DNA of 64,000 bases. Origin: a bacterium. GTDB lineage: Bacteria > Elusimicrobiota > Elusimicrobia > Elusimicrobiales > UBA9959. The number at the start of each line of letters is the position of its first letter. Within the stretch, counting starts at the first letter, position 1. The notes beneath the pieces were generated by a model. That model did no database searches. It was not told the DNA's origin and saw only the letters and a list, made by a program, of their open reading frames with translations. Location: positions 4,991 to 68,990 of the forward strand of contig JAJYJH010000012.1 in the NCBI GenBank assembly GCA_021789695.1, given 5' to 3'. The translations under genes and the position numbers were made by a program. This document shows, one piece after another, positions 1 through 64,000 of the stretch.

Positions 1-1
1 C

Positions 2-562
2 TCGGACGCGCTGCTGCGCGCGCTGGGCAGGCGCTCGGTGGAATACGACCTGACCGCCCTCGGCCATTCCGTTCCGGGTCTCCTTGAGCCCTTTTTGAAA
101 ACTTCGGAGGCGCTGAGACTGCAGGCTTCCACCGGGGAGGCGCTGAAATACCTCAACCTGCCGCGGGACGAGCGCTATGGCTTCCTGGACGGCCTGGCCG
201 GAGAACCGCTGACGGCGACGGCTTTTACGCGCGGCGCGCTGGGGCTCGATAAAATAGGCTGGGACGCCTCCCCGGCCGATCTCTGCAGGCTGATGGCCTT
301 TTTTTCCGGCCGGGACGACAAACCGGCGCTGGAGCTGCTGGAACTGGGGCGTCCGCCCGTCCGGGCCCCGGAAGGCTATCTCTACGCCGGCGGCGGTGGC
401 GGGGCTTACCCTGGGCTTTACTCCGCGGTCTGGCTGCTCAGGAACGCCGGGGCGAAGCAGTTCTGCCTCGCCGCCGTCTGGAACGACGAGGAGCGCGACC
501 TGCGGGCAGCCTCCTTCCTCGGACCGCTCCGCTCGGCGCTCGAAGCCCTTTCCGCCGACTGA
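2..562 (+). CDS. Serine hydrolase / class A beta-lactamase-like protein, C-terminal part (truncated by window edge)
   Basis: Frame is open from base 2 (SDALLRALGRRSVE). Segments 'GWDASPADLCRLM' and 'YAGGGGGAYPGLYSAVWLLR...AAVWND' resemble the C-terminus of beta-lactamase2-like proteins. Confidence 0.5.
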   Translation, partial: SDALLRALGRRSVEYDLTALGHSVPGLLEPFLKTSEALRLQASTGEALKYLNLPRDERYGFLDGLAGEPLTATAFTRGALGLDKIGWDASPADLCRLMAFFSGRDDKPALELLELGRPPVRAPEGYLYAGGGGGAYPGLYSAVWLLRNAGAKQFCLAAVWNDEERDLRAASFLGPLRSALEALSAD

Positions 563-603
563 TCGTCCCGGCTTGCGAGCCGGTGTTTTGTATAATCCAT
601 TTT

Positions 604-2064
604 ATGCGCTTAAGGAACAGGGAGAAGGAAGCCGGGGAACTCCGCTCCGGTCACGAGCCCGCCCTCAAAGACCTTTACCGCAGGACCTTCGGGCGCGGGC
701 CGGAGACCTTCGAGCCGCTCAAGGCTGACGGCTCGGCCCGCCGGCTTTTCCGCCTCCGCGGCGGGGATCGCTCCGTCATAGGCGCCTTCGGCCCTGACAA
801 GGAGGAGAACCGCGCCTTCCTGTCCTTCTCGCGGCAGTTCCGCGCCGCAGGCCTGCCCGTGCCGGAGATCTGCGCGGAGGACCAGCCTCAGGGCATATAC
901 CTCGAGGAAGACCTGGGTCCGGTCACGCTTTTCGAGTACCTCGTCTCCGAGCGCAAGGGGCCGGAGCTGCCTCCGCAGGTCCTTGCCGCCTATAAAAAGA
1001 CACTGGACTGGTTGCCGCGCTTCCAGGCGCGCGTACGCGAGGGGATGGACCTGAAGTACTGCTACCCGAGAGCGGCCTTCGACCGGCAGTCCATAACGTG
1101 GGACCTGAACTATTTCAAGTACTACTTCCTCAAGCTGGCAAAGATTCCGTTCAACGAGGCCAAACTGGAGGAGGACTTCTCCCGCTTCGCCGATTTCCTG
1201 ACGGAAGCCCCTTCCGGCTATTTTCTCTACCGCGACTTCCAGAGCCGCAACGTGATGCTGCGCGGCGGCGAGCCTTGGTTCATAGACTACCAGGGCGGCA
1301 GGCGCGGCGCGGCGCAGTACGACCTGGCCTCTCTGCTCTACGACGCCAAGGCCGACCTGCAGCCGGAGGAGAGGACCGGGCTGCGGGACTATTATCTCTC
1401 GGTCTCCGGCCAGGACCGCGCCTCCTTCCTGCGTTATTATCCCGCCTTCGTCTACATCCGCATCATGCAGGCGATGGGCGCCTACGGCCTGCGCGGCTTC
1501 TACGAAGGCAAGACCCATTTCCTCAACAGCGTGCCCTACGCCGTGCGAAACATAGAGTGGCTGCTGCGCGGGGCCGAGCTGGAGGTGAAGGTGCCGGAGT
1601 TGACCGCCTGCTTCAAGCGCATAGCGGCATCCTCCTACCTGCGCCAGTTCGGTAAGACCAGGCTTGGGCTGACCGTGCGCATAACCAGTTTTTCGTTCAA
1701 GAACGGCCTGCCGCTCGACGATAAGGGGCACGGCGGCGGCTTTGTCTTTGATTGCCGGGCCCTGCCAAACCCCGGCCGCCACCCGGAGTACGCACGCCTC
1801 TCCGGCAGGGACAGACCGGTCGCCGAGTTCCTGAAGAACGAGCCGGAGGTCGAAAAGTTCCTTGCGAACGTCTTCGCGGTGGTCGAGATGAGCGTCGAGA
1901 ACTACCTGTCGCGCAACTTCACCTCGCTGATGGTCAATTTCGGCTGTACCGGGGGGCTGCACCGCTCGGTCTACTGCGCCGAGGCCCTGGCGGCCAGGCT
2001 CAGGAAAAGATACGGCGTGCGCGTGGAGCTCTCCCACCGGGAGCTGCCGGAGCCAGGGAGATGA
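604..2064 (+). CDS. APH/AmgK-like sugar phosphotransferase fused to a C-terminal RapZ-like domain
   Basis: Kinase motifs 'DGSARRLFR', 'LEEDLG', 'YRDFQSRNVM', 'IDYQGG', 'YDLASLL'. The C-terminal 'SFSFKNGLP...FVFDCRALPNP...FGCTGGLHRSV' is a RapZ C-domain. Confidence 0.85.
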   Translation: MRLRNREKEAGELRSGHEPALKDLYRRTFGRGPETFEPLKADGSARRLFRLRGGDRSVIGAFGPDKEENRAFLSFSRQFRAAGLPVPEICAEDQPQGIYLEEDLGPVTLFEYLVSERKGPELPPQVLAAYKKTLDWLPRFQARVREGMDLKYCYPRAAFDRQSITWDLNYFKYYFLKLAKIPFNEAKLEEDFSRFADFLTEAPSGYFLYRDFQSRNVMLRGGEPWFIDYQGGRRGAAQYDLASLLYDAKADLQPEERTGLRDYYLSVSGQDRASFLRYYPAFVYIRIMQAMGAYGLRGFYEGKTHFLNSVPYAVRNIEWLLRGAELEVKVPELTACFKRIAASSYLRQFGKTRLGLTVRITSFSFKNGLPLDDKGHGGGFVFDCRALPNPGRHPEYARLSGRDRPVAEFLKNEPEVEKFLANVFAVVEMSVENYLSRNFTSLMVNFGCTGGLHRSVYCAEALAARLRKRYGVRVELSHRELPEPGR

Positions 2065-2768
2065 AGGCGATGGTCTTCGCCGCGGGGCTGGGCACGCGCC
2101 TGCGCCCGCTCACCGACCGCGCGCCCAAGGCGTTAATCGAGGTCGGGGGCGTGCCGATGCTGGGCCTCGTGCTGCGCCGCCTGGCCGCGGCCGGAGTCAC
2201 CGAAGCCGTGGTCAACGCGCACCATTTTCACGAAAAGATAGCCGATTACCTTTCCGCCGGGGGCTTCGGCCTGAAGACGCGCCTGTCGCTGGAGGAGGAA
2301 CGTCCGCTTGAGACCGGCGGAGGGCTCAAGAAGGCCGCGCCCTTCTTCTCCTGCGGGGAGCCGTTCTTCGCGTACAACTCCGACGTCTGGTCCGAAACGA
2401 ACCTGAAGGCGCTCTACTCCGCCCATCTGTCCTCGGGCGCGCTGGCCACGCTGGTCGTGCGCGACCGCCCTTCGCGCCGCAGGCTGCTTTTCGACGGGAA
2501 ATTGCGGCTCGTGGGGCGCGAAGGGGACGCGGTCGCCTCCGGGGGGAGGGCGCTGGCCTTCAGCGGCGTGCAGGTGATCTCGCCGGAGATCTTCGCCGAG
2601 ATGACGGAGGAGGGGGTTTTCTCCGTCACCGACGTCTATCTGCGGCTGGCCGCCTCGGGCCGGAAGATAAATGGCTTTATCGACGAGTCCCCGTTCTGGA
2701 GCGACGTGGGCGACCTGGAGCGCCTGGAGGCCGTCAGGCTGCGCGCGGCGGCCGGGGAGGGCCGGTGA
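2061..2768 (+). CDS. Nucleotidyltransferase (MurU-like, N-acetylmuramate-1-P uridylyltransferase family)
   Basis: 'MKAMVFAAGLGTRLRPLTDRAPKAL', 'LETGGGLKKA', 'YNSDV', 'WSDVG'. ATGA overlap with the upstream kinase. Confidence 0.85.
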   Translation: MKAMVFAAGLGTRLRPLTDRAPKALIEVGGVPMLGLVLRRLAAAGVTEAVVNAHHFHEKIADYLSAGGFGLKTRLSLEEERPLETGGGLKKAAPFFSCGEPFFAYNSDVWSETNLKALYSAHLSSGALATLVVRDRPSRRRLLFDGKLRLVGREGDAVASGGRALAFSGVQVISPEIFAEMTEEGVFSVTDVYLRLAASGRKINGFIDESPFWSDVGDLERLEAVRLRAAAGEGR

Positions 2769-3217
2769 TAGCGGCCTCCCTCCATGACGCCGCGGCCCGC
2801 CTGCCGGGCCAGCCGGGCCTGGTCAGGGCGCTGGAGTTCCTGCGCGGGCCGGGCCTGGCCGGGCTCTCCGACGGAGAGTACGAGCTCGACGGCAGGCTCG
2901 TCTACGCCATAGTCCAGCGTTACGTCACCGCGCCGGCGGCGGAGCCGCGCTTCGAGGTGCACAGGAGATACGCCGACGTGCAGTTCGTGGCCGCCGGAGC
3001 CGAGGTTATAGGCTGGGCGCCGGCGGGACGCTTCCGCGAGCTGGAGGCGTACGACGAAAAGAAGGACATAGCTTTCGGGCGCGCGGCGGACTGGACCCCG
3101 GTGCTGCTGCGGGCCGGCGAACTGGCCGTGCTGTTCCCCGAGGACGCGCACGCGCCGCGCTTGGCGGCCGGGAACCCCGGCCCGGTGCTGAAAATAGTGA
3201 TAAAGGTGGCCGTATGA
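2765..3217 (+). CDS. YhcH/YjgK/YiaL (NanQ/TabA) family protein
   Basis: 'FEVHRRYADVQ', 'YDEKKDIAF', 'LFPEDAHAP', 'KIVIKV'. Confidence 0.9.
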   Translation: MIAASLHDAAARLPGQPGLVRALEFLRGPGLAGLSDGEYELDGRLVYAIVQRYVTAPAAEPRFEVHRRYADVQFVAAGAEVIGWAPAGRFRELEAYDEKKDIAFGRAADWTPVLLRAGELAVLFPEDAHAPRLAAGNPGPVLKIVIKVAV

Positions 3218-3615
3218 CCTTCAAAGAACTGGTACGCTCCGCGCTCACCGGAGAGATGGAGGATATCTCCGCCTGCGGAGACGACGCCGGGCTTTTCACG
3301 GCCGCGCCCGGCGGCGGGGAGATGGGAGAATTCTTCGGGAAGCTGGCCGAGGAGAAACGCGAACGGCTGAAGGAACTGGGCAGGATCTTCAGGGAAGGCA
3401 CCGGCTTCCGCCAGCGGAAGAGCGCCCCTTCGCGCTCCGTGGAGGCCGCGCTGCGCGCCCGCGCGGCCCGCGCCGGAGAGGCGGCCTCGGTCTACGCCGC
3501 GCTGGCCCGCCAGCTGAACAAGCCGGAATACAAGGAATCGGTGAAGGCGATGGCCGAGCGGGAGCTAGAGATACGGGCCGCTGTCAAGAAGTTTCAGGCC
3601 GGCCTGCGCCGCTGA
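3214..3615 (+). CDS. Hypothetical protein, ferritin/rubrerythrin-like helical bundle
   Basis: Helical pattern 'FFGKLAEEKRERLKEL' and 'AMAERELE'. Coupled by ATGA overlap. Confidence 0.45.
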   Translation: MTFKELVRSALTGEMEDISACGDDAGLFTAAPGGGEMGEFFGKLAEEKRERLKELGRIFREGTGFRQRKSAPSRSVEAALRARAARAGEAASVYAALARQLNKPEYKESVKAMAERELEIRAAVKKFQAGLRR

Positions 3616-5335
3616 CCTTGCGCCGCACTGCGGGAACATCCTTCGCCCTGATTCCCTCCAGCCTGCGCAGGTTTTCTGCCGCGCTGGGCAGCCCCGGCGC
3701 TATCCCCAGCGCCTTCCTGAAAAGTTTCTCCGCCCCGTCCAGGTCCCCGCGCCGGGCCAGCAGTATCCCGTAATCGTTTAGCGCCTCCAGGTTAACGGGG
3801 TCCTCCGCCAGGACTTTTTTGTAGATACCCTCCGCCTGTCCGTCCCCGCCGGCCGCGGCGGCCGAGCGCGCCAGCACCAGCTGAGCGGGGATGTAGCCTG
3901 GGTCCGAGCGCAGTATTCCCGCTATCGTCCCTGCCGCCTCTAAGTCCCTGCCCGCGCCGCGCAGCACTGAGTAGCGGTTGAAGAGCGTGTCCGAGTCGCC
4001 GGGCCGCAGGGCCAGCGCCGCGTCCAGAGCCTTAAGCGCGCCGGACACGTCGCCGGTCTTCCAGCGCGCCAGGGCCAGGCCGTTGAGATAAAGCGGGTTG
4101 TCCGGCGCCAGGGAGCAGATGCGTTCGAGCATCACCTCGCTCTTGAGGAAGGCCCCGCGCGAGTAGTATTCCCGCGCCAGGTTGTAGAGCATCGGCTTGG
4201 AGGAGGAATAAAGGGCGGAGTATTCGTAGTTCTTCAGGTCGCCGTTCCGCTTGGGGATGTTAAGGGCCGAGGCCAGGACCAGAGCCGCCGCCGCCGCCGG
4301 CAACAGGGGACGCAGGCGCGGGCGGGGGTACAGGGCCGCCGCGGCCCAGACGAAGAGTCCGGCGTTGGCCAGATACGTCCAATGGTCCAGCATCAGGTCG
4401 TTGGCGGCCAGCAGCGGCATCTTTGGCGAGAGGTTCAGCAGATACCAGCCCGCGCAGAAGAGCGCCATCCTGGAGCCGCGCCTGAGCAGCAGGTAGGCCG
4501 CCGCGGCCAGGACCGGCAGGGCCGCCCAGTTCAGCAGGGCTAACTGCGGTTCCATGCGGTGGGAATGCATATCGAAAGGCAGCAGGGCCTCCTTCAGGTA
4601 GATCAGCACGGTCTGCGGCACTTTAAGGAAGAGGCCGGAGAGCACCGGCGGGAAGCCCCTGGAGAAAATGCCCATGCCCAGCGCGGCGTGCCGGGCCAGC
4701 AGGTAGAGCGGAACGGCGGCGAAGAATGGGATCAGCCTGCGATATTCCGTCTTCGGGCGCTTCAGGTACCAGAGACAGAGCGCCGCCAGCGCCGGCGTGA
4801 CCACGCCGTTTTCCTTGAAACCCATCGCCGCCAGGAAGAGGACGAAAGAGAGCGCGGCGCTCCCGCGCAGGAACAGCAGGAGCGAGGCCAGCAGGCAGGC
4901 GGACGAGGCCAGTTCCGCCCGTCCGGCCACCACCAGCAGCTGCTCCACGGCTGCCGGGTGCGCGGCCAGCAGAACGGCGGCCCAGAAGGCCGCAGGCCGC
5001 GGGAAGCCAAGTTCCAGAGCGAGGTAAAAGAACAGGAGGGCCGCGGCGGCGTGGAAGAGGAAGTTGGTGAGGTGGTAACCGGCCGGGCGCAGGCCCCAGA
5101 CTGCGAAATCGGCCATGTCGCTGACCGTCTGCAGGGGCCGGTAGTAGTTCAGGCCCTCGTCGAAAGGGTCGCCTTTAAAGGCGCGCTCCAGGTTGGCGGC
5201 GCTCAGCGCTATGTGCGGGTTCTGCTCTATTATGCGGTGGTCGTCCCACATGAAGCCCACCCGCAGCGTCTGCCCGAAGGCCAGGAAGGCCGCCAGCAGT
5301 ATCCCGGCCGGCGCCGCCAACTTCCGCCATTCCAT
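3584..5335 (-). CDS. TMTC-like GT-C membrane glycosyltransferase with C-terminal TPRs
   Basis: 'GFMWDDHRII', 'YYRPL', 'GYHLTNFLFH', 'AHPAAVE...GRAEL', 'FKE', multiple TM helices, then TPRs ('EALNDYGILLARRGDLDGAEKLFRKAL'). Confidence 0.8.
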   Translation of the reverse strand: MEWRKLAAPAGILLAAFLAFGQTLRVGFMWDDHRIIEQNPHIALSAANLERAFKGDPFDEGLNYYRPLQTVSDMADFAVWGLRPAGYHLTNFLFHAAAALLFFYLALELGFPRPAAFWAAVLLAAHPAAVEQLLVVAGRAELASSACLLASLLLFLRGSAALSFVLFLAAMGFKENGVVTPALAALCLWYLKRPKTEYRRLIPFFAAVPLYLLARHAALGMGIFSRGFPPVLSGLFLKVPQTVLIYLKEALLPFDMHSHRMEPQLALLNWAALPVLAAAAYLLLRRGSRMALFCAGWYLLNLSPKMPLLAANDLMLDHWTYLANAGLFVWAAAALYPRPRLRPLLPAAAAALVLASALNIPKRNGDLKNYEYSALYSSSKPMLYNLAREYYSRGAFLKSEVMLERICSLAPDNPLYLNGLALARWKTGDVSGALKALDAALALRPGDSDTLFNRYSVLRGAGRDLEAAGTIAGILRSDPGYIPAQLVLARSAAAAGGDGQAEGIYKKVLAEDPVNLEALNDYGILLARRGDLDGAEKLFRKALGIAPGLPSAAENLRRLEGIRAKDVPAVRRKVSGAGRPETS

Positions 5336-5412
5336 ATTCACGGTCACGCAGAGATTATATCAAGTCCATGTCCGCGCTCTCCCGCCGCGGCCGCAAAAAG
5401 GTAGAATATGGT

Positions 5413-6210
5413 ATGACCAGGCTCTCGGACGGCTCCGACGTCTATTGGGACGGGGCGCAGTACGACGCTTTCAACGCGCCATACGAAGACGATTACGGAT
5501 TCTATCTTTCGGAATGCCGGCGGGCCGGCGGGCCGGCGCTGGAGCTGGCTTGCGGCACCGGCCGGCTCACAATAGCGTTGAAAAAAGCGGGGGTAGACGT
5601 AACTGGGCTGGATTTATCCGGCCCGATGCTGGCCCGGGCCGGGGAAAAGGCGCGGAAGGCCGGGGTGGAGTTGGCTCTGGTCAGGGGCGATGCCCGGCGG
5701 TTCTCGTTAGGGCGCAGATTCAACCTGGTCTTCATGGCCTTCAATTCCCTGCAGCACCTGGGGCGCAGGGAGGACCTCGAGGGGCTTTTTCACTCCGTCA
5801 GGAGGGCCCTGGCCCCTGGCGGGCGCTTTGTTTTCGACGTCTTCAATCCGGATCCTCGCTACCTGAGCCGCGATCCGGAGGAGCTGCTGCCGGTGGCTTA
5901 TTACGACGACCCGGAGGGCGGCGGAAAGGTTCTGGTCAACGAGAGTTACAGCTACGACAAGCGGGCACAGGTGTCCAGAATAACCTGGTATTACAGGCGC
6001 GAAAAGGACGGTAGGACCCTGAAAAAATCCCTGAATCTTCGGTGTTTTTTCCCTGAGGAACTGCTGGCACTGGTCCGTTACAACGGGTTCGGGACGATGC
6101 GGCGCTACGGCGACTTCAGCCACAGCCCCTTCGGGCCGGACTCGCCCAGGCAGGTCTTTGTTTGTTCGCCGCGTGCCGTTGTAAACCGGTCCGGTATTTG
6201 CTATCATTAG
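5413..6210 (+). CDS. Class I SAM-dependent methyltransferase
   Basis: Motif I 'ALELACGTGR', 'TGLDLSGPML', 'GDARRF', 'LAPGGRFVFD'. Confidence 0.9.
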   Translation: MTRLSDGSDVYWDGAQYDAFNAPYEDDYGFYLSECRRAGGPALELACGTGRLTIALKKAGVDVTGLDLSGPMLARAGEKARKAGVELALVRGDARRFSLGRRFNLVFMAFNSLQHLGRREDLEGLFHSVRRALAPGGRFVFDVFNPDPRYLSRDPEELLPVAYYDDPEGGGKVLVNESYSYDKRAQVSRITWYYRREKDGRTLKKSLNLRCFFPEELLALVRYNGFGTMRRYGDFSHSPFGPDSPRQVFVCSPRAVVNRSGICYH

Positions 6211-6216
6211 CCTACT

Positions 6217-6522
6217 ATGAATACCTATGAGTTAATGCTGATAATCAACCCCCAGCTCACCGACACGGAGATCGGCGAGGCCGTGGAGAAGGCCAAGAAG
6301 GCTCTCACCGACGAGAAGGGCGAGGTGCTGGCCGAGGACAGGATCGGCAGGAAGAAGTTCTCCCACTCCGTCGGCAAGAACCGTGACGGCTATTACGTCT
6401 ACATGAAGGTCAAGGCCCTGCCCGAGAGCGTGAAGCCCCTGCTGCACAATCTGAAGTTGCAGGAGACCGTGCTGCGCGCCCTGATGATGAAGGCCGCGGT
6501 CGAACCGGTCAAGAAGGCCTGA
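6217..6522 (+). CDS. rpsF: 30S ribosomal protein S6
   Basis: 'MNTYELMLIINP', 'GYYV', 'ETVLR'. rpsF-ssb-rpsR-rplI synteny. Confidence 0.95.
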   Translation: MNTYELMLIINPQLTDTEIGEAVEKAKKALTDEKGEVLAEDRIGRKKFSHSVGKNRDGYYVYMKVKALPESVKPLLHNLKLQETVLRALMMKAAVEPVKKA

Positions 6523-6530
6523 GCGGACCC

Positions 6531-6965
6531 ATGGAATTAAGGATCCCGGAAATAAACTCGGTGATGCTGGCGGGGCGCCTTACCCGCGATCCCGAGGTGC
6601 GCTACACCCAGTCGCAGATGGCGGTGGCCACGCTGGGTCTGGCGGTCAACCGCCGCATGCAGGATAAATCCTCCGGGGAATGGAAGGACGACACCATTTT
6701 CGTGTCCGTTACCGTATGGGGACAGGCGGCCGAGCGTTGCAAGGAAAAGATGCGCAAGGGCTCGCCGGTGCTGGTGGAGGGCCGTCTGACGATGTCCGAG
6801 TACACCGACAAGGCCGGCCAGAAGCGCAAGGAGATGAAGGTCACGGCCAACCGCGTGCAACTGATGTCCTTTGACAGCGTGGAAGGCGCCGCCCGCCCGG
6901 CCAAGGAAGAGGCCGAGGCCGAGCCGAAAGGCGATTCCTCGGGGATAGAGGAAGTGCCCTTCTGA
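6531..6965 (+). CDS. ssb: Single-stranded DNA-binding protein
   Basis: 'NSVMLAGRLTRDPEVRYT', 'KGSPVLVEGRL', acidic tail 'IEEVPF'. Confidence 0.97.
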   Translation: MELRIPEINSVMLAGRLTRDPEVRYTQSQMAVATLGLAVNRRMQDKSSGEWKDDTIFVSVTVWGQAAERCKEKMRKGSPVLVEGRLTMSEYTDKAGQKRKEMKVTANRVQLMSFDSVEGAARPAKEEAEAEPKGDSSGIEEVPF

Positions 6966-6995
6966 GAATTTAACGTCTAGCAGGAGCGAATACTT

Positions 6996-7295
6996 ATGGA
7001 GAACAAAGAGAACACCCCCAAGCCGGCGGAAGCCGCGCAGCCTCAGCCCCAGCGTCCGCAGATGGCGCCCCGCCGGCCGCGCAGGTTCGCGCCGCGCCGG
7101 AAGGTCTGCAGGCTCTGCGCCGAAAAGATTGACCACGTGGACTATAAGCAGGTGCAGATAGTCAAGAGTTTCTGCACCGACACCGGCAAGATACTCTCCC
7201 GCCGCATCACCGGCGCGTGCGCCAAGCACCAGCGCCAGATTATGCGCGCGGTGAAGATTAACCGCAATCTTTCTGTGCTGCCCTATAACGGCTGA
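6996..7295 (+). CDS. rpsR: 30S ribosomal protein S18 (Zn-ribbon form, N-terminal Pro/Gln extension)
   Basis: 'RRKVCRLC...DYK...GKILSRRITGACAKHQR'. Confidence 0.97.
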   Translation: MENKENTPKPAEAAQPQPQRPQMAPRRPRRFAPRRKVCRLCAEKIDHVDYKQVQIVKSFCTDTGKILSRRITGACAKHQRQIMRAVKINRNLSVLPYNG

Positions 7296-7307
7296 CGGAG
7301 CGATACC

Positions 7308-7757
7308 ATGAAAGTAATACTTAAAAAAGATATCAATAAGCTGGGCCGCTCCGGAGAGGTTAAGACCGTGAAGGACGGCTATGCCCGCAATTTCTTGATG
7401 CCGCGCGGCCTGGCCGAGCAGGCCACGGACGGCGCGCTGCGCGCCTGGAAGAACTCCGCGGAGAAGCGCGCCAAACGCGTGGCCGCAGAGGATACCGCGC
7501 TCGCCGAGCAGGCCAAGCGCCTGGACGCAATCACGCTCTCGTTCTCCCGCCCGGTCTCGGAGGACGGCGTGATGTACGGCTCCGTGGCCAAGAGCGACAT
7601 AATCAAGAACCTGGCCGCCGCCGACATAGAGATACATAAGGACATGATACGGCTGCCGGCATCGCTGAAGGCCGTAGGGACGTTCGAAGTGGAGATAGTT
7701 CTCAAGCCGCACATCGCCGCCAAGGTGAAAGTGGCCATTTCGGCCCAGAGCAAGTAA
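7308..7757 (+). CDS. rplI: 50S ribosomal protein L9
   Basis: 'MKVILKKDINKLGRSGEVKTVKDGYARNFLMPRG'. Confidence 0.97.
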   Translation: MKVILKKDINKLGRSGEVKTVKDGYARNFLMPRGLAEQATDGALRAWKNSAEKRAKRVAAEDTALAEQAKRLDAITLSFSRPVSEDGVMYGSVAKSDIIKNLAAADIEIHKDMIRLPASLKAVGTFEVEIVLKPHIAAKVKVAISAQSK

Positions 7758-7763
7758 CCGACC

Positions 7764-7816
7764 GCCCGCCGGGCCGCAGCGCTTCCTCATTCGCACGGGT
7801 CCGGCGGGCCGTTTTT
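7764..7816 (+). terminator. Possible terminator/attenuator hairpin after rplI
   Basis: GCCCGCCGGG ... TCCGGCGGGC followed by CGTTTTT. The loop is long, so the call is weak. Confidence 0.35.
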
Positions 7817-7870
7817 CCGGCGCAGGGCAGTGCCGGGCCCCCATCTTAATCTCAAGGCAGGGTTAGGGTT

Positions 7871-9250
7871 ATGACCTATAACAAGGTTCCTCCGCATTCC
7901 AACGAGGCGGAAATGGCCGTGCTCGGGGCCATGCTGATAGATAAGGAAGTAATAGACGGCATAACCGAGATCCTGCAGCCCAAGCATTTCTACAGCGACA
8001 TCCACCGCAGGATCTACGAGGCCGTCCTGGACATGCGCCAGCGCGGCATGCCGGTGGACGTGGTGACCCTCTCCGAGGAACTGAGGAAGACCGGACGTCT
8101 GGACGAGCTGGGGGGGCAGAAATATCTGGCGGACCTGATGGAAAAGGTCTCCACCGCCGCCCACACTCAGGCTTACGCCAACATTGTCCGGGAGCGCGCC
8201 CTGATGCGCGAGTTGATCCGCGTCTCCACCTCCATAGTGGAGAAAACGCAGGAAGGCTCCGAGAGCGTGGATAAAATCATGGATTTCGCCGAGGAGCAGA
8301 TCCTCTCCGTGGCCCAGAAGAACACCGACCACGGCTTCACTTCGGCCTCCACGCTGGCGGCCCAGACGCTGGGCCGCATGGAGAAAGTTTTCTCGCAGCA
8401 TTCGCCGGTCACCGGAGTCCCGACGGGCTTCGCCAGGCTGGACGACATGACCGGCGGCTTCCAGAAGTCGGACCTGATAATCATCGCGGCCCGCCCTTCG
8501 ATGGGCAAGACCGCGCTGGCGCTGAATATCGCCTACAACGCCTGCGTCGAGAAGAAGATTCCGACCGCGATCTTCTCGATGGAGATGGACGACACTTCCA
8601 TCATGCAGCGCCTGATCTGCTCTGCCGCGCGCGCCAATCTCAGCGGCGTGCGCAACGGCAAGCTTTCGCGCGAGGTCTGGCCTCAGTTGACCCGCTACAC
8701 CAGCGTAGTCTCCGAGGCGCCGCTCTATATAGACGACACGCCCGGCCTCACCATACTGGACATCCGCAACCGCACCCGCAAACTGATGATGCAGCTCAAA
8801 AACGAGAACAAGGAACTGGGGCTGGTCGTGATAGACTACCTGCAGTTGATCCGCGGAGCCGGCAGGACCGAGAGCCGCCAGCAGGAGGTGGCCGAGATTT
8901 CGCGTCTGCTGAAGGACCTGGCCCGCAGCCTGCAACTGCCGGTGGTGGCGCTGTCGCAGCTCAACCGCCGCAGCGAGGACAAGGGGCGCGCCGACAACAG
9001 GCCGCAGCTTTCCGACCTGCGCGACTCCGGCTCGATAGAGCAGGACGCCGATTTTGTCGCGATGATACACCGCGAGGAATATTACAAGCGCGAGGATCCC
9101 ACGGTAAGGAACCAGGCCACGCTGATAGTGGCCAAGCACCGCAACGGCCCCGTGGGCGACGTGCCGCTGGCCTTCTTCCACGAGTACACCCGCTTCGACA
9201 ACCCCGCCGTATCCCCGATCGAGCCGATGGCGGAAGAAGCGGTCTTCTAG
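7871..9250 (+). CDS. dnaB: Replicative DNA helicase
   Basis: 'PPHSNEAEMAVLG', Walker A 'AARPSMGKT', 'VIDYLQL', 'LSQLNR', 'DLRDSGSIEQDAD', 'KHRNGP'. No intein visible. Confidence 0.98.
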   Translation: MTYNKVPPHSNEAEMAVLGAMLIDKEVIDGITEILQPKHFYSDIHRRIYEAVLDMRQRGMPVDVVTLSEELRKTGRLDELGGQKYLADLMEKVSTAAHTQAYANIVRERALMRELIRVSTSIVEKTQEGSESVDKIMDFAEEQILSVAQKNTDHGFTSASTLAAQTLGRMEKVFSQHSPVTGVPTGFARLDDMTGGFQKSDLIIIAARPSMGKTALALNIAYNACVEKKIPTAIFSMEMDDTSIMQRLICSAARANLSGVRNGKLSREVWPQLTRYTSVVSEAPLYIDDTPGLTILDIRNRTRKLMMQLKNENKELGLVVIDYLQLIRGAGRTESRQQEVAEISRLLKDLARSLQLPVVALSQLNRRSEDKGRADNRPQLSDLRDSGSIEQDADFVAMIHREEYYKREDPTVRNQATLIVAKHRNGPVGDVPLAFFHEYTRFDNPAVSPIEPMAEEAVF

Positions 9251-9257
9251 GGGCGGC

Positions 9258-10355
9258 ATGGCCCGGACCCTGCGCCCGACTCGCGCCGAGATACGGCTCT
9301 CAGCTGTAAGGAACAACCTTAACAAGCTCGGGAAGGCAGCCGCGCCTGCGCGGCTGTTGTTCGTCGTCAAGGCCAACGCTTACGGCCACGGCGCCGTAGA
9401 ACTGGCGCGTCTGGCCGAGAGCGAGAGGCTGGCCTGGGGCTTCGGCGTATCCTGCGTGGAGGAGGGGTTGGCGCTGCGGGAGGCCGGCATAAAGAGCCCG
9501 GTGCTGGTGCTCGGCAGCCTTTACCCCTTCGAAAGCTTCGTCGAGGCCATCAACGCCGGCATGATAGTGACGATAGCCAGCCTCGACGCCGCGCGCCAGG
9601 TGATAGAGGCTTCGCGCCGTCTCGGCAAAAAGGCAGAGTGCCATATAAAGCTGGAGACCGGCATGGGGCGCATAGGCGCCCGCAAGCCTGCCGTGTTGAG
9701 AATCTACGAAGAACTTTCCGCCTCCGGCGCGGTCTTGGCCTCCGGGCTGTACACCCACTTCTCCAGCGCGGACACTGACCCGGAGTATACGCGCCGCCAG
9801 CTGGCCATCTTCCGCGAGACCGCGGCGGAGCTGAGACAGCGTGGCGCCGGCCTTCTGCTGCACGCCGCCAATTCCTGCGCGACGATGAACTACCAGGATG
9901 CCCGCCTGGACCTGGTGCGCTGCGGTATAGCGGCCTACGGCCTGGCGGATGGCTTCGAGCCGGCGATGGAACTCAAGACCCGCGTCGTGTTCGTCAAAAA
10001 CGTGCGCGAGGGGGCCTTCATCAGTTATAACAAGACCTTCAGGGTGGACCGGCCGATGACCGTGGCCACGTTGCCGGCCGGATACGGGGACGGTTATATG
10101 CGGCGCTTCTCCGGCAGGGCAGACGTGCTGATAGGCGGCCGGCGCTGCCGCGTGCTCGGCAACGTGACGATGGACATGACGATGGTCGACGTGACCGCCG
10201 TCAGGGACGCCGCCGTCGGCTCCGAGGCCGTGCTGCTGGGCAGGCAGGGCGGAGAGGAGATAACCGCGACCGAGCTGGCCGATATCGCCGGGACTATAAC
10301 CTACGAGATAGTCACCCTTGTTACCGCGCGCGTGCCGCGCGTCTACACGCCATGA
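9258..10355 (+). CDS. alr: Alanine racemase
   Basis: PLP-lysine motif 'VVKANAYGHG', 'ETGMGRIG', 'YTHF', 'GYGDGY', 'MDM'. Confidence 0.97.
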   Translation: MARTLRPTRAEIRLSAVRNNLNKLGKAAAPARLLFVVKANAYGHGAVELARLAESERLAWGFGVSCVEEGLALREAGIKSPVLVLGSLYPFESFVEAINAGMIVTIASLDAARQVIEASRRLGKKAECHIKLETGMGRIGARKPAVLRIYEELSASGAVLASGLYTHFSSADTDPEYTRRQLAIFRETAAELRQRGAGLLLHAANSCATMNYQDARLDLVRCGIAAYGLADGFEPAMELKTRVVFVKNVREGAFISYNKTFRVDRPMTVATLPAGYGDGYMRRFSGRADVLIGGRRCRVLGNVTMDMTMVDVTAVRDAAVGSEAVLLGRQGGEEITATELADIAGTITYEIVTLVTARVPRVYTP

Positions 10356-11140
10356 AAAGCCTTGGTCTGGAAACCCTGGGACGCAGGTTCATGGACCTGG
10401 CCGAAATGCTGGGGGCGGCGGCGCTGATGCTGAAGTCCGTGGTTTTCTGGCTGTTCCGGTCCGGGCTGGAGACCGGGGAGGTCGTCAAACAGGCGGTCAA
10501 GATAGGCGTGGACTCCATCACGGTGACCGCGCTGACCAGCTTCTTCACCGGTATGGTGTTGGCCCTGCAGATGGGTCACTCGATGAAGAACCTCTTTAAC
10601 GAGCCGATGTACGTCGGGACAATGGTCGCGTTCTCGATGCTGAAGGAACTGGGGCCGGTGCTGACGTCCATAGTGGTGGCGGGCCGGGCCGGGGCGGTCG
10701 TCACCGCAGAAATCGGCACGATGAAGGTGACCGAACAGATCGACGCGCTCTACACGCTGGGCACCAATCCCACGCGCTACCTGCTGGTGCCGCGCTACAT
10801 CGCCTTCATGGTGATGCTGCCGTTGCTCACCGTCTTCGCCGACTTCATCGGCGTACTGGGCGGTTGCCTGGTGGCGGTGATGAAACTGGGGGTGCCGGTG
10901 ACGGTGTATAAATCCGACATCCTGACCTACCTTACCATCTCCGATTTTATGCACGGCGTCCTGAAGACCTATTTCTTCGCCTTCATGATCGCCACGGTCT
11001 CCTGCTACAAGGGCATGGCGACCAAGGGGGGGGCCGAAGGCGTGGGTAAGTCCACCACGGAGGCCGTGGTGATAAGCATGGTGCTGGTGATGGTGCTGGA
11101 TTATTTCATCAGCGCCGCGCTCGTGGCGGTGGGGATATGA
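10352..11140 (+). CDS. mlaE: MlaE family ABC transporter permease
   Basis: 'KELGPVLTSIVVAGRAG...AEIGTMKVTEQIDAL', 'GGAEGVGKSTT'. Confidence 0.93.
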   Translation: MKSLGLETLGRRFMDLAEMLGAAALMLKSVVFWLFRSGLETGEVVKQAVKIGVDSITVTALTSFFTGMVLALQMGHSMKNLFNEPMYVGTMVAFSMLKELGPVLTSIVVAGRAGAVVTAEIGTMKVTEQIDALYTLGTNPTRYLLVPRYIAFMVMLPLLTVFADFIGVLGGCLVAVMKLGVPVTVYKSDILTYLTISDFMHGVLKTYFFAFMIATVSCYKGMATKGGAEGVGKSTTEAVVISMVLVMVLDYFISAALVAVGI

Positions 11141-11143
11141 GGC

Positions 11144-11277
11144 GGCAACGAGATGGAATCGGCTTCGTCGGACACGGGGTCTCGCACACCGCGCTCGCCC
11201 CTCGTTCCTCCCTCGCCGCGCTACGCAAGCGGCTTCAGTCCGGGACGGTCCTCCAAAACCGCTCACATCTCGTTGTC
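11144..11277. repeat. Inverted-repeat-bounded intergenic element (MITE/REP-like)
   Basis: GGCAACGAGATG (11144-11155) and CATCTCGTTGTC (11266-11277) are 11/12 inverted repeats and fill the mlaE-mlaF spacer. Confidence 0.55.
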
Positions 11278-11291
11278 TGGGTGTCGGAAGC

Positions 11292-12047
11292 ATGATTGAG
11301 ATAAGTAAACTGAACATGGCGTTCGGGGAGAAGATCGTCCTCAAGGACATCTCCGTGGGTATAAAGGAGGGGGAGCTCTTCAGCGTTATTGGCCCGTCCG
11401 GCATCGGCAAGAGCACGTTCATTAAGTGCGTCATCCGCCTGCTGACCCCGGACAGCGGCAGCATCGTAGTGGACGGCCAGGACATCGCCTCCACGAAGAG
11501 CGAGTTTACCCTGGCCCGCGTGCGCCGCAGCTTCGGCTACCTGTTCCAGGAGGGCGCGCTGTTCGACTCGCTCTCCGTTTTAGAGAACGTCTCCTTCGGC
11601 CTCAGGTACCTTACCGACATCCCGAGGAGCGAGTATCCGCGCATAGTGAAGGAGAAACTGGCCCTCGTCGGTCTCAAGGGCGTGGAACAGCTGAAGCCAG
11701 CCGAGCTGTCCGTAGGAATGAAGAAGCGCGTGTCGCTCGCGCGCTCGATAGCAGCCGAGCCGAAGTACATTCTTTACGACGAGCCCACCACGGGCCTCGA
11801 CCCAGTGACCACCGGCATGGTCAAAGACCTGATAACCGACATGCGCGCCAAGCTGGGAGTGACCTCGATTGTGGTCACGCACGACATGAAGCTCGCGCTG
11901 GACATCTCCAGCCGCGTGGCCATGCTCTACGGAGGCGCGTTCGTGGAGGTCTCGGAGCCGGCCGCGTTCCGTAATTCCGAGAACAAGGCCGTGCGCGAGT
12001 TCATGGAGATCTCGCACCTCTCGCGTGACGGACGCCGGCATATCTGA
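11292..12047 (+). CDS. mlaF: MlaF family ABC transporter ATP-binding protein
   Basis: Walker A 'GPSGIGKS', 'LFQEGALFDSL', signature 'LSVGMKKR', 'YDEPTTGLDP', 'VTHD'. Confidence 0.93.
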   Translation: MIEISKLNMAFGEKIVLKDISVGIKEGELFSVIGPSGIGKSTFIKCVIRLLTPDSGSIVVDGQDIASTKSEFTLARVRRSFGYLFQEGALFDSLSVLENVSFGLRYLTDIPRSEYPRIVKEKLALVGLKGVEQLKPAELSVGMKKRVSLARSIAAEPKYILYDEPTTGLDPVTTGMVKDLITDMRAKLGVTSIVVTHDMKLALDISSRVAMLYGGAFVEVSEPAAFRNSENKAVREFMEISHLSRDGRRHI

Positions 12048-12149
12048 GCCGGTCCTTCCGGGCGCCTTTTTCGCCAAACCGGCCTTCATCTTTTATATAA
12101 TTGATATCGAATATAGATATCAACAGGTGCGGCCGCGAAAAAGGATTTC

Positions 12150-13442
12150 ATGAGCAGTGAGATGAAGGTCGGGGTGTTCGTGATGATCGGCGCCATACTC
12201 ATCGGTGTGGCGTTGTTCCTGCTCGGAGACTATTCGTTCAAGAGCTATTACCCGGTCAAAGCGGAGTTTTCGGACGTGTCGGGCCTGCCGGACAAGGCGG
12301 CCGTCAAGCTCTCCGGAGTCGAAGTCGGCAAGATACACCGGATTTATCTCAAGCGCGACAAGGTGATAGTCCAGATGGACATCCAGACCGGCGTCAAGAT
12401 TTACCGCGACGCCAAGTTTTCCGTCGGTTCCACCAGCGTGATCGGTTCCAAGTTCCTGGAAATAGACCAAGGCAATCCCGCCCTCGGCCTTATAACGGCC
12501 GGGGATACCGTGCAGGGCGAAGAGCCGGTCTCCCTGGAGAAGGCCGTGACCAAGGCCCTTGACAGCATCCAGGGTCTGGCCAGCGATATGCGCGCCAACG
12601 GCAGGACTGCCGACAGCCTGCAGCAGATCCTGGACAATCTGCGCGGAATAACGGCCAACCTCAACGAGATTATATCTAACGGCCAGCCTCACGCAGAGAA
12701 CCTGATGGCCAAGCTGGACTCCGTCAGCACCAAGATGGACGACATAGCCTCCAAACTCGACAGCGGCCAGGGCGTGGCCGGCGCGCTGCTGACCGACTCC
12801 AAGATGAAGGACGACGTGCACGCGGCCGTTTCCAACCTTAAGGATGCCAGCGCCTCGGTCAAGGACGTGCTCGGCAGGATCAACGGCTTCCGTACTTACT
12901 GGGACTGGAACTATAACTACGAGCCTCTTTCCGGCGCGTCCAAGAACAACTTCGGCCTGCGCATCTACCCGCGCAAGAATCGCTACTACTATCTCGGGGC
13001 AGACAATATCATAAACACCAACAATAAAATAGGCGGGACGGACTACGAGGTCAATAACAGCGTGGACGCGCTGCTCGGCTGGGACGTCGGGGCTTTCAAC
13101 CTCTACGCCGGCATCCTGCGGGGCAGCGGGGGCGGCGGCCTGCGCTGGCGCCCGTTCTACAACTCCTCCTGGGACAGGATAGAACTGCTGGCGGAGGGCT
13201 CTGATTTCAGCAGGAACCGGTATATAAAGGGCCGTCATTTCGGCAGCCCGCGCTTCGACGCCGGCGCCTATTACTGGATCAACAAGTACGCCTCGGTCGG
13301 GATGCGTCTCAACGATGTTACCGAGACCAAGATGGTAGACTATACCGCCCGCGTGGCCTTCGAGGACAAGGACATCTCCTACCTGTTCGGGTTGATCAGT
13401 TTCGGGTCGGCCGGCGCCAGGGGAAGGAGTTCCTCCAACTAG
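12150..13442 (+). CDS. mlaD: MlaD/MCE domain protein with coiled coil and C-terminal beta-rich domain
   Basis: N-terminal TM 'KVGVFV', MCE 'GLPDKAAVKLSGVEVGKI', 'VIGSKFLEI', helical linker, aromatic-rich beta C-terminus. Confidence 0.85.
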   Translation: MSSEMKVGVFVMIGAILIGVALFLLGDYSFKSYYPVKAEFSDVSGLPDKAAVKLSGVEVGKIHRIYLKRDKVIVQMDIQTGVKIYRDAKFSVGSTSVIGSKFLEIDQGNPALGLITAGDTVQGEEPVSLEKAVTKALDSIQGLASDMRANGRTADSLQQILDNLRGITANLNEIISNGQPHAENLMAKLDSVSTKMDDIASKLDSGQGVAGALLTDSKMKDDVHAAVSNLKDASASVKDVLGRINGFRTYWDWNYNYEPLSGASKNNFGLRIYPRKNRYYYLGADNIINTNNKIGGTDYEVNNSVDALLGWDVGAFNLYAGILRGSGGGGLRWRPFYNSSWDRIELLAEGSDFSRNRYIKGRHFGSPRFDAGAYYWINKYASVGMRLNDVTETKMVDYTARVAFEDKDISYLFGLISFGSAGARGRSSSN

Positions 13443-13443
13443 C

Positions 13444-14862
13444 ATGAAGCTCAGGACCGTCTATCGCTGTCAGGAGTGCGGCCAGGCCTATCCCAAGTGG
13501 GCCGGCAAGTGCGCGTCCTGCGGCGGCTGGAACACGCTGGTAGAAGAGGCCGAGGAGGTCATGGCCAAGGCCGCCGCCAGGAGCCGCGGCCTTACGGATT
13601 TCTCCGAGCCGCCGGTGAAGCTCTCCGAAGCCAGGGCCATGAAGGCCGAGCACGCCACTACCGGCATAAACGAGCTGGACCGCGCGCTGGGCGGGGGCTT
13701 GGTGAAAGGCCAGGTGGTGCTGCTCGCCGGCCCGCCCGGCATCGGCAAGAGCACGCTGACGCTGGAGAGCTGTGCCGCGCTGGCCGCCGGGGCCTACCGG
13801 GCCGGCAAGGTGCTCTACGTTTCCGGAGAAGAATCCCTCGCGCAGGTGGGCTCGCGCGCCGAGCGCCTCGGCGCCAGGCCCGACAACGTATACCTGATGG
13901 CCGAAACCAACCTAGCGCGCATCGTAGAGGAGTTCAGGAAGATAAAACCGGCCTTCCTCGTAATAGATTCTATCCAGACCGTCTACCATCCAGAGTTCGT
14001 CGGCTCTCCGGGTTCCGTCGGGCAGATCCGCGAGTGCGCCTCCGAGCTGCTCAAGGTCTCCAAGGCCGCGGGTGCCCCGCTGTTCCTGCTGGGCCACGTC
14101 ACCAAGGAAGGGTCGCTTGCCGGCCCAAAGGTGCTCGAGCACATCGTCGACACTGTCCTCTATTTCGACGCGGAGAAGAACAACGCCTTCCGCGTGCTGC
14201 GCCCGCACAAGAACCGCTTCGGCCCCGTGGACGAGACCGGCATCTTCGAGATGACCTCTAAGGGCCTGCGCTCGGTGGACGACGCCGGGCTGCTGCTGGC
14301 CGAGAGCGACCGTGACCGCGCGCTGGCCGGGCGCGCCTTCGCCGTGGCCTTTGAGGGCGCCCGGCCCGTGCTGGCCGAGATCCAGGCGCTGGCCGCGCGT
14401 TCCTACCTGCCGTACCCGCGGCGCACCGTGACGGGGCTCGACCTCAACCGCGCGCAGATGCTGATCGCAGCGCTCGAGAAGAACGTCGGGCTGCGCTTCG
14501 ATGAAATGGACGTTTTCGCCTCGCTCGCGGGAGGCATCAAACTCAAGGACCCGGCGCTTGACCTGGCCTTCTGCGCCGCGCTTATCAGTTCCGCCAAGGA
14601 CATCCCGCTGCCGCCCGACTGCGTCTTCATGGGCGAGGTCGGCATCCTGGCGCAGGCGTCGAGCCCGGGGTTCCTGGACCGGCGCCTGGCCGAGGCCGAA
14701 AGGCTCGGCTTCAAGACGGCTTTCATCCCGAGGCCGCCGAAGAAGGACGAGGGGCGCTTCAAGGGCCTCCGCCTCGAGGTGGTGCGGGATATGGGGGCGC
14801 TGTATGCCGCGCTTTTAAAATTTATCCCCGCGAAGGCGGAAAAAGCGGAACTAAGGAGCTAA
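13444..14862 (+). CDS. radA: DNA repair protein RadA/Sms
   Basis: Zn finger 'CQECG...KWAGKCASCGGWNT', Walker A 'GPPGIGKST', 'KNRFG'. Confidence 0.97.
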   Translation: MKLRTVYRCQECGQAYPKWAGKCASCGGWNTLVEEAEEVMAKAAARSRGLTDFSEPPVKLSEARAMKAEHATTGINELDRALGGGLVKGQVVLLAGPPGIGKSTLTLESCAALAAGAYRAGKVLYVSGEESLAQVGSRAERLGARPDNVYLMAETNLARIVEEFRKIKPAFLVIDSIQTVYHPEFVGSPGSVGQIRECASELLKVSKAAGAPLFLLGHVTKEGSLAGPKVLEHIVDTVLYFDAEKNNAFRVLRPHKNRFGPVDETGIFEMTSKGLRSVDDAGLLLAESDRDRALAGRAFAVAFEGARPVLAEIQALAARSYLPYPRRTVTGLDLNRAQMLIAALEKNVGLRFDEMDVFASLAGGIKLKDPALDLAFCAALISSAKDIPLPPDCVFMGEVGILAQASSPGFLDRRLAEAERLGFKTAFIPRPPKKDEGRFKGLRLEVVRDMGALYAALLKFIPAKAEKAELRS

Positions 14863-14865
14863 AAC

Positions 14866-15873
14866 ATGATACTATGGATCTTCAGGGCGGTGGCCCTGCT
14901 GGGCACCCCGGTTCTCACCTGGCTCACGGTCTCCAAGGACCTCAAAGGCCTGGCGTTCGGCGTGCTGATAGGCCTGATCATAATCGGCATAGAGTACGTC
15001 TTCGAGACGGTCAGCCTGTTCTCTCTGATCATCGGCATCATCGGCGCGGTGGTCGGCATCATCATCGCCAAGCTGCTGGACTATACCGTGTTCCAAATCG
15101 GCAACGACCAGTTCAGCGACATCTGGTTGCGCTACAATATTATAGTGCGCTACGCGCTGGCGCTGCTGGGTATGGTGATAAGCATCAAGAAGATCCCGGA
15201 GCTCGACGACCTGGATAAAAACATCCTGTCCGCAGGGCGCAAGGGCGGCAAAAACATGAAGGTGCTGGACCTCTCGGCCATCGTGGACGGGCGCGTGCTG
15301 GACATCTGCGACACGCATTTTATCACCGGCGGCATCATCACGCCCCGCTTCGTCGTGCAGGAACTGCACACGCTGGCCGGGAGTGAGGATCATATAGACC
15401 GCGCCAAGGGCCGCCGCGGTTTGGACATCCTCGCGCGCCTGCAGGAATCCCGCGATATACCTTTCCGCGTGATAGACCGCGATCTCCGCGACGCGGCCGA
15501 CGATCAGATGAAGCTGGTCACGATAGCCAAGGAACTTGGCGCCTCCATCATCACTACCGACTTCAACATCAACAAGCTGGCCGCGCTCGAGAACGTGACC
15601 GTGCTCAATATCAACGACCTGACTATCGCGCTGAAGCCGGTGGTCCTGCCCGGAGAGGACATGAGCGTCTTCGTCATGAAGGAGGGCAAGGAGAAGGAGC
15701 AGGGCGTCGGCTACCTCGACGACGGCACGATGATCGTCATCGAGGACGGCCGCGAGTACATCGGCAAGAAGGTGGACGCCGTAGTGCAGTCCATTCTGCA
15801 GACTTCCCAGGGCCGTATCATCTTCACCAAGGTCAAGGGTAAGGCGGTTCAGCAGGGGCCAAAGCAGCCGTAG
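14866..15873 (+). CDS. PIN/TRAM domain membrane protein (YacL-like)
   Basis: N-terminal TMs, PIN 'KVLDLSAIVDGR', 'KGRRGLDIL', TRAM 'QGVGYLDDGTMIVIE'. radA-yacL-ispDF-cysS synteny. Confidence 0.92.
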   Translation: MILWIFRAVALLGTPVLTWLTVSKDLKGLAFGVLIGLIIIGIEYVFETVSLFSLIIGIIGAVVGIIIAKLLDYTVFQIGNDQFSDIWLRYNIIVRYALALLGMVISIKKIPELDDLDKNILSAGRKGGKNMKVLDLSAIVDGRVLDICDTHFITGGIITPRFVVQELHTLAGSEDHIDRAKGRRGLDILARLQESRDIPFRVIDRDLRDAADDQMKLVTIAKELGASIITTDFNINKLAALENVTVLNINDLTIALKPVVLPGEDMSVFVMKEGKEKEQGVGYLDDGTMIVIEDGREYIGKKVDAVVQSILQTSQGRIIFTKVKGKAVQQGPKQP

Positions 15874-15907
15874 GGGGCCGCGGGAGAGAAAAGGGCCTTC
15901 TCCGCTT

Positions 15908-17086
15908 ATGCCCCAGGGAAACGCTAACAACGAGGCTATAATCCTGGCCGGCGGCTCCGGCGTTCGCATGGGCCGGGAGAAGCAGTATCTGCCGCTTGCC
16001 GGCCGGCCGATGATAGAGCGGACCGTGGAGGCCTTCGTTTCCAGCGGGCTGTTCTCCGGCGTAATACTGGCGCTGGCCCCTGAGAACCTTAAAAAGCACG
16101 GACCCGCCTGGCAAAGGGCCGGGGTCCGGACGGCCCCCGCGGGGGCCACGCGCATGGAGTCCCTGCGCAGCGCCTTTCGGCTGGTGAGCCCGGGGGCCGG
16201 CCTGGTCGCCGTGCACGACGGCGCGAGGCCGCTGGTCAGTCCCGCCCTGATCGAAACCTGTCTGCTGGCGGCGGCCCGCGCGGGCGCGGCGGTGCCGGCG
16301 GTGCCGCTGAAGGACACGGTCAAGGCCGTTTCTGCCGACGGCAAGTTCTTCGAGAACACGCCGCCGCGCGCCTCGCTGATGGCGGTGCAGACGCCGCAGT
16401 GCTACAGACGCGGGGTGCTGGCGGACCTGCTGGCCGCGGCGGCGGAGAAGGATTACAGCGACGAATCGCAGGTGCTGGAACAGTTGGGGATCAAGGCGGC
16501 GGTGGTGCCCTCGGACTACCGCAACATCAAGGTGACCACTCCCGAGGATATCCTGATAGCGGAGGCGTTCATGAAAGAGACAAAGGCCGTGACTTCCCGC
16601 TCCCGCGCGCCGCTGGCGCGCGCCGGCTTCGGCTACGACATACACCGCCTGGTGGAGGGCCGCCCGCTGGTGCTGGGTGGCGTGAAGATAGACCATCCGA
16701 AGGGCCTGTTGGGACATTCCGACGGGGACGTGGTGCTGCACGCCATCTGCGACGCGCTGCTCGGCGCGATCTCTGCCGGAGAGATAGGCGTCTATTTTCC
16801 GCCGACGGACTTGACCATCATGGGTATCTCCAGTTCCGCCATCGCCGAGAAGACGCTGGAGGTGCTGGCCTCCCGCAAGGCCCGTATCATCAACGTGGAC
16901 GCCACGATCGTCGCCGAGGAACCCAAGCTCAAGCCCCATTACGAGGCCATCCGCGACTCGGTGGCGCGCATCCTGAGACTGGAGAAGGACGAGGTCAGCG
17001 TCAAAGCCAAGAGCCGCGAAGGTCTGGGCGATGTCGGCCACGGCGAGGCCATCATGTGCTTCGCCACCGCGAGCGTCCTGAAATGA
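15908..17086 (+). CDS. ispDF: Bifunctional MEP cytidylyltransferase / MECDP synthase
   Basis: IspD 'ILAGGSGVRMG', 'VHDGARP', 'QTPQ', 'NIKVTTPED'. IspF 'GFGYDIHRL', 'GHSDGDVVLHAICDALLGA'. Confidence 0.96.
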   Translation: MPQGNANNEAIILAGGSGVRMGREKQYLPLAGRPMIERTVEAFVSSGLFSGVILALAPENLKKHGPAWQRAGVRTAPAGATRMESLRSAFRLVSPGAGLVAVHDGARPLVSPALIETCLLAAARAGAAVPAVPLKDTVKAVSADGKFFENTPPRASLMAVQTPQCYRRGVLADLLAAAAEKDYSDESQVLEQLGIKAAVVPSDYRNIKVTTPEDILIAEAFMKETKAVTSRSRAPLARAGFGYDIHRLVEGRPLVLGGVKIDHPKGLLGHSDGDVVLHAICDALLGAISAGEIGVYFPPTDLTIMGISSSAIAEKTLEVLASRKARIINVDATIVAEEPKLKPHYEAIRDSVARILRLEKDEVSVKAKSREGLGDVGHGEAIMCFATASVLK

Positions 17087-17523
17087 CCGGCAGAGGCGCC
17101 GCGGCGAGGCCTCCTGCTGGGCTGCTGGCGCTGCTGCTGCCGCTCTTCGTCGCGTGCGCCGTCCCCCCGGACAGGCCTTCCCCCGTGCCGGCCGCCACCC
17201 CTCGCGGCCCGGCTTCGGCCGACGTGATGGAGAAACGCGTGTTCCGGCTTTCAAAGACTCCGGACCCGGACCTGGAGATGGCGCTGGAAGGGATACTCTC
17301 GGCCAGCCACGACGACGCGATGGCCGGGTTCCCCGCCAGCGCCAGGGACATCGGTTTCACGTATTCCCTGGCCCCGCGCGGCGCGATCTACCCGTTCTCC
17401 GAGATAGAGGTCTCCTGCATAGTGCAGCGCAGGTACGCGGACCGGCGCGGGCCGGAGCTCTGTGCGGCTTTCTTCGGCGCTCTGGACTCCCGGCTCGGGA
17501 AGGCGCTGGCCGGCAAGCATTGA
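17083..17523 (+). CDS. Hypothetical lipoprotein
   Basis: ATGA overlap with ispDF. Hydrophobic signal ending in lipobox-like 'LFVAC'. Confidence 0.65.
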   Translation: MTGRGAAARPPAGLLALLLPLFVACAVPPDRPSPVPAATPRGPASADVMEKRVFRLSKTPDPDLEMALEGILSASHDDAMAGFPASARDIGFTYSLAPRGAIYPFSEIEVSCIVQRRYADRRGPELCAAFFGALDSRLGKALAGKH

Positions 17524-17533
17524 CGAGGACGCC

Positions 17534-18949
17534 ATGGACTTCAGACTTTACAACACGATGACCAGGCAGAAGGAACTCTTCAGGCCCCTGAAGGAAGGAG
17601 AGGCCGGTATCTACACCTGCGGTCCGACGGTCTATCACTACGCGCACATCGGCAACATGCGCAGCTACATAGCCGAGGACGGCCTAGTGCGCGCACTGCG
17701 CTTCCTGGGCTTCAAGGTAAAGCGCGTGATGAATATCACCGACGTCGGCCACCTGGTCTCTGACGCCGACACCGGGGAGGATAAGATGGAGCAGGGCGCC
17801 CGCCGCGAGGGCAAGAGCGCCTGGGATATAGCGAAGTTCTACACCGAGGCCTTCTTCGGCGACTACTATGCCCTCGGCTGCGCCAGACCCGAAGTGATTT
17901 GTCCCGCCACCGGTTATATCAAAGAGATGATAGACCTGGGCGCCGCGCTGGAGAAGAAAGGCTTCACATACCCGATAGCGGGCGACGGCGTCTATTTTGA
18001 CACGTCGAAGCTGCCGGACTACGGCAAGCTGGCGGGTAAGGCCCATATAGATGGCATAAGGGAAGGCGCGCGCGTCGAAGCGGTGGCGGGCAAACGCCAC
18101 CCGGCCGATTTCGCCATCTGGAAGTTAGCCTCGCCCGGAGAGAAGCGCCAGATGGAGTGGGATTCTCCGTGGGGCCGCGGCTTCCCCGGCTGGCACATGG
18201 AGTGCTCGGCCATGGCCATGAAGCACCTGGGCGAGACCATAGACATACACTGCGGCGGCGAGGATCACGTGGCCGTCCACCACACCAACGAGATAGCCCA
18301 GTCCGAGGGCGCCACCGGCAAGACCTTTTCCAATTACTGGGTACACGTGCGTTTTCTGGTCACCGGCGACGCCGGCAAGATGTCCAAGAGTTCCGGCGAG
18401 TTCCTGACGCTGGCCTCCGTGACTAAGCGCGGCTACGACCCGCTGGCCTACCGCTACTACTGCCTGCTGACGCATTACCGCAAGCAGCTGGAGTTCAGTT
18501 GGGAGGGCGTGGAGGCGGCCGCCCGCGGCCTGGCCGGCCTGCGGGCTCTCGCGCGCAAGGTGCAGGCGGAGGCGACCGGACCTGTGCCTCCGGTCGAGCG
18601 AGAGGAGAAGTATTTCAAGGACTTCTCCGAGGCGCTGGCCGACGACGTCAATATGCCCGCCGCGCTCGCCGTGCTGTGGGAGACGCTCAGGGACGGCTCC
18701 ATCCCGGCCGCGCGCCGGTTTGCCTTCGCTAAGGCGGCCGAGGAGGTCGCCGCGCTGGACCTGTTCAGGTCGCGGGAAGAGGCGGCTGCCCTGCCCGCCG
18801 GACTGGAGGCGCTGATAAAGGAGCGCGAGGCCGCCCGCAAAGCCAGGGATTTCACCAAGTCCGACGAGCTGCGCAAGACGCTCGCGGAAAAAGGCGTGCT
18901 CATAGAGGATACACCACAAGGGACCAAATGGAAACTCATCCGCGGCTGA
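17534..18949 (+). CDS. cysS: Cysteine--tRNA ligase
   Basis: 'YTCGPTVY', HIGH 'HIGN', 'GFPGWHMECSAM', 'DIHCGG', 'KMSKS'. Confidence 0.98.
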   Translation: MDFRLYNTMTRQKELFRPLKEGEAGIYTCGPTVYHYAHIGNMRSYIAEDGLVRALRFLGFKVKRVMNITDVGHLVSDADTGEDKMEQGARREGKSAWDIAKFYTEAFFGDYYALGCARPEVICPATGYIKEMIDLGAALEKKGFTYPIAGDGVYFDTSKLPDYGKLAGKAHIDGIREGARVEAVAGKRHPADFAIWKLASPGEKRQMEWDSPWGRGFPGWHMECSAMAMKHLGETIDIHCGGEDHVAVHHTNEIAQSEGATGKTFSNYWVHVRFLVTGDAGKMSKSSGEFLTLASVTKRGYDPLAYRYYCLLTHYRKQLEFSWEGVEAAARGLAGLRALARKVQAEATGPVPPVEREEKYFKDFSEALADDVNMPAALAVLWETLRDGSIPAARRFAFAKAAEEVAALDLFRSREEAAALPAGLEALIKEREAARKARDFTKSDELRKTLAEKGVLIEDTPQGTKWKLIRG

Positions 18950-19911
18950 CATCGGTGTTCGCTTCGCTGTTTCTCCTCGCCGGCCTCTGCTCAGCGCCGC
19001 TGCGCGCGCAGGAGGCCTCCACCAGGACCTACGCCCTCAGGGACGGCTCCCAACTGGTCTACCAGGAGCCGGGCTTCTGGCGCACGATGGGCTCCATGCC
19101 GTCGGACATGGGCACTTTCGTAAAGGACAGCTTCACGAAGGACAGCCTGCCTTGGCTGGGAGCGATAACCGCGTCCACGCTGATTCTTATGCACTACGAC
19201 CAGGCCATCTACGACGGTGCGCGGAAGACGGGAAGGAAGCTGGGCATCTCCAGCAAGGACAAGACCCGGGCCTACGTCACCGTGGGCGGAGTGGCCCTGT
19301 TCCGCGGCCCCAGCGACCTGGGCTCGGCCCTGTACTTCATAGGCGACGGCTGGGTGACGATAGGCGCGTTCGGCTACCTGAAGATCTACAACCTTTTCAA
19401 GCACGACTGGCGCGCCTCTCAGACCGCCAACCAACTGGGCGAGGGCCTCATCGCCACCGGCTTTGTCACCGAGCTGATGAAGAACATAGCCGGCCGCGAG
19501 ACGCCCGAGCGCGAGTCCGGCAAGGGCGGCGTCTGGCGTATGTTCCCGGGTCTGGGCGAGTACATTAAGCACCGTCCCAGCTACGACGCCTTCCCGTCCG
19601 GCCACCTGGCCAGCTACACGATGACTATGACCATTCTGGCCGACAACTACCCTGACAACAGGTATATAAAGCCCATAGGCTACACGCTGATGGCCGGGCT
19701 TTGTTTCCAGATGATGAACAACGGCGTGCACTGGGCCGGCGACTACCCGCTGGGCTTCGCCGTGGGCTACGGCATAGGCAAGGCGATATCTTCTCACGGC
19801 CGCACCGCGGCCCGCCGCGTGCCAGGGACGCAGGAAAAACAGACGCTCAGCTTCGCGCCCTACCTGTCGCCTTACGGCGGCGTAGGCGCGCAGCTGGCCT
19901 ATAGATTTTGA
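18928..19911 (+). CDS. PAP2 family phosphatase with signal peptide
   Basis: 'KNIAGRETP', 'FPSGH', 'HWAGD'. C-terminus 'GAQLAYRF'. Confidence 0.85.
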   Translation: METHPRLTSVFASLFLLAGLCSAPLRAQEASTRTYALRDGSQLVYQEPGFWRTMGSMPSDMGTFVKDSFTKDSLPWLGAITASTLILMHYDQAIYDGARKTGRKLGISSKDKTRAYVTVGGVALFRGPSDLGSALYFIGDGWVTIGAFGYLKIYNLFKHDWRASQTANQLGEGLIATGFVTELMKNIAGRETPERESGKGGVWRMFPGLGEYIKHRPSYDAFPSGHLASYTMTMTILADNYPDNRYIKPIGYTLMAGLCFQMMNNGVHWAGDYPLGFAVGYGIGKAISSHGRTAARRVPGTQEKQTLSFAPYLSPYGGVGAQLAYRF

Positions 19912-19979
19912 CGGCCGCGGCCCCGGCGGAAGCCGGGCTCCGGCGCGGGACGCTAACTTGTCGGGTATCAGGAGAAAAA

Positions 19980-21587
19980 ATGGCGGAGACCAATAAGCCT
20001 TTCAAGTACGAATGGTTCACGATGGGCGACATCAACGGCTTCTTCGGACTGATGTTCGACAACATGACCGTTATCTCTTTCCTGGCCGGCATACTCATCT
20101 TTGGCTTCGGCTTCCCCGCCGACATCGTGTACAAGAAGATGTTCCCCGGCACAGCCTTCGGCGTGCTGTTCGGCGACCTTGTCTATACCTGGATGGCCTT
20201 CAGGCTGGCGAGGAAGACCGGTAATCCCAAGGTGACGGCCATGCCGCTGGGCCTGGACGCGCCCTCAACCATAGGCCTGGCGCTGGCTGTGCTGGGACCG
20301 GCGTTCCTGAGCTTCAAGGCCGCCGGTATGCCGGAGCACGACGCGGCCATGATGACCTGGTACCTCGGCATGGCCACGATGGTGCTGACCGGAATTTTCA
20401 AGTTCGCGTTCTCCTTCGTCGGCGGCTGGCTGCAGAGGCTGGTGCCGCAGGCGGGGCTCCTGGGGTCTCTGGCTGGAATAGGCCTGGCGCTGATAGCCTT
20501 CGGGCCGATAGCCGAGATCTTCGGCATGCCGATAGTGGGCCTCATAGCCTTCGGCCTGATCGTCTACACGTTGGTGGCCGGCATAAAGCTGCCGTACCGG
20601 ATTCCAGGCGTGCTGGGCGCCGTGGTCATAGGAACCGTTCTCTACTACCTGCTGGCGCCGCACGGCCTGGCAGGCGGCACCTACCAGGGCCTCACCGCGC
20701 AGCTGCAGTTCGGCCTGCCGGTGCCCACGCTGGACTTCCTGAAGGGGATGCACGAAGCGCTTCGCTACCTGCCTATCTCCATTCCGTTCGCAATCCTCAC
20801 CGTGGTGGGCGGCATCAACGTCACCGAGAGCGCCCGCGTCGCCGGTGACGACTTCCGCACGCGCGACATTCTGCTGACCGAAGCCGTAGCCACGCTGATA
20901 GCCGGCTTCTGCGGCGGCGTGGCGCAGAGCACGCCCTACATCGGCCAGCCGGCCTATAAGGCCATGGACGCCCGCGCCGGCTACACGCTGCTGACCGGCA
21001 TCTTCATCGGCCTGGGAGGCTTCCTCGGCTACGTAGGGTTCATAGTGCAGCTTATACCGCAGGCGGTCATAGCGCCCATCCTCGTGTTCGTGGGCCTGGA
21101 CATAACCTGCCAGGCTTTCCACGCCTGCCCCCGGAAGCACGCGCCAGCAGTGGCGCTGGCCTTCTTCCCGACCGTGGCCAGGCTCATCCAGATAAAGCTC
21201 TCGGACCCGAGCCTCGTGCCGGCCGCTGTCTTCGCCCACAAGCTGGTCGAGACCGGCAAGGCCCTGCCTGATCTGCTGGTGACGGTGGCTCTGGGCAACG
21301 GCTTCATTCTTACCGGCATGCTGTGGGGCGCCTTTCTCGCCAAGCTGATAGACAGGCAGGTACGCTCCGCCGCCGGCTACCTGCTGGCCTGCGCCGCGCT
21401 GACCTTCTTCGGCATCATCCACTCCGCCATGCCGAACGGAGACATGTATTTCCCGTGGACGCTCCCGGCTCCGGCCAACCAGGTGCCGTACCAGTTCACG
21501 CTGGGCTACGTGGCGCTGGCCGCGCTGCTATTCGTCCTCTCGTTCACCAAGGAAGTGCGCGAAGGCCACGCGCCGGCGCATTACTGA
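19980..21587 (+). CDS. NCS2/AzgA-related (xanthine/uracil-type) permease
   Basis: Many TMs. 'GDINGFFGLMFDN', 'TAMPLGLDAP', 'ESARVAGD', 'YIGQPAYKAM'. Confidence 0.75.
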   Translation: MAETNKPFKYEWFTMGDINGFFGLMFDNMTVISFLAGILIFGFGFPADIVYKKMFPGTAFGVLFGDLVYTWMAFRLARKTGNPKVTAMPLGLDAPSTIGLALAVLGPAFLSFKAAGMPEHDAAMMTWYLGMATMVLTGIFKFAFSFVGGWLQRLVPQAGLLGSLAGIGLALIAFGPIAEIFGMPIVGLIAFGLIVYTLVAGIKLPYRIPGVLGAVVIGTVLYYLLAPHGLAGGTYQGLTAQLQFGLPVPTLDFLKGMHEALRYLPISIPFAILTVVGGINVTESARVAGDDFRTRDILLTEAVATLIAGFCGGVAQSTPYIGQPAYKAMDARAGYTLLTGIFIGLGGFLGYVGFIVQLIPQAVIAPILVFVGLDITCQAFHACPRKHAPAVALAFFPTVARLIQIKLSDPSLVPAAVFAHKLVETGKALPDLLVTVALGNGFILTGMLWGAFLAKLIDRQVRSAAGYLLACAALTFFGIIHSAMPNGDMYFPWTLPAPANQVPYQFTLGYVALAALLFVLSFTKEVREGHAPAHY

Positions 21588-21625
21588 GGCCGGAAACTGC
21601 GGCCGGGCTCGAGTGGCCGGCCGCT

Positions 21626-21654
21626 TTGTCAAAAAGCCGGTTTTTTGATAGAAT
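21626..21654 (+). promoter_or_regulatory. Sigma70-type promoter for tRNA-Gly
   Basis: TTGTCA - 17 bp - TAGAAT, with TG extension, 40 bp upstream of the tRNA. Confidence 0.65.
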
Positions 21655-21694
21655 AAGCAGGACGCCATCAGTCAGGGCGCGCAGTACAGGCAAC

Positions 21695-21768
21695 GCGGGC
21701 GTGGTTCAATGGTAGAACGCGACCTTGCCAAGGTTGAGACGAGGGTTCGATTCCCTTCGCCCGCTCCA
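21695..21768 (+). tRNA. tRNA-Gly (anticodon GCC)
   Basis: Acceptor GCGGGCG/CGCCCGC, D-loop TGGTA, anticodon arm CGACC-TTGCCAA-GGTTG, T-loop GTTCGATTC, encoded CCA. Confidence 0.97.
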
Positions 21769-21783
21769 AAAATTTTAGATATT

Positions 21784-21809
21784 AGGCCATCCTGACGGAT
21801 GGCCTTTTT
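21784..21809 (+). terminator. Rho-independent terminator after tRNA-Gly
   Basis: AGGCCATCC-TGAC-GGATGGCCT followed by a T run. Confidence 0.9.
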
Positions 21810-21814
21810 CTTAT

Positions 21815-21941
21815 GTGTGCCCAGCATGAAACCAAGCTTGGAGGTGAAAGTCCTCCGGGGAGACAGGAGAAGTTCTTTGACAGGGTTAACCACGACATCC
21901 TGATGAGCCGGCTGGCGAAGAGGATACAGGATAAACGGGTG
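21815..21941 (+). mobile_element. Group IIC intron remnant (5' end joined to a short RT fragment)
   Basis: Starts GTGTGCCCAGCATG...GAGGTGAAAGTCCTC just after the terminator. 21867-21941 translates EKFFDRVNHDILMSRLAKRIQDKRV, a group II intron RT signature. Confidence 0.85.
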
Positions 21942-22048
21942 TCGGGTGTTACGAAGAGAGCTCGCTGACGCTCGCAAGTCGCCCGCTCCGGAGATTTGAA
22001 TGCGTCAGGCTATCTTCATGGATGGCCTTTCCCTTAATTATGCCGGAG

Positions 22049-22648
22049 CTATTCGGCGGAATCTCCGGGCAGAAGGCGCTGGGGGAGGTCTCTGAAAGAG
22101 GTTATCTTTCCGTCGGGAGAGAAGTCCAGTATCCAGGTGCGGTCGAAAGCGTTGCCGTCCCAGTTGTCGGGCAGCGCGTCCTGTACTCCGTCGGCGGTGC
22201 CGGCCGCGGCGGCCAGGGCGGCGACGATGTCTGGGATGGCGTTGTGCTCCCAGCAGACAAGGACCATCTTCCCGTCGTAGGCTTTGTTGGAGAGGACGGC
22301 GTTCGCGAGGTCCGAGGCGTCGTCGCGCAGGTAGTCCGAGATGACCGGCAGGCCCAACGCCTCGGCCAGCGGGGTGACGGTCTGTATGGGACGCACGGAG
22401 CCGTTGGGGCCTTTGGGTTTCATGGCGTAGATGGCGACCGGAGTCCCGTAGGCGGTTACGGCGGGGTTGGTCTTGAAATAATTGACCAAAGCCCTGGCCC
22501 TGGCGAAGCCCTGCTCGTCGAGCTGGTTGCCCTGGGCCGGCTTCTCGCCGTGGCGGATCAGGATTATCTGCGCTGGTGCCGCCGCGGCGAGCGAAACGCC
22601 GCAGGCCAGCGCTATGGAGGTCACGACGGGGAGAAAGATTTTCTTCAT
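22049..22648 (-). CDS. Secreted histidine phosphatase superfamily protein
   Basis: Signal peptide, then 'IILIRHGEKP' (RHG motif), 'RPIQTVTPLA', 'VCWEH', 'FDRTW'. Confidence 0.85.
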   Translation of the reverse strand: MKKIFLPVVTSIALACGVSLAAAAPAQIILIRHGEKPAQGNQLDEQGFARARALVNYFKTNPAVTAYGTPVAIYAMKPKGPNGSVRPIQTVTPLAEALGLPVISDYLRDDASDLANAVLSNKAYDGKMVLVCWEHNAIPDIVAALAAAAGTADGVQDALPDNWDGNAFDRTWILDFSPDGKITSFRDLPQRLLPGDSAE

Positions 22649-22986
22649 GGGAACCTCTTTTCTGGTGTCTTCGCCTTGATGCGGCGTCCCCCTTAACGGG
22701 GCCGCCCTGTTAAAGGTGTTATACATAAATACGGCCTTGTTTTCCAGCCCCTCAATGTCCGCCGCGCTGCGCCGGCCCAGGCCCGGCGCCGCCGATGGAG
22801 CCGGCGAGTATCCCGCACGGGCGCCGGTCTCGTAACGGACGATGTTCCCGCTGTCCAAAGCCGGTAGCTTCTCCCGGCCCTCTGGGGCTTTTGCCGGCCA
22901 TGGATCAGGCCCAAAGACTCTTATTCTCCCCTCCGGCGTTTTGTACAATATAAAAATAATCGCACAGCGGCTTGAAGGAGACATTA

Positions 22987-23688
22987 ATGAAGACCATAGC
23001 AGTAATAGCCACATTTATTTCCATGGGGCAGTTCGCGTTCGCCGGAGTTAATTTCGACGGTGGAGTGGACGTGAAGGCCGCGGTCAGCGAGGCCAAAGCC
23101 TCCGAAGTGAAGGCCCCGGCCGCCAGGTTCGCCACCCCGGTGGACATAACCCGCGACTGCCAAAAGATAACCTTCGGGGCTTCCGACCCGCTGGCCTCGG
23201 CAGTGGTGCCGCTGCGCAGCCGGGAAGAGGACCAGGACTGTCAGAACATGGGCGCTCCGGTCGGCCAGATCTGCACCCCGTCCTTCCACGACTACAGCGC
23301 CGACGCGCAGATAGTGGTGACCCAGCCGCGCGAACTGAAGCCCGGCCAGAGCGAGACCTTCGAGGTCTGCCTGTGGGGTTCTTTCCTCAGCATGAAGCCG
23401 GTTTCCACGGTGTACAAGTACACAGTTAACCGCGTGCTGGACGTATTCCGGCTAACTCCTCAGGGGCCTGTCCAGCCGGCCGCCGCCAAGTCGGCCCCGG
23501 CGCAGAACGTCTGCTACCTGGCCATGGACGACGGCCATTTCTGCACCTACCGCTGCAAGGACGGCAGCTACATCACCAACCCTAACCCGTTCCCGACGAT
23601 ACCGTCTCCGAACCCGTGGGTGGGCCCGATCTCCACGCCGTGCAGCCCCACGGCCACCAACAGCCCGCTGATAGCGGGACAGAAATAA
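22987..23688 (+). CDS. Secreted Cys-containing hypothetical protein
   Basis: RBS AAGGAG, signal peptide ending AFA, 8 Cys, Pro-rich C-terminus, downstream terminator. Confidence 0.8.
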   Translation: MKTIAVIATFISMGQFAFAGVNFDGGVDVKAAVSEAKASEVKAPAARFATPVDITRDCQKITFGASDPLASAVVPLRSREEDQDCQNMGAPVGQICTPSFHDYSADAQIVVTQPRELKPGQSETFEVCLWGSFLSMKPVSTVYKYTVNRVLDVFRLTPQGPVQPAAAKSAPAQNVCYLAMDDGHFCTYRCKDGSYITNPNPFPTIPSPNPWVGPISTPCSPTATNSPLIAGQK

Positions 23689-23711
23689 TCGCGGCGCTAA
23701 GCGCTGGAGAG

Positions 23712-23743
23712 GGGCCGGCTGGCGAAGCCGGCCTTTTCTTTTT
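23712..23743 (+). terminator. Rho-independent terminator
   Basis: GGCCGGCT-GGCGA-AGCCGGCC followed by TTTTCTTTTT. Confidence 0.8.
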
Positions 23744-23833
23744 GTGCCGGCCAGGCGGGCGGCGGCGCGTTGACCGAGGGGAGGGGGAAGGTATAGAATC
23801 TTTTAGCCGGGCGAGCCCCCGGCAGGAGGCGAT

Positions 23834-24160
23834 ATGAAGAAGATCGTGTTCGCGGCAGGGGTAGCATTGATGGCGGCGGGTTGCGCCACTTTGGGCAGGA
23901 ATTTCGATTCCGGCATAACGGCCCGGATACAGAACGGCGTCACCACGCAGGCGGACCTGCGCTCGATGCTGGGCGCGCCGGACCGCGTAGGCGTGGACGA
24001 CGGAGACGTTACCTGGACCTATCTCTATTCCAAGGTGGGCGTGTTCCGCAAGGACCAGGAGGAGAAGGACCTTTACCTGCGCTTCGACGCGACGGGCAAG
24101 GTGAAGTCGTACTCGTTCAATTCCACCTTCATGGCCGACAAGGCCAGGCTGTCGAAGTAG
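23834..24160 (+). CDS. SmpA/OmlA (BamE-like) domain lipoprotein
   Basis: Lipobox 'AAGC'. 'IQNGVTTQADLRSMLGAPD', 'WTYLY', 'LRFDATGKV'. Confidence 0.8.
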   Translation: MKKIVFAAGVALMAAGCATLGRNFDSGITARIQNGVTTQADLRSMLGAPDRVGVDDGDVTWTYLYSKVGVFRKDQEEKDLYLRFDATGKVKSYSFNSTFMADKARLSK

Positions 24161-25180
<1,020 letters not shown>

Positions 25181-25192
25181 GACCGGCGGCGG

Positions 25193-25227
25193 AAAAATGC
25201 CGGCCCGGGCGGGCCGGCATTTTTTTT
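25193..25227. terminator. Bidirectional Rho-independent terminator
   Basis: AAAAATGCCGGCCCG/CGGGCCGGCATTTTT between convergent genes. Confidence 0.85.
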
Positions 25228-25234
25228 GTCCATG

Positions 25235-26173
25235 TCAGAAGACTTCGTTGGTGAGGCAGTGCACGGAGCCGCCGGCGTAGCGGAAACTGGTCAGCGGTGC
25301 TACGTAGCGCTCTATGCCCATTTTTTTCAGCTTTTCCTCCACGCCGGGAGTGGAGAAGCGGCTGCAGTTGACCATGACGCCTGGGGCTATCAGCGCGTTG
25401 ACGGCGTAATCGCCCAGGTTGTCGCCGGTGCCGGAGGAGTCCTGCGCGGTGACCTCGATGACGGGTACTTTGAGCGCGCGGATCTTGGCCATGCTCCTGG
25501 GCTTGATGCTGTCCGAGGCGATGATCAGCGCGGCCAGCCGGTTGTCGGCCGAGACCACCGGCGTGAAGACGGTGTCGAGGTGGTAACCGTCGGACTCCAC
25601 CAGGATGTAGTGGTCGGGGCGCACGATGTCGCGCACGAAGTCGTGGCCCTTCTTGGACGAGCGCGAGAGCCCGCCGAAATAGTAGCTGCCTTCCGCGGTC
25701 TTGAGGAAGTTGATGTCGCCGCCCTCCAGGAAGGCGTCCTTCGGCGTGTCGATGACGGTCTTCTTGAGCTTGGAGGAGATCACCTGCGTGTGGAACTCGC
25801 CCTCGGTGATGCGGTCCTTCACGCTGAAGCGGCCCTTGATCCAGATGCTGCGGAAGATCATGCCGCCGTCGCGGATGAAGACGGCGTCGTGGTAGAGGCT
25901 GTCCGGACGGTTGAGCTGCTCGGGGAAGGGGAAGATGTGCAGGTGGAAGCCCGCCAGCAGCAGCGTGTCCACGAAGTTGAGCCATTCGCGGCGCAGCAGG
26001 TCCTGGTCGGGGACTATGCCGTGCTCCTTGGCGTAGAGCGTGGCGAAATTGGCGCTTGTCTCGGTCTCGCCCTTGTGGACGGGGTAGCCCTTGTGCCACA
26101 TGCCCTTTACCTCGGGCGTGACGGGGGGCAGGCCCAATACGACTATCTCTCGGTCGTGTTTGTGCGCGTTCAT
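25235..26173 (-). CDS. Amidinotransferase / dimethylarginine dimethylaminohydrolase (pentein) family protein
   Basis: 'DAVFIRD', 'FLEGGD', 'YHLDT', C-terminal catalytic Cys 'GGSVHCLT'. The start could instead be 26218. Confidence 0.85.
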   Translation of the reverse strand: MNAHKHDREIVVLGLPPVTPEVKGMWHKGYPVHKGETETSANFATLYAKEHGIVPDQDLLRREWLNFVDTLLLAGFHLHIFPFPEQLNRPDSLYHDAVFIRDGGMIFRSIWIKGRFSVKDRITEGEFHTQVISSKLKKTVIDTPKDAFLEGGDINFLKTAEGSYYFGGLSRSSKKGHDFVRDIVRPDHYILVESDGYHLDTVFTPVVSADNRLAALIIASDSIKPRSMAKIRALKVPVIEVTAQDSSGTGDNLGDYAVNALIAPGVMVNCSRFSTPGVEEKLKKMGIERYVAPLTSFRYAGGSVHCLTNEVF

Positions 26174-26330
26174 GGCTGCGGTCCCTGGAAGCAGGCGCTG
26201 CGGGGCGAGATTCCTCATGGTCGATCGTTCCGTACGGCCTGTATATTCTGACAATATCGGGCCTGGAAGTCAAAAGAGCGCCACGCCGGAACCGGGGGCG
26301 CGGCGGCGCGGCTGGGAACGGAAGGGCTGG

Positions 26331-26774
26331 TTATTCCGGGAATGCGGAAACGGTGCGCCAGTAGGAAAGGAACCCGCCTAAAATATTCCTGAAGCCTTCG
26401 GCGGAGTCCGGCTTGGTCAGGTATGAAGCGGCGCCGCAGTCATAGCATCTGTTTATGTCCTGAGGGGAGTTGGACGTGGAGAGCATGATGACGGGAATCT
26501 TCCTCAGCTCCGCGTCCGACTTCAGCTCCTTCAGCATGGCGAAGCCGTCCATTCCGGGCATGTTTACGTCCAGCAGCAGCAAGTCCGGCAACTGCGGCCT
26601 CTTGCCGGCGTATTTGCCAGTGCCGCGCAGGCGCTCAAGCGCATCCACCGCGCTAGAGGCCGCTTCCAGCGTGTGCTGGGAGTCCAGCGCGGAAAGCACT
26701 GAACGCACCATGAAAACGTCGTCCTCGCTGTCGTCAACGATAAGCAGCTTTAGACGGGAAAAAACCGAGTCCAT
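26331..26774 (-). CDS. Single-domain response regulator (Rcp1-like)
   Basis: 'LIVDDSEDD', 'PDLLLLDVNMPGMDG', 'IPVIMLSTS', 'YLTKP', 'YW'. Confidence 0.93.
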   Translation of the reverse strand: MDSVFSRLKLLIVDDSEDDVFMVRSVLSALDSQHTLEAASSAVDALERLRGTGKYAGKRPQLPDLLLLDVNMPGMDGFAMLKELKSDAELRKIPVIMLSTSNSPQDINRCYDCGAASYLTKPDSAEGFRNILGGFLSYWRTVSAFPE

Positions 26775-27054
26775 ATCCCCCCCTTACTGCCGCCGGCCGC
26801 CCCAAACCGGGGACGGCCGCCTCCTGCCGGCCCGGGCCTGCCCCCCCAAAGATACTATAGCAGACCAGGCGGATATTTCAAGGTTATCTTTTATACACGG
26901 GCAGCGGCCCGGGAGCGGGGGGGCCCAGGCGCCGGGGCCCAAAGGCCTAGTCCCGCGGACCCGCCAGGGCCTGGGGCGGCGTAGGCAATAAAACCGCGGC
27001 GGTATGGGCACTCGGCCCCTTATGAAGGGCGGCGCTTTCCCGTATACTTTAGGT

Positions 27055-29334
27055 ATGAGATCCACCAAAAAACTTGTTTCCGTCCCCGCGGTCATCCTTT
27101 CCTTGGCGGTAATGGCTTCCGGCGCGGCGGCGCTCGACTTCGACGGCGCCTCTGGCTCCGGGTCCTTATCCGACATGGTGGCGTCGATACAGTCGCGTTC
27201 CGCCGAGATAAAGACCCCGACGGTTTCCACCCAGAGCGCGGAGACCAGCCAGATGGAGCACTTCTGGGAGAACCTGAAGGACGGCACGATGGACGGTATC
27301 TGCAAGAACGCCCAGATCAAGCTGAACAAGGACGGCAGGCTGGCCGGCGGCGCCATAGCCGTGGGCGGCAAGTTCCAGCGCTATATGAGGAAGTATCCCG
27401 ACAACCGGGTGGCCCTGATAGACGTGGTGGGCGTTAACGTCGGCGGCAGCATCGGCCATTCCGTGGTCAATATCCCCGGTGCCGGCCCCCTCAGCTTCAG
27501 CCTCTCCGGCAGCATGGAGGGCGATTCCTGGGTGGTGCGCCCGTTGGAGAGCGACAAGTATTGCCGCGAGCTGGGTACGCTGGCGAAGCTCTACCAGGTC
27601 AAGACAGTCCTGCCGGTCACCGTCAACCGTCTGCAGAACATGACCATCGGCGAGGTCTGGAAAATGCCTTTCGTCCTCCACATGGGCTTCGGCCTTGGCG
27701 CCGGCGCCATGGCCGACAATATCCTCAACGTCTCCGTCTCCGCCGGCGAGACCCGCGACGCCAAGCCCTCCGTCACCCTCTACAGGATGGACGCCAACAC
27801 GCTGCGCCTGCGTCTGCGCCTGGACCGCGTCGTGGCCCGCAGCGTCGGCGCCTCGGCCGCCACCGTGCAGATCCCGATGACAGACCTCGGCCTGATAAGC
27901 GGCACCAATATGATAGCCCAGGCGGCCAACAAGCAGCTCAACAGCGCTATCTTCGACCAGATCAACAAGGCTATCTCGTTCCAGCTCTCCTTCGGCCACA
28001 CGCAGACTTTCGGCAGGAAGCTGCTGGTGGAGTTCCTGCTGGACCCGAATAACCCCGAGCAGATGCAGAACCTGGTCAGGTTCATGAACGGCGACTTCGG
28101 TATACTGAAGCGCTTCATAGAGATGGGCCTGCACTTCAACCACTTCTCCGAAGAAGACCAGGCCTCCAGCGGCGCGGGCGAGATCTCCGGCGTGGCCGAA
28201 CAGACCGGCAACGCTCTGGACTCGAACCCCAGCTTCGCCGGCAGCGACATCTACCACGGCCATTCCAACAGCTTTCATATCGTGGTCCCGGTGCTGCACT
28301 CCCACGACACCTCCTGGACCTCCTCCTACAACCGCTACCAGTCGCTCGACAAGGATGGCGAGACGATACACGTGCAGCAGCGCCAGCGCGTCTCCAACGG
28401 CAACTCGCTGAACATCCCGTTCGTCGGCACTGTGGTCAAGTACGATTCGCAGAAGAACGTGTACGTCATCAACAAGGAGAACACCGACGGCAGCGTCACG
28501 CAGCCGGCCCTGCTGTACCAGCAGTACGAGGGCTTCGTGAAGGAGGGCGACGGCACCGCCCGCTATATGATCGACAAGGCCAACGGCGTGCTGAAGTACG
28601 TGGGCACGCACGGCAACGGCACCGACGACGGCAACACGCTCCCCGCGACCGAGATCTTCCCGCCGCTGCCTCAGCAGGAGGGGAACGGATTCGACGGCGC
28701 CGCCGACTCACAGTCTTCCAAGACCTATAAGGCCGCCCTGATGAGCTTCAAACTGATGATCAACCAGGCCGGCGTGCAGCAGATCATCTTCGCCCCGGCC
28801 GAGGCCATCATGAAGGCCTTCATGAACGTGGCCCGCGAGGTCAACGCCGACATAGTGGACAAGGTGATGGACCTGTTCACGATAAACAAGAAGGGCGAGG
28901 TGGCCTACGACTACGGCGCCGCCGCCAAGCGCCTCGGCTACAACTACGCTGACAGCGACAACGGCGGTACCAACCCGCTGGATATAGTGAGGAACCTGGC
29001 TTATTCGGCCACCCAGGTGATAAAGGACATTATGTCTGTGCGGAACGCCGGCGGCTGGAAGGCCCAGTCTGACCAGCTTTCCGACGTCGCTGCCGGCAAG
29101 TCCAAGAGCCGCCTCTCCTACGAGGATTTTATGAAGGTCGTGGTGCAGTTGGTGGACCCGAAGGAAGTTTCGGCCGCGGTGTACGTGCACACCGACAAGC
29201 GCGTGAAGGGCGAAGCCGACGTGACGCAGACCTATAACTTCTTCAACGGCCGCGACAACAACTTCGATAAGACGATCTCGGACGTGACCGATATGCAGAA
29301 CCGCTTCACCGATCCCGCCGAGTTGACGGACTGA
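27055..29334 (+). CDS. Large secreted hypothetical protein (759 aa)
   Basis: Signal peptide ending GAAA, strong GC3 codon bias, own terminator. No family recognised. Confidence 0.85.
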   Translation: MRSTKKLVSVPAVILSLAVMASGAAALDFDGASGSGSLSDMVASIQSRSAEIKTPTVSTQSAETSQMEHFWENLKDGTMDGICKNAQIKLNKDGRLAGGAIAVGGKFQRYMRKYPDNRVALIDVVGVNVGGSIGHSVVNIPGAGPLSFSLSGSMEGDSWVVRPLESDKYCRELGTLAKLYQVKTVLPVTVNRLQNMTIGEVWKMPFVLHMGFGLGAGAMADNILNVSVSAGETRDAKPSVTLYRMDANTLRLRLRLDRVVARSVGASAATVQIPMTDLGLISGTNMIAQAANKQLNSAIFDQINKAISFQLSFGHTQTFGRKLLVEFLLDPNNPEQMQNLVRFMNGDFGILKRFIEMGLHFNHFSEEDQASSGAGEISGVAEQTGNALDSNPSFAGSDIYHGHSNSFHIVVPVLHSHDTSWTSSYNRYQSLDKDGETIHVQQRQRVSNGNSLNIPFVGTVVKYDSQKNVYVINKENTDGSVTQPALLYQQYEGFVKEGDGTARYMIDKANGVLKYVGTHGNGTDDGNTLPATEIFPPLPQQEGNGFDGAADSQSSKTYKAALMSFKLMINQAGVQQIIFAPAEAIMKAFMNVAREVNADIVDKVMDLFTINKKGEVAYDYGAAAKRLGYNYADSDNGGTNPLDIVRNLAYSATQVIKDIMSVRNAGGWKAQSDQLSDVAAGKSKSRLSYEDFMKVVVQLVDPKEVSAAVYVHTDKRVKGEADVTQTYNFFNGRDNNFDKTISDVTDMQNRFTDPAELTD

Positions 29335-29349
29335 GCCGCGCGGACGCGC

Positions 29350-29389
29350 AAAGAAAAACCCTCCGGTTTCCCCGGAGGGCTTTTCTTTT
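29350..29389. terminator. Bidirectional Rho-independent terminator
   Basis: AAAGAAAAA-CCCTCCGG-TTTCC-CCGGAGGG-CTTTTCTTTT. Confidence 0.85.
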
Positions 29390-29403
29390 GTCTCCGGCGG
29401 GTC

Positions 29404-30465
29404 TTACCTTATCTTTCCGTCGACGCCGAAGATGTATGCGATCAGGGCCGCGCGCGCCCACATTCCGTTGCGCTCCTGGCGCCAGTACATCGCGCGCGGG
29501 TCGGCGTCCACGGCTACGTCTATCTCGTGGCGGCGCGGCAGCGGGTGCATTATGATGCAGTTCTCCTTGATGTCCTTCAGGTGTTCCCTTTTGAAGTAAA
29601 AAGGCGAGTAGTCCACGGCCTTGCTTTCGCCGGCCTTGTCGTGCTCGTCCTGGATGCGCGTCATGTAGATGGCGTCGGCCGTCCTCATCGCGCCTTTGAA
29701 GTCCTCTGTCTCCTCGTACGGGATGCCGTGCCGCTTCAGGAACTCCAGTATGTCCGGCTCCATCCTGAACTCCTTCGGCGAGACGAAAGAAAGCCTTATC
29801 CCTGAATAGTTCTTCATCAGGTACGACAGCGAGCGCACGGTGCGGCCGCGCTTCAGGTCGCCAACCATCACGACGTGCCTGCCGTCCAGATCCCCGTTGA
29901 AGCTGCGGTAGAGCGTGTAGACGTCCAGCAGCGCCTGCGTCGGGTGCTGGTCCTTGCCGGAGCCGCCGTTGACCACCGGCACCGGACGCCCGGTGCGGTT
30001 CATCAGCCACGCGGTCTTCTCCACGAAGTTCGGCGCCGGGTGGCGCATTATGATCATATCTACGTAGCTCGAGAACGTGCGCACGGTGTCCTCGGGCGTC
30101 TCTCCCTTTACCTCGGAGGAGGTGCTGGTGTCGCGGATCTCGCTGGTCTTGACGCCAATGACATGGCAGGCGTTAAGGAACGACATGAACGTGCGGGTGG
30201 AGGGCTGGGCGAAATAGAGCATCGCGCGCTTGTCCGAGAGCAGGCCGGAGACGTAGTCGGCGCCGTCCTTGTGTTGCGTCACCTCGCGCAGCCTGTCGGC
30301 GGTACGGAACAGCAGCGTCAGCAGGTCGCGGTTGAACTGCTGGGCGAACAGGCAGTCGTAGACGCGGCCGTCCTTGTTGAAGAATGGGACTTTGTCGGAG
30401 ACGGGACGTGGGTAAAAATTCTCCCAGTCGGGCTGCACGCTGGTCATTTCCTGCGTTCTCTGCAT
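29404..30465 (-). CDS. pyrB: Aspartate carbamoyltransferase
   Basis: 'FAQPSTRT', 'KGET', 'DQHPTQALLD', 'GDLKRGRTVRSL', 'YMTRIQ', 'MHPLPR'. Confidence 0.96.
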   Translation of the reverse strand: MQRTQEMTSVQPDWENFYPRPVSDKVPFFNKDGRVYDCLFAQQFNRDLLTLLFRTADRLREVTQHKDGADYVSGLLSDKRAMLYFAQPSTRTFMSFLNACHVIGVKTSEIRDTSTSSEVKGETPEDTVRTFSSYVDMIIMRHPAPNFVEKTAWLMNRTGRPVPVVNGGSGKDQHPTQALLDVYTLYRSFNGDLDGRHVVMVGDLKRGRTVRSLSYLMKNYSGIRLSFVSPKEFRMEPDILEFLKRHGIPYEETEDFKGAMRTADAIYMTRIQDEHDKAGESKAVDYSPFYFKREHLKDIKENCIIMHPLPRRHEIDVAVDADPRAMYWRQERNGMWARAALIAYIFGVDGKIR

Positions 30466-30553
30466 CGTTCCTCCTTGCGGACATAGGCGGACCGCCCGTC
30501 GGACGGAGCGCGCCGGCGGGCGGTCTATGCGGCGCGGACGCGCCGGCCGGCGT

Positions 30554-31072
30554 TCAGTTCTTCCTTATCAGGTCCAGCAGGAACAGGCGGTGGCCGCGCC
30601 CCAGCCTGACCTTGGCCAGCACGGAGCCGCTGCTGGCGCCCCTGCGGGGGTCGTCCTCGTTGAGATAGAAGCGCTCTATCCCGTACCTTATCCTGGCGCC
30701 GAAAGAGAAGGGGCCGCGCGTCAGTTCGCCGCGCGCCCAGAGCCCGTCCGGGCCCGGGGCCTTCGCGCAATCCGTCGTCCCGTAGACCGGGACCTGTCCC
30801 TCCGGAGTGGCCGCCCTGACTCCGGTGTCCGCGAGGCGCACGTAGAGAGGCCCGGTGTGGGCGGCGCCCTTCAGGAGGGCCGCGCAGACCTCCGGGCGGC
30901 CTATGGGGTAATTGAGGGCCACAAAGGTCCCCGCCAGCAGGTCCCGCGGGTCCACAGGCTCGGTCTCCAGGTAAAAATCCCCGGCGGAGGTCCCCCTGGA
31001 ACTGACGAGCCAGCCGCCCCAGGCGGCGAAGAACAGCAGCTGCGCGGCCAGTACGTATTTCAGGCGGACCAT
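30554..31072 (-). CDS. GDYXXLXY-family membrane-anchored protein
   Basis: 'LETEPVDPRDLLAGTFVALNY', 'IRYGIERFY'. Paired with a DUF2157 gene. Confidence 0.85.
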   Translation of the reverse strand: MVRLKYVLAAQLLFFAAWGGWLVSSRGTSAGDFYLETEPVDPRDLLAGTFVALNYPIGRPEVCAALLKGAAHTGPLYVRLADTGVRAATPEGQVPVYGTTDCAKAPGPDGLWARGELTRGPFSFGARIRYGIERFYLNEDDPRRGASSGSVLAKVRLGRGHRLFLLDLIRKN

Positions 31073-32412
31073 TTATGGCCTCCGGCCGCTTGTATTATGG
31101 CCTTGCGGCCCTTGTTGAGGAACCAAGCCAGCGCGGCGAAGAGCAGCCCGGTGCCGATGAAACCCAGGCCGCTGCGCAGCATGCTGCCGAAAAGGTCGAG
31201 GAAACGCGTCAGGGCTATCAGCGCTATAAAGAAGACGCCGGTGTTTATACGCTTTTCATTGTTCTCCTGCGCGCCGTTCCAGATAAGTCCGGCGCCGGCG
31301 GCCGCTATCAGCAGGTTGGCCAGTATGGCAATGGTTTTGGCGCCCGAAGTGGTGGCGCCGAAGAGCAGGAAGGCGGCCGGCATCGGGGCTATCAGGGCCG
31401 TCCTGAAGGCCGCCCGCCAGCGCCCGTCCAGTTCGGGAGCCAGCGGCCTGAAGATGGCCGAGAGCAGTGCGGCGGCGAACATGACCCATATCAGGACCGC
31501 TCCGGCCGGCCGCACCGTCCACCGGGACAATCCGGGGTTGAAGTGCCAGAAGAAGGTCATCGCGTACACCGTGAGCAGCCAGGCCAGGTGCGGCAGGCGG
31601 CTCTCCAGTCTCTCCTCGGGCGGGGTCCAGGCTATCCACAGCGCCGCGGCGGAAGAGACGGCCAGCATCATCAGGGCGGGGCTGCCGGCGTGCAGCGGGG
31701 TCTCGTACACCAAAAGCAGCAGCACCCAGGCGAGGGCGGCGCCCAGCACGCGCATGGTCCCGTGGCAGCGGCGGTAGAGGGCCGTGCCCGCGCCGGCGCC
31801 CAGCACGGCCAGCGCCAGCGCCCAGCGCCACCAGGGCGGTGCCGGGACCGGCGCGGCGGCAATCGCCAGCGGGTTTCCCCCGGAGAGCGACATTATGGCG
31901 CCGCCGCCGAGGGTGCCGGTGAAGAGACAGACGAAAAGCAGTACAGCGGTCAGCCAGGCTGTGAGCCTGCGGGGGGCCAGCAGCGCTACCGGCAGCTCCA
32001 AGGCCGCCCAGACCAGCAGCGGCCTGACCGGGTCTCCGCTCAGTTGGAAGATCTGGGCGTAAAGACCTATACCTGCGGCCGGCAGGAAGAACCAGAGCAC
32101 CTCGGCCGGCACCGCGACGGCGGGCTTCTCCTGGAAACCCAGGGCGGTCATCCCGGCGGCCGCCAGGAGCAGCAGGAAGCCGCCTATCTTGATCATGACG
32201 CCCAACTTATCCCAGTTGTGCGCGACTATGAGCGTAAGGCCGATGGCTATGAAGAGCCCGGAAAAGGCGGCTATGAGGTAAGAGGCCTTCCAAGCGGAGA
32301 CGGGGCGTTTTTCCAAAGCCATGTCGTAGACCTTCCCGGCCTGTTCGGACGTGATTAAGCCCGCGGCCGCGGCTCCAGCCAGGTCGTTCTTCAGTCTCTT
32401 GTAATAGGACAT
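31060..32412 (-). CDS. DUF2157 domain membrane protein
   Basis: 'GLITSEQA', 'GLTLIVAHNWDKL', 'GIGLYAQIFQ', C-terminal 'RFLDLFGSMLRSGLGFI'. Confidence 0.85.
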   Translation of the reverse strand: MSYYKRLKNDLAGAAAAGLITSEQAGKVYDMALEKRPVSAWKASYLIAAFSGLFIAIGLTLIVAHNWDKLGVMIKIGGFLLLLAAAGMTALGFQEKPAVAVPAEVLWFFLPAAGIGLYAQIFQLSGDPVRPLLVWAALELPVALLAPRRLTAWLTAVLLFVCLFTGTLGGGAIMSLSGGNPLAIAAAPVPAPPWWRWALALAVLGAGAGTALYRRCHGTMRVLGAALAWVLLLLVYETPLHAGSPALMMLAVSSAAALWIAWTPPEERLESRLPHLAWLLTVYAMTFFWHFNPGLSRWTVRPAGAVLIWVMFAAALLSAIFRPLAPELDGRWRAAFRTALIAPMPAAFLLFGATTSGAKTIAILANLLIAAAGAGLIWNGAQENNEKRINTGVFFIALIALTRFLDLFGSMLRSGLGFIGTGLLFAALAWFLNKGRKAIIQAAGGHKWSA

Positions 32413-32517
32413 GTATCCTTAAACCGCTAGAAACTGCCCCTCGCGGAAATTATATTAAAACAGGCGGCTGCAAAGGAAGCGCGCAGCCGCGGATTTTGTA
32501 TCATTGTCGTTGCGTCT

Positions 32518-34419
32518 ATGATGGAAGAAGGAGCGAAGGCCGGGTCTGCGGAGCGCGGGTTTTTTTTAGCCCGCGTGCCGGCGCGGATTTTCATCGGGGC
32601 GCTGCTGGCGCTCTCGGCCGCCGGCGCGGCCGCGCTGGACAGGATGTATTATGTCGGGTACTTCAACGACGACGCCTCCTTCGTGCTGCTGTCCCGTTCG
32701 CTCTGGGAGCATCTCCGCGAGCTTTCCGGCCTTGGCTTCGGCGGGGCCTTCTCGCATTTTCTGCCTGGCTACCCGCTTTTCCTGCTGCCTTTTTCCGCGG
32801 CCTTCGCTCCGCACTGGGCCTGGCTGAGCTGGACCAGCGCCGGGCTTTCGCTGCTGAGCGTCTGGGGCCTGTGGCTGCTGCTGGACGGGTGGCTTTCCGA
32901 GGAGGACAGGCGCTGGACCGCGCTGCTCTACGCCGTGCACCCGCTTTTCCTGGTGGATTCGGGGATAGTGATGGCGGACCCGTTCCTGACCTGCCTGTTC
33001 GTCTACGGACTGCTGGGGCTGCGCCTCGTCCTGGAGGGGGGCGGCGCCTGGGCCTGGTTCCTGTTGACCGGGGCTTCGTTCTGGGCTCCGGCCAGCAAGC
33101 CGATAGGAGCGCTTCTGCCTTGCGCGCTCACGGCCGGACTGGCGGCCGCCGGGCCCTCCGGGCGCCGGCCGCTGCGCCGGCTGTTGCTGTGGTTCTGGCT
33201 GCCCTGCGCGGGGGCGGCGGCGTATTACCTGCTGGCGCGCAGTTCCCCTACCGACTATATCGGCTACCTGTTGCACGGCCTGGCGGCGCTGGGGGGACAG
33301 CCGCTGTGGCCGCGGGTCTACGGGTTGTTCCACGATTTCGTGCTGTATTGCGGGCTGGGCGTGGGCTGGCCGCGCGGCGGTTTCTGGGACCTCTCCGGTT
33401 CCGCCGTCATAGCCGCGGTGCTGTACTTCCTTTTCAAGGGCATGGGGCGGCTCCTCTCCGGAGAGGGCCCGGGGCGTTCCGCCGCCCTGGCGGCGGCGGC
33501 GCTGCTGCTCGGGCAGGGACTGGTGATGTCCGTCTGGACTGTCTATTCCGACCGCTACGCGCTGCCGATGCTGCCGCTGGCCCTGCTCTTCTTCGCGGCC
33601 GGAGTCCGCGCCTCCTGGGAAGCCAGGCCTGCGGCCGGGCGCGCGCTGCTGGCGCTGCTGGCGGCGGGTTTCGCTGTGCACAGCGTCCAGATAGCGGTCG
33701 GCCTCCACAGGTCGCCGCGCCGTGAGAACATGCTGCCCGCGCGCACGATGGAATGGATACGGCTCAACACCCCGCCCGCCAGCCGCTTCGTCGGGGAGTC
33801 CCCGCTGGTGGCGCTTTACACCGGGCGCAGCGGGGACGGGCTTTTCGGCGCGCGCGACCTGGATATGTACCTGGAGCGCCTGGCGCGCTCGCGCATAGAC
33901 TACGCGCTGGTGACCGACCGGAAGATTCTTTCCACCAAGGGCTCGTTCGAGAACGACCAAGGGCTCCAGAAAAGCCTGGAACGCGGCTGGATAGCCGGGC
34001 ATCCACGCCTCTTCCGGCTGCTCCATGTCGAGGACGGGGAACGGACCGCCGTGTACAAGGTGGAGCTGCCTGCGGGCTGGGACGGGGCCTTCGTCCTTTA
34101 CGCCGGGTCCCTGGCCAGGATAAAGGCCGGGAACATGGCGGTGGCGGAGAAAGACCTGCGCTCGGCCCTGGCGGCGGTGCCGGATTTCCCCTCTGCACTG
34201 CTGGCGCTGGCCGCCGTGGAGCTGGTGCGCGGCGAACCTCCGGCCGGGGCAGAGAAACTGCTGCGCAGGGCGTTGGAACTGGAACCTGACTACCCCGAGG
34301 CTTCGCGCGCGCTGGCGGAACTGCTGGACCACCTGGGCCGCAGAAACGAGGCGGAGGCCGTGCGCGCCCGCGCCAGGGCGGCGCTTTCGCTGACGCCCTT
34401 TTCCGCCCCGGAGCGCTGA
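32518..34419 (+). CDS. GT-C (ArnT/PMT-like) membrane glycosyltransferase with C-terminal TPRs
   Basis: First loop 'YFNDDASFVLLSRSL', 'PGYPL', 'MADP', 'DRYALP', then TPRs. Confidence 0.7.
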   Translation: MMEEGAKAGSAERGFFLARVPARIFIGALLALSAAGAAALDRMYYVGYFNDDASFVLLSRSLWEHLRELSGLGFGGAFSHFLPGYPLFLLPFSAAFAPHWAWLSWTSAGLSLLSVWGLWLLLDGWLSEEDRRWTALLYAVHPLFLVDSGIVMADPFLTCLFVYGLLGLRLVLEGGGAWAWFLLTGASFWAPASKPIGALLPCALTAGLAAAGPSGRRPLRRLLLWFWLPCAGAAAYYLLARSSPTDYIGYLLHGLAALGGQPLWPRVYGLFHDFVLYCGLGVGWPRGGFWDLSGSAVIAAVLYFLFKGMGRLLSGEGPGRSAALAAAALLLGQGLVMSVWTVYSDRYALPMLPLALLFFAAGVRASWEARPAAGRALLALLAAGFAVHSVQIAVGLHRSPRRENMLPARTMEWIRLNTPPASRFVGESPLVALYTGRSGDGLFGARDLDMYLERLARSRIDYALVTDRKILSTKGSFENDQGLQKSLERGWIAGHPRLFRLLHVEDGERTAVYKVELPAGWDGAFVLYAGSLARIKAGNMAVAEKDLRSALAAVPDFPSALLALAAVELVRGEPPAGAEKLLRRALELEPDYPEASRALAELLDHLGRRNEAEAVRARARAALSLTPFSAPER

Positions 34420-34450
34420 GGCCGGCTTAAGACCCGGCCGTCCCTGTTTT

Positions 34451-36211
34451 ATGGAATTCAGTTTCATGCGCCGCGGCAGGTTCTACGACACGCTCGGCTG
34501 GGTCTCTTTCGCCTTGGCCTGCGCGGTATTCCTGCTGCCGATAGTCAACCCGGACATCTACTGGCACCTAGCGGCGGGCAGGTACGCCGTCTCGCGGCTG
34601 ACGCTGCCAGGCCGGGATGTCTTCTCCTGGACCATGGCCGGCAGGCGTTGGACCGACTTCGAATGGCTGTCGCAGGTCGTCTATTACCTGCTCTACCTGG
34701 CCGGGGGCTGGCGCGCGCTGCAGTTCCTCAAGGCCCTGATGCTGGCGCTGACGCTGCTGGTCTTCCGGCGCGCGGCGCTGCTGCACGGCCAGAAGACCGC
34801 GCTGCCGCTGCTGCTGCCGTTCTTCGCGCTGGGGATACTCTCCAACTGCGACCTGAGGCCGGAGAACTTCACGCTGCTGTTCTTCGCGGTTACGTTCTAT
34901 TTCCTGGAGAAGCGCAGGCTCGCAGGGGAGGAGTGGAAAGGGCCGGGCGCGGCCGCGGCCTTCGCCTTCTTCGCGCTCTGGGCCAATCTGCACGCCGGCT
35001 TTTTTTACGGCCTGGCCTTGACCGGCCTTTACGCCGCAGGGGAGCTAGCGTCCGCGCCCCGGTTTCCGCGGCTGGGCCTTTCTTCCAGACTGACGCCCGC
35101 CGCGACCGGCTATCTGAAGGTCTTCTTTTCCGGGCTGGCAGCCAGCTTCGTCAATCCTTATGGTTGGCGGGTCTATTCGGTGGTCCTGAATCATGAGCGC
35201 TACAGCGCCGCGCTGCGGGCCCATATACGCGAATGGGCGCCCTTTTCGCCCGGCAATCCCTACCAGTGGCCTTACGCGCTGGCGCTGGCCGGCGCGCTGG
35301 CGGCCATCCTGTTCTTCGCCCTGCGCCGCCGCAGCACGGTCTGGCACCACGCAGGAACGCTGCTGTTCTTCGGCTGGCTCTCCCTTTCCTACAGCCGCAA
35401 TATACCGTTCTTTATGATAACGGCCCCGGTCTGCGCGCTGGCGCTCCCGTGGGGCAGGCCCGGCCCGCGCGGCGCCCGCGCGCTGGCCTGGGCCGCGGTA
35501 CCGGGCGCCGCCCTGCTGCTGTGTTTCTGGGCGGTCTTCGTCCTGCCGCAGTATTCGGCCGCGCCGCGCCTGGAGAAGTGGGGCTCGCCCGGACTGGCCG
35601 CTTTCCTGCGTTCGGAAAAAAAGGAGCTCTCCGGGCTCAGGCTCTACAATCCCTGGGGCTGGGGCGGCTGGCTGGAGTGGGAACTGTATCCGGATTACAG
35701 GACCTTCGTGGACGGCCGCTATTTGTTCCACGGCAGGATAGACGAGATAGCCGGTCTGGACGTGAGCGCCGCCAACTGGCGCCGGTTTGCGGAGAGATAC
35801 GGCTTCGGGCTGATGCTGCTGAAGACTGGCTGGCCCGAAGTGCCGGTGCGGCAGCGGCTGCCGGACGGCAGCGAGAGAGTCTTCCGGCGCCCGGCCTACC
35901 TGTTCTATCTGCCGGCGGCAGACTGGGCCGTAGTTTACTGGGACCGCCGCTCGGCCGTTCTGGCGCGGCGTTCGTCGGTCCCGCCGGCCTGGCTGAAGGC
36001 GCACGAACTGCGCTACCTGCGTCCGGGCGACCTGCCCAGCCTGGAGGCGGCTGCGCTGGCCGGGGCGGTGCCCATCCCCGAACTGCACAGGGAGCTGGGC
36101 GTCTTCGAGCGGAGCCATCCCGGAGACGCGCCCCTGAACGCGGAACTGGCCGGTTTCGTGAGAGGGGTAGGGGAACTTTGCTCGGGGAAGGGGGCGAAAT
36201 GCGCGGAATAA
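34451..36211 (+). CDS. GT-C-like polytopic membrane protein
   Basis: 'NPDIYWHLAAGRY', 'EWLSQ', 'RPE', 'WANLHAGF', 'NPYG', 'IREW', 'WGGWL', 'FVDGR'. Confidence 0.7.
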   Translation: MEFSFMRRGRFYDTLGWVSFALACAVFLLPIVNPDIYWHLAAGRYAVSRLTLPGRDVFSWTMAGRRWTDFEWLSQVVYYLLYLAGGWRALQFLKALMLALTLLVFRRAALLHGQKTALPLLLPFFALGILSNCDLRPENFTLLFFAVTFYFLEKRRLAGEEWKGPGAAAAFAFFALWANLHAGFFYGLALTGLYAAGELASAPRFPRLGLSSRLTPAATGYLKVFFSGLAASFVNPYGWRVYSVVLNHERYSAALRAHIREWAPFSPGNPYQWPYALALAGALAAILFFALRRRSTVWHHAGTLLFFGWLSLSYSRNIPFFMITAPVCALALPWGRPGPRGARALAWAAVPGAALLLCFWAVFVLPQYSAAPRLEKWGSPGLAAFLRSEKKELSGLRLYNPWGWGGWLEWELYPDYRTFVDGRYLFHGRIDEIAGLDVSAANWRRFAERYGFGLMLLKTGWPEVPVRQRLPDGSERVFRRPAYLFYLPAADWAVVYWDRRSAVLARRSSVPPAWLKAHELRYLRPGDLPSLEAAALAGAVPIPELHRELGVFERSHPGDAPLNAELAGFVRGVGELCSGKGAKCAE

Positions 36212-37434
36212 TCAGGGGAATGAGGGAGCACCCGCTGGCGCTGTTCCCGGATTTCCGGCGTATGTTCGCCGGGCGTACGATCTCGGCCGTCGGGGACAAG
36301 TTCTTCTCGATAGCCATAGCCTGGTGGGTGCTCTCGTCCGGAGGCGGCAGGTCCAAATTTCATCTGGGCCTGATTATGGGAATGAACGTGCTGCCGGTGG
36401 TGCTGTTCGGGCCGCTGCTGGGCACACTGGCCGACCGCTCCGACAAGCGCAGGGTAATGCTGACGGCCGACGCGGCGCGCGCGGCCTTGGTGTTTGTCCT
36501 GGCCATGCTCCTGCTGGCGGGGAGGCTGACACTGCCCCTGCTCTACGCGCTCTGCTTCTGCATAGCTGGTTTCGGCCCGCTGTTCGAGTCGGCCGAAGCG
36601 GCCTCTATCCTGCGGCTCACGTCCGAGGAGATGATGCCGCAGGCGGTGGCCGCCGACTCTTCTATCCTGCAGCTCTCCAACGTAATCGGCTCGGCGCTGG
36701 GCAGCGTGCTGATGGCCGCGGCCGGAGTGGCAGGGGCTTTCCTGTTCAACGCCGCCGGCTACGCGGCCTCTTTTCTGGCCATCCTCGGTATTCGCACGCC
36801 GCTGGTCCCGGAGGCCAGGACCGAGAGCTCCTTCGTCGCGGAATTCCGCGAGGGGCTGGCTTATATACTGGGCAACAGGCCGCTGCTGATGCTGATCATA
36901 ACGTTCACGCTCTTCAACTTCTTCGTCGGGCCGATCATGCTGATAATCCCCATGATAGTGAAGTTCACTCTGAAGGCGTCCGTAACCTGGCTGGCCGTCT
37001 TCGAAGCTTTCTTCGCGGCCGGCTCGGCGGCGCTGGCGGCGGCGCTGAGCTTTAAGAAATCGTACGGGAACGTCTATGGCTGGTTTTTCGCCGCGCTGCT
37101 GGCGGTGGGAACGGCTTTCGGCGGGCTTTACTTCGCTTCGGACAAGTACGCCGTATGCGCCCTGCTTTTCGCCGCAGGCGGGGCGCTGGGGGCCGGCAAC
37201 GTGGTGCTGCTGACGCTGTTCCAGACAGCGGTGCCGGACGCCGTGAAGGGACGCTTCTTCTCTGTGCTGACCACGCTGGCCTACGCCGGGCTGCCGCTGG
37301 CCTTCATGGTCACCGGGCTCTTGGCGGAGCGCTTTTCGGTGGGCTTCTGTATAGCGCTGGACTCCTCGGCCGTGCTAGTCCTCTCTTTTATGGCGCTGGT
37401 CATCCCCAGGGTAGAATACGGCGACGGGGCGTGA
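36199..37434 (+). CDS. MFS transporter (DHA3/macrolide-efflux-like)
   Basis: 'DFRRMFAGRTISAVGD', motif A 'GTLADRSDKRRVM', 'EFREGLAYI', about 12 TMs. Confidence 0.9.
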   Translation: MRGIIRGMREHPLALFPDFRRMFAGRTISAVGDKFFSIAIAWWVLSSGGGRSKFHLGLIMGMNVLPVVLFGPLLGTLADRSDKRRVMLTADAARAALVFVLAMLLLAGRLTLPLLYALCFCIAGFGPLFESAEAASILRLTSEEMMPQAVAADSSILQLSNVIGSALGSVLMAAAGVAGAFLFNAAGYAASFLAILGIRTPLVPEARTESSFVAEFREGLAYILGNRPLLMLIITFTLFNFFVGPIMLIIPMIVKFTLKASVTWLAVFEAFFAAGSAALAAALSFKKSYGNVYGWFFAALLAVGTAFGGLYFASDKYAVCALLFAAGGALGAGNVVLLTLFQTAVPDAVKGRFFSVLTTLAYAGLPLAFMVTGLLAERFSVGFCIALDSSAVLVLSFMALVIPRVEYGDGA

Positions 37435-37472
37435 AAAAGGCCGGCGGACGGCCGCCGGCCTTTTTCACGCCC
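37427..37472. terminator. Bidirectional terminator, 21-bp perfect inverted repeat
   Basis: GGGCGTGAAAAAGGCCGGCGG-ACGG-CCGCCGGCCTTTTTCACGCCC between convergent genes. Confidence 0.85.
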
Positions 37473-37482
37473 GCCGCGGCGG

Positions 37483-38661
37483 TCAGGTCCGCACTATCCT
37501 CGTGCCCGCGATCAGGTCGTGCCAGGTGCGGTGGTCCTTCTCCCAGAGCGCCCAGACGTAGCCCAGCAGCATGAACAGCGATACCAGCGAGAACAGCGTG
37601 CGCAGGAAGACCTTGTCCGCCGGCGCGGCCCCGCCTGTGTGGTAGTCCACCAGCTTCAACTTCGTTATCTTCATACCGGGCGTGGCGCCGAAGCGCCACA
37701 GTAGTATCGCGCCGTAGAGCGCCCAGACCAGCATTTTTACCGGCACCTCGCGGCCCTTCCTGCCGCCCGTGTTGAGCTGCGCGTCGCTATCGGAGGTCCA
37801 GACCTCGCCGTCCGAGCCTACCACGCTGGCGCCGTTCTTGCCGATGCTGATATGCGAGCCGTCCTTGCCCGACACCTCTATGCCGTTGCTGCCGATATGG
37901 ACGTTCTCCACCTTGATGTTAGGCGGCGCGGCTTTGCCGTGCCTGCTCGGGAAGCTGGCGGCGGGGCCGCTGTCGGCCAGGTCGAAGGTGCTCAATATTA
38001 TCATCACTATCACTACGTCCACTAACAGCGACAGCAGCCGGTGGAAGAAGCCGGCCCGCGGCGCCGGGGCGGCGGGTGCGGGCGGCTGCGGCGAAACTTC
38101 GGGGGCGGTTACCGGCGCCTCGCTGGGCGGCTGAGAGCCCACCGGCACCTCCCGCAGCACGCGAAAAACTTTTATTTTCTCGGGCACGCCCTTGAACTGG
38201 CGGTAGCCTATCTCGCTGGAGGGCACCTCGCGCTTGTTCATCGCCAGGTAGACGGCCTCGGTGAAGAACACCTCTCCGGCCTCAGCTATGCTTTCCAGCC
38301 GCGACGTGATGTTGACGGGGTCGCCGTAGACGTCCCCGTCGTCGTGCACGGCCACCTCGCCTGAGTTTATGGCGATGCGTATCTCTATGCGGTCCTGCTG
38401 GGCCCGCTCCGCGTTGTGCGCCCTGAGGACGTCCTGTATCTCCATGCCGCAGAGGACGGCGTCGGTCGGGCTGTCGAATGCCGCCAGGAACGCGTCGCCT
38501 ATCGTCTTGACCAGGCGGCCGCGGAACTTCTCTATTACCGGCAGCACCAGCTCGCGGTGCCGCGAGAGGAGCTCCTGGGTCTGCGCGCGGGAGAAGCCGG
38601 CCGTCTTGGACGTGAACCCCTTTATATCGGTCAGCATTATGGCCAGATTTCGCGTTTCCAT
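37483..38661 (-). CDS. Class III adenylate cyclase fused to an RDD domain
   Basis: 'AIMLTDIKGFT', 'VKTIGDAF', 'DVYGDPVNITSRLE'. RDD 'AGFFHRLLSLLVD...GATPGM...RTWHDLIAGTRIV'. Confidence 0.9.
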   Translation of the reverse strand: METRNLAIMLTDIKGFTSKTAGFSRAQTQELLSRHRELVLPVIEKFRGRLVKTIGDAFLAAFDSPTDAVLCGMEIQDVLRAHNAERAQQDRIEIRIAINSGEVAVHDDGDVYGDPVNITSRLESIAEAGEVFFTEAVYLAMNKREVPSSEIGYRQFKGVPEKIKVFRVLREVPVGSQPPSEAPVTAPEVSPQPPAPAAPAPRAGFFHRLLSLLVDVVIVMIILSTFDLADSGPAASFPSRHGKAAPPNIKVENVHIGSNGIEVSGKDGSHISIGKNGASVVGSDGEVWTSDSDAQLNTGGRKGREVPVKMLVWALYGAILLWRFGATPGMKITKLKLVDYHTGGAAPADKVFLRTLFSLVSLFMLLGYVWALWEKDHRTWHDLIAGTRIVRT

Positions 38662-38683
38662 GCTCTTTTTCCTTAAGCGCCCG

Positions 38684-39439
38684 TCAGGAAGGGTTGGGGA
38701 TGTCTATGAACTCTGTCTTCACGCGGAACTTCCTCTCCAGCAGTCCGGCCAGCGCCTGCACCCCGGGCTTCTCGGTGTTGTAGTGGCCGGCCGCTATGAA
38801 GTTGGAGCGCGTCTCGCGGGCGTGCTCCTGCACGAACTCGCCGGTTTCGCCGGTGACGTAGAGGTCGAGGCCGGCCGCCGTGGCCTGTTCGAACAGCCGG
38901 GCTGCGCCGCCGCTGACCGCGCCGACGGAGCGGATCCTTTCCGTCCCGAAGCGGAAGCAGAGCGGCTCGGCGTCCAGTTTTATGGCCAACTTCGCGGCTA
39001 TGTCGCCCAGCGCGAGGGGCCTTGGCAGCGTCCCTTTGAAACCTATCGTTTGAGCGTCGTGGGAGCCGAACGGCTTCAGGCCTTTCGCGCCCAGCATCGC
39101 GAGCAGGCGGGCGTTGTTGCCGACGACGGGGTGCCTGTCCAGCGGCAGGTGCCAGGCGGCCAGAGACAGGCCGCTGCCGAACAGCGCGGCCAGCTTGCGC
39201 CTGAACGGGCCGGTGAAGGGCTGTGAGCGGCCCCACAGCAGGCCGTGGTGCACTATCAGCATATCCGCCCCGCAGTCCGCCGCGCGCTTTATGCACTCCA
39301 GCGACGCTGAGACCCCGAAAGCTATCTTTCCCACCTCCTGCCGGCCCTCGGCCTGCAGCCCGTTCTGCGAGGCGTCCTTCACGTCCGCCGAACCCAGGTA
39401 GGAGTCTACGAATGAAACGATTTTATCCCTGTCCGCCAT
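38684..39439 (-). CDS. Nif3-like dinuclear metal center hexameric protein
   Basis: 'DASQNGLQAEG', 'IVHHGL', 'WHLPLDRH...GNN', 'AGHYNTE'. Confidence 0.93.
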   Translation of the reverse strand: MADRDKIVSFVDSYLGSADVKDASQNGLQAEGRQEVGKIAFGVSASLECIKRAADCGADMLIVHHGLLWGRSQPFTGPFRRKLAALFGSGLSLAAWHLPLDRHPVVGNNARLLAMLGAKGLKPFGSHDAQTIGFKGTLPRPLALGDIAAKLAIKLDAEPLCFRFGTERIRSVGAVSGGAARLFEQATAAGLDLYVTGETGEFVQEHARETRSNFIAAGHYNTEKPGVQALAGLLERKFRVKTEFIDIPNPS

Positions 39440-39479
39440 CGAACCTCCCCCGCGCCCGCCGGAGTCAGGCGGCCGCGCG

Positions 39480-41201
39480 TCAAAATATGCCGTCCTGCAG
39501 CAGCGGGGCCTCCGACTTCGGCTCCGGGCGGAAGGCGTAGATGTAGCCGTCGGCGATTTGGTCGGCGAGGTAGTCGGCTATCGCGTAGCCGCCGTCTTTC
39601 GGATACAACAGCAGCGCCGCGTAGCTCCAGAGCTCGGGCGTGCCGCGTATGTAGGAGTCAGGCACCAGCACGTTTATCCAGCCGTCCTGCACCGAGGGAG
39701 GCAACTCGGCCGTCTTCTTCGGACCGTCGGGCGTTATCTGGTAGAAGGAGGCGCCCCCTGTGGAAACTTCCAGAGCGTATTCCCAGGCGTCGTTCGGGAA
39801 GATCCGCAGCGGCCGTCCGTCCAGGGGCCGCGTGATGCCGGCGTTGACGCGGTGGTTTATGTCTATATAGAGGTCCAGGGTTATGTGGCTGAAGCCGTAG
39901 GGGCCGCCGGGGGTGTTGTCTATGGCTCCCGGCCTGAACCTGAACAGTATGCCGGCATTGGAAGTGGAGATCTGGATCGCCTGCAGTTTCCAGATGCGCG
40001 AAGGATCGGCTCCCGCAGGAAGGCCTGGGGTGGAGTCGGGCAGCTGCGGGCTGCGGCCCGAGTTGGTCAGCTCGAATCCTCCGGGAACGGTGGAGACCGC
40101 GACCTTATCCTCCTGGTCGGAGGCGGAGGCCGCGTCAGCCAGCGTGGTGAACGCCCAGGGCGGGGGCGGCTTGCCCATCAGGCGATAGGCGTTGGCCAGC
40201 GTGTTGCGCAGTTCCAGGTCCGCGTCGGAGGCGGAAGCGCTGGAAGCCAGGACGGAAAGGTTGTCGCCTTCCTCGGCCGCGAAGTACTGGCGGAAGGCGG
40301 GCTCGGCCCTGGGATAATCACCCTGCAGGGAATTTAAATAGAGCATCAGGTCGCCGCGGGTCTGGGCCAGCGCGGCAAGCGCCCCGGCCTGCAGCCGGGC
40401 GGCGGCCCAGGGCGTGTAGTCCCCGCTCCAGGGCGAGGCCGCGGCCGAGACGGCCGCCGGGGCGGTGGACTCGGCGACGGCGCCTTCCAGCGCCTTGGAA
40501 ACGGTGCTCAGCCTGTAGGCGGACGGCGCCCTGAGTTCGGCGGCGAGCTGGGCGCGCAGGGCCGCGGGGTCACTGGCGGAGGTCTCGTCGAACAGCGTGA
40601 ACGAGGGGGCTTCGTAGTCCGGGACCGAGGTGGAGAACTTCACGAAGGGCACGGCGTAGACGCCGTCCGCCTCCATCGCCGCGGCTGTGGATATCAGCGG
40701 GCCGCAGGCTATCCATTTCATGCCCAGAGACCTGGCCAGGGGAAAATAATCCGGCGACAGCCCTCCAGGAGGGGAGACCAGGCCGGCCGGCGGGGCGCCG
40801 TCCTCCCTGGCTGCCGCATCCCTGGCCATGGAGAACCTCAACGGCAGGAAATAGGCCGCGTTCTGGGACTCCGGAACGGAAGCGGGCTTGCCGTTCCACT
40901 TCACTTCCGGTCGGTCCGGCGAATAGATCAGCGGGAGCGGCGGGTCGCCTTCCGGCCGGGCGGCCAGCTCCAGGCGCCCTTCCTTCGCCAGCTTCTTTAC
41001 GCGGGCTTCGAAGCCTTTCGGAGGTTCAGGGAAAGCGACCGTCAGGCGCAGGTCCTTGCCTTTCTCCAGGATGTCCAGTATCTCCCCTATACCGGCGTCG
41101 CGCACCGGCACCCAGAGTATGGCCCGGCCCGCGGCCGAGGCGGCTCCCTCCGCCAGCAGTACGGCGGCCAGCGCGGAAAGCAGCGTCTTTTTGAGCTTCA
41201 T
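39480..41201 (-). CDS. Secreted protein with degenerate GH57-like N-region and glucodextranase DOMON-like C-domain
   Basis: Signal peptide. 'GRLEL...PPLPLI', 'ASPWSGDYTPW', 'AAEEGD'. C-terminal 'NTPGGPYGFSHITLDLYID...WEYAL'. Confidence 0.6.
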   Translation of the reverse strand: MKLKKTLLSALAAVLLAEGAASAAGRAILWVPVRDAGIGEILDILEKGKDLRLTVAFPEPPKGFEARVKKLAKEGRLELAARPEGDPPLPLIYSPDRPEVKWNGKPASVPESQNAAYFLPLRFSMARDAAAREDGAPPAGLVSPPGGLSPDYFPLARSLGMKWIACGPLISTAAAMEADGVYAVPFVKFSTSVPDYEAPSFTLFDETSASDPAALRAQLAAELRAPSAYRLSTVSKALEGAVAESTAPAAVSAAASPWSGDYTPWAAARLQAGALAALAQTRGDLMLYLNSLQGDYPRAEPAFRQYFAAEEGDNLSVLASSASASDADLELRNTLANAYRLMGKPPPPWAFTTLADAASASDQEDKVAVSTVPGGFELTNSGRSPQLPDSTPGLPAGADPSRIWKLQAIQISTSNAGILFRFRPGAIDNTPGGPYGFSHITLDLYIDINHRVNAGITRPLDGRPLRIFPNDAWEYALEVSTGGASFYQITPDGPKKTAELPPSVQDGWINVLVPDSYIRGTPELWSYAALLLYPKDGGYAIADYLADQIADGYIYAFRPEPKSEAPLLQDGIF

Positions 41202-41659
41202 TTTACCGTCCGTACCGACACCTTGCGGCCGGCCTCCGTGTCCGTGTCAGGGTTTAGCGGGTCCAGAGTTTCCTGTCCGTCTATCACGCAGACGTACTTG
41301 TAGCGGCCCGGCGGCAGCGGGACTATTGCCTCCCAGGTCTTCTTGCCGGTCTTAACCAGCTCCAGCGAATCCGCGTCCCATTTATTAAAATCTCCGGCTA
41401 TCTTCACGCTCTTGGCGCCTTTTATCGTTATGGTAAATCTGACGAAGCGCAGTACGGGCTGCGGCGGTTCCGGAATGCGGTCCGGCCGGGGGCGGAACTG
41501 CGGGATTACCCCCGTGACGGAAGGTTTTATGCCGGCCACGTCCCAGTGTCCGAGGAAATCGAAGTACTTATGTATCGCGTTGTTGAAAATCACGCTGGGG
41601 ACGCTCACCAGGACCAGGCCCGCCGCGGCGAGCAGCAGCAGTACCGATTTGCGTTCCAT
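41198..41659 (-). CDS. Membrane-anchored glycogen-binding (CBM48/AMPK-beta type) protein
   Basis: N-terminal TM. 'AKSVKIAGDFNKW', 'LPPGRYKY...IDG...DPLNP'. Confidence 0.85.
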   Translation of the reverse strand: MERKSVLLLLAAAGLVLVSVPSVIFNNAIHKYFDFLGHWDVAGIKPSVTGVIPQFRPRPDRIPEPPQPVLRFVRFTITIKGAKSVKIAGDFNKWDADSLELVKTGKKTWEAIVPLPPGRYKYVCVIDGQETLDPLNPDTDTEAGRKVSVRTVK

Positions 41660-42315
41660 CAGGCGCGCTCCTCCGTCTCCAGGCGCGGTCGCAGCCGCAC
41701 CTCGGCCCCGAGGTTCGAGACCAGCTCCCGGAACTTCGCCATGTCCACGGTGTCGTCCTCTACGGCGGTGGCTACGGCCTCCGGCAGCAGCAGCGCCGCT
41801 TCCCTGATGAATTCCTTGACCTTCTCGAAGCCGTTGGCCTTCCACGGCTCCATCGGGCGCATACGCTCCAGCCACTGGACCGGGTCCGCCGTGTTGAGGC
41901 TGACGTGTACGGCGTCTATAAACCCCTTCATCTCCGGCACCACGTTGCGGCCCCAGACGGCGTTGGCCAGGCCATTGGTGTTGAGGCGCACGCGCAGTGA
42001 GGCGGGGATGGGGGCGGCGCGTCCCGACTTCACCAGGCGGGCGCAGGTCAGCAGCGCCTCCAGGCGCATTGTGGGTTCGCCGTAGCCGCAGAAGACCAGC
42101 TCCCTGAACGGGGCTGACGCCCATTCCGCCTTCGCGGCGGTTACGACTTCCGACGGGGCCGGCTCGAGGCCTGCCAGGTTCAGGTCGTTGCCGCGGTAGT
42201 CCATCTTCCAGGTGTTCTTGATGCAGAAGACGCAGGACGTGGGACAGCTGTTGGTGAGGTTTACGTAAAGGCCTTCCCCGTAGCGGTAGACTATGGTGGG
42301 TTTGTGTGCTTCCAT
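41659..42315 (-). CDS. TatD-associated radical SAM protein
   Basis: 'LYVNLTNSCPTSCVFC' (CxxxCxxC), 'ELVFCGYGEPT', 'RLNTNG', 'VSLN'. Confidence 0.88.
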   Translation of the reverse strand: MEAHKPTIVYRYGEGLYVNLTNSCPTSCVFCIKNTWKMDYRGNDLNLAGLEPAPSEVVTAAKAEWASAPFRELVFCGYGEPTMRLEALLTCARLVKSGRAAPIPASLRVRLNTNGLANAVWGRNVVPEMKGFIDAVHVSLNTADPVQWLERMRPMEPWKANGFEKVKEFIREAALLLPEAVATAVEDDTVDMAKFRELVSNLGAEVRLRPRLETEERA

Positions 42316-42368
42316 AAAAATCCCCGTGCGGTCTTCAGCCGCGCTTCTTATTATTCTATCATTTAGGG

Positions 42369-43478
42369 ATGAAGATTTTGATAGCGCCCAATTCCTTCAA
42401 GGGAACGCTCACCGCGTCCGAGGCCGCTGAGGCCGCCGCCAGGGGCGTTAGAAAAATAGCCCCCTCGGCGCGCGTCGACGTGCTGCCGATCGCTGACGGC
42501 GGGGACGGACTGCTGGAGGCGCTGCTGCCGGCGCTTGGCGGGAAGCTGATGCGAAGCCTGGTGAGGGGGCCTCTCGGCGGGCCGCTGGAGGCGCGCTGGC
42601 TGCTGGCCGGAAGCACCGCGGTGATAGAGATGGCTGAGGCCGCGGGCCTGCGGCGCCTGGGGGGCGCGAGGCTGCGGCCGCTTGACGCCTCTACCCGGGG
42701 CGTGGGGCAGCTGATGGCTGAGGCCGCGCTGCGCGGAGCCAGGGAGATAGTGGTGGGCCTGGGCGGCAGCGCCTCCAACGATGGAGGCGCGGGCTGCGCC
42801 CAAGCCTTCGGCTTCTCGCTCGTGGACCGCCGCGGCCGTCCGGTGCCGCCCGGCGCCAGGGGGCTGGCCTCGCTCGCGGCCGTGTTCCCGGGCGGCGCGC
42901 GCCGGCTGCTCAGGGGCGTGCGCGTGACCGGGCTGGCCGACGTGCGCAACCCGCTCTGCGGCCCGATGGGGTCCGCGCGGGTCTTCGGGCCGCAGAAAGG
43001 CGCCGGGCCGCGCGAGGTGGCCTTCATCGGCAGGGCTCTGCTGAACTACGCAGGCGTGGTGAGGGAATGCCTGGGCGTGGAAATAGCCCGCCTGCGCGGC
43101 GGCGCCGCCGCCGGCGGGCTAGGCGCGGGTCTGGCCGCTTTCTTCGGAGCGGAACTGGATGACGGGGCCGCCTTCGTGCTGGAACGGACGGGGTTCTACC
43201 GGAAACTGGCCGGCGCGGACCTGCTAGTTACCGGAGAGGGGAGCTTCGACGCGCAGACCTTCTACGGCAAGGCCCCGGGGGCGGCCATCGCCGCCGCAAG
43301 ACGTGCGGGTAAGCCCGTCGCCGTGGCGTGCGGCGTTTCCAGGCTTTCAGCGGCTTCACTGCGGCGGCGCGGGGTTTCTCTGGTGATAGAGGCCGGCCGG
43401 CTCCCCTATCCCGCCGCGGCCCTGGAAGCGGCCGTTTCCAGTGGACTAGCTCCGATGCTTGGCCGCGGCCGGAGTTGA
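42369..43478 (+). CDS. Glycerate kinase
   Basis: 'MKILIAPNSFKGTL', 'PIADGGDG', 'GLGGSASNDGG', 'FGPQKGA', 'TGEGSFDAQT'. Confidence 0.95.
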   Translation: MKILIAPNSFKGTLTASEAAEAAARGVRKIAPSARVDVLPIADGGDGLLEALLPALGGKLMRSLVRGPLGGPLEARWLLAGSTAVIEMAEAAGLRRLGGARLRPLDASTRGVGQLMAEAALRGAREIVVGLGGSASNDGGAGCAQAFGFSLVDRRGRPVPPGARGLASLAAVFPGGARRLLRGVRVTGLADVRNPLCGPMGSARVFGPQKGAGPREVAFIGRALLNYAGVVRECLGVEIARLRGGAAAGGLGAGLAAFFGAELDDGAAFVLERTGFYRKLAGADLLVTGEGSFDAQTFYGKAPGAAIAAARRAGKPVAVACGVSRLSAASLRRRGVSLVIEAGRLPYPAAALEAAVSSGLAPMLGRGRS

Positions 43479-43563
43479 GTTCACAGGTTATTTTTATTAT
43501 TATGTATACCCTGCGGAACACGGCCTTTCCCGCGTCCGCGGATACGAGATTAAGAGGTTTAAA

Positions 43564-44973
43564 ATGAGCTCCCACCAGGCAAACCACATTTCTTTCGGCA
43601 CCGACGGCTTTCGCGGCGTCATAGCGCGGGACTTTACGTACGACGTGGTCAGAAAGGCCGCCCAGGGCATGGCCGATTATGTCGCCTACAAGTATATGCG
43701 GATGGAAAAGCCCTCCATCGCCGTGGGCTACGACAGGCGCTTCATGTCGGACCGCTTCGCGCGCGCGCTGGCCGAGATCCTGGCCGCCAACGGCCTGGCC
43801 GTCACTCTTTCCGCAACTCCCATCCCCACCCCGGCCGTAAGCCTGCTCACTACGAAGGGCTACGGCATAGGCGTTGTGATAACCGCCAGCCATAATAAAC
43901 ATTTTTATAACGGCATCAAGGTCAAGTTGAACGGGCGCTCCGCCCCTCCGGCGGTGACGGCCGACATAGAGAACTACATCGGCAAGGCCGTGCCGGTAAA
44001 GGCCGCCGGGGTAAACGTGGCGGTGAAGGATTTCAGGAAGATCTACGAGGACTACCTCGATTCCAGGGTGGGCGGCGCCGCGAAGCTGCTGGCGAAGCTG
44101 CCAGGCAAGGTCGTGGTGGACTTCATGCACGGCGCCGGCGCAGAGATGGCCGGGATCTTCAATTCGAAGAACGTCATAAAGATCAGGGAGGCGCACGATC
44201 CGCTGTTCGGCGGCGTAGCCCCCGAGCCGGTGGAGTCCAACCTGCAGCCGCTGGTGGAGGCCGTCAAGAAGAACAAGGCTCTTTTCGGGGTCGCGCTCGA
44301 CGGCGACGCGGACCGCTTCGCGCTGGTCTCGGACAAGGGCCAGTACTTCACTCCCTGCCAGACCGCGCCGCTGCTGCTGGACTACCTGCTGGCGGGCGGC
44401 AAGTACAAGGGCAAGGTGGCGCAGGCCGTGTCGATGGGCTACCTGACCAAGCGTATAGCGCGGGCGGCTGGGCTGCCGTTCGAGGAGACGCTGGTCGGCT
44501 TCAAGTACATAGCCGAGAAGATGCTCTCCGAGGACGTGACGTTTGGCGCGGAGGAATCTGGCGGCTATACCTGGAAAGGCAACCTGCCGGAGCGCGACGG
44601 GGCGCTGACCGCGCTCTTCGTGATGGACATGGCGGTAAAGACCGGCAAACCCGTGTCCGCCCTTTACGCCGAGATAGAGAAGAAGTACGGGAAGTCCGCC
44701 TTCATCCGCCGGGATTTCGAATTGGACAAGCCCATCCCCAACAAGCACTCGTTCGCGGTTAAGATAAAGAAGAAGCTGCCGAAGCTGCTGTTGGGCCGCA
44801 AAATAGCCGAGACCAACACGATAGACGGTCTTAAGATAGTGCTCGACAACGACTGGTGGGTGCTGATGCGGCCGTCCGGCACCGAGCCACTGCTGCGCAC
44901 GTACGCCGAGACGGATACCCCGGAGAACACGAAGAAGTTCCTGGACCTCGCGGGCAAGCTGATCGAGAAGTAA
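43564..44973 (+). CDS. Phosphoglucomutase/phosphomannomutase
   Basis: 'FGTDGFRG', 'ITASHN', 'DGDADR', 'EESGG', 'RPSGTEP'. Confidence 0.95.
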   Translation: MSSHQANHISFGTDGFRGVIARDFTYDVVRKAAQGMADYVAYKYMRMEKPSIAVGYDRRFMSDRFARALAEILAANGLAVTLSATPIPTPAVSLLTTKGYGIGVVITASHNKHFYNGIKVKLNGRSAPPAVTADIENYIGKAVPVKAAGVNVAVKDFRKIYEDYLDSRVGGAAKLLAKLPGKVVVDFMHGAGAEMAGIFNSKNVIKIREAHDPLFGGVAPEPVESNLQPLVEAVKKNKALFGVALDGDADRFALVSDKGQYFTPCQTAPLLLDYLLAGGKYKGKVAQAVSMGYLTKRIARAAGLPFEETLVGFKYIAEKMLSEDVTFGAEESGGYTWKGNLPERDGALTALFVMDMAVKTGKPVSALYAEIEKKYGKSAFIRRDFELDKPIPNKHSFAVKIKKKLPKLLLGRKIAETNTIDGLKIVLDNDWWVLMRPSGTEPLLRTYAETDTPENTKKFLDLAGKLIEK

Positions 44974-44986
44974 AACCGGATAAAAT

Positions 44987-44995
44987 TGCTATAAT
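44987..44995 (+). promoter_or_regulatory. Extended -10 promoter element upstream of metK
   Basis: TGCTATAAT, followed by RBS AGGAGG before the ATG at 45023. Confidence 0.5.
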
Positions 44996-45022
44996 TTAAG
45001 GATAATTCAGGAGGGTAAGCGC

Positions 45023-46219
45023 ATGAACTTCAAAGGAAAAAGGTTCGTCAGTTCCGAGTCTGTGACCGAGGGACACCCGGACAAGGTCTGTGATCAGATC
45101 TCCGACGCGGTGCTGGACGAGATAATGAAGAAGGACCCGGCCGGCCGCGTGGCCTGCGAGACCTTCATCACCCGCGGCATGGTCGTCGTGGGCGGCGAGA
45201 TCACCACGAAGACCTACGTGGACGTGGACGGGCTCGCCCGCCGCGTGATAAGGGAGATAGGCTATACCGACAATAAGTACGGTTTTAATTACGAGACCTG
45301 CGCGGTTATCAACGTGATCGGCCGCCAGAGCCCCGACATCGCCCAGGGCGTGGACACCGGCGGCGCCGGCGACCAGGGCCTTATGGTCGGCTACGCCTCC
45401 GACGAGACCCCGGAACTCATGCCGCTGCCGCTGCAGCTGGCCCAGCGCCTCTCCATGCGCCTGACCGAGGTCCGCAAGAAGGGCATCCTGCCCTACCTCG
45501 GCCCGGACGGCAAGACCCAGGTGACCGTGGAGTATGACGACGGCGAGCCTACCCGCATAGAGACCATCGTCGTCTCCTCGCAGCACACCGAGGAGATCCT
45601 CGACAAGAGCGGCCACCAGATCACCGAGAAGAGCCGCAGGGAGATCATCGAGGCCGTGATCACGCCCATCATAGACAAGAAGATGATGGACAAGAACACC
45701 AAGATCTACATCAACCCGACCGGCAAGTTCGTGGTCGGCGGTCCTCAGTCCGACACCGGCGTGACCGGCCGCAAGATCATCGTGGACACCTACGGCGGCG
45801 TGGCCCCGCACGGCGGCGGCGCGTTCTCCGGCAAGGACCCGACCAAAGTGGACCGCAGCGCCGCCTACATGGCCCGCTACATCGCCAAGAACATCGTGGC
45901 GGCCAAGCTCGCCCGCGAAGTCACCGTGCAGCTGGCCTACGCCATAGGCGTGGCCGAGCCGGTGGGCCTGTACGTGGACAGTCACGGCACCGGGAAGATC
46001 GCCGACGAGAAACTGGCTCAGATAGTCAGGTCGAGTTTTGACCTGACGCCCCGCGGTATCATCCACGCGCTGAAGCTGCGCGCGCCGGTGTTCCGCAAGA
46101 CCGCGGCCTACGGCCATTTCGGCCGCCCCGGCTTCGCGTGGGAGAAGACCGATTCGGCGGCGGCGCTGGCTAAGAAAGCCGCCGGCGCTCCCAGGGTGGA
46201 GTGCTCCTGCTGCTGCTGA
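45023..46219 (+). CDS. metK: S-adenosylmethionine synthetase
   Basis: '[11 protein letters not shown]', 'GAGDQG', 'GGGAFSGKD', 'TAAYGHFGR'. Confidence 0.98.
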
Positions 46220-46281
46220 CCCTGGCCGCGCCGGGAAACGGAGGGGGTCCGTTCCCGGCGCGCTGGACCCAAGGGGGGAAC

Positions 46282-46635
46282 ATGAAGGTATTGCTGGTTG
46301 AAGATAATGCGCTTACGCGCTACACGATAAAGACCCTGCTGGAAAAGCTCGGTCATGAGGTGGTGGCCGAGGCCGAGGACGGCCCGGCGGCGGTGAAATG
46401 CTACCGCGAGCACAGGCCGGACGTGGTTTTCCTGGACCTGATACTTCCGGGGCGCTCCGGGGTGGAGATCCTCGGCGACCTGCGGGCGCTTGACCCGGCC
46501 GCGCGCGTGGTGGTCGTTACGGCGGTGGAGCAGGACGAGATAGACAGGCGCCTTTCCGACAAGGGCGTGAACGCGATACTGCGCAAACCGTTCTCATTCG
46601 ACGATTTTAAAACGCTGATGAAGAGCCTTGCCTGA
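46282..46635 (+). CDS. CheY-like single-domain response regulator
   Basis: 'VLLVEDN', 'PDVVFLDLILP', 'VVTA', 'KPF'. Confidence 0.92.
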   Translation: MKVLLVEDNALTRYTIKTLLEKLGHEVVAEAEDGPAAVKCYREHRPDVVFLDLILPGRSGVEILGDLRALDPAARVVVVTAVEQDEIDRRLSDKGVNAILRKPFSFDDFKTLMKSLA

Positions 46636-47233
46636 TATGGACCCGAAAGCCGGGAAAACTCTGGAAAAAGTAGCCTCGGAGAGTCTGGGAAAATGCGCTT
46701 CCAGGCTCTCGCGCGTTTCAGGCGGGCAATGGACAATCTCCGCTTTTCACGTTTCCCTGCGCACGATGCGGGAACTGATCGGGGACTATTCCGCTTCAGG
46801 CAGCGCCTCGGGAGCGGCCGTGTATTTCACGGTTTCCGGTGAGTATCCGTTCACTTCGATGGTTGTCTTCAGACCGGAGGATATAGGGGTACTGGCGAGG
46901 GGCTTCCTCGGCGGCCCGATCCTCAAGCTGCCGGACCTGAGCCAGGCGCAGGAGCTGCTGTTCTCTGAACTAGGCAACATCATTCTTAACTCTTTGCTGA
47001 ACGCGCTTTCCGGGGCCGTCGGACGCCCCTTTATCCCTTCGGCCCCCAAGTGCGTGAAGGGAGGGATCCCTTTCCTGCTCGAGGCCCTCTGGTCCTCCGT
47101 GGAGCCTTCGGCCAGGCGCGGCCTGGTCACGGTGAAGTTGGACCTGCGTTGCGGCGACGCCGTCACGGGGGTGGAAGTGCTGGCTCTTATTCCTCCCGCC
47201 ATGGAGGCGGAACTGGCCGCTCTGGAGCCCTGA
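46628..47233 (+). CDS. CheC-like CheY-P phosphatase
   Basis: 'SELGNIILNSLLNALS...PSAP' (ExxN motif). Directly after the CheY-like gene. Confidence 0.75.
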   Translation: MPDMDPKAGKTLEKVASESLGKCASRLSRVSGGQWTISAFHVSLRTMRELIGDYSASGSASGAAVYFTVSGEYPFTSMVVFRPEDIGVLARGFLGGPILKLPDLSQAQELLFSELGNIILNSLLNALSGAVGRPFIPSAPKCVKGGIPFLLEALWSSVEPSARRGLVTVKLDLRCGDAVTGVEVLALIPPAMEAELAALEP

Positions 47234-47266
47234 GGAGGGCGCGGCCTGGCGAGCTGAGGAGGAGAT

Positions 47267-47794
47267 ATGATTAGAAGAACCATCCCCGTAGCCCTTGCTC
47301 TGATGGCGGTCCTAGCCGCCAGGGCATTCCCGCAGGTCGGCGTGAACGGTATAGACTGGCAGGTTTCCCGGAATGCCGGCAAACAGCGCCTCCCTTTCGA
47401 GAAGGTGGAGAAACTTAAACTTTCCGAAGACGGGAAGTTCACGGACAGGCTGCGCGCGCTTGTAACGCTGCACAATTCCTCCGCGAACCCGGCCGAGGGG
47501 CTGGTCATGCGCTACGCGCTGACGCTGCGCCTGCTGAAGGACGGGGAACCCCTGGACAAGGCCTTCTGGTGCGTTCCGTTTTTCGTCGAAGAGGTTCGCG
47601 TCTCCAGGATAGCCCCCGACGCGGAGATGCAGGCCAGGGTGATACGGTTCGAACTTCAGAACCAGCTGGCGAGACTGCGGGACAGCGGCTTCAGCCCGGT
47701 GGCTATTAAGCTGCAGGTAATGCTGGGCCCCCGCAGGGGCGACTCCCCCTCCGCCATTATGAACGAGTCCGTTCTTGACATAGTCAGATCATAA
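47267..47794 (+). CDS. Secreted hypothetical protein
   Basis: RBS GAGGAG, signal peptide, beta-rich body. Confidence 0.7.
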   Translation: MIRRTIPVALALMAVLAARAFPQVGVNGIDWQVSRNAGKQRLPFEKVEKLKLSEDGKFTDRLRALVTLHNSSANPAEGLVMRYALTLRLLKDGEPLDKAFWCVPFFVEEVRVSRIAPDAEMQARVIRFELQNQLARLRDSGFSPVAIKLQVMLGPRRGDSPSAIMNESVLDIVRS

Positions 47795-47833
47795 GGCCGC
47801 GCGCCTTGCGCGGCATGACGCACGGAGCACAAC

Positions 47834-49102
47834 ATGCTTGATATCAACCTCATCAGGACCGACCCTGGGAAGGTCCGGGCGGCCCTGTTAAAGAAACTGG
47901 ATTCCGTCGACCTCGGGCCCATACTGGAGCTGGACCGCAGGCGGCGCGAACTGCTTACGGAGGGCGACGCGCTGAAAATGAAGAAGAACGCCGCCTCTGC
48001 CGGGGTGAAAAAGCTGCCCAAAGAGGAGCAGCAGGCGGTCTTCGCCGAGATGAAGGAGATAGCGGCCAGGGTCAAGGGCATCGATTCGGAGCTGGTCTCG
48101 GTAGAGGAAAAGCTGAACTCGCTGATGGCCGAGCTCCCGAATATGCCGGCGGATGACGTCGTGGCCGGCGGCAAGGAGAACAACGCGGTCCTGCACGAGT
48201 GGGGTAAGAAGCCGGAGTTCGGTTTCGCCGCGAAGGGCCACCTGGAGCTCTCAAGAGACCTGGGGCTCGTCGATTACGAGCGCGGGGCCAAATTGGGCGG
48301 CGCGGGCTTCTGGATCTACCGCGACCTCGGCGCGCGCCTGGAGTGGGCACTGATCAATTTCTTCGTGGAGACGCACCTGGCGGCCGGCTACTCGTTCACG
48401 CTGCCGCCGCATATTCTGAACTACGAGTGCGGTTATACCGCCGGGCAGTTCCCCAAGTTCAAGGACGACGTCTTCCATATCTCCGGCCAGGGAGAAAAGA
48501 CGCAGTTTCTGCTGCCCACGGCGGAAACCGCGCTGATCAGCCTGCACCGCGACGAGGTGCTGAAAGAGGAGGACCTGCCGAAAAAATATTTCGCCTACAC
48601 CCCCTGCTACCGCAGGGAGGCCGGCGGCTACGGGGCCAACGAGCGCGGCATGATACGCGGCCACCAGTTCAACAAGGTGGAACTGATCCAGTTCACCAGG
48701 CCGGAGGATTCCCCGGCGGCCTTCGATTCGATGGTGGGGGCCGTGGAGGGCGTCATGAGGAAGCTGGGCCTGCATTACCGGCTGGTCAAGCTGGCCGCCG
48801 GGGACTGCAGCGCTTCGATGGCCCGCACCTGCGATATAGAGGTCTGGATTCCGAGTATGAACGCCTACAAGGAAGTAAGCTCGGTCTCCAACGCCTACGA
48901 CTACCAGGCCCGCCGCGGGAGCATGCGTTTCAAGCGCGCGGCCACCGGCAAGAACGAGCTCGTGCACACTCTCAACGGCTCCTGTCTCGCCACCAGCAGG
49001 CTTTTCCCGGCGATACTGGAACAGTTTCAGCAGGCGGACGGCTCCGTGCTGGTGCCCGAGGTCCTGCGCAAATATACCGGCACCGACAGGCTCGCGATAT
49101 GA
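47834..49102 (+). CDS. serS: Serine--tRNA ligase
   Basis: 'MLDINLIR', 'LPTAE', 'CYRREAG', 'RGHQFNKVE', 'HTLNGS'. Confidence 0.98.
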   Translation: MLDINLIRTDPGKVRAALLKKLDSVDLGPILELDRRRRELLTEGDALKMKKNAASAGVKKLPKEEQQAVFAEMKEIAARVKGIDSELVSVEEKLNSLMAELPNMPADDVVAGGKENNAVLHEWGKKPEFGFAAKGHLELSRDLGLVDYERGAKLGGAGFWIYRDLGARLEWALINFFVETHLAAGYSFTLPPHILNYECGYTAGQFPKFKDDVFHISGQGEKTQFLLPTAETALISLHRDEVLKEEDLPKKYFAYTPCYRREAGGYGANERGMIRGHQFNKVELIQFTRPEDSPAAFDSMVGAVEGVMRKLGLHYRLVKLAAGDCSASMARTCDIEVWIPSMNAYKEVSSVSNAYDYQARRGSMRFKRAATGKNELVHTLNGSCLATSRLFPAILEQFQQADGSVLVPEVLRKYTGTDRLAI

Positions 49103-50298
49103 AAAAGCTGGCGATAGCGGCGCTTCTGTTCTCGGTCCTGTCCTCCTCCGTCCCTGTCAGGGCGCTTCCCGCCTACGAGCCTATTCCAGAGGACCTCAAG
49201 ATCCTCTCCAAGGAGGGCATGGACTCCATCTACGCGGTGGATATCCCGGCGGCGGAGAAATACTTCAACGAGGCCCTGCAAAAGTACCCGGACCACCCGA
49301 TTCCGCATTTCGGGATAGCCATGGCCAAATGGGCGCAGCTGGAATATCTGGAGGACGAGTCGGACCCGAAGCTGGAACAACAGTACGGCGAGCTGACCGA
49401 CGAGGCGATAAAGGTCGGAAACGCCTGGATAAAGAAGCATCCCGGCGACGCCACGGCCTACCTGGTGCTGGGCGGCATGTACGGGCTGCGCGCGCGCCTG
49501 GCCGTGCTGCAGCACCGCTGGATAACGGCCTATTTCACCGGCCGGAAGGCGCTGGCGGCCACGCGCAAGTCCCTTGAACTGGACCCGGAGATGTACGACG
49601 CCTACCTGGGGCTCGGCATGTACGAGTATTACGCCGGCACGCTGTCCGGCGTGGTCAAGATACTGGCCCACTTCCTGATGCGCGGTGACGCGAATAAGGG
49701 CCTGGAGATGCTGAACATCTGCAGGGAAAAGGGCTATTTCAACGCCCTGGCGGCCAAGCTGCTGTTGATAGAGATCTATACCACCACCGGCAGCCCGTAC
49801 GAGAACACGGCGCTGGCGGTCAAATGGTCCAGGGAGCTGCGCAAGGATTTCCCGGACCATCCGCAGATGCATTTCGTCGAGATAGTCTCGCTGTTCGAGA
49901 ATAAACAGTACGACGAATGCCGCAAGGACTGCCTGGAGTACTTCAATGACGTGGAGGATGGCAAGCCGAATTATCGCAGGCGCTACCTGCCGCGCATCCT
50001 GACCGCCATCGGCACCACCTACCTGGCGCAGAAGGATTACGACAAGGCCGTGGAATATTTCCAGAAGGCGGTCGACACGCTGAAGACGGACCCGGCTAAC
50101 CCCGCGCGCTGGGGGGTCTGGGCCATAGTCAGGCTGGGCAACGTAGCCGACCTGCGCGGGGACAGGGCTACTGCCGTAAAATATTACCGGGAGGCGATGT
50201 CCTACAAGGACGAATGGGGTTTCTCCGAGACGGTAAGGCATTACCTGAAGAGGCCGTTTACCGCGGCCATGTTGCCGGGGCAGATGCCTCCTCCCTGA
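49099..50298 (+). CDS. Secreted TPR protein
   Basis: Signal peptide, TPR-like helices ('YDAYLGLGMYEY', 'IGTTYLAQKDYDKAVEYFQKA'). Confidence 0.8.
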   Translation: MKKLAIAALLFSVLSSSVPVRALPAYEPIPEDLKILSKEGMDSIYAVDIPAAEKYFNEALQKYPDHPIPHFGIAMAKWAQLEYLEDESDPKLEQQYGELTDEAIKVGNAWIKKHPGDATAYLVLGGMYGLRARLAVLQHRWITAYFTGRKALAATRKSLELDPEMYDAYLGLGMYEYYAGTLSGVVKILAHFLMRGDANKGLEMLNICREKGYFNALAAKLLLIEIYTTTGSPYENTALAVKWSRELRKDFPDHPQMHFVEIVSLFENKQYDECRKDCLEYFNDVEDGKPNYRRRYLPRILTAIGTTYLAQKDYDKAVEYFQKAVDTLKTDPANPARWGVWAIVRLGNVADLRGDRATAVKYYREAMSYKDEWGFSETVRHYLKRPFTAAMLPGQMPPP

Positions 50299-50301
50299 CC
50301 T

Positions 50302-50730
50302 ATGTCCGCCTCCACGATCATTTTCCTGGCGCTGGCCATACTGGGCTGGGGCGTCGGCGCGCTGTTCGACAAGATCTCGCTGAACTACATGGGCCCGTCC
50401 GGCGCCTTCTATCTGCGCACGCTGGCCAACATGGTTCTTTTCGCGCCGCTGCTGATCTGGAAATATCCGGAGACCAGGAACGCGGTAATGACCGAGAACA
50501 AACTGGGCCCGGTGTTCGTGGTGTCCAGCGTGATCGTGTCGATGGCCGGCGTCTACTTCTACCTTAAGGCCCTTTCCGGGGGCGAGGCGAGCCGCATAGT
50601 GCCGCTCAGTTCCATCTATCCGCTGGTGACGTTCGTGCTGGCGCTGGTCTTTCTGGACGAGAGCTTTACCCTAAACAAGATGATCGGCGCGCTGCTGCTA
50701 ACCGCCGGTATATACTTCATCTCCAAGTAG
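50302..50730 (+). CDS. EamA/DMT family transporter (single domain)
   Basis: About 5 TMs. 'YLKALSGGEASRIVPL', 'FLDESFT'. Confidence 0.88.
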   Translation: MSASTIIFLALAILGWGVGALFDKISLNYMGPSGAFYLRTLANMVLFAPLLIWKYPETRNAVMTENKLGPVFVVSSVIVSMAGVYFYLKALSGGEASRIVPLSSIYPLVTFVLALVFLDESFTLNKMIGALLLTAGIYFISK

Positions 50731-50748
50731 CCGGCGCGGAACGGCGCT

Positions 50749-51105
50749 ATGACCGACGAAGAGTTCGAAAGGCTGGCGGAGAAGGTTGTCGGCGGCCTGC
50801 CGGAGGAGTTCCGCGCCAGGCTGGAGAACGTCGTGGTCGTGGTCAGGCCGGCCCCGACTGCGGAGCAGGCGCGGCGCTTCGGCGCCGGGCTGTTGGGGCT
50901 CTACGAGGGGGTGCCGCTGACCGAGCGCGGGTCGTTCTACAGCGGAGCCATGCCGGACAAGATAACGCTTTTCAGGGAGAACCTTACTGCCGGCGCCGTC
51001 TCGGAAGCCGCCGTTGAGGGGTGCATAAGGCATACGTTGCTGCATGAGATAGCCCACCACTTCGGCATGGACGACGACGAACTCCGAAAAAAAGGGCTTT
51101 ACTAG
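50749..51105 (+). CDS. Zincin-like metallopeptidase (Zincin_1/DUF1025)
   Basis: 'LLGLYEGVPL', 'PDKITLF', 'HEIAHHFG'. Confidence 0.9.
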   Translation: MTDEEFERLAEKVVGGLPEEFRARLENVVVVVRPAPTAEQARRFGAGLLGLYEGVPLTERGSFYSGAMPDKITLFRENLTAGAVSEAAVEGCIRHTLLHEIAHHFGMDDDELRKKGLY

Positions 51106-51195
51106 GGACGCTGCTTCCTATCTTCCTAACTTTACGAAAGGAACGCGAAGTTTTTGACGAGCCGGGTTTAGGAAGAATAGGAAGCAGCGTCCCTA
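51103..51195. mobile_element. 93-bp non-autonomous REPIN/MITE-like element
   Basis: Inverted ends TAGGGACGCTGCTTCCTATCTTCCTAAC / TAGGGACGCTGCTTCCTATTCTTCCTAAAC. The 16-bp core is identical to the repeats flanking the Y1 transposase. Confidence 0.85.
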
Positions 51196-52491
51196 ACTGA
51201 GTTTTGCCTTGCGCAGGTAGCCGGTGGCGCTCAGTATCCTGGCATTCACGAAATCCCCCGCCTTCAGTTTTCTGCCTGGGGCAGGTTCCACTTCCACCCT
51301 GCCGTCTATCTCCGGGGCATCTCTGTAGGTGCGCCCGAAGCGCGGCGAATCCATCAGCAGTTCCAGCGTACTGCCCCTGAGGCCGGCGTTGATCCGGTCC
51401 ACCACGGCGCTCTGCGCCCGTATGAGCGCGTCTGCGCGCTCCGCCTTTACCCCTCCAGGGACCTGGTCAGGGAGGTCGGCGGCCGCGGTTCCTGGCTCGC
51501 GCGAATAGCCGAAGACACCCACGTTGTCGAACCCGGCCTCTTTTACGAAGGCGAGCAGCCTTTTGAAGTCGGCGGCGGTCTCGCCCGGGAAACCGACTAT
51601 AAAATTGGTGCGCAGCGCGATGTCCGGCATGGCCCGGCGCAGCTCCGCTATCTTCGCTTTTATGGAGGCGGCGGTGGAGGAGCGGTTCATGCGCCTGAGA
51701 ACAGGATCGGATATATGCTGCAGCGGCATATCCAGGTAGCGGACGACGCTTTTGTTGGTCTTCATTACCCCTAGCAGCTCTTTGGTCACCCGCTCAGGGT
51801 AGACGTACATAAGCCGCCACCAGCGCACGCCTTGTATCTTTACCAACTCCTTCAGCAGCCCGGCCAGGCGCGGCTTTCCGTAGAGGTCCAGGCCGTAGGA
51901 GGTGGTGTCCTGCGCTATCAGCGAGATCTCCACGGCGCCGCTGGCGGCCAGGCGGGCGGCCTCTTCCAGGACCGACTCGAAGGGCTTGGAGCGGAACGGG
52001 CCACGTATGGACGGGATCAGGCAGTAGGCGCAGCGGTTGCCGCAACCGTCGGCTATCTTCAGGTAGGCGCTGTGGGGAGCGGTCAGCCTGGCTTTCACGC
52101 GCGGGGAGTCTATGCGGGTATCGGCGGCCAGGATATAGCTCCTGCCGGCCGCTATAGCCTCTGCGGCCCTGGAGAGCGCGTTGACTCCCACCAGCGCGTC
52201 TATGCCTGGGAACTTTTCGAGCAGGGCCTCCTTCTCGCGCTCCACCAGACAACCCGCCACCAGGACCTTAGAGAGCCTGCCGCGGGCCTTCAGGCGCAGC
52301 AGGCGGCGTATTTCGCCCTCTGATTCCCTGACCGCGGAGCCCAGGAAAGCGCAGGTGTTGAGCAGCGCGGCGTCGGCGCCCTCCTCGGAGGGGACCAGTT
52401 CCCAGCCCGCCGCGGCCAGTTCCCCGGCCATGACCTCGGAATCGGAGAGGTTCTTCGGGCAGCCCAGCGAAACTATGAACAGTTTAGGCAT
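51193..52491 (-). CDS. rimO: Ribosomal protein S12 methylthiotransferase
   Basis: 'SLGCPKNLSDSE', 'NTCAF', 'YLKIADGCGNRCAYCLIPSIRG', 'DAPEIDG'. Confidence 0.96.
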   Translation of the reverse strand: MPKLFIVSLGCPKNLSDSEVMAGELAAAGWELVPSEEGADAALLNTCAFLGSAVRESEGEIRRLLRLKARGRLSKVLVAGCLVEREKEALLEKFPGIDALVGVNALSRAAEAIAAGRSYILAADTRIDSPRVKARLTAPHSAYLKIADGCGNRCAYCLIPSIRGPFRSKPFESVLEEAARLAASGAVEISLIAQDTTSYGLDLYGKPRLAGLLKELVKIQGVRWWRLMYVYPERVTKELLGVMKTNKSVVRYLDMPLQHISDPVLRRMNRSSTAASIKAKIAELRRAMPDIALRTNFIVGFPGETAADFKRLLAFVKEAGFDNVGVFGYSREPGTAAADLPDQVPGGVKAERADALIRAQSAVVDRINAGLRGSTLELLMDSPRFGRTYRDAPEIDGRVEVEPAPGRKLKAGDFVNARILSATGYLRKAKLS

Positions 52492-52495
52492 GGCG

Positions 52496-53266
52496 TCAAT
52501 GCTCCTCCAGGCGGTTTATGGGTATGAACGCGATCCAGCCCAGCAGCAGCATCGCGAACAGGAAGACCGGATAGGCCACCTCCGGGCCGTGGATGCCGGT
52601 TGTCGCGTACAACTCGGACATTCCTCCCATCCCGGAGAAAAGGCGCGGGACGGCCGCGGCTATGACGACGACACTGAGGCTCTTCATCAGGATGTCGGGG
52701 TTGTTGCTGATGACGGAGGACCGCGCGCCCACGAGCGACGCGAAGACGTTGGAGTAGATGGAGGCCTGCCTGTAGCATTGCTGGTTCTTTATCGTGATAT
52801 CGTCCATGAACTCGATGCTGCGCTGCAAAAAACCGGCCTTCCCGGCCGCGTGCCTGAGGCGCTCTATCACGCCCGTGTCGGCGGTAACCGCGTCGACGTA
52901 GTAGGCTAGACTCTTTTCCGGCGCGAACATGTTGATCAGGTGCTTGTTCTCCAGCGAGTAGGTGATCTTGGTCTCCAGCTCTTCGGAAATCATGCCGATG
53001 ACCTTCAGGTGTCCCATAAAATGGAAGATGGAATTGTAAATCAACTTCAGGAACACCTCGCGTATGCCCGAGACCTGCTTGAAGTACTTGTCCGAGCGCA
53101 TACTGACGTCCTCAGGCAGTGCCAGCACCAGCCTGTCCCTGAACAGGAACAGGCCCATAGACGTGACCTTGAACAGAAATTTGAAGATCAGCGCGAGGCG
53201 GCCCGGCTCCGTCTCAAGGCGCGCCGGCTCCAGCCGGCGGTCCCTGATGCGGTATTCCGTGATCAT
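52496..53266 (-). CDS. CorA-family Mg2+ transporter, shortened and diverged (possibly decaying)
   Basis: 'EKSLAYY', 'DDITIKNQQCYRQASIYSN', 'SVISNN...MKSL', 'GGMSE' and two C-terminal TMs. The N-terminal domain is short. Confidence 0.7.
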   Translation of the reverse strand: MITEYRIRDRRLEPARLETEPGRLALIFKFLFKVTSMGLFLFRDRLVLALPEDVSMRSDKYFKQVSGIREVFLKLIYNSIFHFMGHLKVIGMISEELETKITYSLENKHLINMFAPEKSLAYYVDAVTADTGVIERLRHAAGKAGFLQRSIEFMDDITIKNQQCYRQASIYSNVFASLVGARSSVISNNPDILMKSLSVVVIAAAVPRLFSGMGGMSELYATTGIHGPEVAYPVFLFAMLLLGWIAFIPINRLEEH

Positions 53267-53318
53267 CAAAAGGGCCCGCCGGCGCTGATTCTCCGGCGGA
53301 CTCGTTCCTTTCCCCCGT

Positions 53319-54227
53319 CTATCTGCCACCCGCTCTCGCCTTCGGTTTGAGCTTCGCGGCCACGGCCTCGCCTATCTGGGAGAGATTGTCCACCACGGTG
53401 GCGCCGGCCTTCCGGAGCGCCTCCACTTTGGAGGCGTGCGTGCCGGCTCCTCCCTCGACGATGGCGCCGGCGTGGCCCATCCGGCGTCCCGGAGGCGCGG
53501 TTTTGCCGGCGACGAAGCAGAAGACCGGTTTGGTCATTTCGCCTTTGATGTAACTGGCCGCGTCCTCTTCCGCGGAACCTCCGATTTCTCCGATCATGAT
53601 GACGGCCTCGGTCTGCCTGTCGGCCTCGAAGAGCTTCAACACGTCCACGAAGTTCATGCCCTGCACCGGGTCGCCGCCTATGCCGACGACGGTGCTCTGG
53701 CCGAGGTTCTGGGAGGTAACCTGCCAGACGGCCTCGTAGGTCAGCGTGCCGGAGCGCGAGACTATGCCTACGGAGCCCTTCTTGTGGATGTAGCCGGGCA
53801 TGATGCCGGCCTTGCACTCGCCGGGTGTTATCACTCCGGGGCAGTTGGGGCCTACGAGCGTGACGTCTCGGCCGGCGGCGCGCTGGGCATTCAGACGCTT
53901 CTTGACGCGCACCATATCCATCACCGGGATGCCCTCGGTAATGCAGATGATAACGGAGACGCCGGCGTCGGCGGCCTCGAGTATCGAGTCGGCGGCGTAC
54001 GGCGGGGGAACGAAAATCAGTGACGCGTTGGCGCCTGTGGCTTTGACGGCGTCGCGGGCGGTGTTGAAGACCGGCTTGCCGAGGTGCTCTGCGCCGCCTT
54101 TGCCTGGCGTGACGCCCCCGACTATATCGGAGCCGTACTCGAGGCACTGTTGGGCGTGAAAGGAGCCCTGAGCACCGGTGAAACCGTGTACTATCAGTTT
54201 GGTCTTTTTGTTCAAAAGTATGGACAT
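53319..54227 (-). CDS. sucD: Succinate--CoA ligase alpha subunit
   Basis: 'GGVTPGKGG', 'GPNCPG', 'SRSGTLTYE', 'RMGHAGA'. Confidence 0.98.
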
Positions 54228-54231
54228 GTCG

Positions 54232-55392
<1,161 letters not shown>

Positions 55393-55553
55393 CGGTCCTC
55401 CAGGTCTGCCGCGGCGCCAAAGCCCGCCCTTCGTCCGGCGTCGGGCGCGGGTTTGAACCCCGGTAAGTTAATTTGTAGTATAATTCATGACGCAAAGTCC
55501 AGCCCCGAGGGGCCTGGATTTTCCCGCTTTTAAGGCCAGAGAGGTTCCTGAAA

Positions 55554-57407
55554 ATGACCAAACCAAAGAGCAGAAACGTGAACGTCAGCGAGCTGAGCTC
55601 GGTCACAGTGCGCTTCGCCGGAGATTCGGGCGACGGCATACAGCTGGTGGGCAGCCGGTTCGCCAACGCCACGGCCGTGGCCGGCAACGAACTCAGCACC
55701 CTGCCGGACTACCCGGCCGAGATCCGCGCCCCCGCCGGGTCGCTGGCCGGCGTCAGCGGCTTCCAGATAAGCTTCGGCGACGAGTCAGTGCTTACCCCCG
55801 GTAACAAACCGGACGTGCTGGTGGTAATGAACCCGGCGGCCCTGGCAGTCAACCTTAAGAGCCTTGAGAAGGGGTCCATCATAGTAGCCAATTCCGACGC
55901 CTTCGTGCCGGCCGCGCTGGAGAAGGCGGGCTACACCGCCAACCCGCTCGAGGACGGGACGCTGGACAACTACCGCGTGATAGCCGTCCCGGCCAATACG
56001 ATGACGGAAAACACGCTTAAGGACTCCGGTCTGCCCAAGCCGCAGGTCCTTAAGTGCAAGAACTTCTATATGCTCGGCATCCTGTACTGGATGTACGGCC
56101 TGCCGCTGGAGTCCACCAAGGAGTGGATAGAGAACAAGTTCAAGAAGGCGCCGGAGATCGCGGCCGCCAATTCCAAGGTGCTGGAAGCCGGCTACGACTA
56201 CGCCGAGACCACCGAACTCTTTGACGCCCGCTTCCAGGCGAAAAAGAGCGCGGTGACTCCGGGTAAGTACCGCAACCTGACCGGCAACGAGGCCGCCGCA
56301 TACGCGCTGATTACCGCGGCAAAACTGCTAAAGAAGAAGCTCTATTATGGCTCCTACCCGATAACGCCGGCCTCGGAGATCCTGCATACGCTGGCCAAGC
56401 ACCGCGCCAACGACGTGGTGATCTTCCAGGCCGAGGACGAGATAGCCGCGATCTGCTCCACGATAGGAGCCGCTTTCTCCGGCGAGCTGGCCGCTACCGG
56501 TACCAGCGGCCCCGGTCTGTCGCTGAAGGCGGAGGCCTTGGGGCTGGGCGTCATAGCCGAGCTGCCTATGGTGATAGTGGACGTGCAGCGCGGTGGCCCC
56601 TCCACCGGCCTGCCCACGAAGACCGAGCAGTCGGACCTGCTGCAGGCCGTTTACGGCCGCCACGGCGAGAGCCCGCTGGTCGTGCTGGCCGCCTCCAGCC
56701 CGGCCGACTGCTTTCACACGACGCTCGAGGCCGCGCGCATAGCCGTCAAGTATATGACGCCGGTCGTAGTGCTGACCAACTCCTACCTTTCCAACGGCTC
56801 CGAGCCGTTCCGCATCCCGAAGCTCTCCGAGCTGCCGAAGTTCGAGCTGCCGCCGCGCCCTGGGCCGGGGGACTACAAGCCGTTCATGCGCGACCCCGAG
56901 ACGCTGGCCAGGCCCTGGGCGTGGCCGGGGCTAAAAGGCTACGAGCACCGCATAGGCGGCCTGGAGAAGCAGGACGTTACCGGCGCCATCAGCTACGACG
57001 CCGAGAACCACGAGAGGATGACCCAGCTGCGCGCCGAGAAGGTGCGCCGCGTGGTCAAGGAAATACCGCAGACCAGGATATACGGCCAGCCCGAGGGCGA
57101 GCTGCTGGTCGTGGGCTGGGGCTCGACCTATGGCGCTATAACCTCCGCCGTGACCAAGGCCAGACGCGAGGGCATCAGCGTGTCCTCGGTCCACATCCGC
57201 AACATCTTCCCGCTGCCGCCGGACCTGGGCGCTACGATGCGCCGTTTCCGGAAGGTGCTGGTGCCGGAGGAGAACACCGGTCAGCTGCGTATGCTCTTGC
57301 GCTCGGAGTATATGGTGGAGCCGCTGGGCCTCAACAAAATGCAGGGCCAGCCGTTGAACTCCGACGAGGTGCTGGAGAAAATAAAAGAGGTCCTTAGAGG
57401 TAACTGA
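55554..57407 (+). CDS. korA: 2-oxoacid:ferredoxin oxidoreductase alpha subunit
   Basis: 'RFAGDSGDG', 'YPITPASE', 'QAEDEIAA', 'TSGPG', 'QRGGPSTGLPT'. Confidence 0.93.
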   Translation: MTKPKSRNVNVSELSSVTVRFAGDSGDGIQLVGSRFANATAVAGNELSTLPDYPAEIRAPAGSLAGVSGFQISFGDESVLTPGNKPDVLVVMNPAALAVNLKSLEKGSIIVANSDAFVPAALEKAGYTANPLEDGTLDNYRVIAVPANTMTENTLKDSGLPKPQVLKCKNFYMLGILYWMYGLPLESTKEWIENKFKKAPEIAAANSKVLEAGYDYAETTELFDARFQAKKSAVTPGKYRNLTGNEAAAYALITAAKLLKKKLYYGSYPITPASEILHTLAKHRANDVVIFQAEDEIAAICSTIGAAFSGELAATGTSGPGLSLKAEALGLGVIAELPMVIVDVQRGGPSTGLPTKTEQSDLLQAVYGRHGESPLVVLAASSPADCFHTTLEAARIAVKYMTPVVVLTNSYLSNGSEPFRIPKLSELPKFELPPRPGPGDYKPFMRDPETLARPWAWPGLKGYEHRIGGLEKQDVTGAISYDAENHERMTQLRAEKVRRVVKEIPQTRIYGQPEGELLVVGWGSTYGAITSAVTKARREGISVSSVHIRNIFPLPPDLGATMRRFRKVLVPEENTGQLRMLLRSEYMVEPLGLNKMQGQPLNSDEVLEKIKEVLRGN

Positions 57408-57408
57408 C

Positions 57409-58407
57409 ATGGAAAACACCAAGCTTACGGCCAAGGATTTCTCCTCCAATCTCCCGGTTAAGTGGTGCCCGGGCTGCGGCAATTTCGCCATCCTTAACAT
57501 GATGCAGAAGGTGATGGCGGGTATGAACCTGCCCCACGAGAAGTACACGGTAATCTCGGGCATCGGCTGCTCCAGCCGCTTCCCGTACTACGTCAGCACG
57601 TACGGTTTCCACTCCATACACGGCCGCGCGGCCGCCGTGGCCACGGGCGTGAAGTTGTCCAACCCCGAGCTCGCGGTCTGGGTCATCACCGGCGACGGAG
57701 ACGGCCTCAGCATCGGCGGCAACCACATGCTGCACGCGATACGCCGCAACATCGGTCTGAAGATAGTACTGTTCAACAACCGCATCTACGCGCTGACAAA
57801 GGGCCAGGCCTCGCCGACCACCCAGCCGGGCACCAAGACTAAGACTACCCCGCTGGGTTCGATAGATTATCCCTTCAACCCGGCCAGCTTCGCTGTAGGT
57901 CTGGGCTGCACGTTCGTCGCGCGCGGCCTGGATAATGACATGGCCGGCACCACCGCGATACTGGAGCGGGCGGCGAAGCACGAGGGCACGGCCTTCGTGG
58001 AGATACTGCAGAAGTGCGTGCCCTTCTCGGACAAGGAGTTCGAGCCGCTGAAGGACCCGGCCCTGCGCGAGGACATGTTACTGCGCGTGGAGCACGGTAA
58101 GCCGCTGCTCTTCGGCAAGGACAAGAACAAGGGCATCGTGATAAAAGACATGAAGCCGGAGGTCGTGACCTTCTCGGGTAAGGTGCCTCCTGAGGTGGCG
58201 GTTTACGACGAGGCTAATCCCGGGCTGGCCTGCCTGGTAAGCGGCCTGACGCAGCCGGAGTTCCCGGTGCCACTAGGTGTGTTGCGCGCCGTACGCAAGC
58301 CCTCCTACGAGGAACTCTACTATGACCACGTTAAGGCTGTCGGAGACACGAGGGAGCACGAACTCGAAACCCTCCTCACCGGCCCCGATGCCTGGGAAAT
58401 GAAGTAG
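57409..58407 (+). CDS. korB: 2-oxoacid:ferredoxin oxidoreductase beta subunit
   Basis: 'WCPGCG', 'SGIGCSSR', TPP motif 'GDGD...IGGNH', 'NNRIYALTKGQ'. Confidence 0.93.
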   Translation: MENTKLTAKDFSSNLPVKWCPGCGNFAILNMMQKVMAGMNLPHEKYTVISGIGCSSRFPYYVSTYGFHSIHGRAAAVATGVKLSNPELAVWVITGDGDGLSIGGNHMLHAIRRNIGLKIVLFNNRIYALTKGQASPTTQPGTKTKTTPLGSIDYPFNPASFAVGLGCTFVARGLDNDMAGTTAILERAAKHEGTAFVEILQKCVPFSDKEFEPLKDPALREDMLLRVEHGKPLLFGKDKNKGIVIKDMKPEVVTFSGKVPPEVAVYDEANPGLACLVSGLTQPEFPVPLGVLRAVRKPSYEELYYDHVKAVGDTREHELETLLTGPDAWEMK

Positions 58408-59502
58408 GGACGCTGCTTCCCAACTTCCAAACTTGGAGTTGCGGCGTTGTTCCCCCCAGCCATTTATAGTGAACGCGGCACCCCGACAGGCAGTTGTCGG
58501 GGTGCTCTGCTATGATACTCCCGGAGAAAAAGGGGGGGGATATGCCAAGACACGCCAGGATAGATATGCCCGGTCAGATATACCACGCAATGGCGCGCGG
58601 CATCGAGCGGCGCGACATTTTTGTCGGAGAGAATGACTGTTCCGATCTGCGGGGGAGGGTTTCTGTATGGCTCAAAAACGCCGGAGCCAAATTCCTTGCA
58701 TGGCGTTCTATGCCGAACCATTTTCACCTGCTGGTGCTGCGGGGCGAGCGGCCGCTGTCTGAGATCATGCGCCACATCATGACTGGCTACGCGGTGCGCT
58801 TTAATTTGAAGTGCAAGCGCGCCGGGCATCTGTTCCGGAACAGGTATAAGGCCGTAATCTGTGGCGCGGAAAGCTGTCTGATGGAGGCTGTGTCCTGCGT
58901 CCATCTTAATCCCCTGCGCGGCGGGCAGGTGGCGACCCCGGAAGAACTTAATGGCTACGGGTGGTGCGGTCACGGCGCGGCGCTCACGGGGGCGTGGGAC
59001 GGTATTCTGGACAGGGATGAACTTCTTCTTATTTCGACGGAGAGGGGGGCGGCGGAGGGGTACTTGCAGGCTATCCGTGAAAAGGCCGGGGCAGGCGGCC
59101 GCGCTGAGCCCGCCGGGGCTGTGCTATCCTCCGGCCCTGTTGGCCTCTCACGGCAAAAGAACTCCGGGGATGGCGGGTGGAAACCACTGGACCGGCGGAT
59201 ACTCGGCGGGCGCGACTTCGTGGAATTGGAAAGCCGCGGGAGAAGATACTCCGGCGCTGAGAAGCCGCGCGGAAGTGGAAAGTGTTACTGGGGTGTCCAG
59301 GATGGAAATGCTTGGTTATAACCGCAAAAAAGGTCCGGCACAGGCGCGCGCTGTGTACTGCTATATCAGCGTCAGGGATGCCGGCGCCAGAGGCCGTGAA
59401 CTGATGCGGGAGCTGGGAATGACTTCCGGCGCCGTATCTAAGCTGGTGGCTGAAGGAAAAGCGCTGCTGAAAAAGTTTGGAAGTTAGGAAGCAGCGTCCC
59501 TA
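58405..59502. mobile_element. Inverted-repeat-bounded Y1/RAYT transposase element
   Basis: Left repeat 58405-58434 TAGGGACGCTGCTTCCCAACTTCCAAACTT. Right repeat 59473-59502 (reverse complement) TAGGGACGCTGCTTCCTAACTTCCAAACTT. 29/30 identical. Confidence 0.85.
58542..59487 (+). pseudogene. REP-associated-type HUH tyrosine transposase (Y1_Tnp) with C-terminal HTH; frameshifted, catalytic Tyr apparently lost
   Basis: 'MPRHAR...YHAMARG...IF', HUH 'MPNHFHLL', 'GHLFRNRYKA', 'SCVHLNP' (family YIHxNP), 'RILG..DFVE'. The HTH 'ARAVYCY...LGMTSGAVSK' continues in another frame after about 59228. Confidence 0.85.
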
Positions 59503-59508
59503 TTTACC

Positions 59509-61575
59509 CTATTTACCGCGGACATATTTGATGTGGCTGATGCGGGTGCCGGGGAAGTAGAAACGTAGTATCTGGCGGTAGTTCTGCCCGTACTTGCCGG
59601 CGAGGCCCGCGGCGCCGCTCTGGCAAAGGCCTACGCCGTGGCCCCAGCCTCCGCCGTAGATCCAGAAGTTGCGGATCCTGCCGTCCTTGAAGCGGTCGAC
59701 TTCCAGGTCGAACAGCGTGCTTTTCAGCGAGCTGAAACCCAGCAGGTTGCGTATCAGGTTCTCCTTGTCTATGTCTACGGTACGCCTGCTGCCTACGACG
59801 CGCAGCGAGTTGACATTGCCGGACGGGGCGCGGCGCAACGGTATTATGTTGAGTACCTTCCCCACTCTGTAGTCCCTGTTGATCCGATAGGTCATGTCCT
59901 TCTCGCGGATTATCTTCAGCCAGCGGAAGTTGGAGGCGTGCTCGTAACCGGGGTAATTGCAGTTGGCCGGGGGGTCGCTGGTTATCCACAGGTGCCAGTG
60001 CCACGGGTCCAGCGGGGCTTCGGTCTTGCCCGGAGCTATGTCCGGCTTGGTGACCAGATACGGGACGTCTCCCCAGCCGGTGACTTCCTTTGAGGCCTGT
60101 ATCCACCCCCCGGAGTTGGAGTGATAGAAGGCGTAAGCGGGGCGGCCATGGTAGGTCAGGATATCGCCTTCGGTGTCTATCACGGCGCGCGTGGTCGTAT
60201 TCGCCTCTCCGTACTTGCCGTGGTAGGCCTGGCAGTGCTCGCTGTCGCAGAGATGGTAGCCCTCCTTCCGGTGCTGGCCGCCGTTCGCCATGCGTATCAG
60301 CACCTGGGTGCGGGCTATCACGGCCTGCGCCTTAAGAGCTTCATAGGGCCACTGCGGGTCCACCTCGCTGGGGACCACGCCAAGCAGGTACTGTTCCATG
60401 TCCACCACGTTCACCACGCCTATGCCGCGCGGCGGATCCGGGTAGAGCTCCACGTAACCGCGGTACTGGCGGTCGGCCGCGCGGAACCAACGGTTGCGCG
60501 TTCTGGAGGTCGCGTCGAAGATGACCGTGCCGTTCTTCTTCTCCGGGACGGCCAGGATGGGCCCGCTGAAGCGGCCGTAGACGGTGCCGTCGGCGCCTTT
60601 CAGGACCACTCGCCCGCCGTCGGCCAGCAGCGTCCAGGTCTCGTCCGGCGGGATCTCGGCGTACACCTTGCCTGTGGCCTTGCCCTTTATCGTCAGTCCC
60701 TCGAAGGACTTTAACCTCAGCAGGTTGTTGAAGCCCTGGTGGCCCATGGAGGTGGTGCCTATGCCCACGCGGATCTGGACCGACCGGGAAAGATTAGCCA
60801 GCGCGTCCACCGGTTCCATGACCAGCGGTTTGGTTATGTGGAACGGAGGGCGTATCTCCTCCGGTTGCTTGGTCAGTTTGCCTTCCAGTATCTTCATCAT
60901 CTTCGAGGCTACCGGATGCCCGGGAGCGTAATCCAGCACGCGGTAGTACTGGTTCCAGGCCTCGTTGAATTTCCCCTGTCTGACGTAGAGACCGGCAAGC
61001 GGCAGGCGGGCCTCCACGAAGGAGGGGTCCTTGCGCAGCGCCTCTATCAGCTCCTGTTCAGCCTTGGCGTACATCTTGAAGTTCATGTAGTTCCAGGCCA
61101 GGATGTAGTCCGCGCCGGCCAGGTCTGGCCGCAACTTCTTGTAGTTGGCCAGGTGCTCCAGCGTCCTGGCCTTGTCGCCGAGGTTGGAATAGACGCTGCC
61201 AAGGCCCAGTTCGGCCCGGGCGTCGCCCGGCTCCAGTCTGATGGCTGTTTCGAAGGCGGACCGGGCCCCGTTGTAGTCCGCCAAGTGGAAGCGCAGCCAG
61301 CCGAGCTCGGTGTAGATGTCGGCGTTCTGCGGGGCGCGTTCCAGGGCCCTGACCATTATGTCGGCCGCCTCGTAGTAGCGCCCGGCCTGGCGCAGGCACA
61401 TGGCCGCGTCCAGCAGCGGCTCGGGATCGGTCCGGTTATCCGCGGCCAGCAGCGTATAAGAGGAGGCGGCCCGGCTGAGGTCGCCTTTGAGATAAAGTTC
61501 GTACGGGGTTTCAGCCGGGAACGCGGCCCGGGATTGAAACAGCAGGAATAAAAGAATAAGATTGAGTTTCCGCAC
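59509..61575 (-). CDS. Secreted TPR + SpoIID/LytB domain protein (peptidoglycan lytic transglycosylase-like)
   Basis: GTG start and signal peptide, several TPRs, then 'YRG...VNVVDMEQYLLGVVPSE...EALKAQAVIART', 'CQAY', 'GGGWGHGVGLCQSGA'. Confidence 0.9.
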   Translation of the reverse strand: MRKLNLILLFLLFQSRAAFPAETPYELYLKGDLSRAASSYTLLAADNRTDPEPLLDAAMCLRQAGRYYEAADIMVRALERAPQNADIYTELGWLRFHLADYNGARSAFETAIRLEPGDARAELGLGSVYSNLGDKARTLEHLANYKKLRPDLAGADYILAWNYMNFKMYAKAEQELIEALRKDPSFVEARLPLAGLYVRQGKFNEAWNQYYRVLDYAPGHPVASKMMKILEGKLTKQPEEIRPPFHITKPLVMEPVDALANLSRSVQIRVGIGTTSMGHQGFNNLLRLKSFEGLTIKGKATGKVYAEIPPDETWTLLADGGRVVLKGADGTVYGRFSGPILAVPEKKNGTVIFDATSRTRNRWFRAADRQYRGYVELYPDPPRGIGVVNVVDMEQYLLGVVPSEVDPQWPYEALKAQAVIARTQVLIRMANGGQHRKEGYHLCDSEHCQAYHGKYGEANTTTRAVIDTEGDILTYHGRPAYAFYHSNSGGWIQASKEVTGWGDVPYLVTKPDIAPGKTEAPLDPWHWHLWITSDPPANCNYPGYEHASNFRWLKIIREKDMTYRINRDYRVGKVLNIIPLRRAPSGNVNSLRVVGSRRTVDIDKENLIRNLLGFSSLKSTLFDLEVDRFKDGRIRNFWIYGGGWGHGVGLCQSGAAGLAGKYGQNYRQILRFYFPGTRISHIKYVRGK

Positions 61576-61638
61576 GACGTCTATATCGTATGAAATTATT
61601 GGCGGATTATAGAATACGCCTCTCGATATAAAGGAGCT

Positions 61639-62208
61639 ATGCCGGAGAACCGTTCCGACGCGGAACTGATGGAGGCCTTCAGGGCCGGCGACGCCGGCGC
61701 CATGGGCTTGCTGATGGAGCGGCACAAAGCCGCCCTCTACGGTTATCTGTTGCGCCTTACCTCGCGGGCCGACGCCGCCGACGATATTTTCCAGGAGGTC
61801 TTTCTGAAATTGATCGGGAACCAGACGGCATACGGCGAAATGGAGAGGCTCAGAGCCTGGCTGTTCACGGTGGCCCGCAACGCGGCCATGGACCGCTTCC
61901 GGCGGGAGTCCGTCAGGGCGGAGTTGCCGCTGGACGGGGAGGAGGGGCGGCCCGGTCCAGCGGAGACCGCCCCCTCCTCCGAACCGGGCCCGGCGGAGGC
62001 GTTCGACAACAAGACCATGGGTGAGCGCATCGAGGCGGCGCTGGCCTCGCTCTCGGAGGAGCAGCGCGAGGTTTTCTACCTGCGGCACTACTCCGGCCTC
62101 TCGTTCAGGGAGATAGCGGCGATGCTGGAGGTGCCGATAGGGACCGTCCTGGCCAGGATGAGCCGCGCCGCGGCTCGGCTGCGCGACAAGCTGGGGGACC
62201 TGCAATAA
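61639..62208 (+). CDS. ECF-family RNA polymerase sigma factor
   Basis: 'SDAELM', 'ADDIFQEVFL', 'WLFTVARN', 'GLSFREIAAMLEVPIGTV'. Confidence 0.95.
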   Translation: MPENRSDAELMEAFRAGDAGAMGLLMERHKAALYGYLLRLTSRADAADDIFQEVFLKLIGNQTAYGEMERLRAWLFTVARNAAMDRFRRESVRAELPLDGEEGRPGPAETAPSSEPGPAEAFDNKTMGERIEAALASLSEEQREVFYLRHYSGLSFREIAAMLEVPIGTVLARMSRAAARLRDKLGDLQ

Positions 62209-62246
62209 AAAACGGGGGCTCGGCGTTGTATCTACAGGAGCCTATT

Positions 62247-62726
62247 ATGAGCTGCGAATATTCGGAAAAACTAATTCTTTACGCGTACGGCGAAGCCGGG
62301 GCGGACCTGGCGGCCGAGGTGGACGCGCATCTGGCCGGCTGTCCGGTATGCCGCGGCGAGGCGGCCGCGTTGAAGGCCGCCGGGGAATTCCTCGCGGCGT
62401 CCACTGCGGAGCCTCCCCCATGGGGCCAAGCCGCCGTCATGCGGGCGGCCAGTGAGACAGTCCCGCTCCTCCGCCGCTTCGCTTTCGGCTGGCGCGAGTT
62501 CCTTCTTTCCGGAGCTCTGGCCTCGCTCGCGGTCGTGGTCTTCTCGGTCGCAGGCCGCCGGACCTCGGCCGACCTGGCCTGGAACAGCGGGATAAATTCC
62601 AACCTGGATTCGGTGGAGTACTCCGTATACCAGGCGCAGACAGATCTCGTTTCTTCGCCGCAGGATTGGAATTACCGGTTCAGCGCGCTGGAGGACGAAG
62701 CTCTGGAACTTGGCAAGAACGTATAG
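62247..62726 (+). CDS. Zinc-binding anti-sigma factor (zf-HC2) with TM helix
   Basis: 'HLAGCPVC' (HxxxCxxC), one TM, directly after the ECF sigma gene. Confidence 0.88.
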   Translation: MSCEYSEKLILYAYGEAGADLAAEVDAHLAGCPVCRGEAAALKAAGEFLAASTAEPPPWGQAAVMRAASETVPLLRRFAFGWREFLLSGALASLAVVVFSVAGRRTSADLAWNSGINSNLDSVEYSVYQAQTDLVSSPQDWNYRFSALEDEALELGKNV

Positions 62727-62765
62727 GACGGTATTAAAACGGTATTAAACAGGAGGGCTTATATT

Positions 62766-63509
62766 ATGAAGAATGGTAAGGTGCTGTGGACGCTGGCGTT
62801 GGCGCTGGTTTTAACCCCGGCGCTGGCCGCGGCGCAAGAGGGAGCGCCCGGCGGTCAGCAGGAGGCGGGTCCGGCTGCGCAGTCGGGGCAGGCCGATTGG
62901 CGGCCAGGGCCCGGTATGGGCGGGGGCGTGGGTATGGGGCCCGGTATGGGTGGGTGCATGGGTATGGGGCCAGGTATGGGCGGGGGCGTAGGGATGGGGC
63001 ATGGCGGTATGATGCGCAATAAGATGTGGAGGCCGGGCATGGGCGGGCCAGGCTTCATGGCTATGCCGCCTGAAAAGACCTTGGCGGAGATAAAGAAGTA
63101 TGATCCGGACTTTGCCAGGAAAGTGGAGGCCCTGCGCGACAGCGAACCGGCCAAGTACATGATGGTGATGCAGATGGCCGGCAGGGCGCTGTTCGCGGCC
63201 AGGATGGACCAGAACGAGAACATGGAGCGGGACGCCGTAAAAGACCTGTCACTGGACTTTCAGAGCCGAGAACTCTCGCTGCAGTACTCGAAGGCCTCCG
63301 ACGCGGAGAAGAACGCCGTGAAGGCTAAACTGCGGGCCGTCCTTTCCGACCTCTTCGACGTCAAGAGCCGCATTCAGGAACAGCGCGTCAAGCGCATGCA
63401 GGCGGATATAGCCCGCCTGCAGAAGAGGCTGGACGTGCGCAAGGCCAACAAGAATAAAATAGTGGACCTGCGTCTTGACCAGCTTACGGGGGAGGGCTTC
63501 GGCTGGTAA
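62766..63509 (+). CDS. Periplasmic Spy/CpxP-like helical protein with Gly/Met-rich repeats
   Basis: Signal peptide, (GPGMGGxxGM)3, charged coiled-coil C-terminus. Third gene of the ECF locus. Confidence 0.65.
   Translation: MKNGKVLWTLALALVLTPALAAAQEGAPGGQQEAGPAAQSGQADWRPGPGMGGGVGMGPGMGGCMGMGPGMGGGVGMGHGGMMRNKMWRPGMGGPGFMAMPPEKTLAEIKKYDPDFARKVEALRDSEPAKYMMVMQMAGRALFAARMDQNENMERDAVKDLSLDFQSRELSLQYSKASDAEKNAVKAKLRAVLSDLFDVKSRIQEQRVKRMQADIARLQKRLDVRKANKNKIVDLRLDQLTGEGFGW
62907..62996 (+). repeat. 3 x 30-bp coding tandem repeat (GPGMGGGVGM)
   Basis: Units start at 62907, 62937 and 62967. Confidence 0.9.
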
Positions 63510-63527
63510 GACCCGACTACGTGGAAT

Positions 63528-63560
63528 AAAAACCCCGCGGCTTGGGCCGCGGGGTTTTTT
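63528..63560. terminator. Bidirectional Rho-independent terminator
   Basis: AAAAACCCCGCGGC-TTGG-GCCGCGGGGTTTTTT. Confidence 0.88.
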
Positions 63561-63607
63561 CTTACGGAGCGCGCGCGGGCCGCTCCCTTAGAGGGTCAGT
63601 TAGAGGG

Positions 63608-64000
63608 TCAGTAGGTCTTTATCTTGCTGGTGTCAAACTTGCCGACCAGGCCAGAGACCTGCGGGTTGCTCATCAGCGTTGAGAGGGTTTGCGGGTTCTG
63701 CATGGCCAGTTGCATTAGCTGTGGATTATTGTTGACGAGATCGCCGAGGGCCTGCGGGTCGGCCATCAGCTGTTGCGCTGCCGGGGTGTTCAGCAGGGCC
63801 TGCACAATGCCGCTGGAGGCCACCGCGCTCACCACGGCGGGGTTGTTAAGGGCCTCCTTGACAATAGGATTGTTTATGAAGTTGGACGGACCCGGTCCCT
63901 TGAGATAATTGGCCAGTCCCTGCGCGCTGCCGGTGGCCGCCTTTACCGAGCCGCGTGCCATGAAGCCGTCTATCATGTACTTATTGCTGAGCAGGGCGTG
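63608..64000 (-). CDS. Hypothetical protein, C-terminal part, with STI1-like NP repeats (truncated by window edge)
   Basis: Repeated 'NNPIV', 'NNPAV', 'NTPAA', 'NNPQL', 'QNPQT', 'SNPQV'. Confidence 0.55.
   Translation of the reverse strand, partial: HALLSNKYMIDGFMARGSVKAATGSAQGLANYLKGPGPSNFINNPIVKEALNNPAVVSAVASSGIVQALLNTPAAQQLMADPQALGDLVNNNPQLMQLAMQNPQTLSTLMSNPQVSGLVGKFDTSKIKTY

Follow-up and report, generated by a model that had tools for sequence, protein, structure and literature searches.

A probable decayed TIRtron and its dispersed terminal repeats in an Elusimicrobiales genome

Members of the IS200/IS605 group (IS608, ISDra2) carry subterminal hairpins, have no terminal inverted repeats (TIRs) and occur in multiple identical copies. 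A different arrangement, termed TIRtron, consists of a RAYT-like Y1 gene (TIRYT) enclosed by long, non-palindromic TIRs, copies of which are dispersed as singles and dimers (Di Nocera, De Gregorio and Rocco, 2013, BMC Genomics 14:522; PMC3733652). The motif GGGGWSAS is given there as common to "some" TIRs and is therefore not strictly defining. In a later classification, TnpAREP subclass 2.1 comprises proteins with a Y1 core, a C-terminal domain resembling Bac_DnaA_C, HTH_23 or HTH_28 and no REP nearby; 20 of 26 TIRYTs fall into this subclass, and the authors doubt that the C-terminal domain recognizes the TIRs (Quentin, Siguier, Chandler and Fichant, 2018, BMC Genomics 19:475; PMC6006769). 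TIRYTs are named in the literature but are not known to have been studied at the bench, and our literature search found no work on them later than these two papers.

The window analyzed here, a 64,000-nucleotide stretch of an Elusimicrobiales genome (G000), contains a new example of this kind of system and not a new system. Similar to the published TIRtrons, it combines a RAYT-like Y1 gene with long TIRs at set distances and a G-run at the tip, its TIR copies are moderately numerous and occur singly or as dimers, and several distinct TIRYT/TIR pairs share the genome: a second TIRYT, intact and located on contig C13, is accompanied by a TIR that fits GGGGWSAS and is present in 26 copies. The tip of the window family (G-run, ACGC) matches the published motif at 7 of 8 places. 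Unlike the examples in the main text of PMC3733652, the host belongs to the Elusimicrobia, a phylum with 0 occurrences there, the window gene is a pseudogene, and the tips supply TAG stop codons to 11 of 24 neighboring reading frames; in the accessible text of that paper such stop supply is reported for GTAG REPs, not for TIRs. The preliminary description had proposed a RAYT-REPIN system with a non-canonical REP type and had named a previously catalogued family as grounds against it. In kind, the system is indeed already described, its arrangement as TIRtron/TIRYT (PMC3733652) and its protein type as TnpAREP subclass 2.1 (PMC6006769), to which we assign it by domain content.

Compared with RAYT-REP/REPIN systems (E. 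coli TnpA-REP, 4er8; Pseudomonas REPINs), the window system shares the closest solved fold, a gene framed by its own repeat, and repeats that lie after genes and often form inverted pairs, but its units are not palindromes, lack a GTAG foot and have no conserved spacer, and its protein bears an extra HTH domain. With IS200/IS605 it shares the HUH/Y1 fold but differs in having TIRs, a single gene copy in each lineage and numerous repeat units that enclose no gene.

Inverted ends and a broken Y1/HUH gene

An exact 16-mer occurs four times in the window (0.05 expected; at least four in 0 of 100 shuffles), at 51103-51118 (+), 51180-51195 (-), 58405-58420 (+) and 59487-59502 (-), with a second CTTCC unit after each copy. 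The copies mark inverted ends of 30-33 nt, one pair of which encloses a Y1/HUH gene and the other a 35-bp spacer. According to the repeat search, the 33-nt arms 58402-58434 and 59473-59505 are 94% complementary with 1038 nt between them, and the arm 51103-51133 of the short pair is 94% complementary to 59472-59502. The four copies, their second units and their facing arrangement had all been noted in the preliminary description, as had the missing GTAG/GTGG foot, which we confirm: TAG is frequent at the tips and the base preceding it varies. The hairpin that it placed inside one repeat did not survive folding, since three single 32-nt ends (-0.3, -2.5 and -0.3 kcal/mol; z +0.72, -0.58 and +0.89) fold no better than shuffled sequences. 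The whole 93-nt pair does fold as a long hairpin (z -8.5); its sole Rfam match, which we take as chance, is a miRNA model below threshold (29 bits against 96).

The 93-bp piece (51103-51195) consists of a facing pair of TIR units that lies between two convergent genes. The tip of the left unit (51103-51132, +) is the TAG at 51103-51105 that ends a Zincin_1 gene (50749-51105), and the tip of the right unit (51166-51195, -), which occupies 51193-51195 and is read as the reverse complement, provides the TAG that terminates a radical-SAM methylthiotransferase-like gene (51193-52491, -). The spacer between the units (51133-51165) shows no relation to those of 24 further pairs, and a short stretch of it was found again, by eye, in the pair at the same site of the congener G009.

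At the second locus, the left TIR (58405-58434, +) begins with the TAG stop of a gene for a TPP enzyme resembling the 2-oxoacid:ferredoxin oxidoreductase beta subunit (57409-58407). A leader (58435-58541, +) extends from the TIR to the start codon and contains, near 58478-58506, an inverted repeat that is identical in the aligned G009 ortholog. The catalytic part (58542-59231, +) retains the HUH motif and carries Cys in place of the invariant Tyr119 and Arg in place of the invariant Gln99. At 59225-59233 (+), 5 nt are absent relative to the intact G009 ortholog, and alignment to the same ortholog reveals further deletions of 1 and 5 nt near 59026-59040 and of 12 nt near 59275. The C-terminal DnaA-domain-IV-like HTH part (59227-59487, +), 78% identical to ortholog residues 233-322, is now read in another frame than the HUH part. 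The right TIR (59473-59502, -), detected by the repeat search and the 16-mer match, runs into a 9-bp tandem duplication (59498-59515) that covers the TIR tip together with the end of a SpoIID/TPR gene (59509-62205, -), and the stop codon of this gene falls within the second copy; in G009 the duplication is absent and the TIR tip itself serves as the stop.

The gene matches Pfam Y1_Tnp at 36.9 bits (cut-off 23). Its best NCBIfam model is REP_Tyr_transpos (NF047646), which stays below its cut-off of 80 bits both for the window copy (46.2 bits) and for four intact homologs (71.9, 67.6, 58.0 and 74.7 bits). Homologs number 1207 at E<=1e-3, and among 120 listed most are about 300-330 aa long and many contain PF08299. 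A PDB profile search relates the C-terminus to DnaA domain IV (E 1.4e-3) and Pfam Bac_DnaA_C matches three of the four intact homologs weakly; a PDB sequence search with the single protein returned chance matches only. In the AlphaFold2 (AF2) model of an intact ortholog (pLDDT 85), the top fold match is TnpA-REP (4er8_A, TM to target 0.73). Tyr119, Gln99 and Tyr102 are among the positions invariant across 47 homologs. The window copy departs from 6 of 59 otherwise invariant columns, a count that does not discriminate by itself, as distant homologs differ at 6-10 and close ones at 0-2. Judged from its sequence, with a frameshifting 5-nt deletion and Cys at position 119, the window gene is a pseudogene, and the broken frame together with the lost tyrosine makes it a dead TIRYT member; the transposase with a C-terminal HTH seen in the preliminary description does contain an HTH, but not in the frame of its HUH part. 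For annotation, the gene should be labelled a pseudogene, and the TIR tips provide real stop codons.

Intact genes within a TIR frame are present in G009, G019 and G020, where the orthologs have both the catalytic tyrosine and HUH. The G009 ortholog (322 aa) is syntenic, with flanking proteins that are 98%, 93% and 74% identical. Of 75 homolog loci drawn from several phyla, 53 have the same tip flanking the gene on either side, at comparable distances. By eye, the subterminal part of the TIR in these loci resembles a tandem of two units, which differ between lineages.

Dispersed units in the genome and the genus

An nhmmer search of G000 gave 30 matches at E<=10, about 23 of them clearly significant, and in all we count about 24 TIR ends, arranged as six short pairs, one gene-bearing pair and 8-9 singles, nearly all directly after genes. 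The repeat extends beyond the four window sites, and intact homologs of the gene have such flanks; a confinement to those sites, with unflanked intact homologs, had been named as evidence against the family. Among 43 congeners, 27 contain it and 16 have none, copy numbers ranging from 0 to 47 over the whole set, and a reversed-pattern control gave 0 everywhere. These genomes are kin and not independent, and the genus harbors several enzyme lineages side by side, each paired with a TIR variant of its own, and 1-8 full-length family members per congener; of the window lineage, G000 has one gene copy.

Six of the 24 G000 ends equal the 22-nt master, as do 36 of 47 matches in G019, where the gene is intact; the near-identical G019 copies point to a recent burst. 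Searched with this protein, G021 (11 copies) and G049 (13 copies) yielded no homolog of full length, which implies either that TIR families persist without the enzyme or that something else moves them.

The 93-bp piece had been described as a copy of a miniature element. This is not borne out: across 25 pair spacers of 6-62 nt (19 from G019 and six from G000), similarity is limited to chance words of 7-9 nt (all E >= 0.02), the pairs vary freely in length (59-121 bp) and 8-9 ends are single. Because the spacers are unrelated, we reject a REPIN or MITE as the copied unit.

Stop codons, TA dinucleotides and insertion sites

The 11 of 24 G000 ends whose tip TAG terminates the neighboring gene compare with 10.5% of all TAGGG sites; when only TAG-tipped ends are counted, 11 of 15 lie at stops (P about 1.5e-8 against the same control). 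In G009, 7-8 of about 24 ends lie at stop codons, and in G019 3 of 38 do. We rejected stop-codon abutment as a family-wide trait, as it is seen at 5 of 97 outer TIRtron ends.

In G000 and G009, the G-run of most ends is preceded by TA. Only 2 of 19 G019 pairs have TA on both sides, which argues against target duplication as a general rule. The preliminary description had suggested empty sites in related genomes as a check, and one usable site was found: in G017, G041, G056 and G006, which lack the 93-bp pair, the stops of the flanking genes overlap (CTAG or TTAA) with nothing between them. The C19 pair gave none, since its flanks occur together in G009 only, separated there by about 1 kb with an extra gene, and neither did the C41 single, whose flanks are not neighbors in other genomes. 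For G000 and G009, and likewise at the one empty site, a TA duplication is compatible with the sequence, which by itself cannot separate it from a target TA plus an element-borne TA.

Competing explanations and significance

We consider it probable, at roughly 0.8, that 58405-59502 is a decayed TIRtron, that is, a gene within 30-nt TIRs for a TIRYT of TnpAREP subclass 2.1 whose C-terminus forms a DnaA-domain-IV-like HTH, and that the approximately 24 dispersed units are of the same TIR family and may have been spread by its enzyme. An alternative, which we regard as unlikely, is that the units are mainly sites kept by the host at gene 3' ends, as RNA hairpins acting as terminators or as protein-binding sites, with the Y1/HTH protein domesticated and spread rare. 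The placement of units at stop codons of convergent genes would fit such a role, and similar behavior is reported for REPs (PMC3733652). At the junction between the TPP-enzyme and SpoIID genes, moreover, G019 has a TIR pair where seven congeners have a terminator-like hairpin, and the pair at the methylthiotransferase site is common to G000 and G009 despite a flank identity of about 78%. However, copy numbers of 0-47 among congeners with none in 16 of 43, the drift of the G000 copies and the apparent recent burst in G019 speak against it.

The original RAYT-REPIN reading, a domesticated single-copy RAYT that copies REP doublets acting as hairpin-forming units, was right to see a RAYT-branch Y1/HUH gene framed by repeats that recur elsewhere. 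The TnpA-REP fold match, the top rank of REP_Tyr_transpos, the single gene copy in G000, the long hairpin of the 93-nt pair and the location of units after genes, as for REPs (PMC3733652), all lean towards it. We nevertheless find it improbable, as the single unit is no palindrome, NF047646 stays below its cut-off for the window copy and all four intact homologs, the G before TAG is not conserved, the 25 spacers are unrelated and pair lengths vary, and congeners hold 1-8 full-length members. More improbable still is a cut-and-paste MITE family that duplicates TA (IS630/mariner-like or Correia-like), is moved by a DDE enzyme and carries the Y1 gene as a passenger caught between two ends. True TIRs, the TA ahead of the G-run and an empty site compatible with insertion at TA would suit it, but the spacers are not conserved, TA on both sides is rare in G019, and the Y1 gene is the only gene between two clear ends in G000 (a weak 1.9-kb pair on C22 left aside). 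The same tip around the Y1 gene in the 53 distant loci moreover implies that gene and ends travel together.

For the decayed TIRtron, we envisage that the HTH of the intact enzyme would bind the double-stranded TIR at its two tandem CTTCC(T/A)AA-type units, a role that draws on by-eye inspection of homolog loci, and that the HUH/Tyr center would cut at the conserved tip, A/TA followed by the G-run and ACG. TIR units and TIR-framed DNA could thereby be placed at new sites, often the TA of a stop codon, where the tip would restore TAG. With the enzyme of this family dead in G000, its TIR copies there would be drifting fossils.

We tentatively suggest, while holding the full proposal doubtful, that HTH-bearing Y1 enzymes differ from every studied Y1 transposase in that a DnaA-like HTH reads a tandem pair of lineage-specific 8-nt units in double-stranded DNA and sets the HUH center on a tip (G-run, ACG) shared across phyla, and that the Elusimicrobia lineage lays single TIR units on the TA of stop codons, each unit re-creating the stop. 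If true, this would be a modular HUH system guided by double-stranded DNA, with a stop-codon target and no reading of single-strand hairpins; the shared tip and the variable tandem units already allow a concrete hypothesis of how ends are recognized by a Y1 enzyme that has no hairpin to read. The genus moreover provides a natural series, from an intact enzyme in G009, G019 and G020, with many near-identical TIRs in G019, through a dead enzyme with drifting TIRs in G000 and TIRs without a detectable enzyme in G021 and G049, to 16 congeners with none, and a comparison along this series could tell if the repeats are driven by the enzyme.

The Y1 gene and its terminal inverted repeats

The preliminary description had reported four copies of an exact 16-mer arranged as two facing pairs, and we find that this feature is real and was correctly seen: the four copies lie at the noted places, compared with 0.05 expected in the window, a number never attained in 100 shuffles. 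One pair belongs to arms of 33 nt (94% complementary, with 1038 nt between them) that frame the Y1/HUH pseudogene (the Y1 element, 58405-59502); in the other (51103-51195), about 35 bp separate the two facing copies. The proposal that a single repeat folds into a hairpin did not hold, as three 32-nt ends folded no better than their own shuffles (z +0.72, -0.58 and +0.89). A long hairpin is formed by the entire 93-nt pair (z -8.54). Elsewhere in the window, three G+C-rich 30-bp tandem copies (62907-63000, 91% identical) probably encode a Gly/Met-rich repeat.

The ORF at 58542-59321 matches Pfam Y1_Tnp (36.9 bits, cut-off 23) and scores 46.2 bits against NCBIfam REP_Tyr_transpos, under the cut-off of 80; the C-terminal part lies in a second frame (58951-59487). 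At E<=1e-3, a protein search yielded 1207 relatives; the top-scoring ones come from Elusimicrobia and Deltaproteobacteria metagenome-assembled genomes (MAGs) and are mostly about 300-330 aa long; among the matches listed, many carry PF08299 (Bac_DnaA_C). Searched against the PDB, a 13-sequence profile matched DnaA domain IV (2hcb, 1l8q; E 1.4e-3). In the AlphaFold model of P0002, the closest intact relative (47-row alignment, pLDDT 85.2), residues 192-215 form a disordered linker that joins an alpha/beta domain at the N-terminus to a helical domain at the C-terminus. Among solved structures the fold is closest to 4er8_A, the REP-associated tyrosine transposase of E. coli (TM to target 0.73); the ISDra2, IS200 and IS608 transposases come next.

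Judged from its sequence, the window gene is dead. Tyr119, Gln99, Tyr102, His60 and His62 are unvarying across the 47-sequence alignment, and at two of these columns the window copy differs, with Cys119 and Arg99. From the Y-x-x-x-N-P stretch, we take Tyr119 to be the probable nucleophile. The congener G009 carries an intact ortholog of 322 aa at the same genomic place (82% DNA identity). Relative to this ortholog, the loss of 5 nt near 59229 shifts the frame of the window copy, and further bases are missing near 59026-59040 (1+5 nt) and near 59275 (12 nt). Neighboring proteins are 98%, 93% and 74% identical between the two genomes, and the Y1 protein 75%. An inverted repeat in the leader (58478-58506), which could be a regulatory hairpin or binding site, is identical in both genomes, in elements only 82% identical overall.

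A tblastn search detected no second copy in the host genome, the sole relative (30% identical) being on contig C13. A second Y1 gene on contig C13 (L218:1366-2366, outside the window) is intact, encodes 239 aa with a Pfam Y1_Tnp match of 63 bits and has no long C-terminal HTH. It has a different terminal inverted repeat (TIR), doubled on each side, with a tip that agrees with the GGGGWSAS motif published as common to some TIRs (Di Nocera et al., 2013, PMC3733652); an 18-nt piece occurs 26 times in the host genome at <=2 mismatches (reversed control, 0).

A dispersed family of TIRs

Of 80 homolog loci fetched from public MAGs, 75 were examined, and in 53 of these a shared tip, which consists of a G-run and then ACG and usually has an A before it, flanks the gene on both sides at similar distances (mostly 41-65 nt upstream of the start codon); in the other 22, many of them cut by contig ends, the tip was not seen on both sides. 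Behind the tip the sequence is lineage-specific and consists, by eye, mostly of two units of some 8 nt in tandem (CTTCC-T/A-AA, twice, in the window). On this comparison, the TIR frame is a family trait. At many homolog loci (L069-L148), a TTGACA-like hexamer comes immediately after the upstream TIR, on its inner side, as if the latter abutted the gene's promoter.

The repeat is not confined to the four window sites. In the host genome, G000 (2.45 Mb, 62.8% GC, 63 contigs), the window occupies C50:4991-68990. A profile of the TIR ends found 30 places at E<=10 in this genome, about 23 of them clearly significant. These places comprise the gene-framing pair, six short inverted pairs of 86-121 bp, a doubtful 1.9-kb pair and 8-9 singles. 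A 22-nt pattern is present in 27 of 43 genus genomes (0-47 copies each; reversed-pattern control 0 throughout) and in none of 14 sampled genomes of a sister family. Intact genes with the same TIR ends occur in the congeners G009, G019 and G020, in the latter two in other genomic contexts. Genus genomes contain 1-8 full-length Y1 relatives each. These divide into several identity classes, and at least one further class has a TIR variant of its own, for example in G041. This sister variant, GATTCC-TAA-ATTCC instead of GCTTCC-TAA-CTTCC (G041:C7:84983-86119; G019:C60:8277-10051), lies around or beside a full-length Y1 gene of its own and also forms separate pairs, so that several enzyme/TIR lineages coexist in the genus.

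Pairs, probable insertion sites and stop codons

The 93-bp pair had been interpreted as a matching non-autonomous element. However, 25 pair spacers (19 from G019, six from the host) range from 6 to 62 nt and have no more in common than words of 7-9 nt (all E >= 0.02), whereas in G019 36 of 47 hits are identical to the 22-nt pattern. These unrelated spacers imply that the pairs are not copies of one miniature element. The spreading unit may instead be the TIR unit.

At the position of the 93-bp pair, in G017, G041, G056 and G006 the stops of the two convergent genes overlap (as CTAG or TTAA) and no sequence separates the genes, as expected of empty sites; other congeners have a terminator-like hairpin and G009 a shorter, decayed pair. 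Since deletion of the host pair with one TA kept yields overlapping stops of the same kind, the simplest reading is that the pair inserted at that TA, where a TA duplication is indistinguishable from a target TA plus an element-borne TA. In G019, A precedes the G-run in 13 of 19 pairs and T follows the C-run in 18 of 19, but TA flanks both sides in only two of 19, so that target duplication is not general. At the Y1 junction of the host and G009, G019 has an 82-bp pair whose tips form both stop codons, and seven congeners have a terminator-like hairpin.

The pair on host contig C19 (L043:501-621; G000:C19:9161-9281) encloses a strong hairpin with a 17-bp stem that resembles a native bidirectional terminator of the convergent genes, each TIR unit lying between a stop codon and this terminator-like hairpin. 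At the corresponding site in G009 (L068, G009:C20, about 61718-62729), the left TIR is kept at the same stop codon, and the site is about 1 kb longer, with an additional ORF; a tiny palindrome built from two tip-like sequences is also present.

In the host genome, 11 of 24 ends have their tip TAG as the exact stop of a frame of 124-937 codons, and some other frames stop 3-9 nt ahead of the TAG. Among all 1622 TAGGG sites of the genome, taken as control, 10.5% end a frame of >=120 codons. The chance probability is thus about 1.5e-8 for 11 of the 15 ends with a TAG tip and 1.1e-5 for 11 of all 24. Stops at the tip were found for 7-8 of about 24 ends in G009, 3 of 38 in G019 and 5 of 97 outer ends of gene-framing elements family-wide. 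The same habit has been described for GTAG REPs (Di Nocera et al., 2013). A 9-bp tandem duplication (59498-59515) extends across the tip of the right TIR and the final codons and stop of the SpoIID/TPR gene. G009 lacks it, and there the tip serves directly as the stop codon.

Relation to known transposase systems

On the traits tested, the present case does not fit a canonical RAYT-REPIN system, IS200/IS605 or TA-duplicating MITEs. RAYT-like genes with long TIRs instead of REPs have been named TIRYT, and the elements TIRtrons, with TIR families that are moderately abundant and occur singly, in dimers or in groups (Di Nocera, De Gregorio and Rocco, 2013, PMC3733652). Of 26 TIRYT, 20 were assigned to TnpAREP subclass 2.1, which has Bac_DnaA_C/HTH_23/HTH_28-like C-termini and no REP nearby (Quentin et al., 2018, PMC6006769). 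The present case agrees with both descriptions; Elusimicrobia are absent from the main texts of these studies, the only ones in which our literature search found the term TIRYT, with no later study found.

We propose that the intact enzyme would bind the TIR and cut at the conserved tip. A simple view in which the enzyme drives the repeats is countered by G021 and G049, which have 11 and 13 copies and in which this protein query found no full-length homolog. We consider rather unlikely a bolder reading, in which the Y1 enzyme is guided by dsDNA, uses no hairpin and targets stop codons. The host family may now be a fossil, because only six of 24 ends equal the master, compared with 36 of 47 in G019. 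The Y1 element is best filed as a decayed representative of the TIRtron/TIRYT kind, which is known but had not been described in this phylum.

Follow-up and report, generated by a model that had tools for sequence, protein, structure and literature searches.

TIRtrons are REP-like systems centered on the TIRYT, a member of the IS200/IS605 superfamily and a TIR-associated tyrosine (HUH, Y1) transposase (Di Nocera, De Gregorio and Rocco, 2013; PMC3733652), which corresponds to TnpA_REP subclass 2.1 (Quentin et al., 2018; PMC6006769). Their published TIR motif is GGGG[AT][CG]A[CG], and subclass 2.1 enzymes bear an extra C-terminal helix-turn-helix of the Bac_DnaA_C, HTH_23 or HTH_28 type (PMC3733652; PMC6006769). 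The passages on TIRtrons in these two papers make no mention of TIR repeats providing stop codons; the termini of GTAG REPs are described as often supplying the TAG stop of flanking ORFs, and GTAG itself as the RAYT cleavage motif (PMC3733652). REP populations have been reported to shrink on loss of the enzyme (bioRxiv 10.1101/2021.07.10.451892), and E. coli REPs no more than 15 nt from a stop codon stall ribosomes and lower translation (cited in PMC12306157).

Here we analyze a repeat family from an uncultured Elusimicrobia genus whose ends coincide with the stop codons of host genes, following up a preliminary description of one locus pair. Both this kind of REP-like system and the service of GTAG REP termini as TAG stops of flanking ORFs are already in print; new are the host lineage, the high share of anchored copies (those whose TAG is the stop of the adjoining gene) together with their retention in the sister species, and sister subfamilies ending in GGGGACGC that lie 0-16 nt past stops and are seldom anchored.

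Results

Repeat ends and a transposase gene in the window

The window, the whole stretch of 64,000 nt that was analyzed, holds exactly four occurrences of the 16-mer TAGGGACGCTGCTTCC, all at the four repeat ends, which lie at the positions first reported among the following features:

50749..51105, plus strand: zincin-like metallopeptidase gene (ORF list; Pfam Zincin_1, E 5.9e-28, profile positions 1-95 of 97)
51103..51132, plus strand: left repeat copy, about 27-30 nt, reading TAG + GGACGCTGCTTCC + TATCTTCC + TAACTT
51133..51165, no strand: interior between the zincin/rimO inverted repeats, single-copy and outside the repeat family
51166..51195, minus strand: right inverted repeat copy, its TAG being the complement of 51193-51195 and the rimO stop
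51193..52491, minus strand: rimO, 30S ribosomal protein S12 methylthiotransferase (TIGR01125, 421 bits, profile positions 2-428 of 432)
57409..58407, plus strand: korB-like 2-oxoacid:ferredoxin oxidoreductase beta subunit (ORF list and profile matches)
58405..58434, plus strand: left terminal inverted repeat of a 1098-bp transposase-bearing unit (putative TIRtron)
58542..59225, plus strand: Y1 (HUH) transposase gene (TIRYT), N-terminal part, with the Y1_Tnp domain and HFH and RY motifs in translation
59230..59487, plus strand: same transposase gene, C-terminal part in the next frame, with an HTH-like tail ending in LVAEGKALLKKFGS and a stop
59473..59502, minus strand: right terminal inverted repeat, its TAG being the complement of 59500-59502
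59500..59517, minus strand: tandem 9-nt duplication, GGTAAATAG twice, reading Gly-Lys-stop
59509..62205, minus strand: TPR and SpoIID/LytB domain protein gene (TIGR02669, profile positions 2-269 of 270)

Three of these ends are in-frame stops, as the preliminary description had it: the zincin stop TAG (51103-51105) and the korB stop TAG (58405-58407) are the first three bases of their left repeats (51103..51132 and 58405..58434), and the minus-strand rimO stop reads as CTA at 51193-51195. The fourth end (59500-59502) was correctly recognized as the TAG of a tandem duplicate of the final 9 nt of the SpoIID gene, with CTATTTACC found twice, at 59500-59508 and 59509-59517; the distal TAG is that of the repeat, and the proximal one (59509-59511) is the working SpoIID stop. 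The duplication also appears in a run X2 contig spanning 59034-59700, and G009 has no duplication there, its repeat being anchored directly. The proteins flanking the repeats match their family profiles through to their ends. Within the right zincin/rimO repeat (51166..51195), the window carries one extra T relative to contigs of runs X2 and X4, which lack the letter at 51176.

Apart from one mismatch, the two 30-nt terminal repeats of the 1098-bp unit (58405-58434 and 59473-59502) are identical. A search with the intact G009 protein (tblastn) places the loss of the transposase frame between 59225 and 59230, and the stop of the gene (59485-59487) falls within the right repeat (59473..59502). 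The frameshift is common to contigs of runs X2 and X3, one of which also has a 14-nt deletion. Pfam PF01797 (Y1_Tnp) matches the window copy (E 4.5e-9), the intact G009 copy (4.3e-12) and the G019 copy (3.2e-8), whose gene is likewise intact. Over the last ~80 residues, the C-terminal third, intact homologues give sub-threshold matches to Bac_DnaA_C (E 0.06-0.22), HTH_23 (0.039) and HTH_68 (0.09), and a 56%-identical relative matches a DnaA model at E 0.0016. G009 carries the unit at the identical position (84% identity over 2051 bp); the genome surveyed in full (G000) holds a single gene-bearing copy plus one relative of 31% identity at C13:5731-6168.

The unit resembles a TIRtron in encoding a Y1 HUH transposase, whose C-terminal tail is a putative HTH of the Bac_DnaA_C/HTH_23 type (the matches here being sub-threshold), in placing the gene between inverted repeats that are not palindromic and open with a motif like GGGG[AT][CG]A[CG], in the overlap of the 3' end of the gene with a TIR, and in the dispersal of TIRs genome-wide as singles, dimers and groups. 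It differs in its motif, which in G019, G020, G021 and G022 is GGGGACGC, agreeing with the published consensus at 7 of 8 positions, and in G000 is TAGGGACGC, and in its host, an uncultured Elusimicrobia genus. GTAG REPs and their RAYTs (REPtrons) are similar in that most repeats are located downstream of ORFs, whether the neighboring genes are unidirectional or convergent, at under 20 bp from the ORF end, that inverted copies enclose the gene of a related Y1 enzyme, and that the repeat population is small where the enzyme is lost; here, however, the G of GTAG is present at just 7 of 15 TAG ends in G000. The enzyme does not classify as a RAYT by its top NCBIfam model, REP_Tyr_transpos (NF047646), with scores of 46.2, 71.8, 64.0 and 58.3 bits lying below the curated cut-off of 80 bits.

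Insertion sequences of the IS200/IS605 type, such as IS608, insert 3' of a short specific target that is retained as the left flank of every copy; they carry subterminal hairpins, lack inverted ends, are present as several identical gene-bearing copies and move as a unit with their gene, and we know of no such element that prefers stop codons. They share the HUH Y1 chemistry and offer a model for a junction of host T and element AG. We rejected this identity for the present family, which has inverted ends and only one gene-bearing copy in G000.

Repeat pairs, interiors and folding

The repeat has an outer end of AG followed by GGG(G)ACGC and a unit length of about 27-30 nt. In G000, the 23 ends form 6 short pairs and 1 pair around the transposase gene, with 9 left on their own; this load is smaller than the 47 ends, including a cluster in L054, in 20 fetched regions of G019. 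Inverted pairs are alike only in their ~27-nt ends, and many copies are lone ends. Among 19 doublets of G019, none of the 171 pairs of interiors shares a 9-mer, and no second genomic copy of the G000 pair interiors was found in that genome; a unit MITE with a fixed body does not fit these results. Nor is the statement that no native intergenic DNA remains borne out, since the 33-37 nt between the repeats at zincin/rimO (51103-51195) are single-copy DNA rather than repeat.

REPINs, the REP doublets of Bertels and Rainey, form hairpins and are copied whole, so that their spacer is conserved. The present family is like them in its inverted doublets, which would form long hairpins, and in its dependence on a single-copy, vertically inherited Y1 gene; we rejected REPIN identity on the spacers, which are not conserved (0/171, above).

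TA-duplicating MITEs of the IS630/Tc1-mariner or Correia-like kind combine a unit body with a TA target duplication and are partnered by a DDE transposase. One such unit inserted in the TA of overlapping convergent stops would account for the zincin/rimO locus, where removal of the pair and one TA would leave overlapping stops of the kind found in relatives (CTAG in G017, G041 and G047; TTAA in G006), and by crude gene calls the spacer is zero or less in 76 of 421 convergent pairs. The same removal at C19:9161/9280 and at korB/spoIID, however, strips at least one gene of its stop on reading the flanks, contradicting the scheme at two of the three doubly anchored loci. Its other difficulties are unrelated interiors and many single ends, sister ends that read AG...CT, which are impossible as a direct duplication, and a partner gene for a Y1 HUH enzyme where a DDE transposase would be expected; we consider a TA-duplicating element very improbable.

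The inverted pair, a candidate replacement for the terminator in the preliminary description, is predicted to fold into a hairpin of -59 kcal/mol (z -8.2) that lacks a U-tract, and segments with a single repeat fold no better than shuffled sequence (z -0.77 and -1.07). Classical GTAG REP units are imperfect palindromes of 20-40 nt, and the single units here, with no fold (z -0.8 and -1.1), are not of that class. A simple terminator scan made no prediction at the zincin/rimO or korB/spoIID locus and predicted terminators at 29359-29379, 37453-37439 and 63548-63531, upholding the contrast drawn in the preliminary description with other convergent pairs except at 25193, where none is predicted.

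Repeat ends are enriched at stop codons

A whole-genome census of G000 (24-mer match, at most 5 mismatches) found 23 repeat ends, of which 15 keep the TAG; 11 of these 15 TAGs are the stops of open frames 124-937 codons long. Since such frames are closed by 6.3% of all genomic TAGs, and gene stops make up 13.6% of stop-or-intergenic TAGs by crude gene calls, the enrichment has binomial probabilities of 7e-11 and 2e-7, respectively; null values of 6.3%, 13.6% and 5.3% were used for anchoring. The proposed genome-wide check thus yielded 11/15 in-frame stops against an expected ~6-14%. Under a stricter match, 14/14 TAG ends of G000 lie within 16 nt of a stop, 11 of them anchored, and in G009 13/13 ends are near a stop, 11 anchored; the two counts are not independent, as most sites are common to both genomes, which together hold ~16 distinct anchored sites. 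Among GGGG-type ends of other genomes, 48/102 lie within 16 nt after a stop, with at most 13/102 anchored and 35/102 located 0-16 nt past the stop and not anchored; gene calls were crude ORF heuristics throughout, and the near-stop null was computed on G000 and then applied to the other genomes. Compared with random intergenic positions, copies of the family are far more often found at an ORF stop or up to 16 nt past it, and the data support a genuine association of repeat ends with stop codons.

Orthologues lacking the repeat, from up to 29 congeners, are not longer. The zincin tail KGLY-stop is identical in 21/21 such relatives and the KorB tail GPDAWE[MIV]K-stop occurs in 13/13, ArgS ends in RM in 29/29 relatives, the C41 gene has the same terminal residue in 15/16, and the rimO tail is about 1 residue or less off its relatives. 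Because these orthologues share the end residue, truncation of the genes by the repeat is excluded, and the enrichment of other copies at stops supports the association. Long spurious ORFs are common at 63% G+C (one example), which might favor a chance coincidence of TAGs with ORF ends; with binomial probabilities of 7e-11 to 2e-7, flanking proteins that match their profiles to the end and orthologues that stop at the same residue, neither chance nor truncation is a credible explanation.

Junctions differ between species

At anchored junctions the outer AG of the repeat directly follows the first T of the host stop, making TAG in place of a native TGA, TAA or TAG with protein length unchanged. 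A Y1 enzyme that integrated precisely after that T (T/AA, T/AG or T/GA) and so regenerated TAG could, as the sole cause and with no part for trimming or selection, produce this arrangement. At L049, relatives G020, G049, G053 and G011 have TGA at the shared codon, and G019 and G006 have TAG there with repeats of different TIR families; the empty sites leave 1-3 nt from the stop to the next start. In G009, the L098:1468 copy lies directly 3' of the TAG that G000 uses as native stop, and GTAG, the RAYT cleavage motif (PMC3733652), is present at 7/11 anchored ends. Strict homing is set against the anchoring of at most 13/102 GGGG-type ends with 35 more 0-16 nt past the stop, from which we conclude that most insertions fall outside the stop. 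The right junction of the filled L049 sites, moreover, retains no GA, as simple insertion after T would leave, and junctions show indels between species. We regard this explanation as unlikely when taken alone.

The sister subfamilies lack the GTAG tag, and their ends read AG...CT. In keeping with a T from the host and an AG from the repeat, A precedes GGGG in 85/100 GGGG-type ends, and the next base outward is T in just 37. Different species have repeats in the same tiny spacers time and again, even from different TIR families.

If repeats landed near stops instead, small deletions or slippage could have fused the last sense codon to the TAG of the repeat. The linker at the orthologous C1 site measures 0 nt in G000 (TGA then TAG), 7 in G009, 3 in G019 and 5-6 in G020; at L045, G020 has its native TAG, 2-3 nt and the repeat, and the G019 gene is two codons shorter with a TGA abutting the repeat; and the C19:9161 gene shows a 6-nt in-frame difference before TAG between G000 and G009. 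The spoIID tandem duplication is evidence of slippage at that junction, and in relatives the native stop is commonly TAG, in many cases with a G after it (argS 18/29, korB 7/13), which would supply microhomology. Trimming would nevertheless require a deletion starting exactly at the stop codon at ~16 separate sites, has little to remove at L049 with its native TGA and 1-3 nt spacer, and leaves landing beside stops unaccounted for; as a full account it seems to us doubtful, and more so than strict homing. The preliminary description had posed a choice between TAG targeting and flank deletion, and we find evidence for both in the change from TGA to TAG at L049 and in the junction indels between species.

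Discussion

We favor, at a probability of roughly 60%, the reading that the repeats are dispersed TIR copies of a TIRtron whose junctions arose mainly through enzyme-mediated integration, followed by small indels and the survival of anchored copies. By analogy with RAYT cleavage at GTAG, the enzyme would integrate the repeat at or next to the T of the stop, and small indels would then adjust the junctions. Anchored copies are conserved in the sister species, and 16 orthologous ends of G000 and G009 have 86.9% identity, compared with 79.6% upstream and 62.5% downstream. As the G000 transposase is frameshifted and its repeat population apparently small and old, the surviving repeats would be enriched for anchored copies. 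The spoIID 9-nt duplication, the C19:9161 6-nt difference and the C1 linkers of 0-7 nt show that junctions are also shaped by trimming or slippage.

Between convergent genes, two outward-facing copies would form a long predicted hairpin, with the two stop codons at the base of its stem. E. coli REPs suggest by analogy a possible function for such a structure, being likewise structured repeats at or a few bases from a stop, although single copies here, unlike those REPs, do not fold. Candidate roles for the hairpin are transcription termination, mRNA stabilization or the damping of translation.

Repeat ends and stop codons in the window

Four copies of the 16-mer TAGGGACGCTGCTTCC are present in the window, as two inverted pairs (51103/51195 and 58405/59502), and at three of these ends the TAG of the repeat is itself the in-frame stop codon of the flanking gene, an arrangement that we call anchored:

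50749..51105, plus strand: Zincin_1 gene, in-frame stop supplied by the repeat TAG
51193..52491, minus strand: rimO, in-frame stop supplied by the repeat TAG
57409..58407, plus strand: korB-like gene, in-frame stop supplied by the repeat TAG

At the fourth end, the final 9 nt of the SpoIID/LytB gene are duplicated in tandem ahead of the repeat, so that Gly-Lys-stop appears two times in a row on the minus strand; this makes 59509-59511 the working stop, with the TAG of the repeat at 59500-59502. The preliminary description, which had tied the repeat ends to TAG stops of host genes, gave all four positions and the SpoIID duplication exactly, and all four host proteins align with their family profiles up to the last positions. 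Two matches to TAGGGACGCTGCTTCC with three mismatches, both in coding DNA (18170-18185 and 37246-37261), are at chance level (about 0.8 expected; six matches reached in 1 of 100 shuffles). Four public runs carry this sequence, all DNA metagenomes from one study, and among the joints listed in a comparison of contigs of other public runs with the window, none spans the zincin/rimO or korB/spoIID locus.

The transposase gene and its family

Between korB and spoIID lies a 1098-bp unit with the gene of an IS200-like Y1 transposase (Pfam PF01797), for which the top NCBIfam model is "REP-associated tyrosine transposase", with a score under that model's cut-off. In G000, the whole genome to which the window belongs, a frameshift between 59225 and 59230 splits this gene. 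Assemblies of two other samples share this frameshift and carry a 1-nt deletion at 59288 that would restore the frame after about 20 codons, and one of them has an additional 14-nt deletion near the gene start. Intact genes are present in G009, the sister species and closest congener (334 aa, same site as in the window, 84% identity over 2051 bp), and in the congener G019 (333 aa, different site), both with a weak HTH or DnaA_C-like signal at the C-terminus; a PDB sequence search with the intact enzyme gave no meaningful match. The transposase's own stop (59485-59487) lies inside the right terminal repeat of the window copy, and the G019 frame even passes through its repeat. A second Y1 transposase-like frame, on contig C13 of G000 (5731-6168), is 31% identical to residues 1-148 of the window copy and open over 262 aa.

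Di Nocera et al. (2013; PMC3733652) describe a TIRtron/TIRYT class of RAYT-like genes that lie between terminal inverted repeats (TIRs) carrying a GGGGWSAS motif, the TIR families also being scattered as singles, dimers or groups; TnpA_REP subclass 2.1 of Quentin et al. (2018; PMC6006769) has a C-terminal Bac_DnaA_C or HTH_23 domain. The anatomy of the window unit and its dispersed repeats agrees with both classes. A stop-codon habit is already in print, in PMC3733652, for the sister class of GTAG REPs; here the host is an uncultured genus of Elusimicrobia.

Association with stop codons in the genome and in two subfamilies

Across the 2.45 Mb and 63 contigs of G000, a 24-mer search (≤5 mismatches) found 23 repeat ends, 15 of which keep the TAG. 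Eleven of these 15 TAGs close open frames of 124-937 codons, and three of the other four lie 0, 2 and 6 nt past the stop of a long ORF. By comparison, 6.3% of all TAGs in G000 close such a frame (binomial P 7e-11), and gene stops make up 13.6% of the TAGs that are gene stops or intergenic (P 2e-7), a background resting on a crude greedy prediction of ORFs (2154 genes, of which 555 stop at TAG). Against either background, the proposed link between repeat ends and stop codons is real, statistically strong and correctly described.

The repeat end reads TAG-GGACGC in G000 and G009. Under a stricter match, 14/14 ends in G000 are ≤16 nt from a stop, 11 of them anchored; when intergenic positions and orientations are drawn at random, 5.3% fall ≤16 nt after a stop. 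In G009 13/13 are near a stop, again with 11 anchored. Since the two genomes have most sites in common, these amount to about 16 distinct anchored sites rather than 22. The repeat end in seven other congeners (G019, G020, G021, G022, G044, G049 and G053) reads (A/T)GGGGACGC; 48 of 102 such ends follow a stop at ≤16 nt, and no more than 13 make an in-frame TAG with a preceding T. Among 100 of these GGGG ends, 85 have an A directly before the GGGG and 37 a T one base further out. Taken together, the counts indicate that the whole family hugs ORF ends, and that exact anchoring is usual only for copies with a TAG end. At 16 orthologous ends compared between G000 and G009, the repeat is 86.9% identical, the upstream flank 79.6% and the downstream flank 62.5%, a difference that, judged from these alignments, points to constraint on the repeat or to its homogenisation.

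Gene ends in relatives

Orthologous loci from 40 congeners show that the repeat did not simply truncate the genes, as the tails are kept where the element is missing.

Gene ends in relatives without the repeat
Zincin, tail ..KGLY: kept in 21/21; native stops TAG 8, TGA 11, TAA 2
korB, tail ..WE[MIV]K: kept in 13/13; native stops TAG 7, TAA 6
ArgS (anchored at G000 C19:9280), tail ..RM: kept in 29/29; native stops TAG 18, TAA 8, TGA 3
Gene anchored at G000 C41:15341: end at same residue in 15/16; native stops TGA 10, TAG 4, TAA 2

At rimO and SpoIID, species differ by one or two residues in the tail. In most relatives these convergent genes are separated by a spacer of 39-84 bp that holds a bidirectional terminator hairpin. 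The zincin and rimO stops overlap, leaving neither spacer nor terminator, in G017, G041 and G047 (CTAG; loci L019, L031 and L036) and in G006 (TTAA; L020). On the rimO side of the orthologous G009 pair (L010:1848), which is shortened to 50 nt, CAG replaces the repeat's TAG, so that the rimO frame continues into the repeat and acquires a different tail, ..PNFPTRQS*.

Occupied and empty sites, and how anchoring may arise

For three G019 sites (L045, L049 and L050) we examined the counterparts in close relatives, which are about 90% identical. At L045, empty in G006, the G019 pair and its 49-nt interior are extra DNA between the stop and the native linker, with the G019 gene two codons shorter and its TGA adjoining the repeat; G020 carries a different pair 2-3 nt past the native TAG. 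Empty L049 sites read TGA, then 1-3 nt, then the next gene's ATG; pairs of different TIR families occupy this site in G019 and G006, with the TAG at the same codon in both, and a third TIR family lies about 22 nt past the TGA in G011. At L050 the G019 copy is anchored, G020 has TGA, 5 nt and the repeat, and other relatives are empty with TAA, TGA or TAG. As these sites align, the TAG junction takes its T from the host stop and its AG from the repeat, and the same tiny spacers are hit repeatedly. Junctions carry small indels as well: G000 and G009 differ by 6 nt at one of them, linker length ranges over 0-7 nt at the site on contig C1, and SpoIID has the 9-nt duplication. The preliminary description offered targeting of stops and trimming of flanking DNA as alternatives; we think that integration at the stop's T and trimming both act, and that the old, enzyme-less G000 population is enriched for anchored survivors.

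A tentative model, to which we give roughly one chance in five, goes further: TIRYT-type HUH enzymes would insert the ~27-nt end precisely behind the initial T of a stop codon and rebuild TAG with the AG of the element, so that gene ends would be a safe harbour reused independently by different TIR families at the same genes, with anchored copies selectively kept as functional 3'-end modules. The argument for such retention is that the anchored copies are conserved between species more than the neighbouring coding DNA. If true, stop-codon integration would give the IS200/IS605 superfamily a new target rule and would also account for the way REP-like repeats hug ORF ends; these repeats are among the commonest bacterial non-coding features, and the reason for their closeness to ORF ends is unexplained. 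The genus offers a natural contrast between a lineage with a TAG end, this TAG being a stop codon at about three quarters of the copies that bear it, and lineages whose GGGG end lies a few bases past the stop; it holds intact and broken transposase genes side by side, and the same tiny spacers empty, filled and differently filled. The choice between targeting, trimming and retention can thus be tested by comparative genomics and simple biochemistry. For annotation, a stop codon can be part of a repeat, and masking repeats before gene calling would lengthen such genes.

Repeat pairs and their interiors

Gene-less pairs in G000, G009, G019 and G020 resemble one another only over the ~27 nt at each end, and the 9-75 nt between the repeats are unrelated; among the interiors of 19 G019 pairs, 0/171 comparisons had a 9-mer in common. 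The unrelated interiors, together with many single ends and a Y1 HUH partner gene, led us to reject a unit MITE with TA duplication. Pairs are not internal-deletion derivatives of the gene-bearing unit, as their interiors have at most two 9-mers in common with the full-length G019 interior, nor, in G000, were interiors copied from elsewhere in the genome: they are single-copy, and no second copies were found. Two single copies around a native spacer would fit G000 C19:9164-9277, where a perfect terminator-like hairpin lies between the repeats; this origin is rejected at L045 in G019, since the empty G006 site has no counterpart of the 49-nt interior and the pair does not enclose the native linker.

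The pair 51103-51195 folds at -59 kcal/mol (z -8.2), with a stem that begins at the stop codons and no U-tract, and a single end gives no fold. An Rfam search with the hairpin returned only a chance sub-threshold match to a miRNA model (29 bits against a gathering score of 96). At L239 (G049) and L243 (G053), minimal pairs have only about 2-4 nt between the ~27-nt repeats; a pair interior can thus be almost absent. Some interiors contain a third, degenerate repeat end (L039, L049 and L056 in G019; L105 in G020), which suggests that the same site was occupied repeatedly.

Other copies and related families

Other inverted-pair families share the GGGGACG start with different continuations, such as ..TTCTTAACTATCGGA, ..CTCTTAGTTAATTAG, ..CTGATGACTATATGAC and ..TTGTTGAGTTATTGAG, at L116 (G019, after argS), L131 (G044), L253 (G006), L255 (G011) and L094 (G009), which suggests that the TIR repeats of this genus form a superfamily. 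Nine ends in G000 are single copies, several of them after the upstream gene of a co-directional pair. Two, at C41:15341 and C19:42542 (L140, L141), lie at junctions of genes that are not adjacent in most congeners and, on the evidence of gene order, mark synteny breakpoints; the C19:42542 junction is common to G000 and G009.

At C1:8884-8971 in G000, outside the window, a 415-codon antisense ORF was dismissed as spurious. A threonine-synthase-like gene of 412 codons (N-terminus MKKIKTLQCIRC.., SFKDR motif) has its ATG directly next to a pair end there, and its sole Shine-Dalgarno-like sequence, AGGAAG, is part of the repeat, about 10 nt before the ATG. This repeat-before-ATG arrangement is kept in four species (G000 C1; L100 in G009; L039 in G019; L105 in G020).
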